Source: Obrimoposthia wandeli (taxonomy: Eukaryota). Taken from it: a stretch of 64,000 nt of DNA. Below the pieces are notes generated by a model. That model saw only the letters and a program-made list of their open reading frames with translations. It was not told where the DNA came from and made no database searches. Both the position numbers and the translations under genes were made by a program. How positions within the stretch are numbered: position 1 is the stretch's first letter; the number at the start of each line of letters is the position of its first letter. The stretch lies in NCBI GenBank assembly GCA_977020255.1, contig CDROCS010000506.1, positions 248,001 through 312,000 of the forward strand, given 5' to 3'. Positions 1 through 64,000 of this stretch are shown here, piece by piece.

Positions 1-1004
1 CGCTGCTTAAAGCTACGACCAATTTCTGACATCGCACTACCAATCATGTGTGAGTTGGCATCTTCATTCACCATACGCACAAAACAGTCTTTAAGCTGCT
101 TTGACAGTAACACCAAGTCTTCAATATTTTGTTGCAGAAAAATACTGCCCGACAATAACAAACTATTTTGTGATTCATAACGAATAATATCAGCCACTTC
201 AATAAGGCCAATAGGTTGCTTGTTCTTGAGAATAGGTAAATGATGAACGTTATAGCGCAACATCATCAGCATCGCTTCTGATACATAAGCATTATGGTCG
301 AGTGACATTAATTCTGTCGACATCACATCTGAAACGGGGTTATCAACACTCATGCCCATCGCGATAACTTTGGCACACAAGTCATGTTGAGTGATAATAC
401 CGACAAAGTTATTGCCATCTTCGTCGGTGATTGTTGGATCATTAATCAGCGCAGCTGTGACATTTTCTACCGCCATCACTTTCGCCACATCTTGAATTGA
501 TGTGGTGTTTTTCAACATGACTAAATCTCTGCTTAATAACTTTTTCACCTTTGACGTTGTTAATGAATTAGCATCATCATTATTATCTTCAACGGCTTGT
601 TTTAAACGAATCGTACCTTCCACTTCGGAAAAATCTGAAAACGCTTCATAGCGCTCACAAAAATCATAAAAGATTGATTCTGGAATACAATAAAGCAGCG
701 TATCTTTAACGGCTTTAGCAGGTAGTCGCACTTTATTATTGGCGATCAAGCCCATCTGACCGAATATTTCACCTTGGTCTAGACGATTGTATAGCTCACC
801 TTTACGACGGTATATTTCCACCACACCACTGCGAATAAAATACAGTTCATGGATCTTATGACCATATTCAATAATCATCGAATCCGCACGGAAGTAAGAG
901 ATTTCAATGCTCTTAACCACTTCGTTCAATGCTTCTTCTGGCAATTGATCAAAAGGTTGATACTGACTTATAAAATTTTTAATTTCTAGTAATTCGATTT
1001 CCAT
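1..1004 (-). CDS. cNMP-binding + CBS-pair + DUF294 nucleotidyltransferase-like signal protein (5' part; runs off window start)
   Basis: Not in ORF track. Manual translation from ATG at 1004: MEIELLEIKNFISQYQPFDQLPEE...RSGVVEIYRRKGELYNRLDQGEIFGQMGL (cNMP domain), then CBS-like GIITQHDL..KV and HHLPILKNKQPIGLI, then RMVNEDANSHMIGSAMSEIGRSF; I saw no stop in the stretches I translated. Confidence 0.8.
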   Translation of the reverse strand, partial: MEIELLEIKNFISQYQPFDQLPEEALNEVVKSIEISYFRADSMIIEYGHKIHELYFIRSGVVEIYRRKGELYNRLDQGEIFGQMGLIANNKVRLPAKAVKDTLLYCIPESIFYDFCERYEAFSDFSEVEGTIRLKQAVEDNNDDANSLTTSKVKKLLSRDLVMLKNTTSIQDVAKVMAVENVTAALINDPTITDEDGNNFVGIITQHDLCAKVIAMGMSVDNPVSDVMSTELMSLDHNAYVSEAMLMMLRYNVHHLPILKNKQPIGLIEVADIIRYESQNSLLLSGSIFLQQNIEDLVLLSKQLKDCFVRMVNEDANSHMIGSAMSEIGRSFKQ

Positions 1005-1023
1005 TCTTTACTCTATATGTAAT

Positions 1024-1512
1024 TTATTGATATGCCGATGCGCGTTCAATTAAAGACTCAGCTTGTCGGCGTAACAGCCAATCTGCACCCAATGTTATCG
1101 ACTTTTCAGCCAATGAACGGGCTTGCTTATAATTACCTTGATAAAAATAGCGTTCGCCTAAACGATAATAGGTTTCAGGATAACGCGGTGCGATGCGGAT
1201 CGCGCGCTCTAATGACGCGATAGCGCCGCGGTTATCACCACTTTCCACTTGTTTATCAGCACGCTTCATCAGCGATAGTACCGCTGCGGGCGCTTGCGCC
1301 GTATCGTCAACAGGTGCTTGTTTTGGCGTCACCGTTGGCGCAGGCTTGCTTTGTTTATCGGTATCCGCGTTATCTATGCTTGTGCTCGTCGTGCTTTGTA
1401 CTTCAGTCCCATTAGAGTTATATGTTGGGATGGTGCCACAAGCCGTCAGCAACCAGGGTAAGGTCAACAGACACAGGCGTTTAATTATTTTCATTTTACG
1501 TCCATTTTTCAT
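1024..1512 (-). CDS. Outer-membrane TPR lipoprotein, LpoP-like putative PBP1B activator
   Basis: Lipobox LTAC, a Ser/Thr/Pro-rich linker and C-terminal TPR helices (AIASLERAIRIAPRYPETYYRLG); immediately downstream of mrcB on the same strand. The true start may be ATG at 1494. Confidence 0.7.
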   Translation of the reverse strand: MKNGRKMKIIKRLCLLTLPWLLTACGTIPTYNSNGTEVQSTTSTSIDNADTDKQSKPAPTVTPKQAPVDDTAQAPAAVLSLMKRADKQVESGDNRGAIASLERAIRIAPRYPETYYRLGERYFYQGNYKQARSLAEKSITLGADWLLRRQAESLIERASAYQ

Positions 1513-1624
1513 TGTACATGATCACTATTTACTAAATATTCGATGAATAATGTTTGCTTAATGCACAAATATTATTCATCTATAATTCTACGGTTGATCT
1601 GCCCTTATTCTGCACTAGGTCAAA

Positions 1625-3910
1625 TTACTCGACCAAGCCTCGGAACCATTCAATGACCCGCTTAACACCTTGGTTACAACGTAATTCAATTTCAGGTTCA
1701 TAACCGCTTATAAAGGGTAACGGAATAGAGTTAAGACAACTGCCTTGACTACCTTGTCCCGTATCTTTATCTACCCAGCCGACCGTAATATTTTGTGGCG
1801 GAAGATTCTGAATCGGCAATGTCGAACGTTGACGGAAAATATCAGCCCACACACGTAATGCACCACTTGAACCGGTCAGACCGATAGAAGCATTATCATC
1901 ACGTCCCATCCAGACAACCGCCATCATGTCACCAGAAAATCCAGCAAACCAACTGTCTCTTAAATTATTCGTGGTCCCCGTTTTACCTGCTACTTCAAAG
2001 TCAGGTAATAGCCATTCTAGTGCTCTGCCCGAACCTTCATGAGTAACAGCTTGCATCGCATGGCGTAGCATATAAATCGAGCCCGCATCAAAGCGTTTAT
2101 CAACCGCTAACGGATAACTTTTAAGTACATCACCACTTGGATCAACAACCGATCTGATCGCTAATAACGGCGTATAAAAACCATCTGCAGATAAGGTCTG
2201 ATACATTTGCGCCACAGAGATCGGCGACATATCAACAGCACCTAATGTAATCGCAGGTAACTCAGGCACTTTTTGTTCGACACCTAAACGCTTAAGCGTA
2301 TCAACAACGTTACCTAAACCAAGTTCATTCCCTAAACGCGCTGTCGATTGATTATAAGACTTAGCCAGCGCTTTATAGAGTAGTACTTGCCCGTGATCTT
2401 TTTTATCATAATTTTTAGGCGACCAAATATCCCCATTGGGTAAAGTCAGATTATATTCGTCATCACTAATAACAGTGGCCAGATTATACTGTTCTGGTTG
2501 CTCTAACGCGGTTAAATACACCGCAGGCTTTATTAATGAGCCGACTTGACGTCTTGCATCAATGGCACGATTGAAACCAGCAAAGCGGGTGTTAGCACCA
2601 CCTACGATAGCAATCACAGCACCGGTATTTGGTCGGGTAATAACAACAGCACCTTCAAGTTTAGCACTCAATCCATCACGTTTATGTCGCGCAATGGCTT
2701 TAGTTAAACTTAATTCCGCACTGCTTTGCACAAGAGGGTCAAAATGCGTAAAAATAGACAAGCCATTTTCACTTAAATCTTCGACTTTATAGTCACGTTG
2801 TAATTGACGGCGCACCAAATCAAGATAAGCCGGGAATCGCTTCGTACTACTTGCGGTTTGCTCACCCATTCCTAACGGTTGTGCTTTTGCCGTTGCCGCT
2901 AACTCTGCGTCCAAACGTCCTTCGCGTACTGCAATATCCAGTACTAAGTCTCGTCGTTTCAGTGCTCGTGCTGGATTTCGCCATGGATTATAATAGCTAG
3001 CGCCACGCACTAACGCGACCAATAACGCTTGTTTATCAAGTGATAACTCGGCAAGTGATGTTTTGAAATAATACTGACTCGCTAAACCAAAACCATGGAT
3101 AGCACGAGGTCCATCTTGACCAAGGTAAATTTCGTTAACATAACCTTCTAAAATATCAGCCTTGGTGAAATGCAACTCGAGCAGGATCGCCATTAAGGCT
3201 TCTTGCGCTTTACGCGTAAAAGTACGTTCTGAACTCAGGTAATAATTCTTAACCAACTGTTGAGTCAGTGTAGATGCGCCTTGCGAAATGCCCCCTTGTT
3301 TGATATTTGCCACTAATGCACGGGCAATACCACGCACCGAAATACCAAAATGGTCATAAAAGCTATCATCTTCAACCGCCACGAGCATCGCTTGTAACGA
3401 TTCCGGCACTTCAGATAACTGTACTAACAATCTATCTTCATTATGCGCAGGATAAATGCCACCAATAACCACAGGTTCTAGGCGTAACAGTGAGGCATTG
3501 TCATCAGTATCAAGCTTCGTCACTAAGCCATTTTTCACCGTCAGTAAAATGTTACGTGGCGGTTCGAGACCGTCACTAAACTGAAAACCAGGTGTATAGA
3601 CATGCACCTGCTCACCGTCTATATTTGCTTGCCCTGGTTTTGTTGGGTATGCCACAAATTTGTACCCTAACAAACCAAGTTCCGTTTTCAAGTCAGCAAC
3701 CGTTAACGCGGCACCTTCATATAACTCAAGCGGACGTGCGTAAACCGTTGATGGAACCGCCCACTGATTTTCATCAAAAGTAGAGCGAATTATCACATCT
3801 AAATAGACCATTACCGCAATACCAATAAACACAGGGATCAGCAATAATTTCCACCATAAACCTTTACGACTTTTAGTGTTATCGCCTTTTACTTTTTTAC
3901 TCACAAGCAC
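1625..3910 (-). CDS. mrcB: Penicillin-binding protein 1B (bifunctional transglycosylase/transpeptidase)
   Basis: N-terminal TM, UB2H-like region, GT51 motifs EDDSFYDHFG and GASTLTQQLVKN, transpeptidase motifs GSLIKP, SYN and KTG. Confidence 0.95.
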   Translation of the reverse strand: MLVSKKVKGDNTKSRKGLWWKLLLIPVFIGIAVMVYLDVIIRSTFDENQWAVPSTVYARPLELYEGAALTVADLKTELGLLGYKFVAYPTKPGQANIDGEQVHVYTPGFQFSDGLEPPRNILLTVKNGLVTKLDTDDNASLLRLEPVVIGGIYPAHNEDRLLVQLSEVPESLQAMLVAVEDDSFYDHFGISVRGIARALVANIKQGGISQGASTLTQQLVKNYYLSSERTFTRKAQEALMAILLELHFTKADILEGYVNEIYLGQDGPRAIHGFGLASQYYFKTSLAELSLDKQALLVALVRGASYYNPWRNPARALKRRDLVLDIAVREGRLDAELAATAKAQPLGMGEQTASSTKRFPAYLDLVRRQLQRDYKVEDLSENGLSIFTHFDPLVQSSAELSLTKAIARHKRDGLSAKLEGAVVITRPNTGAVIAIVGGANTRFAGFNRAIDARRQVGSLIKPAVYLTALEQPEQYNLATVISDDEYNLTLPNGDIWSPKNYDKKDHGQVLLYKALAKSYNQSTARLGNELGLGNVVDTLKRLGVEQKVPELPAITLGAVDMSPISVAQMYQTLSADGFYTPLLAIRSVVDPSGDVLKSYPLAVDKRFDAGSIYMLRHAMQAVTHEGSGRALEWLLPDFEVAGKTGTTNNLRDSWFAGFSGDMMAVVWMGRDDNASIGLTGSSGALRVWADIFRQRSTLPIQNLPPQNITVGWVDKDTGQGSQGSCLNSIPLPFISGYEPEIELRCNQGVKRVIEWFRGLVE

Positions 3911-4354
3911 CTCTCGTTGTCATTTATCCGTTAAACAACAACTTATTTAATCTATTAGTCAATACGGATCATACCACAGTAAATAAACGCTAAACGATAT
4001 TAGGCTGTAACGCATGATATTTTCATAAAATACAAAATAATACTTTGAAACCAGCATTTAAAAGTCATATTTATAAACTAATTTCATCTAAAAAATGAGG
4101 TAATAAATACGATTAATGCCACTTCAACCACTTTCAAATGAAAACACCAAGGGTTATAGGGTAAAACCGACGATCTTCATTACGAGATCTGCTCACCGAC
4201 ACCAAACACAGTTAATTGCTATAACCTAAATAGCATTAAAATAGCGCTATTACTTAGATATAAAAATGATAATTAGTTCATATTATAGCGAAATCAGCTG
4301 TTAAGACTATGATTAAAAAAACACGTCATAGTTCACATACATCAAGGATCCACG

Positions 4355-4843
4355 ATGAAAATATTTATCCCTCTCGTTTTATCACTCGGTTCAATTGCAG
4401 CGAGCCCCGCCCTAGCTAACGACAAGACATCGGGTGATGTCGACTTTTACCTCGGCGCTAAAACTGGTTATATCTATACCGCATTTGACGAACTAGACCC
4501 TAAATTACCGGCTACTTTTATGCTGGGTATTCAAAAAAGTGGCTTTGGCTTAGAGTTTGAAGGTACTTTTGTTGATATGGATGAAAACAATATTGATTTG
4601 GAATATGAATCTTACGCGCTCTACGGCGTCTACCGTACACCCGGTAAATACTACGCAAAATTAAGGGCGGGTTATTTAGAAGAAACGTTGAAGTCAGATA
4701 CCCAAAAATGGGAAGAAGATGGATTTTCTGGTGGTATTGCCTTTGGTATGGAACTGGGAGATGCATTCAGTATTGAAGCGGGTTATACCGTTATCCAGGC
4801 TGACTTGAAATATTTTTCTGTCGGCGGCAATGTGCACTTCTAA
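4355..4843 (+). CDS. Small outer-membrane beta-barrel protein (OmpA-TM/porin-like)
   Basis: Signal peptide ending ALA, alternating aromatic beta-strands, C-terminal Phe (GGNVHF). Confidence 0.75.
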   Translation: MKIFIPLVLSLGSIAASPALANDKTSGDVDFYLGAKTGYIYTAFDELDPKLPATFMLGIQKSGFGLEFEGTFVDMDENNIDLEYESYALYGVYRTPGKYYAKLRAGYLEETLKSDTQKWEEDGFSGGIAFGMELGDAFSIEAGYTVIQADLKYFSVGGNVHF

Positions 4844-4904
4844 CAAAAAGGGATAGTCAATTGCTTGAGCTATCCCTTTGACACAAAATATCAAACGCTA
4901 ATAA

Positions 4905-6131
4905 TTAAGCTTTAGCCGTTTTTAATTTGCTTTCTTCTTTCGCTAATACAGCGGCTTTATCAACTGGCTTAGTAAAGAACGCGATAACAGTAACTAACAC
5001 TAATAATGCTGAGAACGCAAAATAAGTATTGTTAGTTGAACCTGCAACCGTTGCTAAGAAACCACCGAAGAAACCAGATACACCCCATGAAGAATAAAGG
5101 ATACCGAAGTTAGTGCCGTAAGTTTTTAGACCGTAGTTATCTGCCGTAATCGTTGGGAATACACTTAATAGTGCACCGTATGACATAGCACCAATTGCAA
5201 TTGCAAACATAAGTGGTACTTGCGTTGTAATTGTAGTGAAGAATGCCATGTTAGCCGCTTGCATCATGAATACTAAAGCAAGCGTATTAACACGACCAAT
5301 CTTATCAGATACTAAACCACCAACAACACGACCACCGGTGTTGAAAATTGCAAGTAGTACAACACTGAATGCAATTTGCTCAGGTGTTAAACCAATTGAT
5401 TGACTGATGTTACCAACAGAACCAATAAGCATGATACCTGCAGCCGCTGAAACCATGAACATTACCCATAACTGGTAAAATTGACGCGTTTTCAGCATTT
5501 GTTGCCAAGTCAGGTTGATGTCATCACTTGATGCTGCCGCGTTCGCTTCAGCTGCATCTGCAACATAACCAACAGGTGGTGCAACAAGTAAAGATGCTAA
5601 TGGGATAGCGATAGCTAATAGACCAGCACCCAAAATTTTGAATGTGTCGTAGATACCATAGCTTTCAATAAGGCTAGTAGATAGTGGTGCAAGGTAAACA
5701 GAAGCAAGTCCGAAACCACCAGCAGTTAAACCACTGACTAAGCCTTTTTTACCTTTTGGCCACCATTTCATAGCACTTGGGCTAATACATGCGTATGCGA
5801 AACCGATACCGGCACCCACAATACCACCAAAGGTAAATTCAAGTTCAGTTAACGTTGTTGTATAACCTGAAGCAATAAGACCAACACCAACGAGCGTTAC
5901 ACCAAGCATGGTTACTTTTTTAGGACCAATCTTGTCTTGTAAAATACCAGCAATAAGTAAACAAGTAGCAAATGTGAAAACCGCAATTTTGTATGGTGAT
6001 TTTACATCTGTTGCATTCACGTTCAACGCTTCAGCGAGTGGAACAGTGAAAACACCCCATGCGTATAGGATACCAATTGTTAAGTTAATGCCGATGCCAG
6101 CTAGTAGTATTTGAAGTGGTTTATTACTCAT
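4905..6131 (-). CDS. MFS transporter, oxalate:formate antiporter (OFA) family
   Basis: 12 TM pattern; GILYAWGVF, AGILQDKIGPK, KWWPKGKKGLVSGL and YGLKTYGTNFG are typical of the OFA family. Confidence 0.85.
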   Translation of the reverse strand: MSNKPLQILLAGIGINLTIGILYAWGVFTVPLAEALNVNATDVKSPYKIAVFTFATCLLIAGILQDKIGPKKVTMLGVTLVGVGLIASGYTTTLTELEFTFGGIVGAGIGFAYACISPSAMKWWPKGKKGLVSGLTAGGFGLASVYLAPLSTSLIESYGIYDTFKILGAGLLAIAIPLASLLVAPPVGYVADAAEANAAASSDDINLTWQQMLKTRQFYQLWVMFMVSAAAGIMLIGSVGNISQSIGLTPEQIAFSVVLLAIFNTGGRVVGGLVSDKIGRVNTLALVFMMQAANMAFFTTITTQVPLMFAIAIGAMSYGALLSVFPTITADNYGLKTYGTNFGILYSSWGVSGFFGGFLATVAGSTNNTYFAFSALLVLVTVIAFFTKPVDKAAVLAKEESKLKTAKA

Positions 6132-6471
6132 TTTTGCCTCAAGGTTACAAATATTGCGGCAATTTACACGTTTTGTGATCTAGGTACAACTTTTAATTTA
6201 AAATATACTGAATATATTGAATAAACAAACCGCTTCATTATAGATAAATATCAAGAATAAATTACTTATATAAGATTATTAGACATCATTTAATATTCAA
6301 TTTAAATAACGTTATTTTATATTAAAGCGCGGCTAAAGATATTAAAAATGAATTTCAGAATTACAGAAAGTGTCTTAAACGAAAAATGAGCGCCGAAGCA
6401 CTCACTTAATCATTCACTGTAACAACAATTTGCTATTGCCCTACACCTACTACTTATTAACACGAAGCAAA

Positions 6472-7662
6472 TTAAAGTACAGCTGCAATCGCTTTACATA
6501 ATGGTTGCATGTTGTTTTTAGTCATACCAGCAACACTGATACGGCCAGAACCAACGATGTAAACGGCGTGCTCATCTTTCAATGTAGCAACTTGCTCTTT
6601 TGTTAGACCTGAAAATGAGAACATACCGTTTTGACGAGTAATAAAGCTATAGTCGCCAGTCACGCCCATTTCAGCCAACGTTGCTACAAACAGCTGGCGC
6701 ATTTCGTTAATACGTACGCGCATCTCAGCTACTTCGGCAATCCATTGATTACGTAATACTTCATCATCCAGAATAAGTGCAACAATGGCAGCACCATGTG
6801 CAGGTGGATTCGAATAGTTAGCACGGATACCAGATTTAATTTGGCTAAATGCGGCGACAGCAACCGTTGGGTCTTTTGCTACTAGCGTTAGACCACCAAC
6901 ACGTTCATTGTAAAGACCAAAGTTTTTAGAGAATGAGTTAGCCACTAAAAGCTCTTCACAATGTTCTGCGAATACACGCAAGCCAGCTGCATCTTCTTCT
7001 ACACCGGTAGCAAAACCTTGGTATGCAAAATCAAATAAAGGTAATAGTTTTTTGTTGGCACACAGTTGCGCTAATGTCGTCCACTGTTCCAATGTTGGAT
7101 CAATACCCGTTGGGTTATGGCAGCAACCGTGGAAAAGAACCACATCACCCGCTTCAGCTTCCGCTAAAGATGCAAGCATCGCGTTGAAATCTAAGCCGCG
7201 CGTCTCTGCATCGTAGTAAGCATACTGCTTTACTTCAAGACCCGCGGTATTAAATACATTACCGTGATTCGCCCATGTTGGGTTACTTACCCAAATACGA
7301 TCACTGGTTAAATGACTTTTGATAAAATCGGCAGCTGTACGTAAAGCACCTGTACCACCCGGCGCTTGTGCTGTAATTGCACGTTGCTGAGTAACTACAT
7401 CGCTATCGGCACCAAATAATAGTTTTTGTACTGCAGACGCATAGGCTTTATGGCCTTCAATACTTAAGTAACTTTTACTTTTTTCTTCATCAATTAGCTT
7501 TTGCTCTGCTAATTTAACTGATTTTAGGATAGGAGTTTGACCTGTTTCATCTTTATAAATACCCACACCTAAATTGATTTTTTCGGCACGTGGATCTTTA
7601 GCAAATGCTTCAGTTAAACCTAAAATTGGATCTGCTGCTGCTGTTGCGATTTTCTCAAACAT
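6472..7662 (-). CDS. aspC: Aspartate/aromatic aminotransferase
   Basis: [29 protein letters not shown] and the PLP lysine motif [14 protein letters not shown]. Confidence 0.93.
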
Positions 7663-7814
7663 GGTATTCCCTATCTGTTTGTAATTAAACTACGTAATAA
7701 ACCTAACGTTTGACTTATTTATACCATCACAACCCCTAAATTAATAGTGATGCGACGAAAAATTTACACAGAAATAAGAAATAAATACACAGGCGAATTA
7801 TCTCTGATTTCAAA

Positions 7815-7841
7815 ATAAAAAAAGGAGCCTTTCGGCTCCTT
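7815..7841 (-). terminator. Rho-independent terminator after pntB
   Basis: Stem AAGGAGCC-tttc-GGCTCCTT at 7822-7841 with an A-run on its left (U-tail on the minus strand). Confidence 0.8.
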
Positions 7842-7886
7842 CGATCTTCAACGTCTTGTATCATTTAACCGATACGGACAGCGCAA

Positions 7887-9422
7887 TTACATTGCTTTGA
7901 AGATTTCTTCTACGCTTTCTTTAGCATCGCCAAACAGCATAGTTGTATTCTCTTTGAAGAATAACGGGTTTTGAACACCAGCGTAACCTGTTGCCATACT
8001 ACGTTTGAATACAACAACGTTCGTTGCGTTCCAAACTTCAAGTACTGGCATACCAGAGATTGGCGAATTTTCTTCTTTCGCTGCTGGGTTAACCGTATCA
8101 TTGGCACCGATTACAAGCACGGTATCAGTGGTATTGAAATCTTCGTTGATTTCATCCATTTCTAATACGATGTCGTAAGGTACTTTTGCTTCAGCAAGTA
8201 ATACGTTCATGTGACCCGGTAAACGACCCGCTACAGGGTGAATACCAAAACGTACATCAACACCAGCATCACGTAATTTCTTAGTGATTGCGAATACAGG
8301 ATACTGTGCTTGAGCAACAGCCATACCATAACCAGGAGTGATGATTACACGCTTAGAATTCATCAGCATTTCAGCAACTTCAGCTGCAGATGTTTCAACG
8401 TGAACACCTTGCTCTTCATCACCTGTTGGTGCGACAACATCGTTACCGAAGCCACCAGCAATTACAGAGATAAACGAACGGTTCATCGCTTTACACATTA
8501 CATAACTTAAGATTGCACCTGAAGAACCTACTAGCGCACCCGTTACGATTAACAGATCATTACCTAAGATAAGACCTGTAGCCGCACCAGCCCAACCAGA
8601 GTAAGAGTTAAGCATAGATACTACAACTGGCATATCTGCGCCACCAATTGATAATACTAAATGCGCACCAAATACAATGGCGATAAGGCTCATGATAACT
8701 AATGCTGCAGTATTGCCTTCAAGGCCAGCACCAACAAATGAGAACATTAAGAAGATGATAACGAGCAATGCCGCTAAATTCATTTTGTGGCGGTGCGGTA
8801 ACATTAATGAGCTCGATTTAACTCGACCGTTCAATTTACCCCAAGCAACTAATGAACCAACAAACGTCACGATACCGATGAATACGCCCAGGAAGATCAA
8901 CGTTAAGTGAATGCTTAACATAACTGGTTCTGTAATACTGTGTTCGATATAGCTGTTGTAACCGATGAATACTGCCGCTAAACCACCGAAGCTGTTTAGG
9001 ATCGCAACCATTTCTGGCATTTCAGTCATTGCAACTTTGTTTGCCCAGCGTACACCAAATGCACCACCAGCAAGCATAGCGGCAATGATATAGCCGATGT
9101 TTGTTACGTCGCTGCTAAATAATGTTGCAACAACCGCTACAATCATACCTAGAATACCAACGAAAATACCTTGCTGTGCAGTTTCTTGCTTTGATAGTGC
9201 AGCAAGAGCAAGTACGAATAGTACCGCAGCAGCGATATAAGCCGCTTCCAAAATACCTTTACCATTTGTTGCAACAACAACATCTTGTACAACTTGAACA
9301 ACAGCTGGCGCTTGTTCTACAACAGCTGATTGTGCCACTTGCGCAGCTTGGGTTGCTGCATCTACTGCTACTTGCGCTGCGTTAATCGCAGTTTGTGCAG
9401 CATCAATTGATTCTTGAGACAT
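7887..9422 (-). CDS. pntB: NAD(P) transhydrogenase subunit beta, with about 54-aa N-terminal extension
   Basis: [68 protein letters not shown] and [10 protein letters not shown]. Confidence 0.97.
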
Positions 9423-9433
9423 TATAAAAATCC

Positions 9434-10978
9434 TTATTTACGGAACATTTTCAGCATACGCTCAGTAACGGCAAAACCACCGGCGATGTTGATAGTGGCA
9501 ATAAATGTGCCGAGGAATGCGAGGAAGGTAACAAGACCGCTCTCTGCGCCCATTTGGAAGAAAGCACCAAGGATAACAATACCTGAAATAGCATTAGTTA
9601 CACTCATAAGCGGTGTATGCAATGACGATGCAACGTCCCAAATCAGGTAATAACCAATCACACAAGCCAGTGCAAATACCATTAAGTGATTTAAGAATTC
9701 CGCAGGAACATAACTTGCTAACGCTGAATAAGCCCAGATACCGCCACCCGCTAGGATTGCTTTATAGATACCGGTTTTTTTCTTTTCAGGTTTTGCAGGT
9801 GCTGCTTTCACTTCTTCTTTTTTCGCTGCTTGAGGCGCGGCTGAAACTTGAATCGGTGGCGCTGGCCACGTAATTTCACCGTCTTTAACTACCGTCACAC
9901 CACGTTGAACAACATCATCAAAATTGATGCTCATTTCACCGTCTTTTTCTGGTGTTAATAGTTTAAGCAGGTTAACTAAGTTGGTACCGTAAAGCTGAGA
10001 TGCTTGTGCAGGTAGACGACGAGCCATTTCGTTATAACCGATAACTTTAACGCCACCAGCTGTAGTAATAACTTGATCAACAACACTTGGTTCAACGTTA
10101 CCGCCATTTACGGCAGCTAAATCGACAATCACACTACCCGCTTTCATCGCATCAACCATTTCTTGGCTAACAAGACGTGGTGCTGGACGGCCAGGAATTA
10201 ATGCAGTGGTAATAACGATATCAGCATCAGCAACTTGTTCTGCAAGCATTTTCTGCTCTTGAACTTTATAGTCGTCACTCATTACTTTAGCGTAACCATC
10301 ACCTGAACCAGCAGATTCTTCAAAATCAACTTCTAAGAATTCAGCACCCAAACTGGTGATCTGTTCTTTCACTTCAGGACGTGTATCGTAAGCGCGAACA
10401 ATCGCACCTAGACTACCAGCAGCGCCAACAGCAGCAAGACCAGCAACACCAGCACCAAGAATAAGTACTTTTGCAGGTGGTACTTTACCAGCAGCGGTGA
10501 TTTGACCGGTAAAGAAACGACCAAATTCATTTGCAGATTCAATTACCGCACGGTAACCGGCGATATTAGCCATTGAGCTTAATGCATCAAGTGACTGTGA
10601 ACGTGAGATACGAGGCACAGAGTCCATTGCTAAAACGTTAATTTCACGTTTTGCAAGCTTCTCTAGAAGTTCTTCATTTTGGGCTGGCCAAATGAAACTA
10701 ATTAATGAAGTGCCTTTTTGTAATAACTTAATTTCTTTGTCATTCGCTGGCGCGTTAACTTTAAGTACAATATCTGCAGCCCAAACTTGTTTGGTGTCTG
10801 CCGAAATTGTTGCTCCAGCCGCTTCAAAAGTAGCGTCACTAAAACTAGATAGTTGGCCTGCATTGCTTTCAACCAACACAGAAAAACCTAATTTCTGTAA
10901 CTGCTCAACAGTTGCTGGTGTAGCAGCAACTCGAGTTTCACCTTTGAGGCTCTCTCTTGGTATACCTATTTGCATCAT
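9434..10978 (-). CDS. pntA: NAD(P) transhydrogenase subunit alpha
   Basis: [39 protein letters not shown] and [15 protein letters not shown]. Confidence 0.97.
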
Positions 10979-11722
10979 CTGTTCCTGTCTGTTTCAACAT
11001 CAAAGATAAAATACTACGTTCCATGTGTATCCCATTTAGCATGAGGTACGGAGAAGCATAAGTACAAAGTATCGGATTCAACCCATTCATAATAAAAATG
11101 AAACGGGGTATTTGTCACTAACGATTGTTCACAAAAATGTGACTTAACGCAACAACAATTTATTTGACCATACCTTATTTCAAATTGAATATAGAATCTA
11201 AAATGTGGATTAACTGTAAAATAAATAATTATCTAACTCGGATTAGAGCATCTTTAAAGTAGGAAATACAAGATTAAATTAGTTTATTCATCAAGGATTT
11301 ACATGACCAAGTCAATCTGGTTTCGTTTGAAAGAATTGTAGATATCAAAAGGTTATAAAATATAAAAATAACACGATGAAATAAAAAGGCATATGTTGTT
11401 ACTTTTTATTATAAAGTATCATTTTTTACATTTTATCGATTTAAGCCATGATTGATGGCTAATTTTACAGCAGGAAAGGTTAAAATTCACTACCCTGAAA
11501 ATAGTGATTCGATAATTTAACCGTCATTTTAGTGAGGATTGATTAGGTTTGACTATGGTATTGAATGGTTTTGTTTATCAAACAGCTGTTTAATTAGAAT
11601 TACACTCCTCCGATGTCTAGACCATTAATGTTATATTTGCAGCACCTTTAAGCTGCTGATCCTTAAACAATAATAATGAATGAATATTACTGTCATAACT
11701 GGCCACCGAGAATAACTCCATT

Positions 11723-12070
11723 TTATGATGAGATGATTCTATGTTCATTCGTAAAACCATTGTGAATATGCCACTCCCCACGAAATTGATTACTCATAAA
11801 TAACGGACACAAAATAGCATCACGGGTTTGTAAACAGTCTAATTTGGCGGCTTGACCACGGTAAGTCGTTTCTAACCAATGTGAATCAGCCACTTCGGGA
11901 TAGTCAAAGTCACGTTTACCTGACTCCCACAAAATATATTCTCCCGAAGTGCGAATAAAGCGCGCTTCTTCATCAGAAATATCAAGCACTGATTCAGACG
12001 CTAACTCGCCTTGAGTTTCAAATTGATATAACAAAATTAATTTATCAGTTTCAGTTATCTGACCAAGCAT
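11723..12070 (-). CDS. Hypothetical protein (115 aa)
   Basis: Stand-alone ORF with normal codon style; no motif recognised. Confidence 0.6.
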   Translation of the reverse strand: MLGQITETDKLILLYQFETQGELASESVLDISDEEARFIRTSGEYILWESGKRDFDYPEVADSHWLETTYRGQAAKLDCLQTRDAILCPLFMSNQFRGEWHIHNGFTNEHRIISS

Positions 12071-12310
12071 GCTGTTACACTCTATTCATGGGGTATAATT
12101 TAACGTTAGCCAAGATAAATAAAAATGCATGAATTAAGTGGCAGATGTATGATGTGGATACAAGCGGTTATAAAAAACCCAACGTAGATCGCACTAAATA
12201 AGACTGAAATGTCTCGCCTTCGCAGTTGCTATACAACCTATATACAAACATAGCGAAAAACACAAAATACAATAACTAAATATCGAATGGTATAAAGAGG
12301 TAAGGATACA

Positions 12311-13015
12311 ATGGATACACATGTATTGGTGGTCGAAGACCAGCAGGATATCGCTAATTTAATACGCATCAACCTAGAGATGATAGGCAACAAGGTTATT
12401 TGTTGTCACAACGCCAAGGATGCTTTTCAACAGTTAAGCGAACACACCTTCCAACTTATCTTGTTAGATCTCAATCTACCCGATATGGATGGTCTCGATA
12501 TCTGCAAAAAAATACGTTCGACTGACGCCATTGTCCCAATCATGATGCTCACAGCACGTACTGAAGAGCTAGACCGCGTACAAGGCCTTGAAGCAGGCGC
12601 GGATGATTACCTAGCTAAACCATTCAGTGTGTTAGAATTACAAGCACGTGTTAAAGCCCTATTACGTCGAAGTAATGTACAAGCAGTAAAGAATAACGAA
12701 CCAGAACACATCAAAATTGCCGACCTAATCATAGATCAAGCAACGCACAGTGTACGTAGAAACGACACGTTAATTACCCTCACCAGTACTGAGTTTTCGT
12801 TATTGTTGTTTTTAGCTAAATCGCCGGGTCGTGTCTATAGCAGAGAACAGTTACTGGCAGAAGTATGGGATTATCACAACGACTGTTATGAGCATACGGT
12901 TAACTCGCACATGAATCGATTAAGAAACAAAATAGAACCAAATCCAGCTAAGCCTACTTACATCAAAACCGTGTGGGGCGTTGGTTATAAACTGGAGGTC
13001 AGCGATGTCACATAG
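12311..13015 (+). CDS. OmpR/PhoB-family response regulator
   Basis: Receiver motifs VVED, LLDLNLPDMDG and GADDYLAKPF; wHTH motifs LTSTEFSLL, SREQLL and KTVWGVGYK. Confidence 0.95.
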   Translation: MDTHVLVVEDQQDIANLIRINLEMIGNKVICCHNAKDAFQQLSEHTFQLILLDLNLPDMDGLDICKKIRSTDAIVPIMMLTARTEELDRVQGLEAGADDYLAKPFSVLELQARVKALLRRSNVQAVKNNEPEHIKIADLIIDQATHSVRRNDTLITLTSTEFSLLLFLAKSPGRVYSREQLLAEVWDYHNDCYEHTVNSHMNRLRNKIEPNPAKPTYIKTVWGVGYKLEVSDVT

Positions 13016-14474
13016 ATCCTTACTAGGACAGATAACTTTCCCGTTGATTATATTGTTTGTCATCATGGCAACTGGATTATTTGTTATTTATTGTGCGATC
13101 ACCGATACCAACTCGGCTCGCGTAGAACAAACATTACATAAAAACTTAGCTCAGCAAATCATCCATTATTCAGATGATTTGCAACAAGGCGATATTAGCC
13201 GTTCAGCACTCAAGCCCGCCTTTCATAGCTTAATGTTGCTAGGTCCGAGCTATGAAATATACATCACGGATAACCGTGGCCAGCTATTAGTGTATGCCGC
13301 AGAGTCCAATAAGATAAAACGTAATACCATCGACATAAAACCGCTAGAACGCTTTATTAAAGGCGCTAATTATCCGATTTATGCCGATAATCCAAGAAGT
13401 CCAGATCAGCAAAAACTATTCTCATCGGCGCCAATATTCAAAAATAGCCAACAAATTGGTTATGTATTTGTGATCCTTGGCGGTGATAAATACGACAGTA
13501 TCGTCAAGAATTTAGCCTTCGACAGCGATATGTATAAGATCCTTGCTGCTTTGATCATATTCTTTGCCCTCGCCTTTGCGCTATTAGTGTTTATTTTTGC
13601 ACGACTTGTTCGCCCTATCAGTCAGTTAGACAAAGATATGACTAACTTTGTTAATAGTGATTTTAGTACTGTCTCTAATTCAACACCCGATCAATATGCT
13701 GCCAATGAAATTATCAATCTGCATAACAATTTTGGCTCATTAGAAAGTAAGATCAATAAACAGCTGACACAGATAAAATCAACCGAGCAACTACGCCGTG
13801 AGATGCTGTCACATATCTCTCATGACTTGAAAACCCCACTGGCGTCATTGAAAGGTTATCTAGAAACCTGGTTATTACAGTATCCAGACGCTGCAGGTAC
13901 TGACTTTATCCAAGTGGCACAGAAAAATGCCAATCAATTACAACGCCTTGTCGAACAGATCATTGAGTTGGCACAATTGGACAGTAATACGGTTAGCTTA
14001 TATCAGGAGCCCGTAGCGGTGGCAGAACTTGCACAAGATGTATTAAGTAAGTTTCAGCTGCAGGCACAGCAAAAGAATATCACTCTGTCTGTTGAGCCTA
14101 AAGACCCTAGCCTGCAAGCCATTGCCGACATTGCAAAATTAGAGCGGGTACTCACTAACTTAGTTGATAATGCGCTAAGGCATTGCCAATCTGGTGACAG
14201 TATTAAGATCCAACTGCAGCCGAAAGATAATCAACTTATCATTAGTATTGCAGACTCTGGAGTTGGGATCCCGAAAGAAGATGTTGACCATATTTTCGAT
14301 GCCCATTTTAGAGCAAAAAATACCGTCAATGGTCAGCAAGGAAATTCAGGGTTAGGACTCGCTATCGTGGCGAAGCTACTGTCCTTGCACCATTCAAATA
14401 TCTCGGTATCGAGTGTGTTAAGCCAAGGTACGACATTCAGCTTTAGTTTGCCGACAACGAGCGTCAGTATGTAA
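13005..14474 (+). CDS. Sensor histidine kinase (periplasmic sensor, HAMP, HisKA, HATPase)
   Basis: Two TMs, ISHDLKTPL H-box, NLVDNA, DSGVGIP and GLGLAIV. Start moved to ATG 13005 (SD GGAGG), overlapping the regulator stop. Confidence 0.93.
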   Translation: MSHRSLLGQITFPLIILFVIMATGLFVIYCAITDTNSARVEQTLHKNLAQQIIHYSDDLQQGDISRSALKPAFHSLMLLGPSYEIYITDNRGQLLVYAAESNKIKRNTIDIKPLERFIKGANYPIYADNPRSPDQQKLFSSAPIFKNSQQIGYVFVILGGDKYDSIVKNLAFDSDMYKILAALIIFFALAFALLVFIFARLVRPISQLDKDMTNFVNSDFSTVSNSTPDQYAANEIINLHNNFGSLESKINKQLTQIKSTEQLRREMLSHISHDLKTPLASLKGYLETWLLQYPDAAGTDFIQVAQKNANQLQRLVEQIIELAQLDSNTVSLYQEPVAVAELAQDVLSKFQLQAQQKNITLSVEPKDPSLQAIADIAKLERVLTNLVDNALRHCQSGDSIKIQLQPKDNQLIISIADSGVGIPKEDVDHIFDAHFRAKNTVNGQQGNSGLGLAIVAKLLSLHHSNISVSSVLSQGTTFSFSLPTTSVSM

Positions 14475-14480
14475 ATTTTT

Positions 14481-14517
14481 TTCTGCAGTTTAGCCTTAAT
14501 ATCTAAGCTGCAGAATT
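14481..14517 (+). terminator. Hairpin/terminator after the kinase gene
   Basis: TTCTGCAGTTTAG...CTAAGCTGCAGAA inverted repeat followed by TTT. Confidence 0.55.
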
Positions 14518-14687
14518 TCCCCTAAACAATTCAGAACACGTCACTTTCTATTTTATTCCCCCTCCATTGAACCATTAATTTTTAAACTACATAACGTCAG
14601 CATTTACCCTTATCGCTGCAAATATCCAAAGCATCGCTAATCTTAAATGAGGCTCTGCCTGTTTCCTCTAGTTTAGGATTATACAAT

Positions 14688-16073
14688 ATGAGAATGTTAA
14701 AAATCACCCACGCAGCTATGTTAATCACATTAATAACTGGTTGCGCTAATTTCGAAAATAAAATGGCATCCACCGCTGAATTACAGAGAATGGCTGAAAT
14801 CAATATTCAGGCAAATAAAAGAGTCAATGATGCAGCAAATTTAGTTGAACAACGTTACCTCAAAGCCTCTAGTGAAAACTTCAATTTTTATGCTCCGAAT
14901 ACTTGGAAATCGGTCCAAAAAGACATCGTTGACATGCATGGCATAGTTAACCGGTTTGATCCTAGCGATCAAGGTTTCTTTGGTGGCCCTTCAGAAGAGA
15001 AAGTGCTCTCCAGTATTCGTGAGGTGAATGATGGCCTGAGTCAAGCTGAACACGCGAAAGCAAGGATAATATCTTTTTTATCGAAACCACTCGCCGATAT
15101 TGAATACCTAACACCTAAAATAACGCCCACTTGGCAACGCGATTTTGCAAGTATTAATAAAGCGTTGAATAAATTAATCAGCAATATTGAAATGAATAAT
15201 GTGTCATCCAGACAAGCCGCAAATAGAGATAATTTACAGCAGAAATTGAGTGAGCTTGAAGTTAACATTGTCACTGCAGAATATTACACACCGTTGGAAG
15301 CTAAATTTAACCAATTAAATCAAAATCTAATTCCGCAAAGCTACAACCGAGTCCAACTGGAACTGCAAAACCTCACAACAGTAATAGCCTTAAGTTCACG
15401 GGACGTAGTAGCACTAGATGAAGCTGCAAACTTAGCCAAGAAATATATTCAGCGTGCAGAACACGTGAGCAGCGATGTCGATTGGATCAATAGATTAGAT
15501 AAAAAGCAACGCGAGAAAATAGTACTACATTATCGTTCAACACTCGAAGATTTAGGGCATAGATTTCTAGGCCAAGATCTTTCGGATTTATCCTATAAAC
15601 AACAAGTGAATACCTTTAAGCTTGAGCTTTCTGCAATGCTAAGTGAATTTGATTCTGATGATGAGACTGTTCAAATTGCTGAAAATACCCTAACACTTGT
15701 AGATGTGCCTAAAGACGAAAACGTTATCAATACAGCTCTTGTAGATGTACCTAAAGACGAAAGCGTTATCAATACTGCTCTTGTTGATGCCCCTAAAGAC
15801 GAAAGCGTTATCAATACTGCTCTTGTTGATGCCCCTAAAGACGAAAGCGTTATCAATACTGCTCTTGTTGATGCCCCTAAAGACGAAAGCGTTATCAATA
15901 CTGCTCTTGTTGATACCCCTAAAGACGAAAGCGTTATCAATACGGCACTTGCAGATCCCCTTAAAGACGGAAGCGTAACCACAGCAACGCTTGAAGAAAC
16001 ACTTATTGAAACAACACAAGTAGCTACATTAGCGACAACATCACCAACAACAAACACGATTAAAAATAATTAA
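14688..16073 (+). CDS. Hypothetical lipoprotein: helical body plus C-terminal 14-aa tandem repeats and Thr-rich tail
   Basis: Lipobox ITGC with Ala at +2; coiled-coil-like middle; repeats LVD(V/A/T)PKDESVINTA. Confidence 0.8.
   Translation: MRMLKITHAAMLITLITGCANFENKMASTAELQRMAEINIQANKRVNDAANLVEQRYLKASSENFNFYAPNTWKSVQKDIVDMHGIVNRFDPSDQGFFGGPSEEKVLSSIREVNDGLSQAEHAKARIISFLSKPLADIEYLTPKITPTWQRDFASINKALNKLISNIEMNNVSSRQAANRDNLQQKLSELEVNIVTAEYYTPLEAKFNQLNQNLIPQSYNRVQLELQNLTTVIALSSRDVVALDEAANLAKKYIQRAEHVSSDVDWINRLDKKQREKIVLHYRSTLEDLGHRFLGQDLSDLSYKQQVNTFKLELSAMLSEFDSDDETVQIAENTLTLVDVPKDENVINTALVDVPKDESVINTALVDAPKDESVINTALVDAPKDESVINTALVDAPKDESVINTALVDTPKDESVINTALADPLKDGSVTTATLEETLIETTQVATLATTSPTTNTIKNN
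15696..15989 (+). repeat. 42-bp coding tandem repeat, 6 near-perfect units plus 1 degenerate unit
   Basis: Units start at 15696, 15738, 15780, 15822, 15864, 15906 and 15948; units 3-5 are identical (CTTGTTGATGCCCCTAAAGACGAAAGCGTTATCAATACTGCT). Confidence 0.97.
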
Positions 16074-16409
16074 TCATATTGTCTAACGTATAAGTACAAA
16101 CTAAGCGGTAAACAAGCTACTACTTGGTTTGTATTGTACTATATTGTATTCGCCCACTTATAGCGAAGAACACCTGTTTAACAAAATCATCCTCTTCACC
16201 TCTATCGCTAGTAGTAAACCTTATACTACAGAGGTAAATAAAGAACCTACCAATAACCTTAACAATCGATATCGACAATCAAAGTCACTTTTAGTCACAG
16301 TAAAACTAGACTCTCATGCCCAGTCAGGATATTTTAGGCGGACTAATTAACTACATCATCAAGTATGAGTTAATTAATAGGAATATAAACATATATAACA
16401 AGGAATACT

Positions 16410-17210
16410 ATGAGTCTTGAAGTTCGCGATCTGTCTATTTTATTAATTGAGCCTTCGACTACACAAAATAAATTCATTAAAACACAGCTGCAAGATGCTG
16501 GTGTTGATAATATCGAATGTGTCGTATCAATCACACAGGCAAAACAAAGTTTAACCGGCTTTATTCCGGATTTAATCATCAGCGCTATGTATTTTGAAGA
16601 TGGCTCTGGCGCTGAGTTTGCCGAGTTTGTTAAGTCAAATGCACTCACTGAAAATATCGCCTTCATGCTCATCTCTAGCGAACAACGATTCTCAGTATTA
16701 GATCAAGTAAAACAAGCTGGTGCAATTGCTATTTTACCTAAGCCGTTTAAATTTGTTGATTTGCAACGCGCACTAAATGCGACGCTTAGCTACATTGAAC
16801 CAGAAGAAATAGAACTCGATTTATACGACGTCACGGCATTAAGTATTTTGGTCGTTGACGATAGTCTCACCGCGAGAAAACATATCTGCCGCGTGTTAAA
16901 TAGCATGGGCATTGTCGGTGTCACAACTGCCGAAAATGGCGTTGAAGCACTGGAGTATTTGGCGCAAAATACCTTCGACTTGATCGTTACCGATTACAAC
17001 ATGCCAGAAATGGACGGTAAGGAATTAGTTGAACGTATCAGAATGAACCCAGAGTTATCGTACCTACCGGTCTTAATGGTAACGTCTGAAGAAGGCAGTG
17101 CTCAATTATCTGCAGTCAAGCAAGCTGGTGTATCTGCGTTATGCGATAAACCATTTGATATTGATACGGTAAGAATGCTGGTTAAACAGCTGTTAAACGA
17201 AGAAGATTAA
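16410..17210 (+). CDS. Tandem receiver-domain response regulator (pseudo-REC + CheY-like REC)
   Basis: Domain 1 has IEPS...DLIISAMY (no phosphoacceptor Asp). Domain 2 has VVDDS...DLIVTDYNMPEMDG...KPF (canonical). Confidence 0.88.
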   Translation: MSLEVRDLSILLIEPSTTQNKFIKTQLQDAGVDNIECVVSITQAKQSLTGFIPDLIISAMYFEDGSGAEFAEFVKSNALTENIAFMLISSEQRFSVLDQVKQAGAIAILPKPFKFVDLQRALNATLSYIEPEEIELDLYDVTALSILVVDDSLTARKHICRVLNSMGIVGVTTAENGVEALEYLAQNTFDLIVTDYNMPEMDGKELVERIRMNPELSYLPVLMVTSEEGSAQLSAVKQAGVSALCDKPFDIDTVRMLVKQLLNEED

Positions 17211-17263
17211 CTAAAAATAGTAACGAAAAATAATAAAAATACTAAGATCGAATAAGAAGTAAT

Positions 17264-17302
17264 AAAAAGGGAAATAGACTCATTCTGAGCGTTTCCCTTT
17301 TT
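17264..17302. terminator. Bidirectional terminator between convergent genes
   Basis: AAAAAGGGAAA...TTTCCCTTTTT inverted repeat. Confidence 0.7.
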
Positions 17303-17318
17303 AATATGTGACGATTTA

Positions 17319-18236
17319 TTAATTCGCTATTTTAATGCCTTTCAACTGCTGAAACGAACTGGCTTTAGCATCTTTTAAAAACTCACTCATGTAAGGCATT
17401 TCCAATTGTTCAACACGGATTGCAGCATAGAGCGTAGTCCAGCAACTCTCTTCGCCCAGCGGCTTCGCAATAATATAATCTTTCTCTAAATATTCTGTTA
17501 ACGCCCAATTTGGCAATGCAGCCACACCGCGGCCACTCGCCACCAGCTGTAACATCATGATGGTCAATTCTGCATGGCGAATTGCATGCGGTGATACACC
17601 TGCCGGATCTAGAAATAAATTGAATATATCGAGACGTTGTTGCTCGACAGGATAAGTAATTAAGGTTTCTGTCGCTAGATCTTCTGGATCAATATACGGC
17701 TTACTCGCCAACACATGATGACGACTCACCGCGAGCATTGGCTGGTAGCTAAATAGCGGTTCGTAATGAATACCAGATAATACTTGGGGATCGGACGTAA
17801 CCACTAAATCGACATCACCACGTTGCAACGCAGGTAAAGGCGCAAAACTAAAGCCAGATGCTAAATCTAATTCAACTTCAGGCCATTGATCACGAAACAC
17901 ATCAATCGCCGGCATTAACCATTGAAAGCAACTATGACACTCAATCGCCATGTGCAAGCGCCCGGCATTTCCCGATAATAATCGACTGATATCGCGCTCG
18001 GTATTGGCAAACATGGGTAAGACAGATTTAGCGAGTTTAAGCACTCTCTCCCCTGCAACGGTAAAGCGCAATGGCCTGGTTTTTCGAATGAATAACGCCG
18101 TATTTAAACGATCTTCGAGATCTTTAATCTGATGTGACAACGCCGACTGAGTCATATAAAGACTTTCAGATGCCTCCACTAACGAGCCTGTTTTTTCTAA
18201 CGCAATAATCGTTTTCAAATGCTTAACTTCGAGCAT
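17319..18236 (-). CDS. metR: LysR-family methionine regulator MetR
   Basis: MLEVKHLKT, LYMTQSALSHQIKDLE, GRLHMAIECHSCFQWLMPA; divergent from metE. Start set at ATG 18236 (SD AAGGA). Confidence 0.95.
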   Translation of the reverse strand: MLEVKHLKTIIALEKTGSLVEASESLYMTQSALSHQIKDLEDRLNTALFIRKTRPLRFTVAGERVLKLAKSVLPMFANTERDISRLLSGNAGRLHMAIECHSCFQWLMPAIDVFRDQWPEVELDLASGFSFAPLPALQRGDVDLVVTSDPQVLSGIHYEPLFSYQPMLAVSRHHVLASKPYIDPEDLATETLITYPVEQQRLDIFNLFLDPAGVSPHAIRHAELTIMMLQLVASGRGVAALPNWALTEYLEKDYIIAKPLGEESCWTTLYAAIRVEQLEMPYMSEFLKDAKASSFQQLKGIKIAN

Positions 18237-18315
18237 CGTTAATTTCCTTTTAAACTGATGACTCACTTCAGCATAAAGACAACTTCAATTAATTTCAACT
18301 TAATCCGTAAAAATA

Positions 18316-18328
18316 TGAATTTGATTCA
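18316..18328. promoter_or_regulatory. MetR binding site
   Basis: TGAA-TTTGA-TTCA matches the TGAAnnTnnTTCA MetR dyad in the metR/metE intergenic region. Confidence 0.75.
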
Positions 18329-18351
18329 CGTTAGATAATAGTCAATACTTT

Positions 18352-18375
18352 AGCCATCTAAACGGCTTTACGTTT
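18352..18375. promoter_or_regulatory. Tandem MetJ boxes
   Basis: AGCCATCT-AAACGGCT-TTACGTTT: three contiguous 8-mers matching AGACGTCT at 6/8, 6/8 and 5/8. Confidence 0.7.
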
Positions 18376-18417
18376 AAGAGTGTTTATAAAAATCAAACAA
18401 ATCAAATGGAGTTGCAA

Positions 18418-20709
18418 ATGGCTAAATCACACATATTAGGTTTCCCACGTATCGGTGCAGACCGCGAATTAAAAAAAGCAATTGAGTCATATTGGAAAAA
18501 TGACATCAGCAAGATTGAGCTGGAAGCCGTTGGTAAACAGCTGCGTGCTAAACATTGGCAGCAACAAATTGATGCTGGTTTAGACTTCATCACTGTGGGT
18601 GACTTTGCTTGGTACGATCAAGTACTCGCATTATCAGCGACATTAGGTGTGATCCCTGCACGTCATCAAGAAGAAGATGTTATCACCCTAGATACATTAT
18701 TTAATATGGCGCGTGGTTCAAGCCCTTGCTGTGGTCAACAAGCTGCAGCGTGCGAAATGACTAAATGGTTTGATACTAACTATCACTATCTTGTACCAGA
18801 ACTTAACGAAGATCAGCAGTTCGCGTTAAGCTATAATCAATTAATTGAAGAGATCCAAGAAGCAAAAGTACTTGGTTTCCCAATTAAAGTTAATTTATTA
18901 GGGCCTGTAAGCTACTTATCATTGAGTAAGACCAACAGTGATTTTGATAAACTGACGCTACTACCACAACTTGTTGCTACCTATAAGCAGTTGCTAGCTA
19001 ATATCGCAGCAGAAGGTATTGAATGGCTACAAATTGAAGAACCAATTCTAGTACAAGACCTAACCAATGACTGGCAACAAGCCTTTACTAGCAGTTATGC
19101 AGCATTAGCTCAAGGTACTAACAAGCTATTACTTACCACTTACTTTGGTGCACTAGGCGATAACGCTGAATTAGCATTTTCACTGCCGGTTGATGGTTTC
19201 CATATAGACTTGTCTCGTGCACCTGAGCAGCTTGATACGGCATTAGCATTATTACCTGCTACTGCTATTTTATCTGCGGGTATCGTTAATGGTCGTAACA
19301 TTTGGCGTAATGATCTTACCCAATCAGTGGCTGTATTACAGCAAGCAAAAGCACAATTAGGTCAGCGCTTATGGGTTGCTTCATCATGTTCGTTACAACA
19401 CAGCCCGGTTGATTTAAATAACGAGACTAAGCTTGATAGTGAACTAAAATCTTGGTTAGCTTATGCAACGCAGAAATTAACTGAAATTAGTACCATCAAT
19501 GCACTGTTAAACGGTGAACATTCGACAGTACTCACAACCCAACTCAACGAGTCTGCGGCGGTGGTATTATCTCGTGCAACGTCATCACGCATTCACAACG
19601 CTGCAGTTAAAGCGCGTGTTGCCGCGATTACTGACAAAGATGCACAACGCCACAGTGGCTTTACTAAACGCATAGTAAGCCAACAGCAAGAGTTAAACTT
19701 ACCCCTGTTCCCAACAACAACTATTGGTTCGTTCCCACAAACCAGTGATATTCGTCAGACCCGTAATCAATTTAAACAAAATGTGATTAGCCAAGACCAA
19801 TACATCACCAAGATGCAAGCTGAGATAAAAGATGTGGTCGCCCGCCAAGAAGCGCTGGGCCTTGATGTACTCGTACACGGTGAGCCAGAACGTAATGACA
19901 TGGTTGAATACTTTGGTGAATTACTTGATGGCTTTGCATTTTCTAAAAACGGTTGGGTACAAAGTTATGGTACGCGTTGCGTTAAACCACCAATCATCTT
20001 TGGTGACATTTCTCGCCCAGCACCAATGACTGTAGCTTGGAGTGAATATGCACAAGCACAAACCAACAAACTAATGAAAGGTATGCTTACCGGTCCAGTG
20101 ACTATCTTATGCTGGTCGTTTACGCGTGATGATATTAGTCGTGAAGAACAGACTAACCAAATTGCCTTAGCGATCCGCGATGAAGTAGTTGATTTAGAAC
20201 AGGCTGGTATTAAAGTCATTCAGATTGATGAACCAGCACTGCGTGAAGGGCTACCGCTACGTAACAGTGAACAACAAGCTTATTTAGATTGGTCAACCAA
20301 AGCATTCCGTATTAGCGCGTCAGGTGTAAGAGACAATACCCAGATCCATACACACATGTGTTACTGCGAGTTTAACGACATTATGCCTTCAATTGCAGCA
20401 TTAGATGCAGATGTGATCACCATTGAAACATCACGATCTAACATGGAGCTATTATCTGCGTTTACTGACTTTAGTTATCCAAACGACATTGGTCCTGGTG
20501 TTTATGACATTCACTCACCTAACGTACCAAGTGTTGAATGGATGACCCAGTTAATCACTAACGCCAGTGAATATATTGACGTTGCACGTTTATGGGTTAA
20601 TCCAGATTGCGGTCTTAAAACCCGCGGTTGGCCAGAAACTGAAGCTGCGTTGCAGAACATGGTCACGGCTGCGCATAACTTACGCGATACCTTTTCACAT
20701 AAGGCTTAA
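18418..20709 (+). CDS. metE: Cobalamin-independent methionine synthase
   Basis: GFPRIGADRELK, MTKWFDTNYHY, HGEPERNDMVEYF, IHTHMCY and WVNPDCGLKTR. Start at ATG 18418 after GGAG. Confidence 0.98.
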   Translation: MAKSHILGFPRIGADRELKKAIESYWKNDISKIELEAVGKQLRAKHWQQQIDAGLDFITVGDFAWYDQVLALSATLGVIPARHQEEDVITLDTLFNMARGSSPCCGQQAAACEMTKWFDTNYHYLVPELNEDQQFALSYNQLIEEIQEAKVLGFPIKVNLLGPVSYLSLSKTNSDFDKLTLLPQLVATYKQLLANIAAEGIEWLQIEEPILVQDLTNDWQQAFTSSYAALAQGTNKLLLTTYFGALGDNAELAFSLPVDGFHIDLSRAPEQLDTALALLPATAILSAGIVNGRNIWRNDLTQSVAVLQQAKAQLGQRLWVASSCSLQHSPVDLNNETKLDSELKSWLAYATQKLTEISTINALLNGEHSTVLTTQLNESAAVVLSRATSSRIHNAAVKARVAAITDKDAQRHSGFTKRIVSQQQELNLPLFPTTTIGSFPQTSDIRQTRNQFKQNVISQDQYITKMQAEIKDVVARQEALGLDVLVHGEPERNDMVEYFGELLDGFAFSKNGWVQSYGTRCVKPPIIFGDISRPAPMTVAWSEYAQAQTNKLMKGMLTGPVTILCWSFTRDDISREEQTNQIALAIRDEVVDLEQAGIKVIQIDEPALREGLPLRNSEQQAYLDWSTKAFRISASGVRDNTQIHTHMCYCEFNDIMPSIAALDADVITIETSRSNMELLSAFTDFSYPNDIGPGVYDIHSPNVPSVEWMTQLITNASEYIDVARLWVNPDCGLKTRGWPETEAALQNMVTAAHNLRDTFSHKA

Positions 20710-20774
20710 GCCATAGCGCTATGGCTGTAACCTGAGGCTATAACCTTAAGCTATACCCTCAAACTATAAAATGC

Positions 20775-20802
20775 AAAAAGGAGAGCAACCGCTCTCCTTT
20801 TT
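20775..20802. terminator. Bidirectional terminator after metE
   Basis: AAAAAGGAGAGC-aacc-GCTCTCCTTTTT. Confidence 0.85.
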
Positions 20803-20867
20803 ATTTCTATTTCTATTGTTCTTACATTCTAGAGCCTTAGCTTATGCTAATAGCAAATAATGTGAGA

Positions 20868-21167
20868 TTAATAATCTACCGCTGCACGCTGACTGGTGAT
20901 ACTTTTCATCATAGGTAATACTGCTTGATGTGCTGGATGATCTTGATACACATCTAATGTAGCACGAGAGTCTAGATCCGCAATTAATACTAAATCGTAA
21001 GAGCCTGCGCCTTGCAGACAATCAATACCCACTTCCAAACGTTGTAACCCAGGGATCTGACCATTAAGCGCTTCAAGTGCTTCTTTCGCTAATTTAGCAT
21101 TTGTGCTTTTATCATTACCATTAGCTGTGTCGAGTAAAGTCCACATTACGATATGTTTGAACGCCAT
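20868..21167 (-). CDS. Dabb family (stress-responsive A/B barrel) protein
   Basis: FKHIVMWTL, IPGLQRLEVG, YDLVLIADL and YQDHPAH. Start set at ATG 21167. Confidence 0.85.
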   Translation of the reverse strand: MAFKHIVMWTLLDTANGNDKSTNAKLAKEALEALNGQIPGLQRLEVGIDCLQGAGSYDLVLIADLDSRATLDVYQDHPAHQAVLPMMKSITSQRAAVDY

Positions 21168-21301
21168 GATTGTTCCATCCTTATTAACAAACGAATTATT
21201 CACCCACATTATTCATCCAAACTCTTCATCCAAATAAGGTGGGCATTTGAAGAAGCAAAAGTATAACTTTAAAAAGTCTATTTAGTTGGATGAATGTCAA
21301 T

Positions 21302-21330
21302 ATTTCACATAATTGTCATATAGACATCAC
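21302..21330 (+). promoter_or_regulatory. Putative Pho box (three half-sites at 11-bp period)
   Basis: ATTTCAC-ataa-TTGTCAT-atag-ACATCAC, about 70 bp upstream of a phosphatase gene; resembles the CTGTCAT-N4 PhoB repeats. Confidence 0.5.
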
Positions 21331-21400
21331 AAATGTTTATTACATATGCCCTATATTTAGGCATACAGACGCTCACAAAAACAACTAAATAAGTGACACA

Positions 21401-23128
21401 ATGAAAAAGACGCTGATAAATACAACAATCGCCCTTGCCCTCACCACAACAGTCAATGGCTGTACCGCTAAGACCACTGACACATCGATAGAAAAATCAC
21501 AGCTGCAAGCATCGTCACCACTTGCGGTTACTATGCTTGCTCGCTACGAGTCTGGTCAATATGGTGTGAGTGCAGCAGAGATCTTAGATTATCACCCACA
21601 AAGTCAGTCTATCTTTGTGGTTAACGCCAAAAGCGGTCAAGTTGATGTTCTCGATGCTGCTGTAATTAGTACGATAAACAGCACTAAGCAAGCGGCTATA
21701 AACCCATTAACACTCAATAATCTCACTAAAAAATCGACATTAAACCTAGCGTCAGATTTAAAGCTAACCCGTTTGGGTTCAGTAAACAGTGTCGCTATTT
21801 TTGATAATCTACTTGCTGTAGCCATCGAGCGTGGTGATAGCAAAGGTAACCCAGTTCAAGGTCTTGGGTTTATTGGTTTCTACACGTTAGACAAGACAGG
21901 TAACGCAACTTATCTACGAGCCGTTGAAGTTGGCTTCTTACCAGACAATGTTGTGTTCACCCATGACGGCAGTAAAGTTGTAGTGGCGAATGAAGGCGAG
22001 CCCAATGATGCTTACACTGTTGATCCCGAAGGATCGGTGTCGATCATTAACATCAATAACAGTATCCCTGAAAAACAAGCAATACATGTAAGCTTCAACG
22101 ACTTTAATACGTTGGCCGCACGTCAGCATCAATTACCAATCGGCGTGAAGATAAACGGGCCGAAATCATCCGTAAGCCAAGATCTTGAACCGGAATACAT
22201 AGCAATTTCTCATGATAATTCACAAGCGTTTGTCTCACTGCAAGAAAACAATGCTATCGCCATCATAGATCTTAAATCCCATCGCGTTGAACGCATCGTT
22301 GATTTAGGCAGTAAAGATTATGGTTTAGCCAATAACGCCATCGATGCCAGTGATAAAGATGGCCAAGTCAATATCCAAACATATGCGGGTGTATATGGTC
22401 TTTACCAACCCGATACCATCGCTAGCTACAGTATTAATGGTGCCGACTTTATTGTGACGGCCAACGAAGGTGATTCCCGTGATTACACCGGTTTCTCTGA
22501 AGAAACCCGTGCGGGTAAATTAACCCTAGATAAAAACCACCCACAATTTGATGCCGTACAAGATAAGCACAAACTCGGACGTTTAAAGGTAACCACTAGC
22601 GTGGGCGATACCGATAACGACGGTGATATCGATAAGATCTACAGTTATGGCTCACGCTCTTTCTCGATTTGGGATGCACAAGGACAGCAAGTATTCGACA
22701 GTGGTAATGATTTTGCACGTATTACCGCCGACCGACTTGGTATCAATTTTAATAATCACAACAGTAAAAATAAAGGCGATAATCGCAGTGATGACAAAGG
22801 CCCTGAACCTGAAGCACTAGCACTCGGATCTATCGATGGCCGTGAATATGCCTTTATCGGTCTAGAACGTACTTCTGGGTTTATGATCTACGATATTACC
22901 GAGCCACAACGCGCCTACTTCATCGATTACATTGTCAACCGTGATTTTGCGTCTAAATTTGAAATTGAAGACGGGATAGTAACCAAAGGCGATCCAGCTA
23001 GAGTCGGTGACTTAGGCCCTGAAGGGATTAAATTTATTGCCGCTAACAAAAGTCCAAACAATAAACCATTGCTATTAATTGCCAATGAAGTCAGTGGGAC
23101 TACGGTTGTATATCAATTACAAAAATAA
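21401..23128 (+). CDS. Lipoprotein of the choice-of-anchor I / alkaline-phosphatase-like beta-propeller family
   Basis: Lipobox VNGC; AAEILDY, LPDNVVFTHDG, ANEGEP, EPEYI, QPDTIA, ANEGD, RSDDKGPEPE and LGPEG. Confidence 0.8.
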   Translation: MKKTLINTTIALALTTTVNGCTAKTTDTSIEKSQLQASSPLAVTMLARYESGQYGVSAAEILDYHPQSQSIFVVNAKSGQVDVLDAAVISTINSTKQAAINPLTLNNLTKKSTLNLASDLKLTRLGSVNSVAIFDNLLAVAIERGDSKGNPVQGLGFIGFYTLDKTGNATYLRAVEVGFLPDNVVFTHDGSKVVVANEGEPNDAYTVDPEGSVSIININNSIPEKQAIHVSFNDFNTLAARQHQLPIGVKINGPKSSVSQDLEPEYIAISHDNSQAFVSLQENNAIAIIDLKSHRVERIVDLGSKDYGLANNAIDASDKDGQVNIQTYAGVYGLYQPDTIASYSINGADFIVTANEGDSRDYTGFSEETRAGKLTLDKNHPQFDAVQDKHKLGRLKVTTSVGDTDNDGDIDKIYSYGSRSFSIWDAQGQQVFDSGNDFARITADRLGINFNNHNSKNKGDNRSDDKGPEPEALALGSIDGREYAFIGLERTSGFMIYDITEPQRAYFIDYIVNRDFASKFEIEDGIVTKGDPARVGDLGPEGIKFIAANKSPNNKPLLLIANEVSGTTVVYQLQK

Positions 23129-23235
23129 TATGTAATTTTTGCTTAGCTCTGGAATGTGATTTCTAAATAAAACCAATATGATTAACTCAACTGAAAAAAA
23201 CCTTAATCTAAATACTTTCACTAGGAGTGATCATC

Positions 23236-23649
23236 ATGGCTAACTTACTAAACCAAGTAGAAACTATCTACAATGTCGCAAAAGAAACAGCAAAAACATC
23301 TATCACTGCAGGTTTTGGTGTTTATGGCACAATCATCGATGAAGCATCAAAGTCATCAGATAAAGCAACGCAACTTTTTGAATCTTTAGTTGAACGCGGT
23401 ACGCAAGTTGAACCCCAAGTAAAAGAACAAGTTTCTGCACTTTTAGGTAAAAAAATCTCTTTAGAATCAATTGAAGCTAAAGCACAAAGCATCACTAGCC
23501 GTTTTACTGGTGTTCAAGGTCAGAAACTAAATGAAGTTGAAAGCAAAATCGACCTGCTTGCACAAATGATCAGTGAATTAAAAACTGAACCAGCAAAAGT
23601 ACAAAAAGTTGTTAAAGCAATCACTGCAAAAGTAACTGCTGAAGCATAA
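23236..23649 (+). CDS. Phasin-like (PHA granule-associated family) protein
   Basis: AGFGVYG..IDE...LFESLVERG pattern of PhaI/PhaF-like proteins. Start at ATG 23236 after AGGAG. Confidence 0.6.
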   Translation: MANLLNQVETIYNVAKETAKTSITAGFGVYGTIIDEASKSSDKATQLFESLVERGTQVEPQVKEQVSALLGKKISLESIEAKAQSITSRFTGVQGQKLNEVESKIDLLAQMISELKTEPAKVQKVVKAITAKVTAEA

Positions 23650-23674
23650 TAACGTTATGACTTCATAATCGTTC

Positions 23675-23694
23675 AAGGGGGCTTTGTCCCCCTT
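23675..23694 (+). terminator. Terminator hairpin after the phasin-like gene
   Basis: AAGGGGG-ctttgt-CCCCCTT. Confidence 0.55.
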
Positions 23695-23852
23695 ATTCCC
23701 TCTCTTTATCCTTCTACTACCACTTAGCCTATACTAGCTAAAATCGCATCAAAATTACCTAGAACTGTTTCTCATTTCTATTTGCACTTTACAATGTAAA
23801 AACTACTATTAAGTAATATCAATATCACGTATTCACCCAGTAAGGACTAAGA

Positions 23853-24347
23853 ATGAGCCAAGTTAGCTTAACTTATAACCCTGTTGAAGATCGCATGTTA
23901 CTTATCGTTTCTAATAATATAAATCATCCTCAATGGTGGCTTACCCGACACATGTGCAAAAAGTTATTAGAAATGCTCAATGCCGAGTTAACCCTACAAT
24001 ATGAGTTAGATAAAATTCAATCTTGTTATAAAGAAAATAAAACTCACCAAGAATCCTCATTTGCAGATAAACACCAGCAAGCATTACACGATGCAGCAGG
24101 TAGGACAGAGATACAGAAAAAATCGACACCTGCACAGCCCGACGCGCTGCTAACGACACGTATATCTTTAGATAAAAAGCCTGATAATCTAGTCGCTTTA
24201 TATATTTATTCTCGAGAAAATCATGGGATTTGTCTGGATCTAGATAATAACGGCTTACATATATTCTTAGATATGATGCTAAAGGTAGCGATAAAAGGGG
24301 AATGGGGATTAAAACAGGCAAGGTCTATTGAAAACAAATTAAGTTAA
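23853..24347 (+). CDS. Hypothetical protein (164 aa)
   Basis: SD AAGGA upstream; N-terminus QVSLTYNPVEDRMLL...WWLTR; function not recognised. Confidence 0.7.
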   Translation: MSQVSLTYNPVEDRMLLIVSNNINHPQWWLTRHMCKKLLEMLNAELTLQYELDKIQSCYKENKTHQESSFADKHQQALHDAAGRTEIQKKSTPAQPDALLTTRISLDKKPDNLVALYIYSRENHGICLDLDNNGLHIFLDMMLKVAIKGEWGLKQARSIENKLS

Positions 24348-24499
24348 TAACGCACCGCAAAAGCGTGAGACTAATAGTGAAAACATAGTTAAGACATAAC
24401 TAAGACAGAGTTAAGAGGTAATTGTAAAATAGAATATTGGTGATAGCTATACATGATTAACTACCACCATATTTAATTAAAGCAATAACGAATTAAGTG

Positions 24500-25534
24500 T
24501 TATTCGTTATTATCATCTGAATTACTGCGACGCGTTAACTGCTCGCGTAAATTCGGCGGAATACCAACAATTGTAAGTGTATCAGTTTGTGCATCATAGC
24601 TAATACGTTCGCCCATTAACTTCTGATCAAAGCTCACGCTTAAACCACCGCCCTGTCCGACATACTTAGTCAGTTTACGTACCGCGCCACGATCAGCAGG
24701 GAAGCTATCTTCAAGCTCGTAAGCTTCAGAAGCGTACTGATAAAAGTCACGAGATGAAACATCTGCTAAATGATCTGAAAGATCTTTAACTTCAATCTCA
24801 TTACCTTCTTTAATTTGCTCATTACAGTATTGTGCGACTTGTTCACGCGCTTGAATAGCTTCATCAGCGTCGAGCTCGGCAACATGGCAAAACTCATCTA
24901 CAGCACGCATTAAACCTGCGTTTTGTATTTTAGCATCCATACCTTCTGTGCAGCCTAAGAAATCGAGGAAGAAATCTGACACTTTACGACCAGCGCGACC
25001 TTTAATGAAAGATAAGTAGCGTTTTGAATCGCTATTTTGTCGCCATTCAGTCAAGTCGATTTTAGCGGCCAATTGCACTTTAGACAATTCAAGATAATGT
25101 GTACTGCTCAGATCAAGCTGCTCAGTCACCATCACACTGTCTTTATTTTCCAATAACGCGACGATCAGATAGTCAGAAGCCATCCAATTATAATGCACAA
25201 ATGACAGAATACCTTGGGTCACAAAGTCATATTTTAATAATTCGCCAACTAACAAACTTGACGCAGCGCTTGAAAAATCAACAAAGTTACTCTCTTCGTC
25301 GATAAATTTACGCAATTCGATCTCAAAAGGTAAACGACTATTGTCTTCTTCTGCGCATTTAAAGTAACCAAACCCTTTCGCTGGCTTAGCGTTATAAATA
25401 CGGTGTAATTCGCTTGCAAGTTCTTCAACAGGCTGTGAATTAGCTAGTTCTTCATTACGTGGGTAGCATTTAAGCTCACCTTCAGTATTAAAGGCTAATG
25501 AATGTAGAATAATGTTATTTAATTTTAGCTGCAT
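24500..25534 (-). CDS. yejK: Nucleoid-associated protein YejK (NdpA)
   Basis: YNAKPAKGFG, YLSFIKGRAGRKVSDFFLDFLG and GGGLSVSFD; divergent from yejL-yejM. Confidence 0.95.
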   Translation of the reverse strand: MQLKLNNIILHSLAFNTEGELKCYPRNEELANSQPVEELASELHRIYNAKPAKGFGYFKCAEEDNSRLPFEIELRKFIDEESNFVDFSSAASSLLVGELLKYDFVTQGILSFVHYNWMASDYLIVALLENKDSVMVTEQLDLSSTHYLELSKVQLAAKIDLTEWRQNSDSKRYLSFIKGRAGRKVSDFFLDFLGCTEGMDAKIQNAGLMRAVDEFCHVAELDADEAIQAREQVAQYCNEQIKEGNEIEVKDLSDHLADVSSRDFYQYASEAYELEDSFPADRGAVRKLTKYVGQGGGLSVSFDQKLMGERISYDAQTDTLTIVGIPPNLREQLTRRSNSDDNNE

Positions 25535-25614
25535 ATATTTAAAGTATTAGAGTTAATGAATTCTGTGAGGTATTATAATCATCTTTGCCCATTCATACAT
25601 TAAAAGATTAAATT

Positions 25615-25845
25615 ATGCCTATAGTTTCTAAATACAAAAGCGATAAAGTTGAAAAAGTAATTGATGAAGTTATCGATGTACTAGAAAAACACGATGCACC
25701 CTTAGACCTTGGCTTAATGGTTCTTGGTAATGCAGCGGCTAACATCATCAACGCATCTTTATCACCAAAACAGCGCCAAGCGGTTGCTGAAAAATTTGCT
25801 AAAGCGCTTGTTGCGTCAGTAAAAGCAAAAGATACATCACATTAA
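25615..25845 (+). CDS. yejL: YejL family protein (UPF0352)
   Basis: MPIVSKYKSDKVEKVIDEVIDVLEKHDAPLDLGLMVLGN. Confidence 0.93.
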   Translation: MPIVSKYKSDKVEKVIDEVIDVLEKHDAPLDLGLMVLGNAAANIINASLSPKQRQAVAEKFAKALVASVKAKDTSH

Positions 25846-25927
25846 TTAAATGATAGGCAAGGATGCCTTGTCATTTATTTTTATTCATTACACTATTAAA
25901 GCACTATTAGAGACAGTAGTTTAACTT

Positions 25928-27808
25928 ATGCTAGAAACAGGACATCATTATCGCGATCAAGTCTCCAAGATTATCAGTTGGGGTCATTGGTTTAGCTTAG
26001 CCAATATCTTACTGGCTATTTTACTTGCCTCACGTTACCTTTTCATCGCCGAATGGCCTGAAACGATGCTAGGTCAAGCCTATTCTCTAATTAGCTTGCT
26101 TGGTCACTTCAGCTTTATTATTTTTATATTGTATCTTGTGGTGATCTTCCCGATCAGCTTTGTGATACCGTTTCCACGGGCCCTGCGATTTCTTACCGTT
26201 ATCTTCGCCACCGTCGGATTATCGTTATTAATTATCGATACCGAAATCTTTAAGCTTTATAATTTACACATAAATCCCATTATCTTTGAGATATTACTCG
26301 GCGAAAATGAACAAACTCTTAACTCAGATTGGCAATCCTTCTTTGTTTTCGTACCGTTTTTGTTTTTACTTGAACTGCTTATTTCCAGCTTTTTGTGGCA
26401 CAGACTACGACCGTTAAGCCGTTTTAAACTTGGTCCTATTATCGCCATTTTCTTTTTCAGCTGTTTCTTAACGGGTCACTTATTACATATGTGGGCAGAT
26501 GCCGCCGTTTATCGCCCTATTACTGCGCAGAAAGCAAACTTCCCACTTGCCTACCCAATGACAGCAAGAACCTTCTTGGTTAAATATGGTTGGTTAGATA
26601 AACAAGCTTTCAATAAACGTGTCAGTGACACCAAAAAACAATCCGATTCACGTCTCGACTACCCTAAAAACCCATTGGTAGTGAATGACGAGAATCAAAA
26701 ACTGAACGTGTTACTCATTAATATCAGCACGCTTAGAGCAGATATGCTCAATGATAGTGTGATGCCCGAAATGTCTAAATTATCACGCCAAGGCTTGCGA
26801 TTTAATCACCATTTCAGTACAAGTAACGATGACTTACTCGGTAACTTCGGCATGATGTATGGTCTTGCCCCACAATATTGGGATGATATCGAAACATCAG
26901 CGACGTCCCCTTTCATGCTCGACTACTTTGTTCAGGCGGACTATAACCTCGGTATCTTTAATACTGAAGCGTTGGCGGCACATAGACAAGAGCAAACAAC
27001 ATTCATTAATTTGGAAAGCCCCAACACAACCATCGTGGCGGGTACACAGCAAGATAGTGAAACAGTTAGCGCGACACGTCGTTGGATAAAGCAGCAAGAC
27101 GAGACAACCGCTTGGTTTGCCTATGTGAGTTTACAGTCAGTGCAAAACGTAGAAACGCCAGCTGGTTTCCCTGCTATGTTCTACCCTAATATTCAAGACT
27201 TAAACAGCCAGGCAAACAATCGTCAAATAGCCTTATTTAACAGTTACCGAAACAGCGTGAGCTATGTGGATAAAGCAGTTGCTAAAATTGTTTACCAGTT
27301 AAAACAAACCAAGCAATATGATAATACGGTTATTGTATTCACAGCCAATCACGGTAATGAATTTAATGATTCTGAAGATCACTCGTGGGGATATGGCAGT
27401 AACTACTCAACGTATCAAACACAAGTACCGCTATTCATCGTCTGGCCAGGTAAAACGCCACAGGTGATAGAACAAGATACCAATCACACTGATATCGTAC
27501 CGACTATTTTGACTAATCTAAACGCGGTCAATAATCCAATTTCAGATTACAGTAACGGGATTGATTTATTCGCTGGTGAGTTTAAATCATGGCAGCTACT
27601 CGGTGATAAGAATAACTTTGTAATACTGCAACAAGACACAATTACCTTGTTCTCTTATCAAGGCTTATTCACGAGCCAAGGCAATCATGACGTCAGAAAT
27701 CGAGATGATTACAGACCGATGCCACAAAAAGCAATGCTGGATACCCAATTTAATCAAATTCTGACTGAATTAAATTATTTTTATAAAGCAACGCCAGCTC
27801 AAGACTAA
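25928..27808 (+). CDS. yejM: Inner-membrane sulfatase-fold protein YejM/PbgA (LapC)
   Basis: ISWGHWFSLANILL, 5 N-terminal TMs, NFPLAYPMTARTFL and a periplasmic sulfatase-like domain. Confidence 0.93.
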   Translation: MLETGHHYRDQVSKIISWGHWFSLANILLAILLASRYLFIAEWPETMLGQAYSLISLLGHFSFIIFILYLVVIFPISFVIPFPRALRFLTVIFATVGLSLLIIDTEIFKLYNLHINPIIFEILLGENEQTLNSDWQSFFVFVPFLFLLELLISSFLWHRLRPLSRFKLGPIIAIFFFSCFLTGHLLHMWADAAVYRPITAQKANFPLAYPMTARTFLVKYGWLDKQAFNKRVSDTKKQSDSRLDYPKNPLVVNDENQKLNVLLINISTLRADMLNDSVMPEMSKLSRQGLRFNHHFSTSNDDLLGNFGMMYGLAPQYWDDIETSATSPFMLDYFVQADYNLGIFNTEALAAHRQEQTTFINLESPNTTIVAGTQQDSETVSATRRWIKQQDETTAWFAYVSLQSVQNVETPAGFPAMFYPNIQDLNSQANNRQIALFNSYRNSVSYVDKAVAKIVYQLKQTKQYDNTVIVFTANHGNEFNDSEDHSWGYGSNYSTYQTQVPLFIVWPGKTPQVIEQDTNHTDIVPTILTNLNAVNNPISDYSNGIDLFAGEFKSWQLLGDKNNFVILQQDTITLFSYQGLFTSQGNHDVRNRDDYRPMPQKAMLDTQFNQILTELNYFYKATPAQD

Positions 27809-27834
27809 AACTAAATATGAAGAATCATTAAGAG

Positions 27835-28512
27835 CTAAGCAATCACCATATAAGCTTGCTGTGCGGACAAGACTGTTAATCGTCTTGTCCGCATCAATGT
27901 ATCTATCCACAATTGATTTAAGTTCGTCGTTACCCGCGCACAATTAACATGTCCATGAACCACAAATTTAACCCCAGATATATTAAATAATTCCCCTTTC
28001 TTCACCTGTTGGTATTGTTTTTTCGACCAAACGCAATCTTGTAATAACTCGATATCATCAACCGTTGCAGTTTGCAATGCAGACCAATTACGCGGTGCAT
28101 TTGCATGGCAAACACCAATATTGCCAAACTTAGACTCAATCGTAAAAGCAAAGGGACAATACGCGTCAACCAAAACTTTGAGACGATCTTGCTCCTGTAC
28201 ACTGCACTGATAAAACCATTCGCCACCAGCATTGCGATGAATACGAGCCAAGTCACTGGCTTCGTCGGCTAATAACATCTCTTCATGATTGCCACGGACA
28301 GCGTAAAACCAAGGTTTTTGTAATAATTCAACGCACTTCATAGAGTCCGGTCCGCGGTCAACAATATCCCCCACAGAAAACAATCGATCACACTCAAAAT
28401 TAAACTGACACTGCGCTAAGGTTGTTAATAACAAATCATATTCACCATGAATGTCCCCAACAAAGAAATCCTGCCCTTTATGATTAATTGGTATATTTTT
28501 ATGTATTTGCAT
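27835..28512 (-). CDS. Ser/Thr protein phosphatase-like metallophosphoesterase (PphA/lambda-phosphatase type)
   Basis: PPP motifs VGDIHG, VGDIVDRG, RGNHE and HGH. Confidence 0.88.
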   Translation of the reverse strand: MQIHKNIPINHKGQDFFVGDIHGEYDLLLTTLAQCQFNFECDRLFSVGDIVDRGPDSMKCVELLQKPWFYAVRGNHEEMLLADEASDLARIHRNAGGEWFYQCSVQEQDRLKVLVDAYCPFAFTIESKFGNIGVCHANAPRNWSALQTATVDDIELLQDCVWSKKQYQQVKKGELFNISGVKFVVHGHVNCARVTTNLNQLWIDTLMRTRRLTVLSAQQAYMVIA

Positions 28513-28551
28513 TTCATACCTCGTTAGACATATTTAACAATGTTTCATTTT

Positions 28552-28567
28552 TGTGATCTATTTCACG
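28552..28567. promoter_or_regulatory. CRP-like site
   Basis: TGTGA-tctatt-TCACG (9/10 to TGTGA-N6-TCACA) between the divergent phosphatase and GMC oxidase genes. Confidence 0.6.
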
Positions 28568-28872
28568 TGAGCATTCTAATAAGTTAACGCTAACACCGTT
28601 TAATTGATGAAAGCGTCGCTAAACGTCACGACCTAGTAATTTTACGAGTATTCTTTAAGTAAAGGTTAATACAATATTAACAAATCATTAAATCAAGCTT
28701 ACGTCAGCTACCTAGAGTATGGTACATACAACAAAAGCAACATTTTGATAACATAATTAAGTCATTAGCCTTAATTATGTCTAATGGACACATCACAGAG
28801 ACTCTAAAATAAATATAGTGCTTGAAGCACAGTTTTGATGTGAAATAAACGGATTAGCAGTAGGGGTAATAC

Positions 28873-30660
28873 ATGTCGAGTACTAACTTTGATTTTGACC
28901 AGATTATTATTGGATCTGGTTTTGGCGGTTCAGCCAGCGCATTGCGTTTAACAGAAAAAGGATTTCGCGTATTAGTATTAGAACGTGGTAAACGTATTGC
29001 GACGAAGGAATTCTCACGCACCAGTTGGAATTTAAAACGTTTCATGTGGTTGCCACAACTTGGTTTAACAGGGCCATTTACCTTCACGGTGACACGTAAA
29101 ATCAGCCTTGTTCACGGCAGTGCGGTAGGTGGTGGTTCACTCGTTTACGGTAATACTCATCTTATCCCAGAAGCGAATATATTTACCGACCCATCATGGA
29201 CAGGGATGCATGACGACTGGCATACACGTCTATCTCCTTATTACGCATTAGCACAACGCATGATTGGCGTACAAAAAAATCGTTACTTTGGTCCTGCAGA
29301 TCTGATCTTAAAAGACGTCGCCACCGATATGGGACGTGAAGATACATTTAAAACAGTATACAGCGGCCTACTCTATCCAAAAGGTGAAGATAAAGTTTCA
29401 CAAAATATCGATGTAGAACGCTTAGGTGAAGACCGTGGCGACCCTTACTTTAATGGCGATGGTCCCAAGCGTAATAGTTGTACTTATTGTGGTAACTGTA
29501 TGTCAGGTTGCCGTCATAATGCTAAAAATAGTCTCGATAAAAATTACCTTTATTTTGCAGAGCGTAATGGCGCGGAGATCCGCCCAGAATCAAACGTAAC
29601 CAAGATTGAACCAATTGCCGATGAAAATGGCGTCAAAGATGGTAGCGCGGGTTATACGATTCATATCACCGAAGGTCTGGGATTATTCAATAAGAAAAAA
29701 TATACCCTAACTACACGTGGCGTGGTGGTTTCTGGCGGTGTATTTGGCACCATGCCGTTATTACTGAGAATGCGCGATGTAGAAAAGACCTTACCAAACT
29801 TAAGCCCGAATCTTGGGCAGAATGTCTTAACCAATTCGGAAACACTGTTAACCGTTTCCCATAATCGTTTAACTCAGCAAGAACAAAAAGAAGAAGTGTG
29901 GAATGGTACGGCGATCACCTCAATTTTCTCACCAGATGATGAAACCAAAGTTGAGATTGTGCGTTATGCCAAAGGCAGTGATGCAGCATTCACCGGCGGC
30001 ATGTCCGTACCACTAACATCAAAACAATCCGGTATCCCCCGCTCAGTGACTATGCTGGCGAACATAGCCAAGCAACCCATTAAAACCCTAAAAATGATGA
30101 ACCCGGTTGGTAAAGCCAAAGACACCATCATTTTGTTAGTCATGCAAACGGCACAAAATAATATCCACATAGAGAGTAAACGCTCTTGGCACTCCCCTTT
30201 CACTCCAACTTGGATACCAGTCCAACATAAAGGTGACGAGAAACTCAGGAATTACTTCCCAATCGCGCAGAAAGTCGCGGAACATTATATTAAACGTTCA
30301 GGCGGTGAGGCAGGTAATCTCGCTTTAGAGGTTATTGCAGGCACGCCTATCACGGCGCATATGATGGGTGGCGCTCGTATGGGCAAAGATCCAGCAACAG
30401 CAGTACTCGATGATTCAGGACAAACGTATGGTTATAAGAATCTACGTATTCTGGATGGTTCGATTATTGCGGGTAATTTAGGCGTGAACCCATCACTGAC
30501 AATTCTTGCGTTAACTGAGCATGCGATGGCACAAATTCCAGTCTTTGATGCTGAAAAAGCCGCGAAAATTAAACCGGTCAATTTCTCAGCAGCGCTTGAT
30601 GGTAATCCTTCAGCACTGCAAACGGCGGGTGTACCAGAGATTTTAGCCAAAGCAGTGTAA
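28873..30660 (+). CDS. GMC-family FAD oxidoreductase, cholesterol-oxidase (ChoD)-like
   Basis: IIGSGFGG FAD motif, GSAVGGGSLVYGN, CTYCGNCMSGC Cys cluster, TAHMMGG and GVNPSLTI; no signal peptide. Confidence 0.85.
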   Translation: MSSTNFDFDQIIIGSGFGGSASALRLTEKGFRVLVLERGKRIATKEFSRTSWNLKRFMWLPQLGLTGPFTFTVTRKISLVHGSAVGGGSLVYGNTHLIPEANIFTDPSWTGMHDDWHTRLSPYYALAQRMIGVQKNRYFGPADLILKDVATDMGREDTFKTVYSGLLYPKGEDKVSQNIDVERLGEDRGDPYFNGDGPKRNSCTYCGNCMSGCRHNAKNSLDKNYLYFAERNGAEIRPESNVTKIEPIADENGVKDGSAGYTIHITEGLGLFNKKKYTLTTRGVVVSGGVFGTMPLLLRMRDVEKTLPNLSPNLGQNVLTNSETLLTVSHNRLTQQEQKEEVWNGTAITSIFSPDDETKVEIVRYAKGSDAAFTGGMSVPLTSKQSGIPRSVTMLANIAKQPIKTLKMMNPVGKAKDTIILLVMQTAQNNIHIESKRSWHSPFTPTWIPVQHKGDEKLRNYFPIAQKVAEHYIKRSGGEAGNLALEVIAGTPITAHMMGGARMGKDPATAVLDDSGQTYGYKNLRILDGSIIAGNLGVNPSLTILALTEHAMAQIPVFDAEKAAKIKPVNFSAALDGNPSALQTAGVPEILAKAV

Positions 30661-30753
30661 CGGGGTGCAGACTCACGACTAATCATCGATGAGTCCGCTG
30701 TAGGTCAATAGTGAATCACTGCGATTGACATAGAAAATAACGACTGACAATAA

Positions 30754-31026
30754 CTACAGACAAAGACTCGCTGAATTAATTAGGGCGAGTTTTTGTTTGC
30801 GTGTTAACTGCTTAATCGCGTACTCACGCTTACTTGCGGTACTTCTATCTGGTTGAGTTTCTGTATAGGCTATACGTATTGGCTTCGCACGGCGAAAAAA
30901 TTTAGCGCCGGTGCCATTACAATGCTGCTGGTAACGCCTGTCCATGTCTGTGGTAATACCGCAGTATAAACCCGCTTCCGTTTCAATAAGATAAACAATC
31001 CATAAACTCGCTTCCGCTTTAGTCAC
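30754..31026 (-). CDS. GIY-YIG nuclease family protein (UPF0213/YhbQ-like)
   Basis: WIVYLI...LYCGITTDMDRRYQQH..G.GAKFFR...A.KRE.AIKQL. GTG start with SD GAGGT. Confidence 0.9.
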   Translation of the reverse strand: MTKAEASLWIVYLIETEAGLYCGITTDMDRRYQQHCNGTGAKFFRRAKPIRIAYTETQPDRSTASKREYAIKQLTRKQKLALINSASLCL

Positions 31027-31051
31027 AACCTCACCTTTATATTACTATCGT

Positions 31052-31151
31052 TATTACTATTACTATTACTATTACTATTACTATTACTATTACTATTACT
31101 ATTACTATTACTATTACTATTACTATTACTATTACTATTACTATTACTATT
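31052..31151. repeat. Hexanucleotide microsatellite (TATTAC)16 + TATT
   Basis: 16 perfect units counted from 31052, with one more TATTAC at 31040 separated by TATCGT. Confidence 0.99.
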
Positions 31152-31290
31152 TATAAGAGCAGAACAAAACAAGCGCATCATACCCGTGTTGATATCGAAT
31201 ATTTTAGTGTTATTTAATGATTCGCATTCTATTAGACCACAATGTCCGCTAGAATAATCATCCACATCGCTTTGAATATTAAAAAATAAT

Positions 31291-32730
31291 ATGTTACGAA
31301 TTTACCTTTATAGCCTTACTCTCTGCTTTATTAGCATGACTGTTCATGCCGATGAACTAGCGTCTTTACAAGCACTCTTGCCTTCAGGCACTAACGTCGC
31401 ATATATGATTGGTCAGCCTTTCAGTGCCACCGAAGAAATAACCAACGACATCATCAGTCAACAGAATACCGAATTACTGCTCACGCCAGCTTCAACTCAA
31501 AAATTACTAACCGCATTGACGGCGAAGCTTTATCTTACCGATGAATATACCTTTAACACCAGTTTACATGGCAATATCAACAAACACAGCATTAGTCACA
31601 CTGAATTCAATTTTACTGGGGATCCGACCTTTACCCGAGATGATCTACGACACATGCTTAAGCAACTTAAAGCCCAAGGTGTATCTCGCATTAGTGGTGA
31701 TATCAGCCTTAACCAAAGCCGCTTTAATGGTTACAATTGGGGCAATGGCCAAGTCTGGAACGACCAAGCGGTTTGCTATGCAACGCAAGCATCAGCCTTA
31801 GTCATCAACGGTAATTGTGTACTGGGTAATCTAAAACGCTCTCCCGATCTTAAAAAAGCTACGATCTATATTCCTGATTACGAGCCGCTAAGCTTGATCA
31901 GTCAAGTCGATATCATGACCAAAGAGCAGCAACAAGCACAGTTCTGTGATTTAGAGGTAACACGTCACCCTGGTAATAATTACACCTTATTCGGCTGTAT
32001 AACGCCTTCTAAGCGTAATCTACCTTTGTCTTTTGCTATATCAGAACCTGCGACTTATTTTGCCGCGGTACTTAAAGCGGAATTAAGCCACGCCAAGATT
32101 CAATTTAGCGGTGATATTGTTGAAAACCAACAAACAGTAACCTCAACAATGGTGCTTAATCATCAGTCTGTGCCACTCGCCGCTATTATCACCAAAATGA
32201 TGAAAGAGTCAGATAATTTAATCGCCGACATTTTATTTAAAACAATTGGCGCAGAGTACTTTCAACAAGCTGGTAATTACCGTAACGGTGCTAAAGCCAT
32301 GCGTGAAATTCTGGCTGAAGCAGGTATTTTTCTCAACTCGAATGTCATTGCCGATGGTTCCGGTTTATCGCGTCATAACTTAGTCTCTACTGCAACGATG
32401 TTTAGTGTGCTTGAATATACGATCAAACATGATGACAAACTGCAGTTATTAACAACCATGCCGATAGCGGGTGTAGATGGTACATTACAATATCGTCGGG
32501 GTTTATTGAGTAAACAGCTAACAGGAAAAATTGTCGCAAAAACGGGCTCATTGAAAGGTTTATCTAACCTAGTCGGCATTGTAAAAACCCAAAAAAATCA
32601 CAAGGTGCCTTTTGTACTCATGGTCAGTGGTTACAATCCGCTACCACGTGATTCAGATAAACCGAGACAAGCCTCACCGTTAACGCAATATTTGGCCGCA
32701 TTTTTTAATACCATAGTGACTAAGCACTAA
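31291..32730 (+). CDS. dacB: D-Ala-D-Ala carboxypeptidase/endopeptidase PBP4
   Basis: PASTQK (SxxK), ESDN (SxN), KTGSL, DGSGLSRHN and GDPTF. Confidence 0.93.
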   Translation: MLRIYLYSLTLCFISMTVHADELASLQALLPSGTNVAYMIGQPFSATEEITNDIISQQNTELLLTPASTQKLLTALTAKLYLTDEYTFNTSLHGNINKHSISHTEFNFTGDPTFTRDDLRHMLKQLKAQGVSRISGDISLNQSRFNGYNWGNGQVWNDQAVCYATQASALVINGNCVLGNLKRSPDLKKATIYIPDYEPLSLISQVDIMTKEQQQAQFCDLEVTRHPGNNYTLFGCITPSKRNLPLSFAISEPATYFAAVLKAELSHAKIQFSGDIVENQQTVTSTMVLNHQSVPLAAIITKMMKESDNLIADILFKTIGAEYFQQAGNYRNGAKAMREILAEAGIFLNSNVIADGSGLSRHNLVSTATMFSVLEYTIKHDDKLQLLTTMPIAGVDGTLQYRRGLLSKQLTGKIVAKTGSLKGLSNLVGIVKTQKNHKVPFVLMVSGYNPLPRDSDKPRQASPLTQYLAAFFNTIVTKH

Positions 32731-32775
32731 TTATTGCTGAGCGAACACGAACAATAGTGACTAAATAGACGGTAA

Positions 32776-32826
32776 AAAAATGGCGAGCAACTAAACTTAT
32801 TATCTGTTTAGTTGCTCGCCATTTTT
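32776..32826. terminator. Bidirectional terminator between dacB and gsk
   Basis: 21-bp perfect stem AAAAATGGCGAGCAACTAAAC / GTTTAGTTGCTCGCCATTTTT. Confidence 0.85.
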
Positions 32827-32893
32827 GGTCTTTATACCAGAACATCAATTAGTCGTAGAGGATGACGCTAGCATCATTCACTAGACCAACTCA

Positions 32894-34195
32894 TTAGCTA
32901 GACCAGTAACCTTCATCCAACGAATCTTCACGCTCAGGCAAGCCTGTTAACAGACGTGGAGAGTGCTGTGCTAATACTTCATAACTTACACGGTTTGCAT
33001 ATTTACATAACTGTGAAAGCGAAGAGTAAGCCAGGCAATTGGCCGTGTGCTTATCTGAATTAGGCACGATATCACGGTGATAAGAGTTAGCTAACATATC
33101 ATGCAAGATTGCAGATAAAGCACCGTCACCGGCACCGTTAGTATTTTTGATTTCAACTGGACCGCCTAAGTATGGTGCAATGTGTGAATACATTTTTACC
33201 GGTTCAGTTGTATCAGCTAAACACATTGGGCGGCTGTATTCGTAACGGTTAAATTCAGCGATAGCACCAGGTAATAATTGGCCACTTGTTTCACGCTTGT
33301 TTTCTTCGTCCGTGTAACCAGCCATATAAAGACCTTCAGCACCTGCAGTACAAAGTACAAGATCACACCACTCTAATGTCGCATCTGCAGCAAGTAGTGG
33401 ATCAGCAAAGCCTGTTAACGCTTCACCTTCATCTTCATTCATTGCAATTACAGTCACGTATTCGTTAATGAAATCCTGCCACCACTTCTCATTACCTTCA
33501 ATAATGAAACGCGTACCTAGTGTAAGGATAATTGGAATATTAAGCAGTTTAGCTTGTTCGACCATGTGCATAGCCGCTTCTTTGATTGGATCATCATCTG
33601 CACAACGTAATAAGTAAGCAGAGATAAGTAACCCTGAGCTTTTCTGTAACTGATCAACAGGTAAATGCTCTTTGGTTAATTTATTCATTAAACCAGCATT
33701 GATACCAAAGCTACGATCACCATCCGCTGAGATAAAAGTAAAACAGCGACCAATTGGACCTTTAACAGGTTGCAAGTAATTAAGGTTCACCTTACTGCTG
33801 GTATTACATAAATATTGGTACGCATAACTGCCAATTTTAATTTGGTCACACATAGTACCAAATAGCAGTGACTGAGATTCAGACAAGATCGCGTAGTTAT
33901 GCAAAGTATTGGCAACTGTACCACCAGCGAATTCGCTGACGATAAGATCATTCTGTTTTAACTCTGTATAGATTTGCTCGGCGATGTCGTCACTGATCAT
34001 CAGTGATTCACCTTTTCTTAGACCAAAGCGAGTTAAAAAAGAATCTTCGACATGTGCTTCAATATCAACGAGTGTCTGATCAATACCGCATAATACAGGT
34101 TGAGCTACATTTGCAACGTTTGCTGGTTTGACAAATGGATTACCTGTATTTACAGGGAAATAATGCTTAGACTTACGTTGACCGGGAAATTTCAT
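32894..34195 (-). CDS. gsk: Inosine/guanosine kinase
   Basis: MKFPGQRKSKHYFPV, GIDQTLVDIEA and NTNGAGDGAL (ribokinase fold). Confidence 0.96.
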   Translation of the reverse strand: MKFPGQRKSKHYFPVNTGNPFVKPANVANVAQPVLCGIDQTLVDIEAHVEDSFLTRFGLRKGESLMISDDIAEQIYTELKQNDLIVSEFAGGTVANTLHNYAILSESQSLLFGTMCDQIKIGSYAYQYLCNTSSKVNLNYLQPVKGPIGRCFTFISADGDRSFGINAGLMNKLTKEHLPVDQLQKSSGLLISAYLLRCADDDPIKEAAMHMVEQAKLLNIPIILTLGTRFIIEGNEKWWQDFINEYVTVIAMNEDEGEALTGFADPLLAADATLEWCDLVLCTAGAEGLYMAGYTDEENKRETSGQLLPGAIAEFNRYEYSRPMCLADTTEPVKMYSHIAPYLGGPVEIKNTNGAGDGALSAILHDMLANSYHRDIVPNSDKHTANCLAYSSLSQLCKYANRVSYEVLAQHSPRLLTGLPEREDSLDEGYWSS

Positions 34196-34349
34196 ATTTG
34201 AACCAGCATGAGAAAATAAAGGGGGCTGATTTTACCAGTCTAATTCTGAAATACCAGTAAAACCAAATTAATGATCCAATTATTAACCATATTCTGGTCG
34301 TTCACCTAGATTTAACGAGAATAAATAGAATATAAAGGTAAAAAGTAAA

Positions 34350-34685
34350 TTAACCCTGCCTTATCCTTACGACAAAATCACCACCCATTTTACCCGGATC
34401 ACTGCCGCGAATAACAAAACTGCTGGTGACAAAATCAAATTTACACTCATGCCAAGCACACGTGAAGTTCATCATATAATCTATTTGGGTAAGGTCATCA
34501 CTTGGATCAAGACGAATAGTCCCTTCACAATAACCGGCAAGTACAAAACTGACGAGAGTCTCTACATTACACTGACGTAATGGACTGGCATATTCAACGA
34601 GGGCAAAAAAAGTGGCGTTACCGAAGTTATTGGTGGGTAAATCATGTGCAAGTAAATACTTGCGCATATCTTTATGCGTTATCAA
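34350..34685 (-). CDS. Hypothetical protein (111 aa)
   Basis: SD GGAGG upstream; no family recognised. Confidence 0.65.
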   Translation of the reverse strand: MITHKDMRKYLLAHDLPTNNFGNATFFALVEYASPLRQCNVETLVSFVLAGYCEGTIRLDPSDDLTQIDYMMNFTCAWHECKFDFVTSSFVIRGSDPGKMGGDFVVRIRQG

Positions 34686-34723
34686 ATTATCCTCCCTAAT
34701 TATCTTATGCCATCCTTGGCATT

Positions 34724-34754
34724 AAAGAGACTGTATTAAGATTACAGTCTCTTT
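34724..34754 (-). terminator. Terminator after the desaturase gene
   Basis: AAAGAGACTGTA-ttaagat-TACAGTCTCTTT. Confidence 0.75.
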
Positions 34755-34809
34755 CTAGCTTATATCGAGTAAAGTACTATCTAGTGAATCGCATCAAGTA
34801 AATACGAAT

Positions 34810-35967
34810 CTAGTGAGCAAAACTAAGCTGCATGTTATTCCATACTTTACGTTGTTCATGGAACGCTGCTTTAAGTTGAGTTAACTGTAATTTAGTATCA
34901 CGAATTTGTTGCTCAAATTGAATTTTATCAAATTTTGCATTCAGTGATTTTTTCTTCGATTCAAACAATACAACTTTAGCTTTATAAAAAGCGTTAAGTT
35001 TTTCACATAACACATCGTATTCTTGATTCAGGCGTAACATAACTTCTTCTGAATTAGGCAGGTGCTGCACTTTTTCCTGACGGCGTTTTAATTCCATCTT
35101 CAGTTTCGCTTGCTCAATTCTCGCTTCAGGTACGGTACGTAAATCAGTCGCTAAGTTGCACCAAGCTAATACGTTGATTAACCATTTTGTCGGATCATAC
35201 TGGTACCATTTAATGCCATTACGATAGTCGGTTTCAAAAATATGGTGATAGTTATGATAGCCTTCGCCATGGGTAAAGATAGCTAATAACGCATTATCAC
35301 GCGCGGTATTACGATCTGTATAAGGCTGTGTGCCCCACATGTGCGCCCATGAATTGATGAAGAATGTAAAGTGATGGCTTAATACTAAACGTGCTACGCC
35401 TAACAATAATAAACTCGCCCATACGTCGCCGTATAACAAACCGACTAAGATAGGCACACCCACATTCATAACCAATGCCAATACGTTATAGTATTTGTGC
35501 TGCCATACTGCGATACCATCTTTCTGTAAGTCACGCACATTAGTGTAATCGGTATAAATCATCGCATTATATTCACGCAACATCCAACCAATGTGTGAGA
35601 ACCAAAAGCCATGGCTTGCTGAGTACGGGTCTTTGTCATCATGATCGACATGTTTGTGATGACGACGGTGATCTGAGCTCCAATGAATAGCACTATTTTG
35701 TAATGCAAATGCTCCGCCTAATGCAAATATCAGGCGAACTGACCAATGGGCCTTGTAAGTACGGTGCGACCAAAGTCTATGGTAACCACCTGTAATAGAT
35801 AAACCGCACACGAAGATACCAATGATCATCGCAACGACTTCAAATGTTTCAAAACCATAAACATAGCCATACCAAGGCACTAAAGTTATAGCGGCAAGGA
35901 AGGTTGAAGCAAAAACGAATACGTTTAGCCAAATTAACGGTGGTTTTTCCATAATACGATCTTTCAT
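34810..35967 (-). CDS. Delta-9-type acyl-CoA/acyl-lipid fatty acid desaturase
   Basis: Three His boxes HRLWSH, HRRHH and HNYHH; GEGY; DPTKW; coiled-coil C-terminus. Confidence 0.92.
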   Translation of the reverse strand: MKDRIMEKPPLIWLNVFVFASTFLAAITLVPWYGYVYGFETFEVVAMIIGIFVCGLSITGGYHRLWSHRTYKAHWSVRLIFALGGAFALQNSAIHWSSDHRRHHKHVDHDDKDPYSASHGFWFSHIGWMLREYNAMIYTDYTNVRDLQKDGIAVWQHKYYNVLALVMNVGVPILVGLLYGDVWASLLLLGVARLVLSHHFTFFINSWAHMWGTQPYTDRNTARDNALLAIFTHGEGYHNYHHIFETDYRNGIKWYQYDPTKWLINVLAWCNLATDLRTVPEARIEQAKLKMELKRRQEKVQHLPNSEEVMLRLNQEYDVLCEKLNAFYKAKVVLFESKKKSLNAKFDKIQFEQQIRDTKLQLTQLKAAFHEQRKVWNNMQLSFAH

Positions 35968-36010
35968 AATACTATCTCTAAAGCCTGATGAAGTAGTTTC
36001 ATTGAATAAT

Positions 36011-36028
36011 AGCGCACAAGTGTAAGCT
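36011..36028. promoter_or_regulatory. FabR/DesT-type operator upstream of the desaturase
   Basis: AGCGCACAAGTGTAAGCT matches the palindrome AGCGTACACGTGTACGCT at 15/18; lies 44-61 bp upstream of the ATG. Confidence 0.8.
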
Positions 36029-36096
36029 GAGTTGTTAATGAATGCAAATCTATGTTACAAAAATAGCCACTTTGTCGACTATTTGATTTCCTTAAA

Positions 36097-36112
36097 TTTG
36101 ATCTACGGCACA
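36097..36112. promoter_or_regulatory. Weak CRP-like site
   Basis: TTTGA-tctacg-GCACA (8/10) upstream of the desaturase. Confidence 0.35.
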
Positions 36113-36122
36113 GGTCACGTTT

Positions 36123-37027
36123 TTAAATTTTCTGTGATTCCAATTGGATGTCTATCAGCGCAGCACGCCGAGGTCCAACAGTATCACCAATGGCGTCATT
36201 CACCATCGATTAACGTTCCACGCAGTCGGTTGATTACCCAACCACGCTTTCTTGCGCCACTGCTCGCGTGGCCCGCGCCTCGGTGTTGCTGCAATAAAGA
36301 TGGCTATTATTAACTGCAATGACACAAACTTAATACCTTTTTAATGCCAGCACAGGTATTTCTTCGCGCCGTAACGCAATGCTGGCATAAGTTTAATACG
36401 TTCATCAAACTGCATTGCTGCAGAAACCACATAAGGCGTACGATGATAAACACTGCCACCCCTTTATCGCAGAGATGCTTTACTTATCATTACCGTTTGT
36501 TCTCCAAGTAACATGCCCCAACCGGTTCCACACTTTATGGGGTATATTAACACAAAGGGTGATCAAACTTTGGAAGGATATGATACATTTGGCAACACGC
36601 TGCACATTCCCATGATAACCCAGCCATCCATATGCAGAGATGAATTGCCCTGTTCCATATTTAACTGCCCACCACTCCATGAAAAGTTCAATTTTGTCTG
36701 GTAGTTTTTCAAGTCAACTCTGTCAAGTGTAAAGCACGTCCGCCATGACAAGCGAAACTATTTTGCAGTTAGTAACCTCATCTCTGATCGAAACAGGGCA
36801 TGCTCTATCACACCACCAATGTTTCATCACAGACCATTTGTAACACGCTAGGTTGTGCCATGGTGCCAGTAATAACAAATAACCCCGCTTCATAACCTAA
36901 TAGCGCCGCTATCTTTTGTTCCAACCCTTGAATTAAATTACCTTCTCCAGAGCTGTCATGGTAATATGCCTTCACACCATAGCGCCACCGATAATATAAG
37001 CTTACATTGTGCGCGCGTAATGGTCAT
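36123..37027 (-). pseudogene. Low-specificity L-threonine aldolase / beta-eliminating lyase family pseudogene
   Basis: Fragments across shifting frames: MTITRAQCKLIL..ALWCE, GEGNLIQGLEQKIAAL, GYEAGLFVITGTMAQPSVL, HMDG..WECAA, GGNVYHRTPYVVSAAMQFDERIKLMPALLARTRE. Many frameshifts and stops. Confidence 0.75.
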
Positions 37028-37352
37028 TGCTATTCCGGCATTTTGGCAAAACCCAGCCATCAACATATTGACCAAGACAGCCTTACTCTTAGATAACTAT
37101 AATATACTGCAGTTATTATCACAGCAATAACAAAGCATTAATTAATTTACAATACGATTGGACCTTGTTGATCACGAACAACGCACTTTGCTTATTCGTA
37201 TGATGGATTTAATGCATGAGATCTCTCGCTGCTCAAATCATCGCCAGACAGATGCACCGAGACGATGATTATCACAAATAGTAAGATCGTCACAAATAGT
37301 AATAAGGATTATCACGCCAAATACATTGTTAGTTGCTTTTATGGAGCGAAAT

Positions 37353-38199
37353 ATGAAAATTGAAGATTTAACCTTATTCACAGTAGTGGTTAAACTGGGC
37401 AGTTTTACTGCCGCAGCAAATGCGTTAGACCTGCCAAGAGGAAACGTCAGTCGTCGAATCAGCGTCCTAGAAAAGCATTTAGGCGTGACGTTGTTTTTTC
37501 GTACCACACGACAGCTATCATTGACTCAGCATGGTGAAGCCTATCACCGCAAAATAATCATTGATGCAATAGAGCAAGCTGCCCAGCAAATATCAACAAA
37601 TTCAATTTAAAGGCAAAGCAGCAAAGTGACCATCCGCTACAAGAGATTATTTTTTCATTTCAAGATAAATACCCCGATATTGAGTTAGATATTCGCATCA
37701 TTAATAACGGTTTTTTGGACATGTATCCCCAAGGTTTAGATCTGGCGGTACATGCTGGTGAGTTATATAACAGTAATATCATTGCCAGAAAAGTATTCGA
37801 ATTTAAACAAATTTTAGTCGCCAGTCCTGACTACCTCGCACTGAACCATCATATTGATAAAATTCAAGATATTAAAAAGTGCACGTACTGTTCAATGGCA
37901 GTAGCAAATCAATGGTATTTGAATGATGAACATTTACAAATAGAAACTAAATTAACCAGTAACAGCATAGGTTTTGTTAAAAATTCTATTATTCACGGTC
38001 GTGGTACGGCTTTTTACCAAATGTTAATTGAGACAAAATTTGAAATGACCACTATTAATTCTATTTCTTACCCGATTACAGCTCTGCAAAAGAGGATGTG
38101 TGGTTGCTCTCACCTGAAAATAAAGGGGTTTCCGCTGCAACTCGATTGTTAATCGAGCATTTGTTAAGAGAAATGCCGAAACTAACCACATTGTACTGA
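37353..38199 (+). pseudogene. LysR-family regulator pseudogene
   Basis: Intact HTH MKIEDLTLFTVVVKLGSFTAAANALDLPRGNVSRRISVLEKHLGVTLFFRTTRQLSLT stops at 37610. The remainder (QGLDLAVHAG, ILVASPDYL, DVWLLSPENKGVSAATRLLIEHL) lies in other frames. Confidence 0.88.
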
Positions 38200-38284
38200 A
38201 TAATGAGACATTGTTTCTCACCTTTGCCAGCTTATCTTCAGCCTTAATATCGCTACACTGACTCCAAAATTCGAGGAGTCCGTG

Positions 38285-39341
38285 ATGAAAGAACAATTAG
38301 TAAGTGACTGAGTAATGTTAGTTGGCTGTAATCAAACCAATGCACAAAGACACCACGCTCCCATTGCGTTGTTGAGACGGTACGAGGTCAACTGGCACTC
38401 TTCTGCATTATGCCGCCAGCAATATGGCTGATTTCGGTCATTCCAGTGCCCGCACTATCCATGAGATATTGGTAAAAGAAGGACAAAACGTCTCGAAAGG
38501 ACAAGTCATAGCACGCTTAGATCCGCATGATTATAAAATATTGGTATTAGAAACTGAAGCACGTTTAAGCGAAGCACAAGCAGCACATGAATTAGCTAAA
38601 TCTGAGTACCTTCGTGTACAACAAGCGACCAAAGATAACGCAATTGCTAAAGTAAACCTTGATCGCGCATTAAGTGGCTACAAACGCAGTGCCGCGATGG
38701 TGAACGTGGTGCAACAAAATCTGACCAGAGCAAAAGACGCATTAAGTTATACCGCATTAAAAGCCCCCTTTAATGGCGTGATCGCAAGCCGAAAATTTGA
38801 CCAGTTTGAACAAGCGATTCCAGGCATAAGTGTTTTTACCTTACATCAACCAAATCAGCTGGAAGCCGTCATTGATGTACCTGAAAACTTAGTTCATTTA
38901 TTTAAAACAAACCAAACAGCTAATATCAGTTGGTACCAAGAAAATAAAACCTACAGTGCGTTATTAAAAGAGGTGGGAACCCAACCTCACCCCATTAAAC
39001 AAACCTACCGCGTTTCCTTTCAGCTTGATGCTATTGATGCGTCAGAAAAGTCCGTTTACCTACTCCCTGGTAAAGCCGTAAAAGTAACGGTTCCTTTTGC
39101 GTATTCAAGCAATACCTATTGCTTACCTTATTCCGCACTGATTGGCGAAAAAGGTGAACAGTCCGTGTTATTGGCGAATAGCAGCAACATTGAAATCAGA
39201 CACATAGAGGTGGCCTCGTTAACTGCCAATCAAGTCTGTATTAATGCAGGTCTCCTGACTGGCGATAAAGTTGTCGTGACCGGCGCTGATTACCTCAAAG
39301 ATGGTGATCTTGTTGGTCCACTACGTTTTGTTACTCAATAA
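38285..39341 (+). pseudogene. RND efflux periplasmic adaptor (MFP), N-terminus disrupted
   Basis: ATG 38285 with an in-frame TGA before lipobox LVGC, then a frameshift into a long intact frame (ILVKEGQNVSKGQVIARLD, ALKAPFNGVI, GDKVVVTG). Confidence 0.85.
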
Positions 39342-39350
39342 GAGGTTAAG

Positions 39351-42010
39351 ATGAATTTTGAATGACACGAACCGTTATTTTCTTTTACAATATTATACTG
39401 CCGGCGAGCTGGTCGGTTTTGAACTGCAACTTGAAGACCCCAGCGCTTACGGGGTGCGCGCTGTGTCAAAACATTACCTGTGCGCTTCTGCAGAAGAAGT
39501 CGAACATCAAAGAAAACCAAGTTTATGAAATGGTCAATGGGAACCACGTCACTATCTAAACCCGGTATGTCGATGCCGGCTCTGGACATTTTCCGGTTAA
39601 ACCCATTAATACAATTCGTTACCGCAAGAATGGGATTTGCTACGTCGTGCCCCATTTAAAACTGGGGTTACCTACGGCACAAATCATGCTTGTTCAGCAT
39701 TAATCGAAAGTCTATGGCATGTTACTTTCTGTTATGGGAAGACATATCTCCGTCGAGCTGCGTTTGTACGCAAAAAAGTTACAACGTCGCTTAAAAACCG
39801 TCGATGGTATAAAAAAAATTGAATTGCATGGTGTGCAAAACCAAGTGGTCAATATTGATATTACCGATGAACGATTAGCGGCTTACGGGTTGTCGACTCT
39901 GCAAGTACTAAATCAATTAAATAGCCAAAACATGATCTTTGACGCAGGTAGTATCGCGGCAGGGCATGAGCGTATTCGTATCAATCAAAGTAGTTCATTT
40001 CAATCACTGCAAGATATACAAAATTTCACCCTAAAAGGCGGCATCAGTACGACTCATTAGATTACGATGCAGCCGATGTTATATTAATTTGGTTATCAAC
40101 CAGTTATCTTGTTTGCTTATAACAAAATGCAGACATTAATGAGTCCTGTCAATGGTATTAATGTCGTTAGCTTAGGCGATGAAACATCATGGCCAGAATA
40201 TCAGTCTACCCTACCCGCTAAAGGAAATCAGTTGTTATTTTTAAACCAGATGAAGCAACCACGATAATCTGTCCAAATCTTTAGAAAAGTTAATTGTGGT
40301 GCTGGTGTTATGGATCTTCATGGGATTCAAGAGTGCGACGATTGTCGGCACTAGCTTGTTTTGTGATCATCCATCACCTTTAGTTGCATGTCTCATCATT
40401 GAGATCAAGAGTATCACCGGTACATTATTCTTGCCTACATGTTGCCGATACTATTTGATCACCGACATGTACATATCTAAAGTCAAAAGTGTATGAAAAA
40501 CCAGCCTACAGACTGTATCTCGCTAAGAAACAGCATTACCGTTATTAGGCAAATTACTGCGGACTGCAAGCAAGTATCCTGGTGTTGAGCCAAACTGATG
40601 CCGCTGAATTTGCTCATCTGTTTTTAGTATCATTCATGGGTTTGTTGTTATGATCATTACAATGCTTGTGTTGGTTGTGTTAAACCCAAAATTAATATCC
40701 TGCTGCCAGGAACTCATGCCGCCTGAGCCCGTTCTGTGGTGTTTCTTGATTATTGGCTGCCCAATGGTTCAAAAATAGAAGAAACATCACAAGACATGAA
40801 GCGCATTGAAACCTGGTTATTAGCGCAACCTGAAGCGGAGCGATTTGACTTGCGCGCGCCTTCTGATTTTGGCCTACGAACCTGAACCATTTGATCCCAG
40901 TTATGGTCAAATTGTCATTAATACTGTCGATTATGATGCGATTAAGCCATTAATTTGTTACAAGATGGCGGTTAAATGTCCAATTTCCAAGTTGAACTTG
41001 ATCCTGCCCACAAAAGTTAATTTCAAAGATAAACCAGTACAGCGCGCTTACAGGACCAAATCCTTATATGCCGTTGATCCAACAAGCACAACCATTTGAG
41101 CGATAACCCATACACCAAGTACGTACGTGATGATTGGCGTCAAACCAGTAAAGTATTGGTGCCGAATAATCGCCAGTCGCAGTGTATTAATCTGTACCGA
41201 TATTGCGACATGCCGGAAACGTCTACCCAGATGGCATGATATTAGGGGCTATGCAGCAAGGCGATGTACTTATTCCGTTGTTATTAAAAAGCCCCAACTA
41301 CACAGCACTGCTAAAAGATCATTACTCTATTCATTCTGCAGCCATAGTCAGGTGGATTGATGGCTCAACTCTACAAAACGAAGCATGATCATGATGATCA
41401 AAGCTGCCCACAAAAAGTCATCGCCATGTTTGATGAAGGATTCAACTGCCTTATGGTTACACCTTAGAATGCGGTGAACATTACATTTAAACACTGCCCA
41501 ATCATGGATCTTTATCACCACCTGAAAGCTGATTCTATGGCATCATTCCGCTTATGGCTTTTAAGCAGCCGGTAACATCTTTGACCAGCGAAACTGGCGC
41601 AAGTTTGAGTCTACTGTTATTCGATAAACCCTTCGGCTACATGGCGTTGATTGGTGCAGTGGCCTCGGCCCAGGCATAGATCAGAAAATGGCATTGTCTG
41701 TATGGATCAAATCGATAGGAGCGTGCTGCTAAAACATGATGCGATTAAAGAGGCAACATTAAACAGAAACCATATTATTTGTTAGTATTAACTTAACAGC
41801 TTTAGCATGATCCTGTCATCAGATAGATTTAATCAAATATAAACTATTATTATGGCCTGCTTCAGTAACCTTGTTGTCATCATTAGCAATGCCCAATGTA
41901 TAAATTGTTCTATAAAAATGAGCAACCAAATAGCAACATGAAGGTGGCACGGTCTCTACCCAACAACAATGTTTCACTCAACAATGAGTCCAACATGAAG
42001 GCTGAATCAA
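39351..42010 (+). pseudogene. RND efflux permease (AcrB/D/F family) pseudogene, heavily fragmented
   Basis: Fragments MNF..RTVIFF, EDPA, ASAEEVEHQ, ELRLYAKKLQRRLKTVDGIKKIELHGVQ, VLVLWIFMGFKSATIVG, ENGIV.MDQID, AIKEATLNR and MYKLFYK. About 2.6 kb versus roughly 3.1 kb for a typical permease. Confidence 0.85.
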
Positions 42011-43369
42011 TGTATAACGTACTAACAAAAGCGTTAATATTAGCAGGCATGCTAACTGGTTGTAGCATGACGCCTGATTATAAAGCCCCTGAAATGACCA
42101 TGAGTGAGGCGTATACACAAATTGAAGACGTGAATGGCTCAGCAATATTCTGCTATGAAAGGATTTAATATCCACGCTTTAAAAACCCCAACTTGCCACG
42201 CAAAATATTCCATTACGTATCGCGTCAGAACGTATAAAGATGGCGAACCATCATGAACAGGTCTTCATTTACGTTAACGCCCTGAGAGGTGCTGGCGCAA
42301 TCATCAAACCAGTGAACGATAGCGTCATCACCACGGTACCAGCCGCCGCTCAACCTCTGCGACTGGCGCGACGTTAAATGGATCAACAACGCGATATTAA
42401 AGGTGCCGTCAACGCGGAAATGACTATTCGGCCTTATTGATAGTCGTTGACGCGGCAACCGGTGAAAAGAACAAGTGGAAATTTATCGCAGCGGACTCTA
42501 TTGATGTTAGCGATGTTTGACGGATCAGCAATTATTTATTAATACCGTGGGCAATGGAATAAAATCAATAAAGTACCGATTAAGATCAAAACTATCGTTA
42601 AGCACGGAAAAGTCGTCGACAACGGTTATGGTTCAGATCTTGATATCTCTCAAGCGAGTGCCATGCTAGCAGCAACAGAGGCAATCATTCCGGCAGACAT
42701 TGCCAATATCACAAACAGCATTTAAGCATTTGCTGGGTCACCATCGCCAAAGGCCTTTGATCCGGCAGACAATGCAAATCGGCACGAAAGGAATAGCTCA
42801 TCCCCAGGCTGGCTTGCCGTCTGATCTATTGCAACGTCGTCCCGATGTCCGCATGGCAGAACGGCGAAATGCATTAATAGCGAGTTAGGCAATACGCCGC
42901 CTGTTATCCAAACTTAACTGGCACGCCAGGTCTTGTTGCTGGTGATTTTGATGATCTTTTTAACAGTAGTTCATTTGGCTGGATGGCAAGTGCTGGCGTA
43001 AGCTGGACCGTCTTTGATGGCGGTCGAGGTGAGGCCATGGTTGATATTCAAGAAGCTCGCCTCAACACCGCAGCCCTAACCTATCAACATGCGGTTAATG
43101 GCGCATTTACTGAAGTAGAAACCCTATTATTTGCTTATGGTCATAGTCAAAAATACCAAAAAAGCATTACCGAGGCTCAACAACAAACAGAACAAGCGTT
43201 GCAAAAAGCCAATGTTTTATATAATGCGGGTTTGATTGATTACCTGTCAGTATTAGATGCTCAGCGACAACGCAACATGATGAAAGATCGTGTAGTAGCC
43301 GCGAAACTACAAACCGCGCAATCTGTCGTAGGACTACACAAAGCCCTGGGTGGTGAGTGGGAGATTTGA
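42010..43369 (+). pseudogene. Outer-membrane efflux lipoprotein (NodT/OprM/TolC family) pseudogene
   Basis: Lipobox MLTGC plus PDYKAP; GLPSDLLQRRPDVRMAER; WTVFDGGRG; GLIDYLSVLDAQR; LHKALGGEW. Split by several frameshifts. Confidence 0.88.
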
Positions 43370-43403
43370 TCTTTTAATCACGTTTAACTTTACAACAAAA
43401 TGC

Positions 43404-43447
43404 AAAATGCCGACTCATCACGATATCAAGTGATGGTCGGCATTTTT
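43404..43447. terminator. Terminator closing the efflux operon
   Basis: AAAATGCCGAC-TCATCAC...GTGATG-GTCGGCATTTT. Confidence 0.8.
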
Positions 43448-43459
43448 ATTGCGATTACT

Positions 43460-43850
43460 ATTAGAAAACTACCGCAAACAATGTAACGGCAGTCATACTT
43501 GGCTATATAGTGTTAACCAAAATGATTAAAAGCAATTGGCAGTGCTGCTTCCCACTCACCTGACAGTAACTTGACTGGTAAAGCGCTAACAATGGCATTC
43601 GAAGCTCGCGATAAACCCAAGGCGTGATATATAACTCCGACCATGATTTTCATTATACAAGCAGAAAATGTCTTTAAAAGCAGAGTTATCGCATGGCTAC
43701 CTATGAGTCGACACTGTTATGACCGATTAGTAGTATTAGACGGAGCGCCTCAAGAAGCTTTATTGACTTAGATGATTACGACTTATCCAAGTTTAGATAA
43801 TGTTGTTATTAAATTACTAACGAATTTAAAAACCGTGGCTAAAATTAGTT
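43460..43850. pseudogene. Two short gene remnants (membrane-protein-like on minus; LysR C-terminus-like on plus)
   Basis: Minus: SALPVKLLSGEWEAALPIA..MTAVTLFAVVF. Plus: VIAWLPMSRHCYDRLVVL..YPSLDNVVIKLL. No intact frame. Confidence 0.35.
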
Positions 43851-44152
43851 GACCACAACTATACTCACAAAAATTATCAAATAACTTCTACGAGCTTCAA
43901 ATATACCTTTGAATGCATAATTTATACTTCCATATATCGTTTGTTACCTTATTTTAATGAACCAATCATTAACAATCAAGCCTTTCGTTGTTAATATTTC
44001 TAGTTATTTATGTGCATATCAGACAAATAATTCCACTTGATATTAGTATTCGATAAATTCTCTGAAATTTGAACTAATAAGTGAGGTTTAGTGGTCTCTT
44101 TTGAATGCCCGATTTTAACCGTTATACCAGAAAACATTGTAATTAAAGTCGT

Positions 44153-44554
44153 TCAATTTGAAAATTTAAAATATGAATGCTTTAAGTTTTTATCTGTGTT
44201 ACAGCTTATACATCTGTACATATTTCTGTAAATCAGTCGATCTAAGCCACGTCTTGGTATGCGAGCGAAGCGTGGATGATTACAACATCTCATATAGCAT
44301 GTTTTTATGTATGGTTTAGATGTAACTCTAAAAAAATAATCGCTCCCTACGTTATCATCTTTACGCACATCATATGTATAACTATGATGTGATGTACCGA
44401 TAGTAATCAATCGAGATGAACGTAACAATTCTAAAATATCGTAAGACATCCCCGAAAGTAGTAGTGTGTTATTTTCGACTAATTCATTTAAAGGTGAATA
44501 CGCTTCTAATAGTGCATCTTTTTCGTCATTCGTTAGTACTATATCTGTAATCAT
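44153..44554 (-). CDS. Orphan hypothetical protein with C-terminal Cys cluster
   Basis: Start moved to ATG 44554 (SD GAGG); C-terminus CYMRCCNHPRFARIPRRGLDRLIYRNMYRCISC; low-GC. Confidence 0.65.
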   Translation of the reverse strand: MITDIVLTNDEKDALLEAYSPLNELVENNTLLLSGMSYDILELLRSSRLITIGTSHHSYTYDVRKDDNVGSDYFFRVTSKPYIKTCYMRCCNHPRFARIPRRGLDRLIYRNMYRCISCNTDKNLKHSYFKFSN

Positions 44555-45250
44555 ACAACCTCTCTTTTTCAATTACATATCCCTTCTGATTACCACCGGA
44601 CCTCAACTAATTCAAAAAAGAGCTAAGGTCTAGTTGCTGTTCGAATACTTGAGTAATTAACTAACAAAACGTCTTTTCTAAGTAAAACATCGGATTAAAC
44701 TTAAAATAAAACTAGACTAGATATAGAGATAAATGCTTTTTATTAATGGCATGATAAATATCATTTATTGAAATTTTAACATTACTTATCATTATATTGA
44801 TCAATTTTAGTACTCCCTTCATCATCTATTGAACGTAATCAGTTAAAAATGTTCCATCACTTCGTTTTTTAATTGCTGAGCAGCGCTTTGTAACATAACA
44901 GGTAATCTTGAAACCTAAATGGTTGAAATGTTGTTTTATTGCGTCACAAAGTAAATGGTAAAAATAATTTTTCAGTCGAAAATAAAAAGCACATTAATAT
45001 TCACATTGATTTCTAACCCTAAAAACTTACTCATTTTTATATAGTTTCCAATCACTGTAAACCAGTGGAATTAAAATATAATTATAAGTTATAACTTAAA
45101 GTACAAATAATTTACTAATTAGTTAGAATGTTATATTTTACAACTTAATTAATCCCCTAAAAACAAAACCTGTACACCATCAATTTTCGACTCATTGATT
45201 ATGTATAATAAGATACATAAATACATGATTTAAATGTAAAATTTAAATGA

Positions 45251-45290
45251 AAAGTAAAAGAAAGTAAAAGAAAGTAAAAGAAAGTAAAAG
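45251..45290. repeat. 10-bp tandem repeat (AAAGTAAAAG)4
   Basis: Four perfect units at 45251-45290. Confidence 0.97.
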
Positions 45291-45369
45291 AGGTGAAAAT
45301 AGCAAAAAATACATGAAAAAATATTTTATGTATTGATTTGTATTGGTTTGTATAAGTTATGTATATATA

Positions 45370-45540
45370 AAGTTTAATAAACGATTTTTATAATTACCAC
45401 TTTTAAACTAAGTTTATTAAATTTATTTTTTAATTACCACTTTTAAACTAAGTTTATTTAAACGATTTTAATTACCACTTTAAATTAAGTTTATTAAAAT
45501 CGTTTTTTGTGATTTCCACTTTAAAACTAAATTTATTGAT
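45370..45540. repeat. Array of about four 40-bp imperfect direct repeats, each containing a TAAACT-A-AGTTTA dyad
   Basis: TAATTACCACTTTTAAACTAAGTTTATT-like units start at 45391, 45431, 45469 and 45510, with a partial unit at 45370. Confidence 0.92.
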
Positions 45541-45580
45541 TTGTAGGTTCGATATACTATATCAGATAAGGAAAAATGTA

Positions 45581-46255
45581 ATGCTTTCAGTTTGTACTGA
45601 AAATGGGGGTAAAAATAAAACAGTAGAATTTATAAAAAAGAATTAGAGTTAATTCTATACTTAATTGATTTAAAAGGAGAATGTATAGAGAGAATTTTTA
45701 CTTGATAATTTATGGAGTAATATTGTTAGTGAGGCCAGTCTAAATAACTTAGTGAAAACAACCAGAGCAAAATTATCTAGCCTTATAGGCATCTCTGACA
45801 TCGTCATAACAGTACATAAAAAAGGTTACCGTATTGATTTGAACACATCATCAGCGGGGCGAATTAACACCAATTATAAAAAAAGAAAAAACCTAACATT
45901 TTATTAACTTCAAGCTAATTTTGTAACATCTATTTTACTTTCATTGATGGTATTTATGATTTTTAATCTTACTTTTTCGTCTGGGCGAGATTTTAAAGCT
46001 ACGGCGAAATTACATCATTACAATAATCTAAAAGTTAATATTTTTTTTATAAAATGGGAGTATAGTTTTTATGCTTACGATGACGATAACCATCTTCTAG
46101 TTCGAGATGTAGGATATAGATTTACAGTAGGCTCACGTAGTTATTTACTTAATACATCAATAATAGATTTCTATAGTGACTTCCCTAATGCTAAGATTTT
46201 TCATTGCAGGAAATGTATGCCTAGTTTAATAAGAAATTATATTTTTAGAAGATAA
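45581..46255 (+). pseudogene. ToxR/TcpP/CadC-like membrane-anchored winged-helix regulator, disrupted
   Basis: Reconstruction: MLSVC..FIKKELELILYLIDLKGECIEREFLLDNLWSNIVSEASLNNLVKTTRAKL..VITVHKKGYRID (wHTH), basic linker, TM FVTSILLSLMVFMIFNLTF, periplasmic tail with CRKC. Lesions: A6 run at 45634-39, AG repeat at 45687-93, in-frame TAA at 45905-07. Confidence 0.8.
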
Positions 46256-46579
46256 CAGCACTCTAAAAAGTTAATGGTTATATTCTAGATCTTTAGCATC
46301 AATAAAGAAAAATAAATGCATTTGATATTGATTCAACAACTCAGTTTACTTACTACTTTAGAGATTAATAGCTTTACTAATCTCAAAGATTATGATACCT
46401 AGCTTATTGATAGGTGGCTTTAAACTACGTAAAAAGAACAAAAAGAAGCAATTGTTTTTTCAGCTGAAGTATTCAAGATATTGTTCTTTTAAATAATAGA
46501 TGGGGATAAATTAATACATCACATTCATACAAGCTTTGGTGATTAAACAAAAGGGCCTACCCTAATAAATCTTATCTTT

Positions 46580-47614
46580 TTAGCATTCCCAATCAAGGAT
46601 AACTTTACCTGACATGCCTGAACGCATAATATCAAAACCTTCTTGGAATTGATCAATTGGGAAATGGTGCGTAATGATTGGTGTTAGGTCTAAACCTGAC
46701 TGAATTAATGCAGCCATTTTGTACCAGGTTTCAAACATTTCACGGCCATAGATACCTTTAATCACTAAACCTTTAAAGATAACATTGCCCCACTCGATGC
46801 TCATGTCACTTGGTGGAATACCTAACATAGCAATTTTGCCGCCATGGTTCATCTTGTCTAGCATATCGCTAAATGCAGATGGTACGCCTGACATTTCAAG
46901 ACCAACATCGAAGCCTTCTGTCATTTTAAGCTCGTCCATCACATCTTTAAGTGACTCAGTTGCTACGTTAACAGCACGTGTTACGCCCATTTGACGCGCT
47001 AAGTCGAGACGGTATTCGTTGACATCGGTGATCACAACATTACGTGCACCAACGTGCTTACATACTGCAGCAGCCATAATACCAATTGGACCAGCACCAG
47101 TGATTAATACATCTTCACCAACAACATCGAATGATAATGCCGTGTGTACAGCGTTACCAAACGGGTCAAAGATTGCCGCCATGTCATCAGAAATATCATC
47201 TGGCAGTTTGAATGCGTTAAATGCAGGGATAACTAAGTATTCAGCAAATGCACCTTCACGGTTAACACCAACGCCTGTCGTGTTACGGCATAAATGTGTA
47301 CGACCAGCACGGCAGTTTCGACAATGACCACACGTAATATGGCCTTCACCAGATACTCGGTCACCAATTGCAAAGCCACGTACTTCTTGGCCCATACCAA
47401 CAATTTCACCTACATACTCATGGCCAACAACCATAGGTACTGGAATCGTTTTCTGTGCCCATTCATCCCAATTAAAGATATGAACGTCGGTACCACAAAT
47501 AGCTGTTTTTTTGATTTTAATCAGAATGTCATTATGGCCAACTTCAGGTTTATCAACCTCAGTCATCCAGATGCCTTGTTCTGGTTTTAATTTAGCAAGC
47601 GCTTTAATTTTCAT
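46580..47614 (-). CDS. tdh: L-threonine 3-dehydrogenase
   Basis: [33 protein letters not shown] and [14 protein letters not shown]. Confidence 0.98.
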
Positions 47615-48807
47615 TATATAATACCTATATCTTTACCAACTTGGATGAATACATCTATCGCGTTATCAAGTTCTTCTCTGCTATGTGCAGCAGACATCTG
47701 TGTGCGAATTCTCGCTTTACCATTTGGTACCACAGGGAAAGAGAACCCAACTACATAAATGCCTTTTTCAAGTGCGCGTTCAGCAAAGTCTGCCGCCACT
47801 TTTGCATCGCCAAGCATGATTGGAATGATCGCGTGATCAGCACCGCCCATCGTGAAACCAGCAGCTTCCATACGCAGACGGAAGTGAGCTGAGTTAGCCC
47901 ATAAAGTATCACGCAGACCATCGCTTTCTGCTAGTAAATCAAGCACACGAATAGATGCAGAAACAATCGCTGGTGCAACTGAATTAGAGAATAAATAAGG
48001 ACGCGAACGTTGACGAAGCCAATCGATTACTTCTTTTTTACCCGCAGTGTAACCACCTGAAGCGCCACCCATTGCTTTACCTAAAGTACCGGTAATGATA
48101 TCGATACGGTCAATCACATCATGATGTTCATGGGTACCACGGCCATTTGCGCCCATAAAGCCAACAGCGTGAGAATCATCGACCATTACCAAAGCACCGT
48201 ATTTATCGGCTAAATCACAAATACCTGGTAAATCAGCAACAACGCCATCCATAGAGAATACACCATCAGTAACGATTAACTTATGGCGAGCACCCGCTTC
48301 AGTAGCGGCGATTAGCTGTGCTTCTAATTCTTGCATATTATTATTTGCATAACGGAAGCGCATCGCTTTACAAAGACGAACACCATCAATAATTGAAGCA
48401 TGGTTTAATGCATCAGAAATAATCGCATCTTCTTTACCAAGAATGGTTTCAAAAAGTCCAGTGTTAGCATCAAAACATGATGTATAAAGGATCGTGTCTT
48501 CCATACCTAGGAATGTTGATAACTTCTGTTCAAGTTCTTTATGCGAATCTTGAGTACCACAAATAAAACGTACAGACGCCATACCAAAGCCATGCGTATC
48601 CATACCCGATTTTGCAGCTTCAATTAGTGCAGGGTGATTCGCTAAACCTAAGTAGTTATTAGCACAGAAGTTTAAAACTTCTTCACCAGTCGATATAGAT
48701 ACAGCCGCTTTTTGAGCTGAAGTAATAACGCGTTCTTGTTTATACAGACCCGCTACTTTTACTTCTTCGATTTGCTCACTGATCTGATTGTAGAATGTAG
48801 AAGTCAT
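47614..48807 (-). CDS. kbl: 2-amino-3-ketobutyrate CoA ligase (glycine C-acetyltransferase)
   Basis: [28 protein letters not shown] and [13 protein letters not shown]; TAATG overlap with tdh. Confidence 0.98.
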
Positions 48808-48969
48808 GTAAATATTCCTTTTCTAATGTTTATTAAAAACAACTTGTGATTAAATCAACCTGAACAAGTCATGAAATAATTTATACTATGAAACTATTCT
48901 AATTGATCGCAGATAAGACTATTATCCCTCTATACGGAAAAACATTAGTGAAACACAGGCACAAATAGA

Positions 48970-49878
48970 ATGATGATATCGCAAAAATTAATCGCCTTAT
49001 TACCCGACTTGGCGAGTTTTACTTTAGTTGTTCAAGAAGGCAGTTTTACGGCAGCGGCAAAAAAAATAAATGTCACGCCTTCAGCATTGAGTAAAACCAT
49101 TACCCGACTTGAACAAGCGTTATCGATTAAACTATTTGAGCGCACGACCAGAAAGCTGATTATTACCGACGCGGGACAGAAGATTTACGATCAATGTGTG
49201 CCTATGGTGAATGCGGCAAAGCAAGCGGTAGAAATATCCAGTGTCGAACATACCCAAGCCGCAGGTTCAATAACGGTTGCGGCGCCGGAGGCATTTTTGA
49301 ATGTGGTGCTACAGCCTTTTGTCATTCCGTTTTTAAAGCAGTATCCGCAGATCCAACTCAAGTTGCGGGCGATTGATGGGCCAATCGATATCTTTGCACA
49401 CGGTATCGATATCGCCTTTCTATTGACGGATAAACCAGATGAAAACTTAGTGCTAAAAGAGATAGGTAAAACCTGCTTAGTATTATGTGCAAGCCCTGAT
49501 TATTTAAAAGAAAAAGGCACCCCTTCTCACCCCGAACAATTAACACAACACGATTGCCTTTATTTAGCAGAAAATGAAACCGACCACATCTGGGGTTTAA
49601 TCAAAGGTGATGAATCCCATACAGTTACCGTTTCAGGCCGTTACGCAGTCAACCATTCTCAGATGCGTTTAAACGGGGTAATTAATGGCTTAGGTATCGG
49701 TATTTTTCCCGATTTCGTGGTGCGGGAAGCTATCCGCAAAGGTGATGTGACCGAGGTTCTCAGCGGTTGGACGGTTAAGAGTAATTATCAGGGGATCATT
49801 GCGCTGCAGTATGCCCAAACCAAATATATGCCCACAAAGCTCAAAGTATTTATCGATTACGCGATGCGCTTGGTGTAA
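48970..49878 (+). CDS. LysR-family regulator divergent from kbl-tdh
   Basis: GSFTAAAKKINVTPSALSKTITRLE..LFERTTRKL and GLGIGIFPDF. Confidence 0.93.
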   Translation: MMISQKLIALLPDLASFTLVVQEGSFTAAAKKINVTPSALSKTITRLEQALSIKLFERTTRKLIITDAGQKIYDQCVPMVNAAKQAVEISSVEHTQAAGSITVAAPEAFLNVVLQPFVIPFLKQYPQIQLKLRAIDGPIDIFAHGIDIAFLLTDKPDENLVLKEIGKTCLVLCASPDYLKEKGTPSHPEQLTQHDCLYLAENETDHIWGLIKGDESHTVTVSGRYAVNHSQMRLNGVINGLGIGIFPDFVVREAIRKGDVTEVLSGWTVKSNYQGIIALQYAQTKYMPTKLKVFIDYAMRLV

Positions 49879-49916
49879 CTGAGGACACTGTGCATCTATA
49901 GACATTTTTGTTCATT

Positions 49917-51507
49917 CTATGAAAGTACAGCAAAGAGCCAATCAGGTATAAATAGACAAGCAACGATGGTCATCGCGCCAAAAACAAATAGGCCGTAATG
50001 ACTCGCTTTAGGTTTAGAAAAAAGTGCGGCTTGATTTTTAATGAAATGTTGTTGCTCGATAGAATTACTGCCATAGAAGCGACTCGTCAACACACCAAAG
50101 AATAAGAATGGCACAAGGTGCGGCGGTACCAAGCGGCGAAGAGACCGTGGCCACGATCGGCAAGCTGCAATGAACATACCGCTAGGAGAATACTACACTG
50201 CCGACGATGACCCCTTTTTCATTGGCCTTGTGAAAGAACAACCCCAGTACAAATGACCCTAATCGAATACCAACAAAAATCGACGTCAAACTTGCAATTG
50301 TTTTCAGCACCGATTCATTCGATATGGCGAATAATGCCGGGACAACAACTGCAGCAGCGGCTACCAGACTCATCTTTCTTGCCACAGAATCATAATGACG
50401 TTGTGAACCATTTTTACACACAAAGCGTTTATAAATATCAAAAGTAGCGACAGTTGCCATTGAGTTATAAGTTGAATCTAATGTCGACATTGCTGCCGCT
50501 GCTAATGCCGAAATAACCAGCCCAATAACAATTGGATTAGTATGATTAAAAACAAAATCAAGAATGACTTCATTACTATTATCAAAATGTTGGTTTTGAT
50601 AATAAATACTCAGCAACACACCTAATACAGAGAAAAATAGGTATATAAAGAAAGCACTATAGCCACACAGCAACATTGATTTTTGCGCGTGTTCAACGTT
50701 TTTGGTCGCTAATGTTCTTTGTATAATTAGCTGGTTAGTGCCATAGACACTCAGGTGTAAGAAACTCACCGCGACAACGCCAGCCCATAACGTCGTATCC
50801 ACTCCAAGATCAAAGCTGGTATTGATAATAGTCAGATTATCTGGCGACAAGTATTCTTTGGTATTTATATCCATGAGTAATATACAAAAAATGGCAACAC
50901 TGCCGATCACCAGCACAATAGATTGCAGCATATCGGTCCATATCACCGTCGATATACCGCCAATACACGTATATAGCGCTGTAAATAAGCTGATATAAAT
51001 AATGGCTTCAGAGATCGATATCGGTATCACTTGCACAAGTATGAGTGCTACCGCATATAAGATGACACCTGCAGAGATACATTGAACAACAAGAAATACG
51101 AGCGAATTGATGGTACGAGCATAGATCCCAAAACGCAGTTCAAGATATTCATAAATTGATGTTAATTTAAGTTTGTAAAAGACCGGAACAAAGAAAGTAA
51201 CGGTAAAGAATATGACGATGGGATAGTTCAAATGGACACTCATCGCTTCCATGCCCGAGTTATACACCCAACCTGGCATACCAATAAACGTCATAGCACT
51301 AATATAAGTGGCCAAAATGGAAACGCCGGCTGTAAACCAACCAAATTGCTGCCCCCCTGTAGCGAAGTCATCACCTTTATTATAACGAAAGTTAACTAAG
51401 TAACTTATTAATAAGGTAATAATAATATAACACACCACTACAGCAAGACTTGAGTACGTAACCATTTTCATATTCCTAGTAACATCGCTAATAAATAGTA
51501 ACAACAT
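49917..51507 (-). pseudogene. Sodium:solute symporter (SSS) with frameshifted 3' end
   Basis: SSS motifs ATYISAMTFIG, SIYEYLELRFG, VIWTDMLQ, QLIIQRTL and AAAMSTLDSTYNS. The frame stops at GVIVGSVVFS (50182), while hydrophobic C-terminal sequence (FLFFGVLTSRFYG...LFVFGAMTIVACLFIPDWLF) continues in another frame to 49917. Confidence 0.78.
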
Positions 51508-51549
51508 CTTATCAAAAAATGAGTTTTACGGAAAAATACACCGAGTAAC

Positions 51550-51565
51550 TGCGATATTCATCACT
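51550..51565. promoter_or_regulatory. CRP-like site 1
   Basis: TGCGA-tattca-TCACT (8/10). Confidence 0.5.
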
Positions 51566-51597
51566 AAAACAAATCACAAATGACTAATAAAGCACAA

Positions 51598-51613
51598 ATG
51601 GGTACGCAATCAT
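51598..51613. promoter_or_regulatory. Candidate LacI-family operator
   Basis: ATGGGTACGCAATCAT: 16-bp imperfect dyad centred on CG, between the two CRP-like sites. Confidence 0.4.
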
Positions 51614-51619
51614 TTTAGT

Positions 51620-51635
51620 TTTGAAGTTGATCACA
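51620..51635. promoter_or_regulatory. CRP-like site 2
   Basis: TTTGA-agttga-TCACA (9/10). Confidence 0.6.
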
Positions 51636-51755
51636 GTTCTTTTTTTCCTAAAAATCTATCATTCACCCGAATTCGAACGAAGTGGATGTTAAAACGGATA
51701 ATCGACTTCCTTCCTAAATATAATTAACTGTCCCTATTAAAGAGGTCTATCGGTC

Positions 51756-53051
51756 ATGATTGAACGGAAACATATGAGCGAAGTGCCAATGATTCAGCGT
51801 ATTGCTGCGTACATTGCCATTTTGGTGGGTTACTTTTTTTATTGTTATAACTTTGTAATTATTGATTACGTCCGCCCATATCTTGTTGAAGAATATGACA
51901 ACATTAGCTTAGCGGATACGGCTCAATTTTATACTTGGCAATCGGTTGGTGCGCTTATAGGGGCATTAAGTTGTGCATGGGTTGCATCTAACTTTGGTAA
52001 AAAGTCGACATTGATTGCCATTACCGCCCTAAATGGTGGTGCGACCATTATTAATATGATGTTTACCGATTACGCAACGTGGGCATTAATGCGTTTTATT
52101 ATCGGTATTTCACTTGGTGGTTACTTTACCGTCGCAGTATCAATGATGATTGGCCTATTTACCCCAAGTGTTCGTGGTAAATTAACCGCTTTTGCATCAA
52201 GTATGTTCTCTGTTGCCTTAATGGCCATGGGTGCCTACGCAGCATTTATCACCAGCATTGACGCACCTTGGCAGAGCCTAATGTGGGTTGGTGGTATACC
52301 ACCATTAGTTGCAGCCGCGTTGATGATTTTCCTTTTACCAAACGACAAAAAAGTGATCGCATATGGTGAAGAAGAAGCCGCTGAACAAGAAAATGCTGGA
52401 GCAGAAAAGAAAAAAGGTTCTTGGGGCGAAATGCTCAGTGCTCCTTACCGCAAGCTTACGCTCTCATGTCTATTGCTTGCTGGCCTTAACTTCTATGGTT
52501 ACCAATTCTTTAGTGGGTTCGTAACAACCTATCTAAGACAGGTTCGAGAGTTCGATGGCGCGACCATAGGTATCATTTTCTCTATATCTGCATTCGGTTC
52601 ATTATTCGGCGCATGGGTATGGGGCGCTATTGCGGACAAATACGGCCGTAAAGTTAACGCGCTAGGGTTTATCATCGCCGGTGTTATGGCTTCAGTATTC
52701 TTTGTTGCACCAAGCGACGTCATGATTGGTAGCCTAAATATGCTAGCGATACTTGGCCTTATATACAACTTCGGCTTATCTGCGTCGGCAGTATGGGGTG
52801 GTTATTTCTCTGAATTATTCCCTCCACATCTGCGTAACTTTGGCGCGGCTTTATTCCACGGTGGTCGTATCATCGGCATGTGGGCGCCAATGGTATTGGT
52901 TTACATCCAAGAACGTTCAGACCTAGAGACGGCAATGTGGGGTTCTCCAATCATCTGGATCATTGCTGGTCTACTGTGGTTCTCTCTGCCTGAAACATTG
53001 AAAGGCGGTATTTTCTACAAAGAAAAATCACTGAAACAAGCGACCGCATAG
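51756..53051 (+). CDS. MFS transporter (aromatic acid/sugar-acid:H+ symporter-like)
   Basis: 12 TM; WVASNFGKK, LMRFIIGISLGG, AIADKYGRK and FSELFPPHLRNFG. Confidence 0.92.
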   Translation: MIERKHMSEVPMIQRIAAYIAILVGYFFYCYNFVIIDYVRPYLVEEYDNISLADTAQFYTWQSVGALIGALSCAWVASNFGKKSTLIAITALNGGATIINMMFTDYATWALMRFIIGISLGGYFTVAVSMMIGLFTPSVRGKLTAFASSMFSVALMAMGAYAAFITSIDAPWQSLMWVGGIPPLVAAALMIFLLPNDKKVIAYGEEEAAEQENAGAEKKKGSWGEMLSAPYRKLTLSCLLLAGLNFYGYQFFSGFVTTYLRQVREFDGATIGIIFSISAFGSLFGAWVWGAIADKYGRKVNALGFIIAGVMASVFFVAPSDVMIGSLNMLAILGLIYNFGLSASAVWGGYFSELFPPHLRNFGAALFHGGRIIGMWAPMVLVYIQERSDLETAMWGSPIIWIIAGLLWFSLPETLKGGIFYKEKSLKQATA

Positions 53052-53151
53052 TAACAACCTTTATTCAAACGGCAGGCACCTCGCCTGTCGGTAATATGAT
53101 TTATTTTTTCTAGCCCGTTAGAAACTGGCTCGTCAGCAAAAGAGAGATAAA

Positions 53152-54168
53152 ATGTCTAAATATCAAGAAGCTAAAAAAATAGTACGTAATTATTTCGATG
53201 CAATGGAAAAAGCAACGCACGAAAATGTAGCAGAAGTACTAAAATCGCATACTTCAGAAGACTACCTATGGCGTAGTGTGTACCCATTCCGTGAACAGCA
53301 AGGCGCACAAGCAGCAGCTGACATATTCTGGTCACCAATGATGAAATCAATGACCCGTATGCAACGCCGTCAAGATATCTTCATCGCCGGTGAAAATGAA
53401 GTCGCTGCAGGTGAAACATGGGTGATGAGCATGGGCCATTTCATGGGGCTATTCGATGCTGAATTCCTCGGCATGCGCCCAACAGGCAAAATTATGAATG
53501 TTCGCTACGCTGAATTTAGTTGCGTAGAAAATGGCAAAATCACCAAGACTGGTTTGTTCTTAGACCTTCTCGGTATGATGGATCAAGCAGGTTGTTACCC
53601 ACTACCACCGTCAACGGGTAAGCACTTTGTATACCCTGGCCCACGTAATCACGACGGTTTATTATTCGAAGATGCAGATCCAGCCGAAGGTATTGCAACC
53701 CTAGCGCTAGTAAACAAAATGGTTGATGATCTATCAGCACTTAACGATAGCGGTGCAATGGGTTGCCCACCTGAAGTACTTGCAAAAAGCTGGTCAAAAG
53801 ACATGGTATGGTATGGACCTTGTGGTATCGGCGCATCGTATACGATCCCTCGTTACCAACAACAGCACCAACTGCCGTTCCGTAACAATTTAAAAGACAA
53901 AAAATTCAATGGCCACGTTTGTCGTTTTGCTGAAGGCAGTTTCTCTTGTTTCTTCGGTTGGCCAAACCTTTCAAATACGCCAACAGGTGGTTTTTTAGGT
54001 ATGCCAGGTGGCGAAGTGAGAGCAAACATGCAAGTTGTTGATGTTTATTATCGCGACGGGGACAAATTGTCTGAAAACTGGGTGTTGATTGATCTACCTT
54101 ATTGGTTACAACAGCAAGGCTTAGATGTGTTTGAACGTACTCAACAAATAGCAAACCCTACTCTCTAG
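53152..54168 (+). CDS. Tandem SnoaL/NTF2-fold (ester cyclase-like) protein
   Basis: Two similar halves: FLGMRPTGK...ENGKITKTGLFLDLLG and FLGMPGG...DGDKLSENWVLIDLP. Confidence 0.8.
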   Translation: MSKYQEAKKIVRNYFDAMEKATHENVAEVLKSHTSEDYLWRSVYPFREQQGAQAAADIFWSPMMKSMTRMQRRQDIFIAGENEVAAGETWVMSMGHFMGLFDAEFLGMRPTGKIMNVRYAEFSCVENGKITKTGLFLDLLGMMDQAGCYPLPPSTGKHFVYPGPRNHDGLLFEDADPAEGIATLALVNKMVDDLSALNDSGAMGCPPEVLAKSWSKDMVWYGPCGIGASYTIPRYQQQHQLPFRNNLKDKKFNGHVCRFAEGSFSCFFGWPNLSNTPTGGFLGMPGGEVRANMQVVDVYYRDGDKLSENWVLIDLPYWLQQQGLDVFERTQQIANPTL

Positions 54169-54175
54169 TATTAAT

Positions 54176-54201
54176 AAGCCTGGGCAAATTAGCTCAGGCT
54201 T
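54176..54201 (+). terminator. Hairpin after the SnoaL-like gene
   Basis: AAGCCTGGGC-aaatta-GCTCAGGCTT. Confidence 0.6.
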
Positions 54202-54266
54202 ATGAACAACTTGCCTAATTATGTTATTCTAGTTTTAGTCACCTTACTAAAAATAATAGCGCACTC

Positions 54267-55271
54267 ATGAATATACCTAAAGCAAACGCTACCTCAAAAG
54301 ATGTTGCAAAATTAGCCGGCGTATCTCAATCGACGGTATCTCGTGTTTTTTTGCCAGGCAGCTCTGTCAGTGAAAAAACCAAAAACAACGTATTTGCAGC
54401 TGCCAAAACGTTAAATTATCGTCCCAATGCTTTTGCTCGTAGTCTAACTACCAATGAATCTAAACTTATTGGTTTAGTTTTTCCAGATACTGATTACCCT
54501 TTGCACATGAAAACGCTGCAATTAATATCTAGCGAATTACAAAAAGAAGGTTATTCAGCGGTACTGATCCCATGGAAAGTTGACGATGAAGCACTCCACT
54601 CTATTCCCAATATTTTTCAGTATCGTGTCGATGGTGTGATCGCGGCTTCGGCGACATTCAACAAATCACTTTATGAAGAATGTGCAGAATTCAATATCCC
54701 TGTTGTTCAGTTCGCAAGAGTAGTTGAAGGTACAAGAAGTAGTCATGTGGTGAGTGACAACTACGCTGCAGGCCAAACAGCCGCAAAGCATTTCCACAAA
54801 AATGGCGTAAAATCAGCAATCTACTTAACGGGTGATATACCCACTTTCACTAATAATGAACGTAAGGCTGGTTTTTGTAGTGAGTTTGAAAGCCTGACAA
54901 ATAAACAAGCGCATGTTGTTGAAGCCAGCTTTGACTACACAGAGGCTCTAGATGAAATCAGAGTACTGCTGAGCCAAGTTAACAGACCTGATGGCGTATT
55001 TTGTGCCACCGATAATATTGCAATGGCGCTAATGGATGTGGCTCGTCTAGAGTTTGGTTTAAAAATTCCAGATGATTTACAAGTGATTGGCTTTGATAAT
55101 ATCCCTCAAGCAGAATGGCTAAACTATCAGCTATCTACTTTTAATCAAGATTTTAAGCGTTTGGCACGAGAGTCTGTAAAAATCATTGTCGACCAAATTA
55201 GTCAGAATGATTCGACGCTAGTAAAGCTCATGCTTCCAGCGCATTTTATAGAACGCAAAACCACACGGTAA
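54267..55271 (+). CDS. LacI-family transcriptional regulator
   Basis: ATSKDVAKLAGVSQSTVSRVF, LNYRPNAFARSL, DNIAMA and LQVIGFDN. Confidence 0.95.
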   Translation: MNIPKANATSKDVAKLAGVSQSTVSRVFLPGSSVSEKTKNNVFAAAKTLNYRPNAFARSLTTNESKLIGLVFPDTDYPLHMKTLQLISSELQKEGYSAVLIPWKVDDEALHSIPNIFQYRVDGVIAASATFNKSLYEECAEFNIPVVQFARVVEGTRSSHVVSDNYAAGQTAAKHFHKNGVKSAIYLTGDIPTFTNNERKAGFCSEFESLTNKQAHVVEASFDYTEALDEIRVLLSQVNRPDGVFCATDNIAMALMDVARLEFGLKIPDDLQVIGFDNIPQAEWLNYQLSTFNQDFKRLARESVKIIVDQISQNDSTLVKLMLPAHFIERKTTR

Positions 55272-55593
55272 AGCATCCCCCATCTATTAAATGAATACAG
55301 ATGAGTTTTAATCTAATTCGCGAGTTGTTTACGCAACAACCGCGACTTAGAATAGAGCAACTAACGCCGATAGATAAATCCCCCCTCCACAACTCCCAAC
55401 TAAAATTACTTGCATAGATATAACAACCCTTAGTGACCGAAATCACTAATTACGTTAAACTAGCGGCAATTATCAGACTATTGCAGGAAATGTTTACTCA
55501 CTGCTTTAGCAACCAACTTTCAGACCAACACATTTAGTACCCCAATATGTACCCGATGTGACCGAAAGATAAAATAAAAGGTTTATATTTCAA

Positions 55594-56520
55594 ATGACTA
55601 GAAGTTCAATTCAGTGGTACCCAGGGCACATGCATAAAGCCCGTAAAGAGATCGCGGAAGTAATGCCGCAAATGGACCTCATTATCGAAGTGCTTGATGC
55701 GCGTATTCCTTACAGCAGTGAGAATCCAATGATCTCAGAGCTACGTGGTGATACCCCTTGTATTAAAATTCTTAATAAAAGTGATCTTGCTGATCCGATT
55801 ATTACAGCACAATGGTTAGAATACCTAGAATTAGAAGAAGGCGTTAAAGCCTATGCCTTTACGACGCAAGAAGTGCACGAGATCAAAAAGATCCCTGCCC
55901 TAGCGCGTAAATTAGTACCAAACAAAGAAGGTGCTGACAAAGTAATTAAAGCGATGATCATGGGTATTCCAAACGTGGGTAAATCAACCACGATTAATAT
56001 TCTTGCTAACCGTATTATTGCGAAAACAGGTAATGAGCCAGCGGTAACGAAACAACAGCAACGTATCAAACTGGATAACGGTATCGTATTATCAGATACC
56101 CCAGGTATGTTATGGCCGAAAGTACAAAACCCACTTTCTGGTTACCGTTTAGCATCAACAGGCGCAATTAAAGATACTGCGATTGAATATGATGACATCG
56201 GTATGTATGCAGCTGAATATATGTGTAAAGCATACCCAGAAGCAATGCGTGAGCGTTACAAGCTAGATAACTTAGACAAGACAGACGTAGAATTGTTAGA
56301 AGACATTGGCCGTGGTCGTGGTTGTTTAGGTCCAGGTGGTTTTGTTGATTTAAACAAAGCAGCTGCGATTTTAATCAATGAATTGCGTACTGCTAAAATC
56401 TGTCGTCTTAGCTTAGAAACACCAGCAATGGCTGAAGCAGAGAAACAAGCCGTTATCGAACGATTAGCGCTTGAAGGCGAGAAGATTAAAAAACGTAAGC
56501 CAAAGAAAAGACGTCGTTAA
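55594..56520 (+). CDS. rbgA: Ribosome biogenesis GTPase YlqF/RbgA (circularly permuted)
   Basis: IQWYPGHM, LDARIP, NKSD (G4), GIPNVGKS (G1) and DTPG (G3). Confidence 0.95.
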   Translation: MTRSSIQWYPGHMHKARKEIAEVMPQMDLIIEVLDARIPYSSENPMISELRGDTPCIKILNKSDLADPIITAQWLEYLELEEGVKAYAFTTQEVHEIKKIPALARKLVPNKEGADKVIKAMIMGIPNVGKSTTINILANRIIAKTGNEPAVTKQQQRIKLDNGIVLSDTPGMLWPKVQNPLSGYRLASTGAIKDTAIEYDDIGMYAAEYMCKAYPEAMRERYKLDNLDKTDVELLEDIGRGRGCLGPGGFVDLNKAAAILINELRTAKICRLSLETPAMAEAEKQAVIERLALEGEKIKKRKPKKRRR

Positions 56521-56546
56521 TCTATTCGAACTGAATAAATTGCAAA

Positions 56547-56583
56547 AAAAGAGCCTCTCGTTACTGTAACGAGAGGCTCTTTT
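56547..56583. terminator. Bidirectional terminator
   Basis: Perfect 18-bp inverted repeat AAAAGAGCCTCTCGTTAC-t-GTAACGAGAGGCTCTTTT. Confidence 0.85.
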
Positions 56584-56606
56584 CATTTAATGCTACATTT
56601 AATTCT

Positions 56607-57105
56607 TTATTTGATGATTAGACGTACGTCGTCATCGTCACCCAATTCAATAATGAACTGTTTCTTGTCTGCTTTAACAGAACGACTCACCCATTCCAGT
56701 GGAATTGTGATTGAGCCCATTTCACCATCAAAAATATCATCTTGATTCATTTCAAAATCAGCATCATTTTCAGGGTGACAACCTTGTGCATACGCTAATG
56801 TACCGCGCTCAATTGGCGAGATATCACTTGGAAACGACATTATTCAATGAACACGCCCGTGTTTCAGCCATCATTAATTGTGCGGTTGCAGTTTTTGAGG
56901 ATTCTGGGAGGATTAACATCTGGGCCAGTTTGAGGCCTTTACTTAATGCTTCAACTTCAGTGTTGCCATGTTCATCGACAACTTTAGAGCCTTTGAACTT
57001 GCTCGCGTCCCAAAGATCATCATAAGTAGGGGTAAAAGTCTTTGCAGCAAGTGCTTCCGCTTCAATCGGCAAAACTTCATCAAGAGAAAATATAATTCGT
57101 TTCAT
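56607..57105 (-). pseudogene. Split gene, probable DUF3085-like protein
   Basis: Two overlapping ORFs (93 aa + 77 aa) join via small frameshifts to give ..QLMMAENTGVFIMSFPS...LAYAQGCHPENDADF...IFDGEMG, resembling the DUF3085 DQGVYLMSN...YAxGCxP...FGGDD pattern as I recall it. Confidence 0.5.
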
Positions 57106-57257
57106 TGTTGTCCGCTCTTTAATGACAAAAGCACAAACAAATGTTTGTGCTTAATACTCAAACTGCGTCAAGATTCATCTTGATACAGTTTAGATATATA
57201 ATATACTCGAACTATATACCTAAACAGCGTGTTAATGCAAGTCAGCTAACCGCTTGC

Positions 57258-58319
57258 TTATTTAACTGTACGGCGTGTCGCAACAGCATCAGATAACTGT
57301 GCCATCATCGTTTCAGTGTCTGCCCAACCGATACAAGCATCAGTGATACTTTGACCGTAAGTTTCAACTTTACCATTAACAAGATCTTGACGACCTTCGA
57401 CTAAATGGCTCTCTACCATCACACCAAAGATTGCACCATTACCGGCGCTGATCTGGCCTGCAACATCAGTCGAAACATCCATTTGCTTTTGGAATTTCTT
57501 TTCGCTGTTAGCATGGCTAAAATCAATCATGATATTAACGTCTTGCTTAGCACCTTCTAACTGAGTCGTAATTGCAGCAACATCATCAGCTGAATAGTTA
57601 GTCGACTTATTACCACCACGTAGGATGATATGACAATCAGGGTTACCAGCAGTAGAGATAATTGCCGAGTGACCGAACTTAGTTACTGATAAGAAATGGT
57701 GCGGTGCGTTAGCACTACCAATCGCATCAATCGCTACTTTAATTGTACCGTCTGTACCGTTTTTAAAGCCAACAGGACATGACATGCCTGATGCTAATTC
57801 GCGGTGAACTTGAGATTCTGTTGTACGTGCGCCGATTGCGCCCCAGCTCATTAGATCGCCAACGTATTGTGGTGTGATCATATCTAGGAATTCACCAGCA
57901 GTTGGTAGACCCATTGCATTCACATCAAGCAATAGTTTACGTGCAATACGTACACCATCATTTAATTGAAAGCTATCATCTAAATACGGGTCGTTAATTA
58001 AACCTTTCCAACCGACTGTTGTACGTGGCTTTTCAAAATAAACACGCATCACAATTTCAAGTGTACCTTTATACTTTTCACGTAATGTCACTAGACGCTC
58101 TGCATATTCTAATGCAGCTTCAGTGTCATGGATAGAACAAGGACCAACGATCACTAAAAGGCGATCATCTGCTTGCTTAAGAATTTGGCTAATACTATTA
58201 CGTGATTCAAATACTGTTTTAGTCACATCATCAGAAGCAGGGTATTTTTCTAACACTGCAATTGGCGGTAATAATTCTTTTACTTCACGGATTCTGACGT
58301 CGTCTGTTTGATAATGCAT
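57258..58319 (-). CDS. aroG: DAHP synthase, class I (Phe-sensitive type)
   Basis: MHYQTDDVRIREVKELLPPIA, RVYFEKPRTTVGWKG, IGARTTESQVHRELASG and GQSITDAC. Confidence 0.92.
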   Translation of the reverse strand: MHYQTDDVRIREVKELLPPIAVLEKYPASDDVTKTVFESRNSISQILKQADDRLLVIVGPCSIHDTEAALEYAERLVTLREKYKGTLEIVMRVYFEKPRTTVGWKGLINDPYLDDSFQLNDGVRIARKLLLDVNAMGLPTAGEFLDMITPQYVGDLMSWGAIGARTTESQVHRELASGMSCPVGFKNGTDGTIKVAIDAIGSANAPHHFLSVTKFGHSAIISTAGNPDCHIILRGGNKSTNYSADDVAAITTQLEGAKQDVNIMIDFSHANSEKKFQKQMDVSTDVAGQISAGNGAIFGVMVESHLVEGRQDLVNGKVETYGQSITDACIGWADTETMMAQLSDAVATRRTVK

Positions 58320-58384
58320 ACTAATAATATTCCTTTATTCGCCCTCAGGCATTCATACTCTAATGTGATATTGTCCGCATTCAA

Positions 58385-58402
58385 TGTAACGCCTATTTCA
58401 CT
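58385..58402. promoter_or_regulatory. Weak TyrR-like box
   Basis: TGTAAC-gcctat-TTCACT (9/12 to TGTAAA-N6-TTTACA) upstream of aroG. Confidence 0.35.
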
Positions 58403-58512
58403 CGGAAGCAATTATAAATCACATAAAAAATCCGTGGATATTATAAGAAATATTCTTATCTTACCGAGTTTAAGGTAATATCCAGCTAAAATACCCTAAA
58501 CTTGGAAATCCT

Positions 58513-58827
58513 ATGCTATTAAAAACTGAAGATGAATTAATTGACTTTGCTTACGACGCATTCTTAGAGGATGCTCAAACGCATTTAGAGCCTGCTGATC
58601 AAATCTTATTTGCTATGCAATTCGAAGATCTTGGTGCTGTTGATATCGTTGATCTTGGTAGCGATTGGCCAGCGAGTGTTGCTATGGGTGTGAATGACGA
58701 TGAATATTGTGAGCTACACATTGGACTGGTTGACGACAAAGATTTACTCAGTGATGTATTCGGTCGTGTGTTAGTAAAGAAAAAAGCCGGCGATAAATTT
58801 ATCCATATTCTTTGGAAAACTGAATAA
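58513..58827 (+). CDS. HI1450/YciU family dsDNA-mimic protein (DUF440)
   Basis: Highly acidic; EDELIDFAYDAFLE, LFAMQFEDLGAV and C-terminal HILWK. Confidence 0.85.
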   Translation: MLLKTEDELIDFAYDAFLEDAQTHLEPADQILFAMQFEDLGAVDIVDLGSDWPASVAMGVNDDEYCELHIGLVDDKDLLSDVFGRVLVKKKAGDKFIHILWKTE

Positions 58828-58880
58828 TCAATCTGCTGTGACTTGATTTCATCTTCGATTTAAGGAATATTAGCTTTTAA

Positions 58881-58919
58881 AGTAAGTATTTATAAAAATG
58901 TTTCAGATAAATATTTATT
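58881..58919. promoter_or_regulatory. Possible tandem ARG boxes
   Basis: AGTAAGTATTTATAAAAA-tgt-TTCAGATAAATATTTATT: two AT-rich 18-mers 3 bp apart upstream of argA; weak match. Confidence 0.3.
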
Positions 58920-58952
58920 ATAAGTATTAGAGTAGAGATTAAATCCAAGGAG

Positions 58953-60281
58953 ATGGAATTGAGTCAACAAGATAACCAGTTAGTACGTTGGTTTCGCCAA
59001 TCAGCGCCCTACCTCAATGCGCACCGTGATAAAACCATCGTACTAACATTAAGCGGTGAAGCCATCGCGCATGCTAATTTCATCAATATCGTCAATGACA
59101 TTGCCTTATTAAATATTCTTGGTATTCGCATCGTCTTGGTTTTTGGCGCGCGTCCACAAATTAACAGTATACTCGCGCAGAATAATTGCGAGAGTCAATT
59201 TCACAAACGTCAACGCGTCACTGACGAACAAGCCTTCCCATTTATTAAACAAGTTATTGGTCAACTCCAGTATGAGATCACTGCCGCGTTTTCAATGGGG
59301 CTGGTCAATACGCAAATGCACGGTGTCAAAATTAATATCGTCAGTGGTAACTTCATTACAGCGCAACCTATGGGCGTTGATGACGGCGTCGATTTTTGTC
59401 ATACCGGTCGCGTTCGCCGTGTCGATACCGATGCACTAGAATATCAACTCGCTCAAAATGCCATTACTGTCGTTCCCCCACTTGGCTATTCAGTAACAGG
59501 GGAAAGTTTTAACCTTAGTGCAGAAGAAGTCGCGACTAAGATAGCCATCAAACTCAGCGCCCATAAACTGATTAACTTTTGCTCTTCGCAAGGTGTATTG
59601 GACTATAACGGTAACCTTATTTCAGAAATGTTCCCCGAACAAGCGCAAGAACGCTTAGCCGAACTTGAAGAACAAGGCGGCATCAACAGCGGTACAGCGT
59701 CTTACTTAAGAGCAGCGATTAATGCATCTTTAGCAGGTGTTCCTCGCTGTCATTTAGTCAGTTACAAAACCGATGGTTCATTGCTGCAAGAGCTCTTCTC
59801 ACGCGATGGTGTTGGTACGCAAATAGTACGCCAAAGCGCCGAGCAAACTCGTCCAGCTAAGATTGAAGATGTGCCAGGCATTATGTTATTAACACAGCCC
59901 TTGGTCGAACAAGGCATGTTAGTACAGCGCAGCAGAGAGCAGTTAGTACGAGACATTGAGCACTTCACGGTCGTTGAACGTGATGGCACCATCATCGGTT
60001 GTGCCTCACTGTATTGTTTCTCGGGGAATATCGCCGAAATGGCCAGTGTTGCGACCCATCCTGAATATCGTCGCTTGAGTCGTGGAGACTTATTGGTCAA
60101 AGAAATAGAACGACAAGCCAAATCACAAGGGATGGATAGTTTGTTTGTGCTGACCACGCACAGTATCCATTGGTTTAGAGAGCGCGGTTTTGACCCTGTC
60201 GAACTGGAACAGCTACCTGTTGAAAAACAAGAACTGTACAATTTACAGCGTCGTTCAAAGATTCTGATGAAGACTTTATAA
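58953..60281 (+). CDS. argA: N-acetylglutamate synthase
   Basis: [37 protein letters not shown]-terminal GNAT domain and [10 protein letters not shown]. Confidence 0.97.
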
Positions 60282-60286
60282 AATCT

Positions 60287-60335
60287 GGCAGTAACTGAAA
60301 AACAGAACATCGCCGATCAGTTACCGCCTTCTTTT
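60287..60335 (+). terminator. Terminator after argA
   Basis: GGCAGTAACTGA...TCAGTTACCGCC followed by a pyrimidine/T run. Confidence 0.5.
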
Positions 60336-60459
60336 CTACAAACAAAGCCGCTTGTTACAATTCGGTACACTTGCCTTGCTCATAGTGTGCGCAAACCACT
60401 ACTACCCTACGAATATTTAAGCCTATAATCTCATCTCATTCTGTGTCAGAGTTCAATAC

Positions 60460-60765
60460 ATGTCATTACGACGAGTCTTACAACAGGGATTTCAATATCT
60501 CAGTCAGCTATTTAATCATGTCAGTCAGCGGTTACTCGCGCAACTCGACAGTAAAAAGCGCTTATGGATCGTACAAGTAGATGAAGGCGGGCTAAAAAAC
60601 CAATCATTTATTGTTGATGAAGATAACTTTCAGCAACCAATGGACTGGATGCTGAATAGACACTATTCTGTCACTGATTTAGAAAAAGTGAATAACATGA
60701 AATGTGCTCAAGTCGTTAGCGTCAAACTAGCTAACGCGAAACACAGCTTGATCCGAGCTAAATAG
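60460..60765 (+). CDS. Hypothetical protein (101 aa)
   Basis: Stand-alone ORF convergent with hemH; no function recognised. Confidence 0.65.
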   Translation: MSLRRVLQQGFQYLSQLFNHVSQRLLAQLDSKKRLWIVQVDEGGLKNQSFIVDEDNFQQPMDWMLNRHYSVTDLEKVNNMKCAQVVSVKLANAKHSLIRAK

Positions 60766-60808
60766 CGAGCTCTTAACTCGCCATCAATCATTAACTATTA
60801 ACTGAGCA

Positions 60809-61795
60809 TCAACGTCGTAAGTATTCACTCGCAACAGCATGTAGTGCACGAACATGTGCTTCATCAGCATTTAAACAAGCAATGAAACGATAATCTTCAC
60901 CACCCGCTTCTACAAATACTTCTTTGTTTTCAATCGCCATTTCTTCGAGTGTTTCTAAGCAATCAACGGCAAACGCAGGTGCGATCACATCCAGTGATTT
61001 AGTGCCACTTTTAGCCAGTTTAACTAACGTCTCATTAGTATACGGTTGCAACCATTCAGCTTTACCAAAACGCGATTGATAACAATGCACAACCTGATCT
61101 TCTGTTAAACCTAAACGCGCACATAACAGTGCTGTGGTTTCAAGGCAATGGTCAGCATAGATATCGCCTTTTTCAACCAGGAACTTAGGAATACCATGAT
61201 AAGACAGTAGTAATTTCTCAGCTTTACCCTTTTCAGCCCAATGACGTTCTACGCTTAACGCTAATGCTTCAATATAAGCCGCATTGTTATGGTAATGCTT
61301 CACTAAGCTCACGCTTGGCACATCTATAGTTGATTGCAGGTAGTTAGCCACTTGATCAAATACAGGGGCTGTCGTAGTTGATGAGTATTGTGGAAACAAC
61401 GGCAGTACCACAATATGCTCAGAACCCGCTTGTTGTAACTTTTCAATAGCATTTTTGATGCTGCGCTCGCCATACGTCATGGCTAATTCAACTTGTACAT
61501 CTTGCCCTGCGTCTTGCCCTTTACCTTTAAACAATGCAGATAACGCTTTCTGCTGTAATAGACTGTAATGTAATAATGGCGAGCCATCATCAAACCAAAT
61601 CGATTGGTAAGCTTTCGCGACACGTTTACAGCGCAAAGGTAAAATGACACCGTTTAATAGCGGCAACCAAAACAATCGAGGAATATTGACCACCCGGGTA
61701 TCAGACAGAAATGGTCTTAAAAAGGCTTTAACACCGGCTGGAGTGGCTGAGTCTGGCGTACCAAGGTTAACCAATAAAATACTTTGTTTAGTCAT
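60809..61795 (-). CDS. hemH: Ferrochelatase
   Basis: LLVNLGTPD, LFPQYSSTTT, SYHGIP, YQSRFGKAEWLQPYT and AFAVDCLETLEE. Start at ATG 61795. Confidence 0.97.
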   Translation of the reverse strand: MTKQSILLVNLGTPDSATPAGVKAFLRPFLSDTRVVNIPRLFWLPLLNGVILPLRCKRVAKAYQSIWFDDGSPLLHYSLLQQKALSALFKGKGQDAGQDVQVELAMTYGERSIKNAIEKLQQAGSEHIVVLPLFPQYSSTTTAPVFDQVANYLQSTIDVPSVSLVKHYHNNAAYIEALALSVERHWAEKGKAEKLLLSYHGIPKFLVEKGDIYADHCLETTALLCARLGLTEDQVVHCYQSRFGKAEWLQPYTNETLVKLAKSGTKSLDVIAPAFAVDCLETLEEMAIENKEVFVEAGGEDYRFIACLNADEAHVRALHAVASEYLRR

Positions 61796-61885
61796 ATTAC
61801 ACATAATCACTATATCGTTTAACGAGTAAGTCTATTCTATGCGATTAAGTAACTTGGATCCAATAACTCTCTGAGATTTAGATAT

Positions 61886-61913
61886 AAAAAAACCCCGAGC
61901 ATGCTCGAGGTTT
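61886..61913 (-). terminator. Terminator after adk
   Basis: A-run plus AACC-CCGAGC-at-GCTCGA-GGTT. Confidence 0.6.
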
Positions 61914-61979
61914 GATAGCCGTATACAGATTAATCGAAAGGATTTAACCCATTTATTAATCTATTTATTAATCTATTGA

Positions 61980-62633
<654 letters not shown>

Positions 62634-62800
62634 TTAAATTGATTTAGCTTGTGTAAATTGCTTAAATTTCAGAACCGCTAGACTACACGGGAAATCCGAT
62701 GTGTTCAAGTACGGCCCTGAATTGTCACTTATTTGCATACAACTTTGTGAGTAGTTTAATAAAAAAACACATTCACACTGTTAAATTATACAAATTGTAC

Positions 62801-64000
62801 TTAACCGATTAAACGATTCATACGCGCAATAAAGGCCGCAGGATCATCTAAACTACCACGTTCAGTCAACTGTGCTTGTTCTAGCAATAGCTGAATCCAG
62901 TCTGTAAATACCGCTTCATCTGCTTCATCAGCAACACGTTTAATCATTTCGTGCTCAGGATTTAGCTCAAAGATGTATTTCTGTGGTGGTACGGCTTGAC
63001 CAGCAGATTCCATCAACTTAATCATTTGGCTGCTCATGCCATCTTCATTTGTTACAACACAAGACGGTGTAGCCGTTAGACGGTGTGTTAAACGAACATC
63101 GGCTACTTTATCGCCTAATGTTGTTTTTGCACGCTCAAGGAAACTAGCAAACTCTTCAGTTGCTTCTTCTTTAGCTTTTTTCGCATCTTCATCATCAAGG
63201 TCGCCAAGGTCTAGATCGCCCTTAGTTACTGATACTAGTTGCTTACCATCAAAGTCAGTTAAGTGTGATAGTAACCACTCATCAATGCGGTCTGTTAATA
63301 GTAATACTTCAATGCCTTTTTTCTTGAAGATTTCAAGATATGCACTGTTTACAGCAGAGGTGTAGTTGTCCGCAGTAATAAAGTAAATCTTGTCTTGGCC
63401 TTCAGGCATGTTTTCGATGTATTTACCGAAACCAACTTCCTGTGCAGGACCGCCAACCGATGTTGAAGAGAAACGTAATAAAGAAGCAATCTTCTCTTTA
63501 TTCGCCATGTCTTCCGCTGGACCTTCTTTCAGTGCTTGACCGAATTCATCCCAGAATTTAAGGTATTTTTCATCTTCATTTTTCGCCATGCGTTCAAGCA
63601 TAGTCAATACACGTTTAGTACAAGCTGTACGTAACGATGTAGTGATTTTATTATCTTGTAAAATTTCACGTGATACGTTTAGTGGTAAGTCATTTGAATC
63701 TAATACACCCTTCACGAAACGTAGGTAAGTCGGCATAAACTGCTCTGCGTCATCCATAATGAATACACGTCGAACGTAAAGTTTTAGGCCATGTTCTTTT
63801 TCACGGTTCCACATATCAAATGGTGCACGCGCTGGAATATAAAGTAGGCTAGTATATTCTTGCTTACCTTCTACACGGTTGTGGCTCCATGTTAGTGGAT
63901 CTTCAAAGTCATGAGCAATGTGCTTGTAGAACTCATTATATTCTTCATCTTTAAGTTCGTTTTTCGATAATGTCCACAATGCACTTGCACGGGTAATCGA
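62801..64000 (-). CDS. htpG: Hsp90 chaperone HtpG (3' part; 5' end beyond the window)
   Basis: Frame open to the window edge ([10 protein letters not shown]); [14 protein letters not shown] and [15 protein letters not shown]; htpG-adk-hemH synteny. Confidence 0.98.

Follow-up and report, generated by a model that had tools for sequence, protein, structure and literature searches.

A LacI-linked gene module of two transporters and a tandem SnoaL/NTF2 protein that may take up and convert an anionic sugar- or cyclitol-like conjugate

In the window, the whole stretch of 64,000 nucleotides that was analysed, a small divergent gene set lies between a LysR gene and ylqF. An SSS symporter gene on the minus strand is followed on the plus strand by genes for an MFS transporter, a 338-aa protein and a LacI repressor, which is the gene order first read from the sequence. 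The features are as follows.

48970–49878: LysR gene, flank.
49917–50177, minus strand: SSS symporter, 86 C-terminal codons in another frame, located by tblastn (Moritella dasanensis SSS residues ~466–527, frame -2).
50110–50196: aberrant patch of 87 nt that breaks the SSS frame, the sole strongly divergent, indel-rich stretch relative to M. dasanensis.
50182–51507, minus strand: SSS symporter, 441 N-terminal codons with TAG at the end (PF00474, E 3.9e-49; TIGR00813, 248 bits).
51450–51465: candidate auxiliary operator with 1 mismatch, located inside SSS at its 5' end, from a pattern search; weak.
51550–51565: CRP-like site TGCGATATTCATCACT, read from the sequence, within the divergent promoter region.
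51598–51613: LacI-type operator ATGGGTACGCAATCAT, an imperfect palindrome with central CG, called from pattern conservation.
51756–53051, plus strand: MFS transporter, 431 aa (PF07690, E 5e-39).
53152–54168, plus strand: tandem SnoaL/NTF2 protein (NTF2x2) of 338 aa, cytoplasmic, encoded by the module's signature gene (PF07366, AF2 model).
54267–55271, plus strand: LacI/GalR-family repressor, 334 aa (PF00356 plus Peripla_BP_1/3).
55594–56520: ylqF, flank.

Between the LysR gene and ylqF, no kinase, dehydrogenase, glycosidase or PKS was found, in agreement with the initial annotation, which had noted the absence of a sugar-pathway kinase or dehydrogenase and of a PKS.

The symporter carries the SSF domain of the SSS family that was first proposed for it, but in the window it does not read as a single open frame, since the aberrant 87-nt stretch interrupts it. 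In the close relative M. dasanensis, the gene is intact (527 aa), and the 441-codon part from the window is 98% identical to its product over 439 aa. The frame is also unbroken in contigs of four public runs of near-identical sequence, in which 80 nt of the intact type replace the 87 nt of the window. For runs X1 and X5, a contig omits the 87 nt and carries 80 other letters, and for runs X2 and X3, loose contig ends show M. dasanensis-type sequence; the patch is covered by 0 contigs in the four runs. Because all four have the 80-nt intact version, the break is probably an assembly artefact, the patch being probably either an artefact of assembly or polishing or a private lesion. Among solved structures, the sialic-acid symporter SiaT (5NV9, E 6e-51) is nearest to the intact M. 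dasanensis protein, with NIS, SMVT and SMCT1 coming next.

The MFS transporter is the most constant neighbour of the 338-aa protein, lying directly upstream of its gene in most loci, and it is 56–66% identical in Fusobacteria, Terrisporobacter and one cyanobacterium. The best NCBIfam matches of the window protein (the aromatic-acid:H+ symporter, MhpT, PcaK and sialate:H+ families) are weak and all below cut-off. Since both transporters resemble organic-anion carriers (the SiaT/SMCT/NIS branch and aromatic-acid- or sialate-type MFS, respectively), a neutral sugar is unlikely as the solute. Of the sugar-like or cyclic solute originally suggested, the best reading therefore keeps a sugar- or cyclitol-like compound, but an anionic one.

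The 338-aa protein, in which no signal peptide was found, was modelled by AF2 with a mean pLDDT of 96 and a pTM of 0.93. The model comprises two α+β cones (residues 1–147 and 177–334) joined by a conserved 30-residue linker, and the SnoaL-type C-terminal Asp...Gln-x-Gly motif is retained in both domains. The N-terminal half matches PF07366 (52.1 bits over residues 75–145, cut-off 28.4) and PF12680 (30.2 bits, cut-off 27), and the N-terminal cone (1–148) matches SnoaL-like chains at VIA Z up to 17.7. The C-terminal half is seen by profile only (8YSB, E 7.5e-11); the C domain (177–323) reaches Z 14.1 against 3fgy, its sole match among the VIA matches listed. On this model, the protein is a two-cone member of the SnoaL-like/NTF2 superfamily, so that the double SnoaL-like call of the initial annotation, and a tandem SnoaL fold of the cofactor-free type, are borne out. 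No function assigned to the enzyme was found in curated families, solved structures or the literature; the view that it is not an orthologue of a characterised protein, and that no characterised system has this layout, likewise stands, as none was found. The database names "ester cyclase" and "polyketide cyclase" given to the protein are automatic.

The sequence of the enzyme is strongly conserved. There are 2997 homologues, those listed showing at least 72% identity across phyla. From Vibrio to Clostridia, Fusobacteria and Chloroflexi, the enzyme is 72–80% identical, compared with only ~32% for the SSS (Vibrio against Firmicutes) and ~30% for the LacI. For the enzyme, dN is 0.04–0.19 and dS is saturated; given this saturation of synonymous sites, the high identity reflects ancient purifying selection. 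Within Moritella, 31 nucleotide changes are accompanied by only 1 amino-acid change.

The LacI repressor carries PF00356, PF00532 and PF13377, that is, an HTH plus a periplasmic-binding-protein-like effector domain; its best NCBIfam matches are RbsR, PurR and CytR, with every NCBIfam equivalog below cut-off. The operator pattern ATGnnTACGnnnnCAT (or its complement form) is present in the SSS/MFS spacer of ~30 gammaproteobacterial loci, and ATGAATGCGTATTCAT is the corresponding form in Endozoicomonas. Upstream of SSS in two Ilyobacter loci, ATGCATACGTATGCAT is found, so this operator type is shared although the Ilyobacter LacI is only ~33% identical. The window contains one exact operator match, at 51598–51613. 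The candidate auxiliary operator lies 133 bp from it, and only this position is suggestive, because ~5 one-mismatch matches are expected by chance in the window. A CRP-like pattern occurs in 42 of the 55 SSS/MFS intergenic regions. Operator and CRP-like site are both conserved and their spacing is described as fixed across loci, the distance being usually 89–99 bp (48 bp in the window). The HTH, the effector domain and the conserved central-CG palindrome appear to fit a LacI/GalR-controlled operon, and the control by LacI and CRP suggested at the outset is supported by the two sites in the divergent promoter.

A neighbourhood survey of 164 related loci found the enzyme accompanied by SSS in 98, MFS in 97, LacI in 92, a paralogous tandem-NTF2 gene (NTF2b) in 53, SdaA in 48 and a porin in 42, counts that are lower bounds because many contigs are short. 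The same neighbours recur in ~100 of the 164 loci and these come from several phyla, so chance falls far short of explaining the arrangement, and the four genes are indeed co-conserved. They had been regarded as a minimal pathway; they do form one module, but the window has a reduced form of a larger one. Modules contain four to six genes, the window being the smallest version: a porin and an extra L-serine dehydratase are added in Vibrionaceae, NTF2b is added in many anaerobes, and a co-directional operon without sdaA (NTF2b-MFS-NTF2x2-SSS-LacI) is frequent. SSS adjoins the enzyme in every phylum sampled, while the closest association is that of MFS and enzyme, a pair found without SSS in a cyanobacterium.

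The module occurs in ~46 of 251 sampled Vibrionaceae species genomes. Its flanking genes vary among genomes (zwf/gnd, sulfatase, resolvase), and it is therefore a discrete island; the whole set has been transferred together into Atlantibacter. Well-studied organisms that have the enzyme include V. cholerae, V. harveyi, A. fischeri and Firmicutes of the human gut, with further hosts including Aeromonas, a betaproteobacterial MAG, electrosynthesis-reactor Bacillota, coral- or invertebrate-associated Endozoicomonas and a halophilic cyanobacterium. The marine restriction placed on the substrate earlier has to be dropped, as loci lie in Atlantibacter, in Cetobacterium of the fish gut and in metagenome contigs from the human gut, and a protein of this name is also recorded for Serratia (Serratia fonticola). 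The module is thus a genuine, widely shared, self-contained and horizontally mobile unit.

Several optional genes accompany this core. The gene after SSS in the Vibrio-type module scores 654 bits on TIGR00720, L-serine ammonia-lyase, and is an extra sdaA paralogue, 72–76% identical to a second chromosomal copy. In Vibrionaceae, it lies directly behind SSS and co-directional with it, MFS and the enzyme forming the divergent transcript, and it still adjoins SSS where the locus is arranged differently, in Endozoicomonas, and where it has been transferred, in Atlantibacter. No sdaA was found at 46–58 kb of the window; the M. dasanensis module is also without it, only distant copies (50–54%) being present elsewhere in that genome, and it is absent from all Firmicute and Fusobacterial modules in the survey. 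Serine release may therefore belong to the Vibrio form only, or SdaA may be a passenger. A corrinoid protein gene directly follows the NTF2 genes in 9 loci, in some of them alongside genes for a pterin methyltransferase, a URO-D methyltransferase and a RACo activator, and its position is taken by a MetE-like gene or a P450 in other loci. In addition, a set of HisD-like, SDR, bicupin, hydrolase and HpcH genes recurs in Photobacterium, Vibrio and metagenome loci, M19 dehydropeptidases are found in one marine deltaproteobacterial locus, and CUT1 ABC systems accompany a sugar-type LacI in some loci.

The explanation that we favour, with a probability of about 0.55, is an uptake-and-conversion module under its own LacI repression, handling an anionic sugar- or cyclitol-like conjugate by cofactor-free cleavage, with release of serine in the Vibrio form. 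Gene content, fold, conservation of the gene set and of the operator, and purifying selection are observed; which way the solutes move, whether the MFS imports or exports, the single-step conversion first suggested, the reaction type, the release of serine and the kind of substrate we infer, the chemistry being read from fold and gene neighbourhood. The LacI of the module would repress it and CRP would probably activate it. The solute would cross the inner membrane via the SSS and/or the MFS, after passing the outer membrane, in Vibrionaceae, through what may be a porin dedicated to it. The tandem-SnoaL protein would then act in the cytoplasm by acid/base catalysis without a cofactor, the likeliest reaction being hydrolytic or eliminative cleavage at a carbonyl-conjugated ring system. 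One product in the Vibrio-type module would be L-serine, which the co-transcribed extra L-serine dehydratase could convert to pyruvate and ammonia. The other product might be exported or enter an optional lower pathway (HisD-like dehydrogenase, SDR, cupin, α/β-hydrolase, HpcH aldolase), and in anaerobes it may go to the corrinoid O-demethylase. The window, apparently from a Moritella close to M. dasanensis, would represent the minimal form, SSS / MFS-enzyme-LacI. Three points speak against this explanation: a second importer for the same solute would seem superfluous, sugars or nucleosides are the usual effectors of LacI regulators while the transporters suggest organic acids, and the SSS gene is broken in the sequence of the window.

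One alternative, which is unlikely, is that the solute is a methoxylated aromatic or hydroaromatic acid (phenolic, quinate- or shikimate-like, or a conjugate) and that the enzyme is an isomerase or dehydratase feeding ring cleavage encoded elsewhere. The best matches of the MFS, to the aromatic-acid:H+ symporter family, MhpT and PcaK, agree with such a solute, but all are far below family cut-offs. Optional genes of the bicupin and VOC dioxygenase types, a meta-cleavage-type α/β-hydrolase (weak PcaD match), an HpaI-type aldolase, FAD aromatic-hydroxylase and arylmalonate-decarboxylase types and the corrinoid O-demethylase would suit aromatic catabolism, and gut and sediment anaerobes as hosts suit dietary or plant phenolics. 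However, strict fermenters with two NTF2 genes only have no ring-cleavage route, aromatic compounds are seldom handled with LacI regulators and CUT1 sugar-type ABC systems, and the serine dehydratase would be left unexplained.

A speculative candidate, to which a low probability is given, is the catabolism of MAAs (mycosporine-like amino acids; shinorine, porphyra-334) or gadusol-type C7 cyclitols. The enzyme would hydrate the C=N or enaminone bond of the ring, freeing serine or threonine, SdaA would consume the serine, the paralogue would remove glycine, and the MFS would export or import mycosporine-glycine or 4-deoxygadusol; products of the optional genes would remove the methyl from the methoxy group of the ring, oxidise its hydroxymethyl group and cleave the β-diketone ring, or else the cyclohexenimine core would be exported. 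Hydration or dehydration of cyclic enones is typical of NTF2 enzymes (scytalone dehydratase, KSI, LEH), which is counted in favour of MAAs. The SSS and MFS suggest a carboxylate solute and the serine dehydratase fits; the O-demethylase parts, P450 or MetE-like genes would suit a methyl ether, the HisD-like protein a CH2OH group, and the cupin, hydrolase and aldolase a cyclic β-diketone. The M19 dehydropeptidases of the deltaproteobacterial locus, the sugar-type LacI with CUT1 ABC systems, the V. harveyi, V. campbellii and V. owensii proteins in the orthologue cluster, and hosts such as Endozoicomonas, Cetobacterium and the halophilic cyanobacterium are also compatible, and no genes assigned to bacterial MAA breakdown were found in the literature. 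The case is nevertheless wholly circumstantial: MAA biosynthesis genes do not adjoin the cyanobacterial locus, and a supply is doubtful for Atlantibacter, Aeromonas, the betaproteobacterial MAG, the electrosynthesis-reactor Bacillota, the human-gut contigs and Serratia fonticola.

It is likewise improbable that two unrelated functions share one regulator, SSS-SdaA serving uptake and deamination of serine or a small acid, in the manner of sdaCB, and MFS plus enzyme acting on another compound, possibly in detoxification or export. The Vibrionaceae arrangement, with sdaA directly behind SSS and a divergent MFS-enzyme transcript, would accord with such a division, as would the tightness of the MFS-enzyme pair, the missing SSS in the cyanobacterium and the low SSS identity between Vibrio and Firmicutes. 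However, SSS stands beside the enzyme in all phyla sampled, often in one operon without sdaA, a single operator lies between the two transcripts, and the entire set moved jointly into Atlantibacter. Strain-specific decay, in which the SSS is a pseudogene, porin, sdaA and paralogue are missing and the module is a decaying remnant, is very unlikely: the window does have a stop and frameshift in the SSS and a minimal gene set, but in the four near-identical runs the intact 80-nt version is found and the 87-nt patch has no support, MFS, enzyme and LacI differ from M. dasanensis by 27–35 nucleotides yet by 1–4 amino acids, M. dasanensis has the same minimal layout intact, and V. cholerae, A. fischeri and other vibrios also have similar sets without porin or sdaA.

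As for the favoured uptake-and-conversion module, its enzyme is an accessory gene with housekeeping-level conservation, ~75% identical among Proteobacteria, Firmicutes, Fusobacteria and Chloroflexi, and such conservation in a gene that moves together with dedicated transporters and a repressor, yet has no assigned function even in well-studied organisms, is usually the sign of a nutrient that is abundant but overlooked and of novel enzymology. Identification of the substrate would annotate thousands of genes, could account for a path that carbon and nitrogen take through marine and gut habitats, and would give a role in primary metabolism to a fold best known in secondary metabolism; if MAAs were the substrate, it would supply the long-missing bacterial pathway consuming mycosporine-like amino acid or gadusol sunscreens.

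Among known systems, the SnoaL/AknH-type cyclases and single-domain SnoaL-like proteins (PF07366) share the canonical α+β cone with each half of the enzyme (VIA Z 17.7 against 3KKG, with SnoaL, AknH and IdmH among the matches), and the Asp...Gln-x-Gly motif is common to both halves. They differ in that the module enzyme consists of two fused cones and a linker, is conserved in a manner unlike secondary-metabolism enzymes, is at most ~20% identical to any solved chain, and stands among transporters and a LacI repressor; PKS, tailoring or antibiotic-cluster genes occur in 0 of the 164 loci, and a polyketide cyclase in the SnoaL/AknH sense is rejected on this ground. The polyether epoxide hydrolases Lsd19 and MonBI-MonBII are the top full-length Foldseek matches and also have two NTF2 domains per catalytic unit, but identity is 9–11% and neither an epoxidase nor a PKS is in the context; because TM is 0.31–0.34 and rmsd 16–17 Å, their domain packing differs, and a tandem epoxide hydrolase of this type, which would also be without polyether context, is rejected. 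Limonene-1,2-epoxide hydrolase (LEH), ketosteroid isomerase (KSI) and scytalone dehydratase belong to the same fold class (LEH and KSI at Z ~14–15) and offer a mechanistic analogy, acid/base hydration, dehydration and enolisation on cyclic substrates, although beyond the fold no sequence relationship is detectable. The sialic-acid uptake loci (SiaT SSS, NanT/NanX MFS, NanC porin) resemble the module in having a porin, two inner-membrane carriers and a repressor, with SiaT nearest to the SSS and weak sialate:H+ matches of the MFS; unlike them, the module has no NanA, NanK, NanE or other sialic-acid enzyme, and its SSS and MFS are below all family cut-offs. In E. coli sdaCB, SdaC is of another transporter family, but the logic of sdaC-sdaB is paralleled by that of SSS-sdaA.

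The initial annotation had described a divergent four-gene layout, and the genes for the SSS symporter, MFS transporter, SnoaL-like protein and LacI regulator were found as placed, occupying the interval between a LysR gene and ylqF.

Features of the module and its neighbours in the window
48970-49878: LysR gene, flanks the module
Minus strand: SSS symporter, divergent from MFS-enzyme-LacI, frame broken
51756-53051, plus strand: MFS transporter, opposite orientation to SSS
53152-54168, plus strand: 338-aa SnoaL-like protein (the enzyme), same direction as MFS
54267-55271, plus strand: LacI-family regulator, same direction as MFS
55594-56520: ylqF, flanks the module on the other side

Beyond the module, the window carries ordinary housekeeping genes, tdh-kbl before it and aroG after it, and the DNA of the window is ~95% identical to that of Moritella dasanensis ArB 0140. 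The kbl-tdh operon (threonine to glycine; 46580-48807) is canonical and scores well above the NCBIfam equivalog cut-offs; in other genomes it is not next to the module, which makes its position beside the module in this window coincidental. Also outside the module, the stretch 44000-46500 has a very low G+C content (24–30%, against ~40% around it). The Moritella-like contig is longer than 1 Mb, while the source assembly as a whole comprises 1.35 Gb in 6912 contigs with at least 23 L-serine dehydratase loci and is therefore mixed or host-associated.

The SSS gene in the window reads 441 codons, then TAG, then 86 codons in a different frame, and the break is traced to a single 87-nt indel-rich stretch (50110-50196). 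The M. dasanensis gene is intact (527 aa); DNA identity to it is 95% with the 87-nt patch counted, and protein identity is 98% across the first 439 aa. When the patch was checked against contigs of four public runs, among them the best-matching DNA run and a marine metatranscriptome, no contig of these runs covered it; two contigs carry 80 letters in its place, and loose contig ends at the patch read M. dasanensis-type sequence. An assembly or polishing artefact is therefore the most likely source of the break; at the most, it is a private lesion. The MFS, enzyme and LacI genes each differ from M. dasanensis by 27–35 nucleotides with just 1–4 residue changes and are therefore under present-day purifying selection.

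ORFs were called and clustered in 80 genome loci and then in 164, including metagenome and other added loci. The four genes had been proposed as one system, and their co-conservation was checked: beside the enzyme, SSS is found in 98, MFS in 97 and LacI in 92 of the 164 loci, counts that take in related genomes and short contigs. On the same basis, 53 loci have NTF2b, a full-length paralogue of the enzyme (hhalign probability 96% over 271 columns), 48 have an Fe-S L-serine dehydratase and 42 a porin. In Vibrionaceae, Shewanella and Atlantibacter, the order is sdaA and SSS on one strand and MFS, enzyme, porin and LacI on the other, and the whole Vibrio-type set is present in Atlantibacter. The porin is the 361-aa gene 3' of the enzyme in vibrios, identified as such by its signal peptide, C-terminal Phe and precomputed Porin_1 match; as a third NTF2 paralogue it was rejected (hhalign probability <1%). 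In Clostridia, Psychrilyobacter, a betaproteobacterium and human-gut contigs, the genes run in a single direction (enzyme/NTF2b-MFS-SSS-LacI); in Ilyobacter and C. grantii, a small DUF6198 or YdcZ membrane protein takes the MFS place; and in Chloroflexi and a deltaproteobacterium, CUT1 ABC systems accompany several fused or split NTF2 genes. The genes bordering the module vary from genome to genome.

Further arrangements were observed among metagenome and other loci. The one-direction order recurs on metagenome contigs L135-L139, L147-L149, L172, L176 and L177, of which L176 at least is human gut by label, and their enzyme is 71–75% identical to the Moritella protein. On marine metagenome contigs L101, L161, L184 and L186, the two NTF2 halves are separate 170–190-aa gene pairs, adjoined by CUT1 ABC transporters and a pair of Peptidase_M19 dipeptidases. 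This arrangement suggests that the fused enzyme has a heterodimeric variant or came from a heterodimeric ancestor. Other bacteria of the source assembly carry clusters of two to three tandem-NTF2 paralogues (contigs C2118, 4913-12475, and C3649, 87968-89456; loci L086-L090), with profile E-values on these two contigs from 1e-145 down to 1e-8. Nine loci of anaerobes (those named being L127, L128, L140, L145, L158, L186, L070 and L082) have a gene for an uncharacterised TPR-containing protein (~410 aa) interspersed among the NTF2 genes.

The module would work like an ordinary substrate-inducible LacI/CRP catabolic operon. An imperfect 16-bp palindrome centred on CG lies at 51598-51613 in the SSS|MFS divergent spacer and is the sole exact match in the 64-kb window. 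The same operator type occurs in the divergent spacer of ~30 gammaproteobacterial loci; two Ilyobacter loci have it upstream of SSS as a perfect palindrome, and in Endozoicomonas it is located between MFS and the enzyme. A CRP-like site is present at 51550-51565; 42 of 55 spacers of this kind have one, usually 89–99 bp from the operator. A promoter and terminator consensus scan of 49.7-55.7 kb gave nothing over shuffled expectation.

The enzyme is widespread and strongly conserved. A word search returned 2997 homologues, with 72–93% identity among the matches listed, which include Vibrio, Psychromonas, Atlantibacter, Serratia, Endozoicomonas, Ilyobacter, Cetobacterium, Clostridium, a deltaproteobacterium and Chloroflexi; by exhaustive search, the wider two-domain family forms 1254 clusters at the 50% level, and a tight orthologue is present in ~46 of 251 sampled Vibrionaceae species genomes. 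Cross-phylum identity is 72–80% for the enzyme, against 33–66% for MFS, ~32% for SSS and ~30% for LacI, and within the enzyme conservation is strongest in the C-domain (76–89% across phyla). Even between Moritella and Vibrio tapetis, dN of the enzyme is 0.04 and dS exceeds 2; because synonymous sites are saturated, recent horizontal transfer is rejected as the cause of the high identity, which instead indicates ancient and very strong constraint.

Five clues bear on the substrate. The SSS protein is closest to SiaT, a sialic-acid carrier, and to NIS, SMVT and SMCT1, which carry anions, and the MFS protein weakly resembles aromatic-acid and sialate symporters; these transporter resemblances point to a solute bearing a carboxylate. 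The module sdaA encodes an L-serine dehydratase (654 bits on TIGR00720), is an extra paralogue, lies directly behind SSS in both of two gene orders and has kept that place in the copy transferred to Atlantibacter, so that L-serine is a likely product in the Vibrio-type form. In nine loci, a corrinoid protein gene lies 3' of the NTF2 genes, near genes for pterin methyltransferase, URO-D methyltransferase and the RACo activator, and a MetE-like gene or P450 takes this position elsewhere; such neighbours suggest a methyl ether. A recurrent optional set (HisD-like dehydrogenase, SDR, bicupin or VOC, alpha/beta hydrolase and HpcH/HpaI aldolase, at times with DUF1537 kinase, class II aldolase and FucI-like genes) suggests that a cyclic product bearing a hydroxymethyl group is degraded further to pyruvate. 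Finally, a marine deltaproteobacterium has M19 dipeptidases beside split NTF2 pairs. Combined, these clues make the substrate look like a conjugate that is anionic and sugar- or cyclitol-like and that bears an amino acid and possibly a methoxy group.

Mycosporine-like amino acids (MAAs) match all five clues, and an enzyme orthologue is encoded in the V. harveyi genome; as the substrate they are a speculative and rather improbable candidate. Against them, hosts of the module include enteric, freshwater and human-gut bacteria, and the cyanobacterial enzyme copy has radical-SAM, TPR and P450 genes as neighbours, with no MAA biosynthesis genes found beside it. Within the literature covered, no publication was found that links genes to the catabolism of MAAs. 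Sialic-acid or oxidised-chitin (glucosaminate) catabolism, an idea that came from transporter similarity and serine-dehydratase chemistry, was rejected, as no module contains nan, deacetylase or KDG genes.

The enzyme is a member of the SnoaL/NTF2 superfamily by predicted fold and HMM. The Pfam SnoaL match is confined to residues 75–145, and the 'double SnoaL' call of the initial annotation was borne out by a structure model built from 80 diverse relatives (pLDDT 96), in which a conserved Pro/Gly-rich linker connects two NTF2 cones (residues 1–147 and 177–334). The N-terminal half superposes on SnoaL-like chains (Z 17.7 on 3KKG), and the C-terminal half on the NTF2-like chain 3fgy (Z 14.1), with a profile match to 8YSB (DynA1; E 7.5e-11). 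Both halves retain the C-terminal Asp...Gln-x-Gly signature of the family, as D138/Q145/G147 and as E308-N309-W310, D314 and Q321/G323. No signal peptide was predicted, no NCBIfam model matched at cut-off, and no solved structure was closer by sequence than E 0.02; database names of relatives are generic, and a protein-atlas feature search gave generic 'NTF2 family' clusters alone. The literature, as far as covered, yielded no characterisation of a SnoaL/NTF2 protein with a symporter, LacI, serine dehydratase or corrinoid demethylase.

Among known tandem-NTF2 proteins, iota-carbonic anhydrase, a Foldseek match, was dismissed at a TM of just 0.25–0.27. The epoxide hydrolases Lsd19 and MonBI-BII reach a full-length TM of only ~0.33, so the predicted domain packing is unlike theirs, and this difference, together with the lack of PKS context, rules out a polyketide cyclase or polyether epoxide hydrolase. 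The novelty of the module lies in the signature enzyme, a tandem-SnoaL protein that would serve primary metabolism and has no characterised relative; it differs from polyketide cyclases and from Lsd19-type epoxide hydrolases in lacking the defining features of both.
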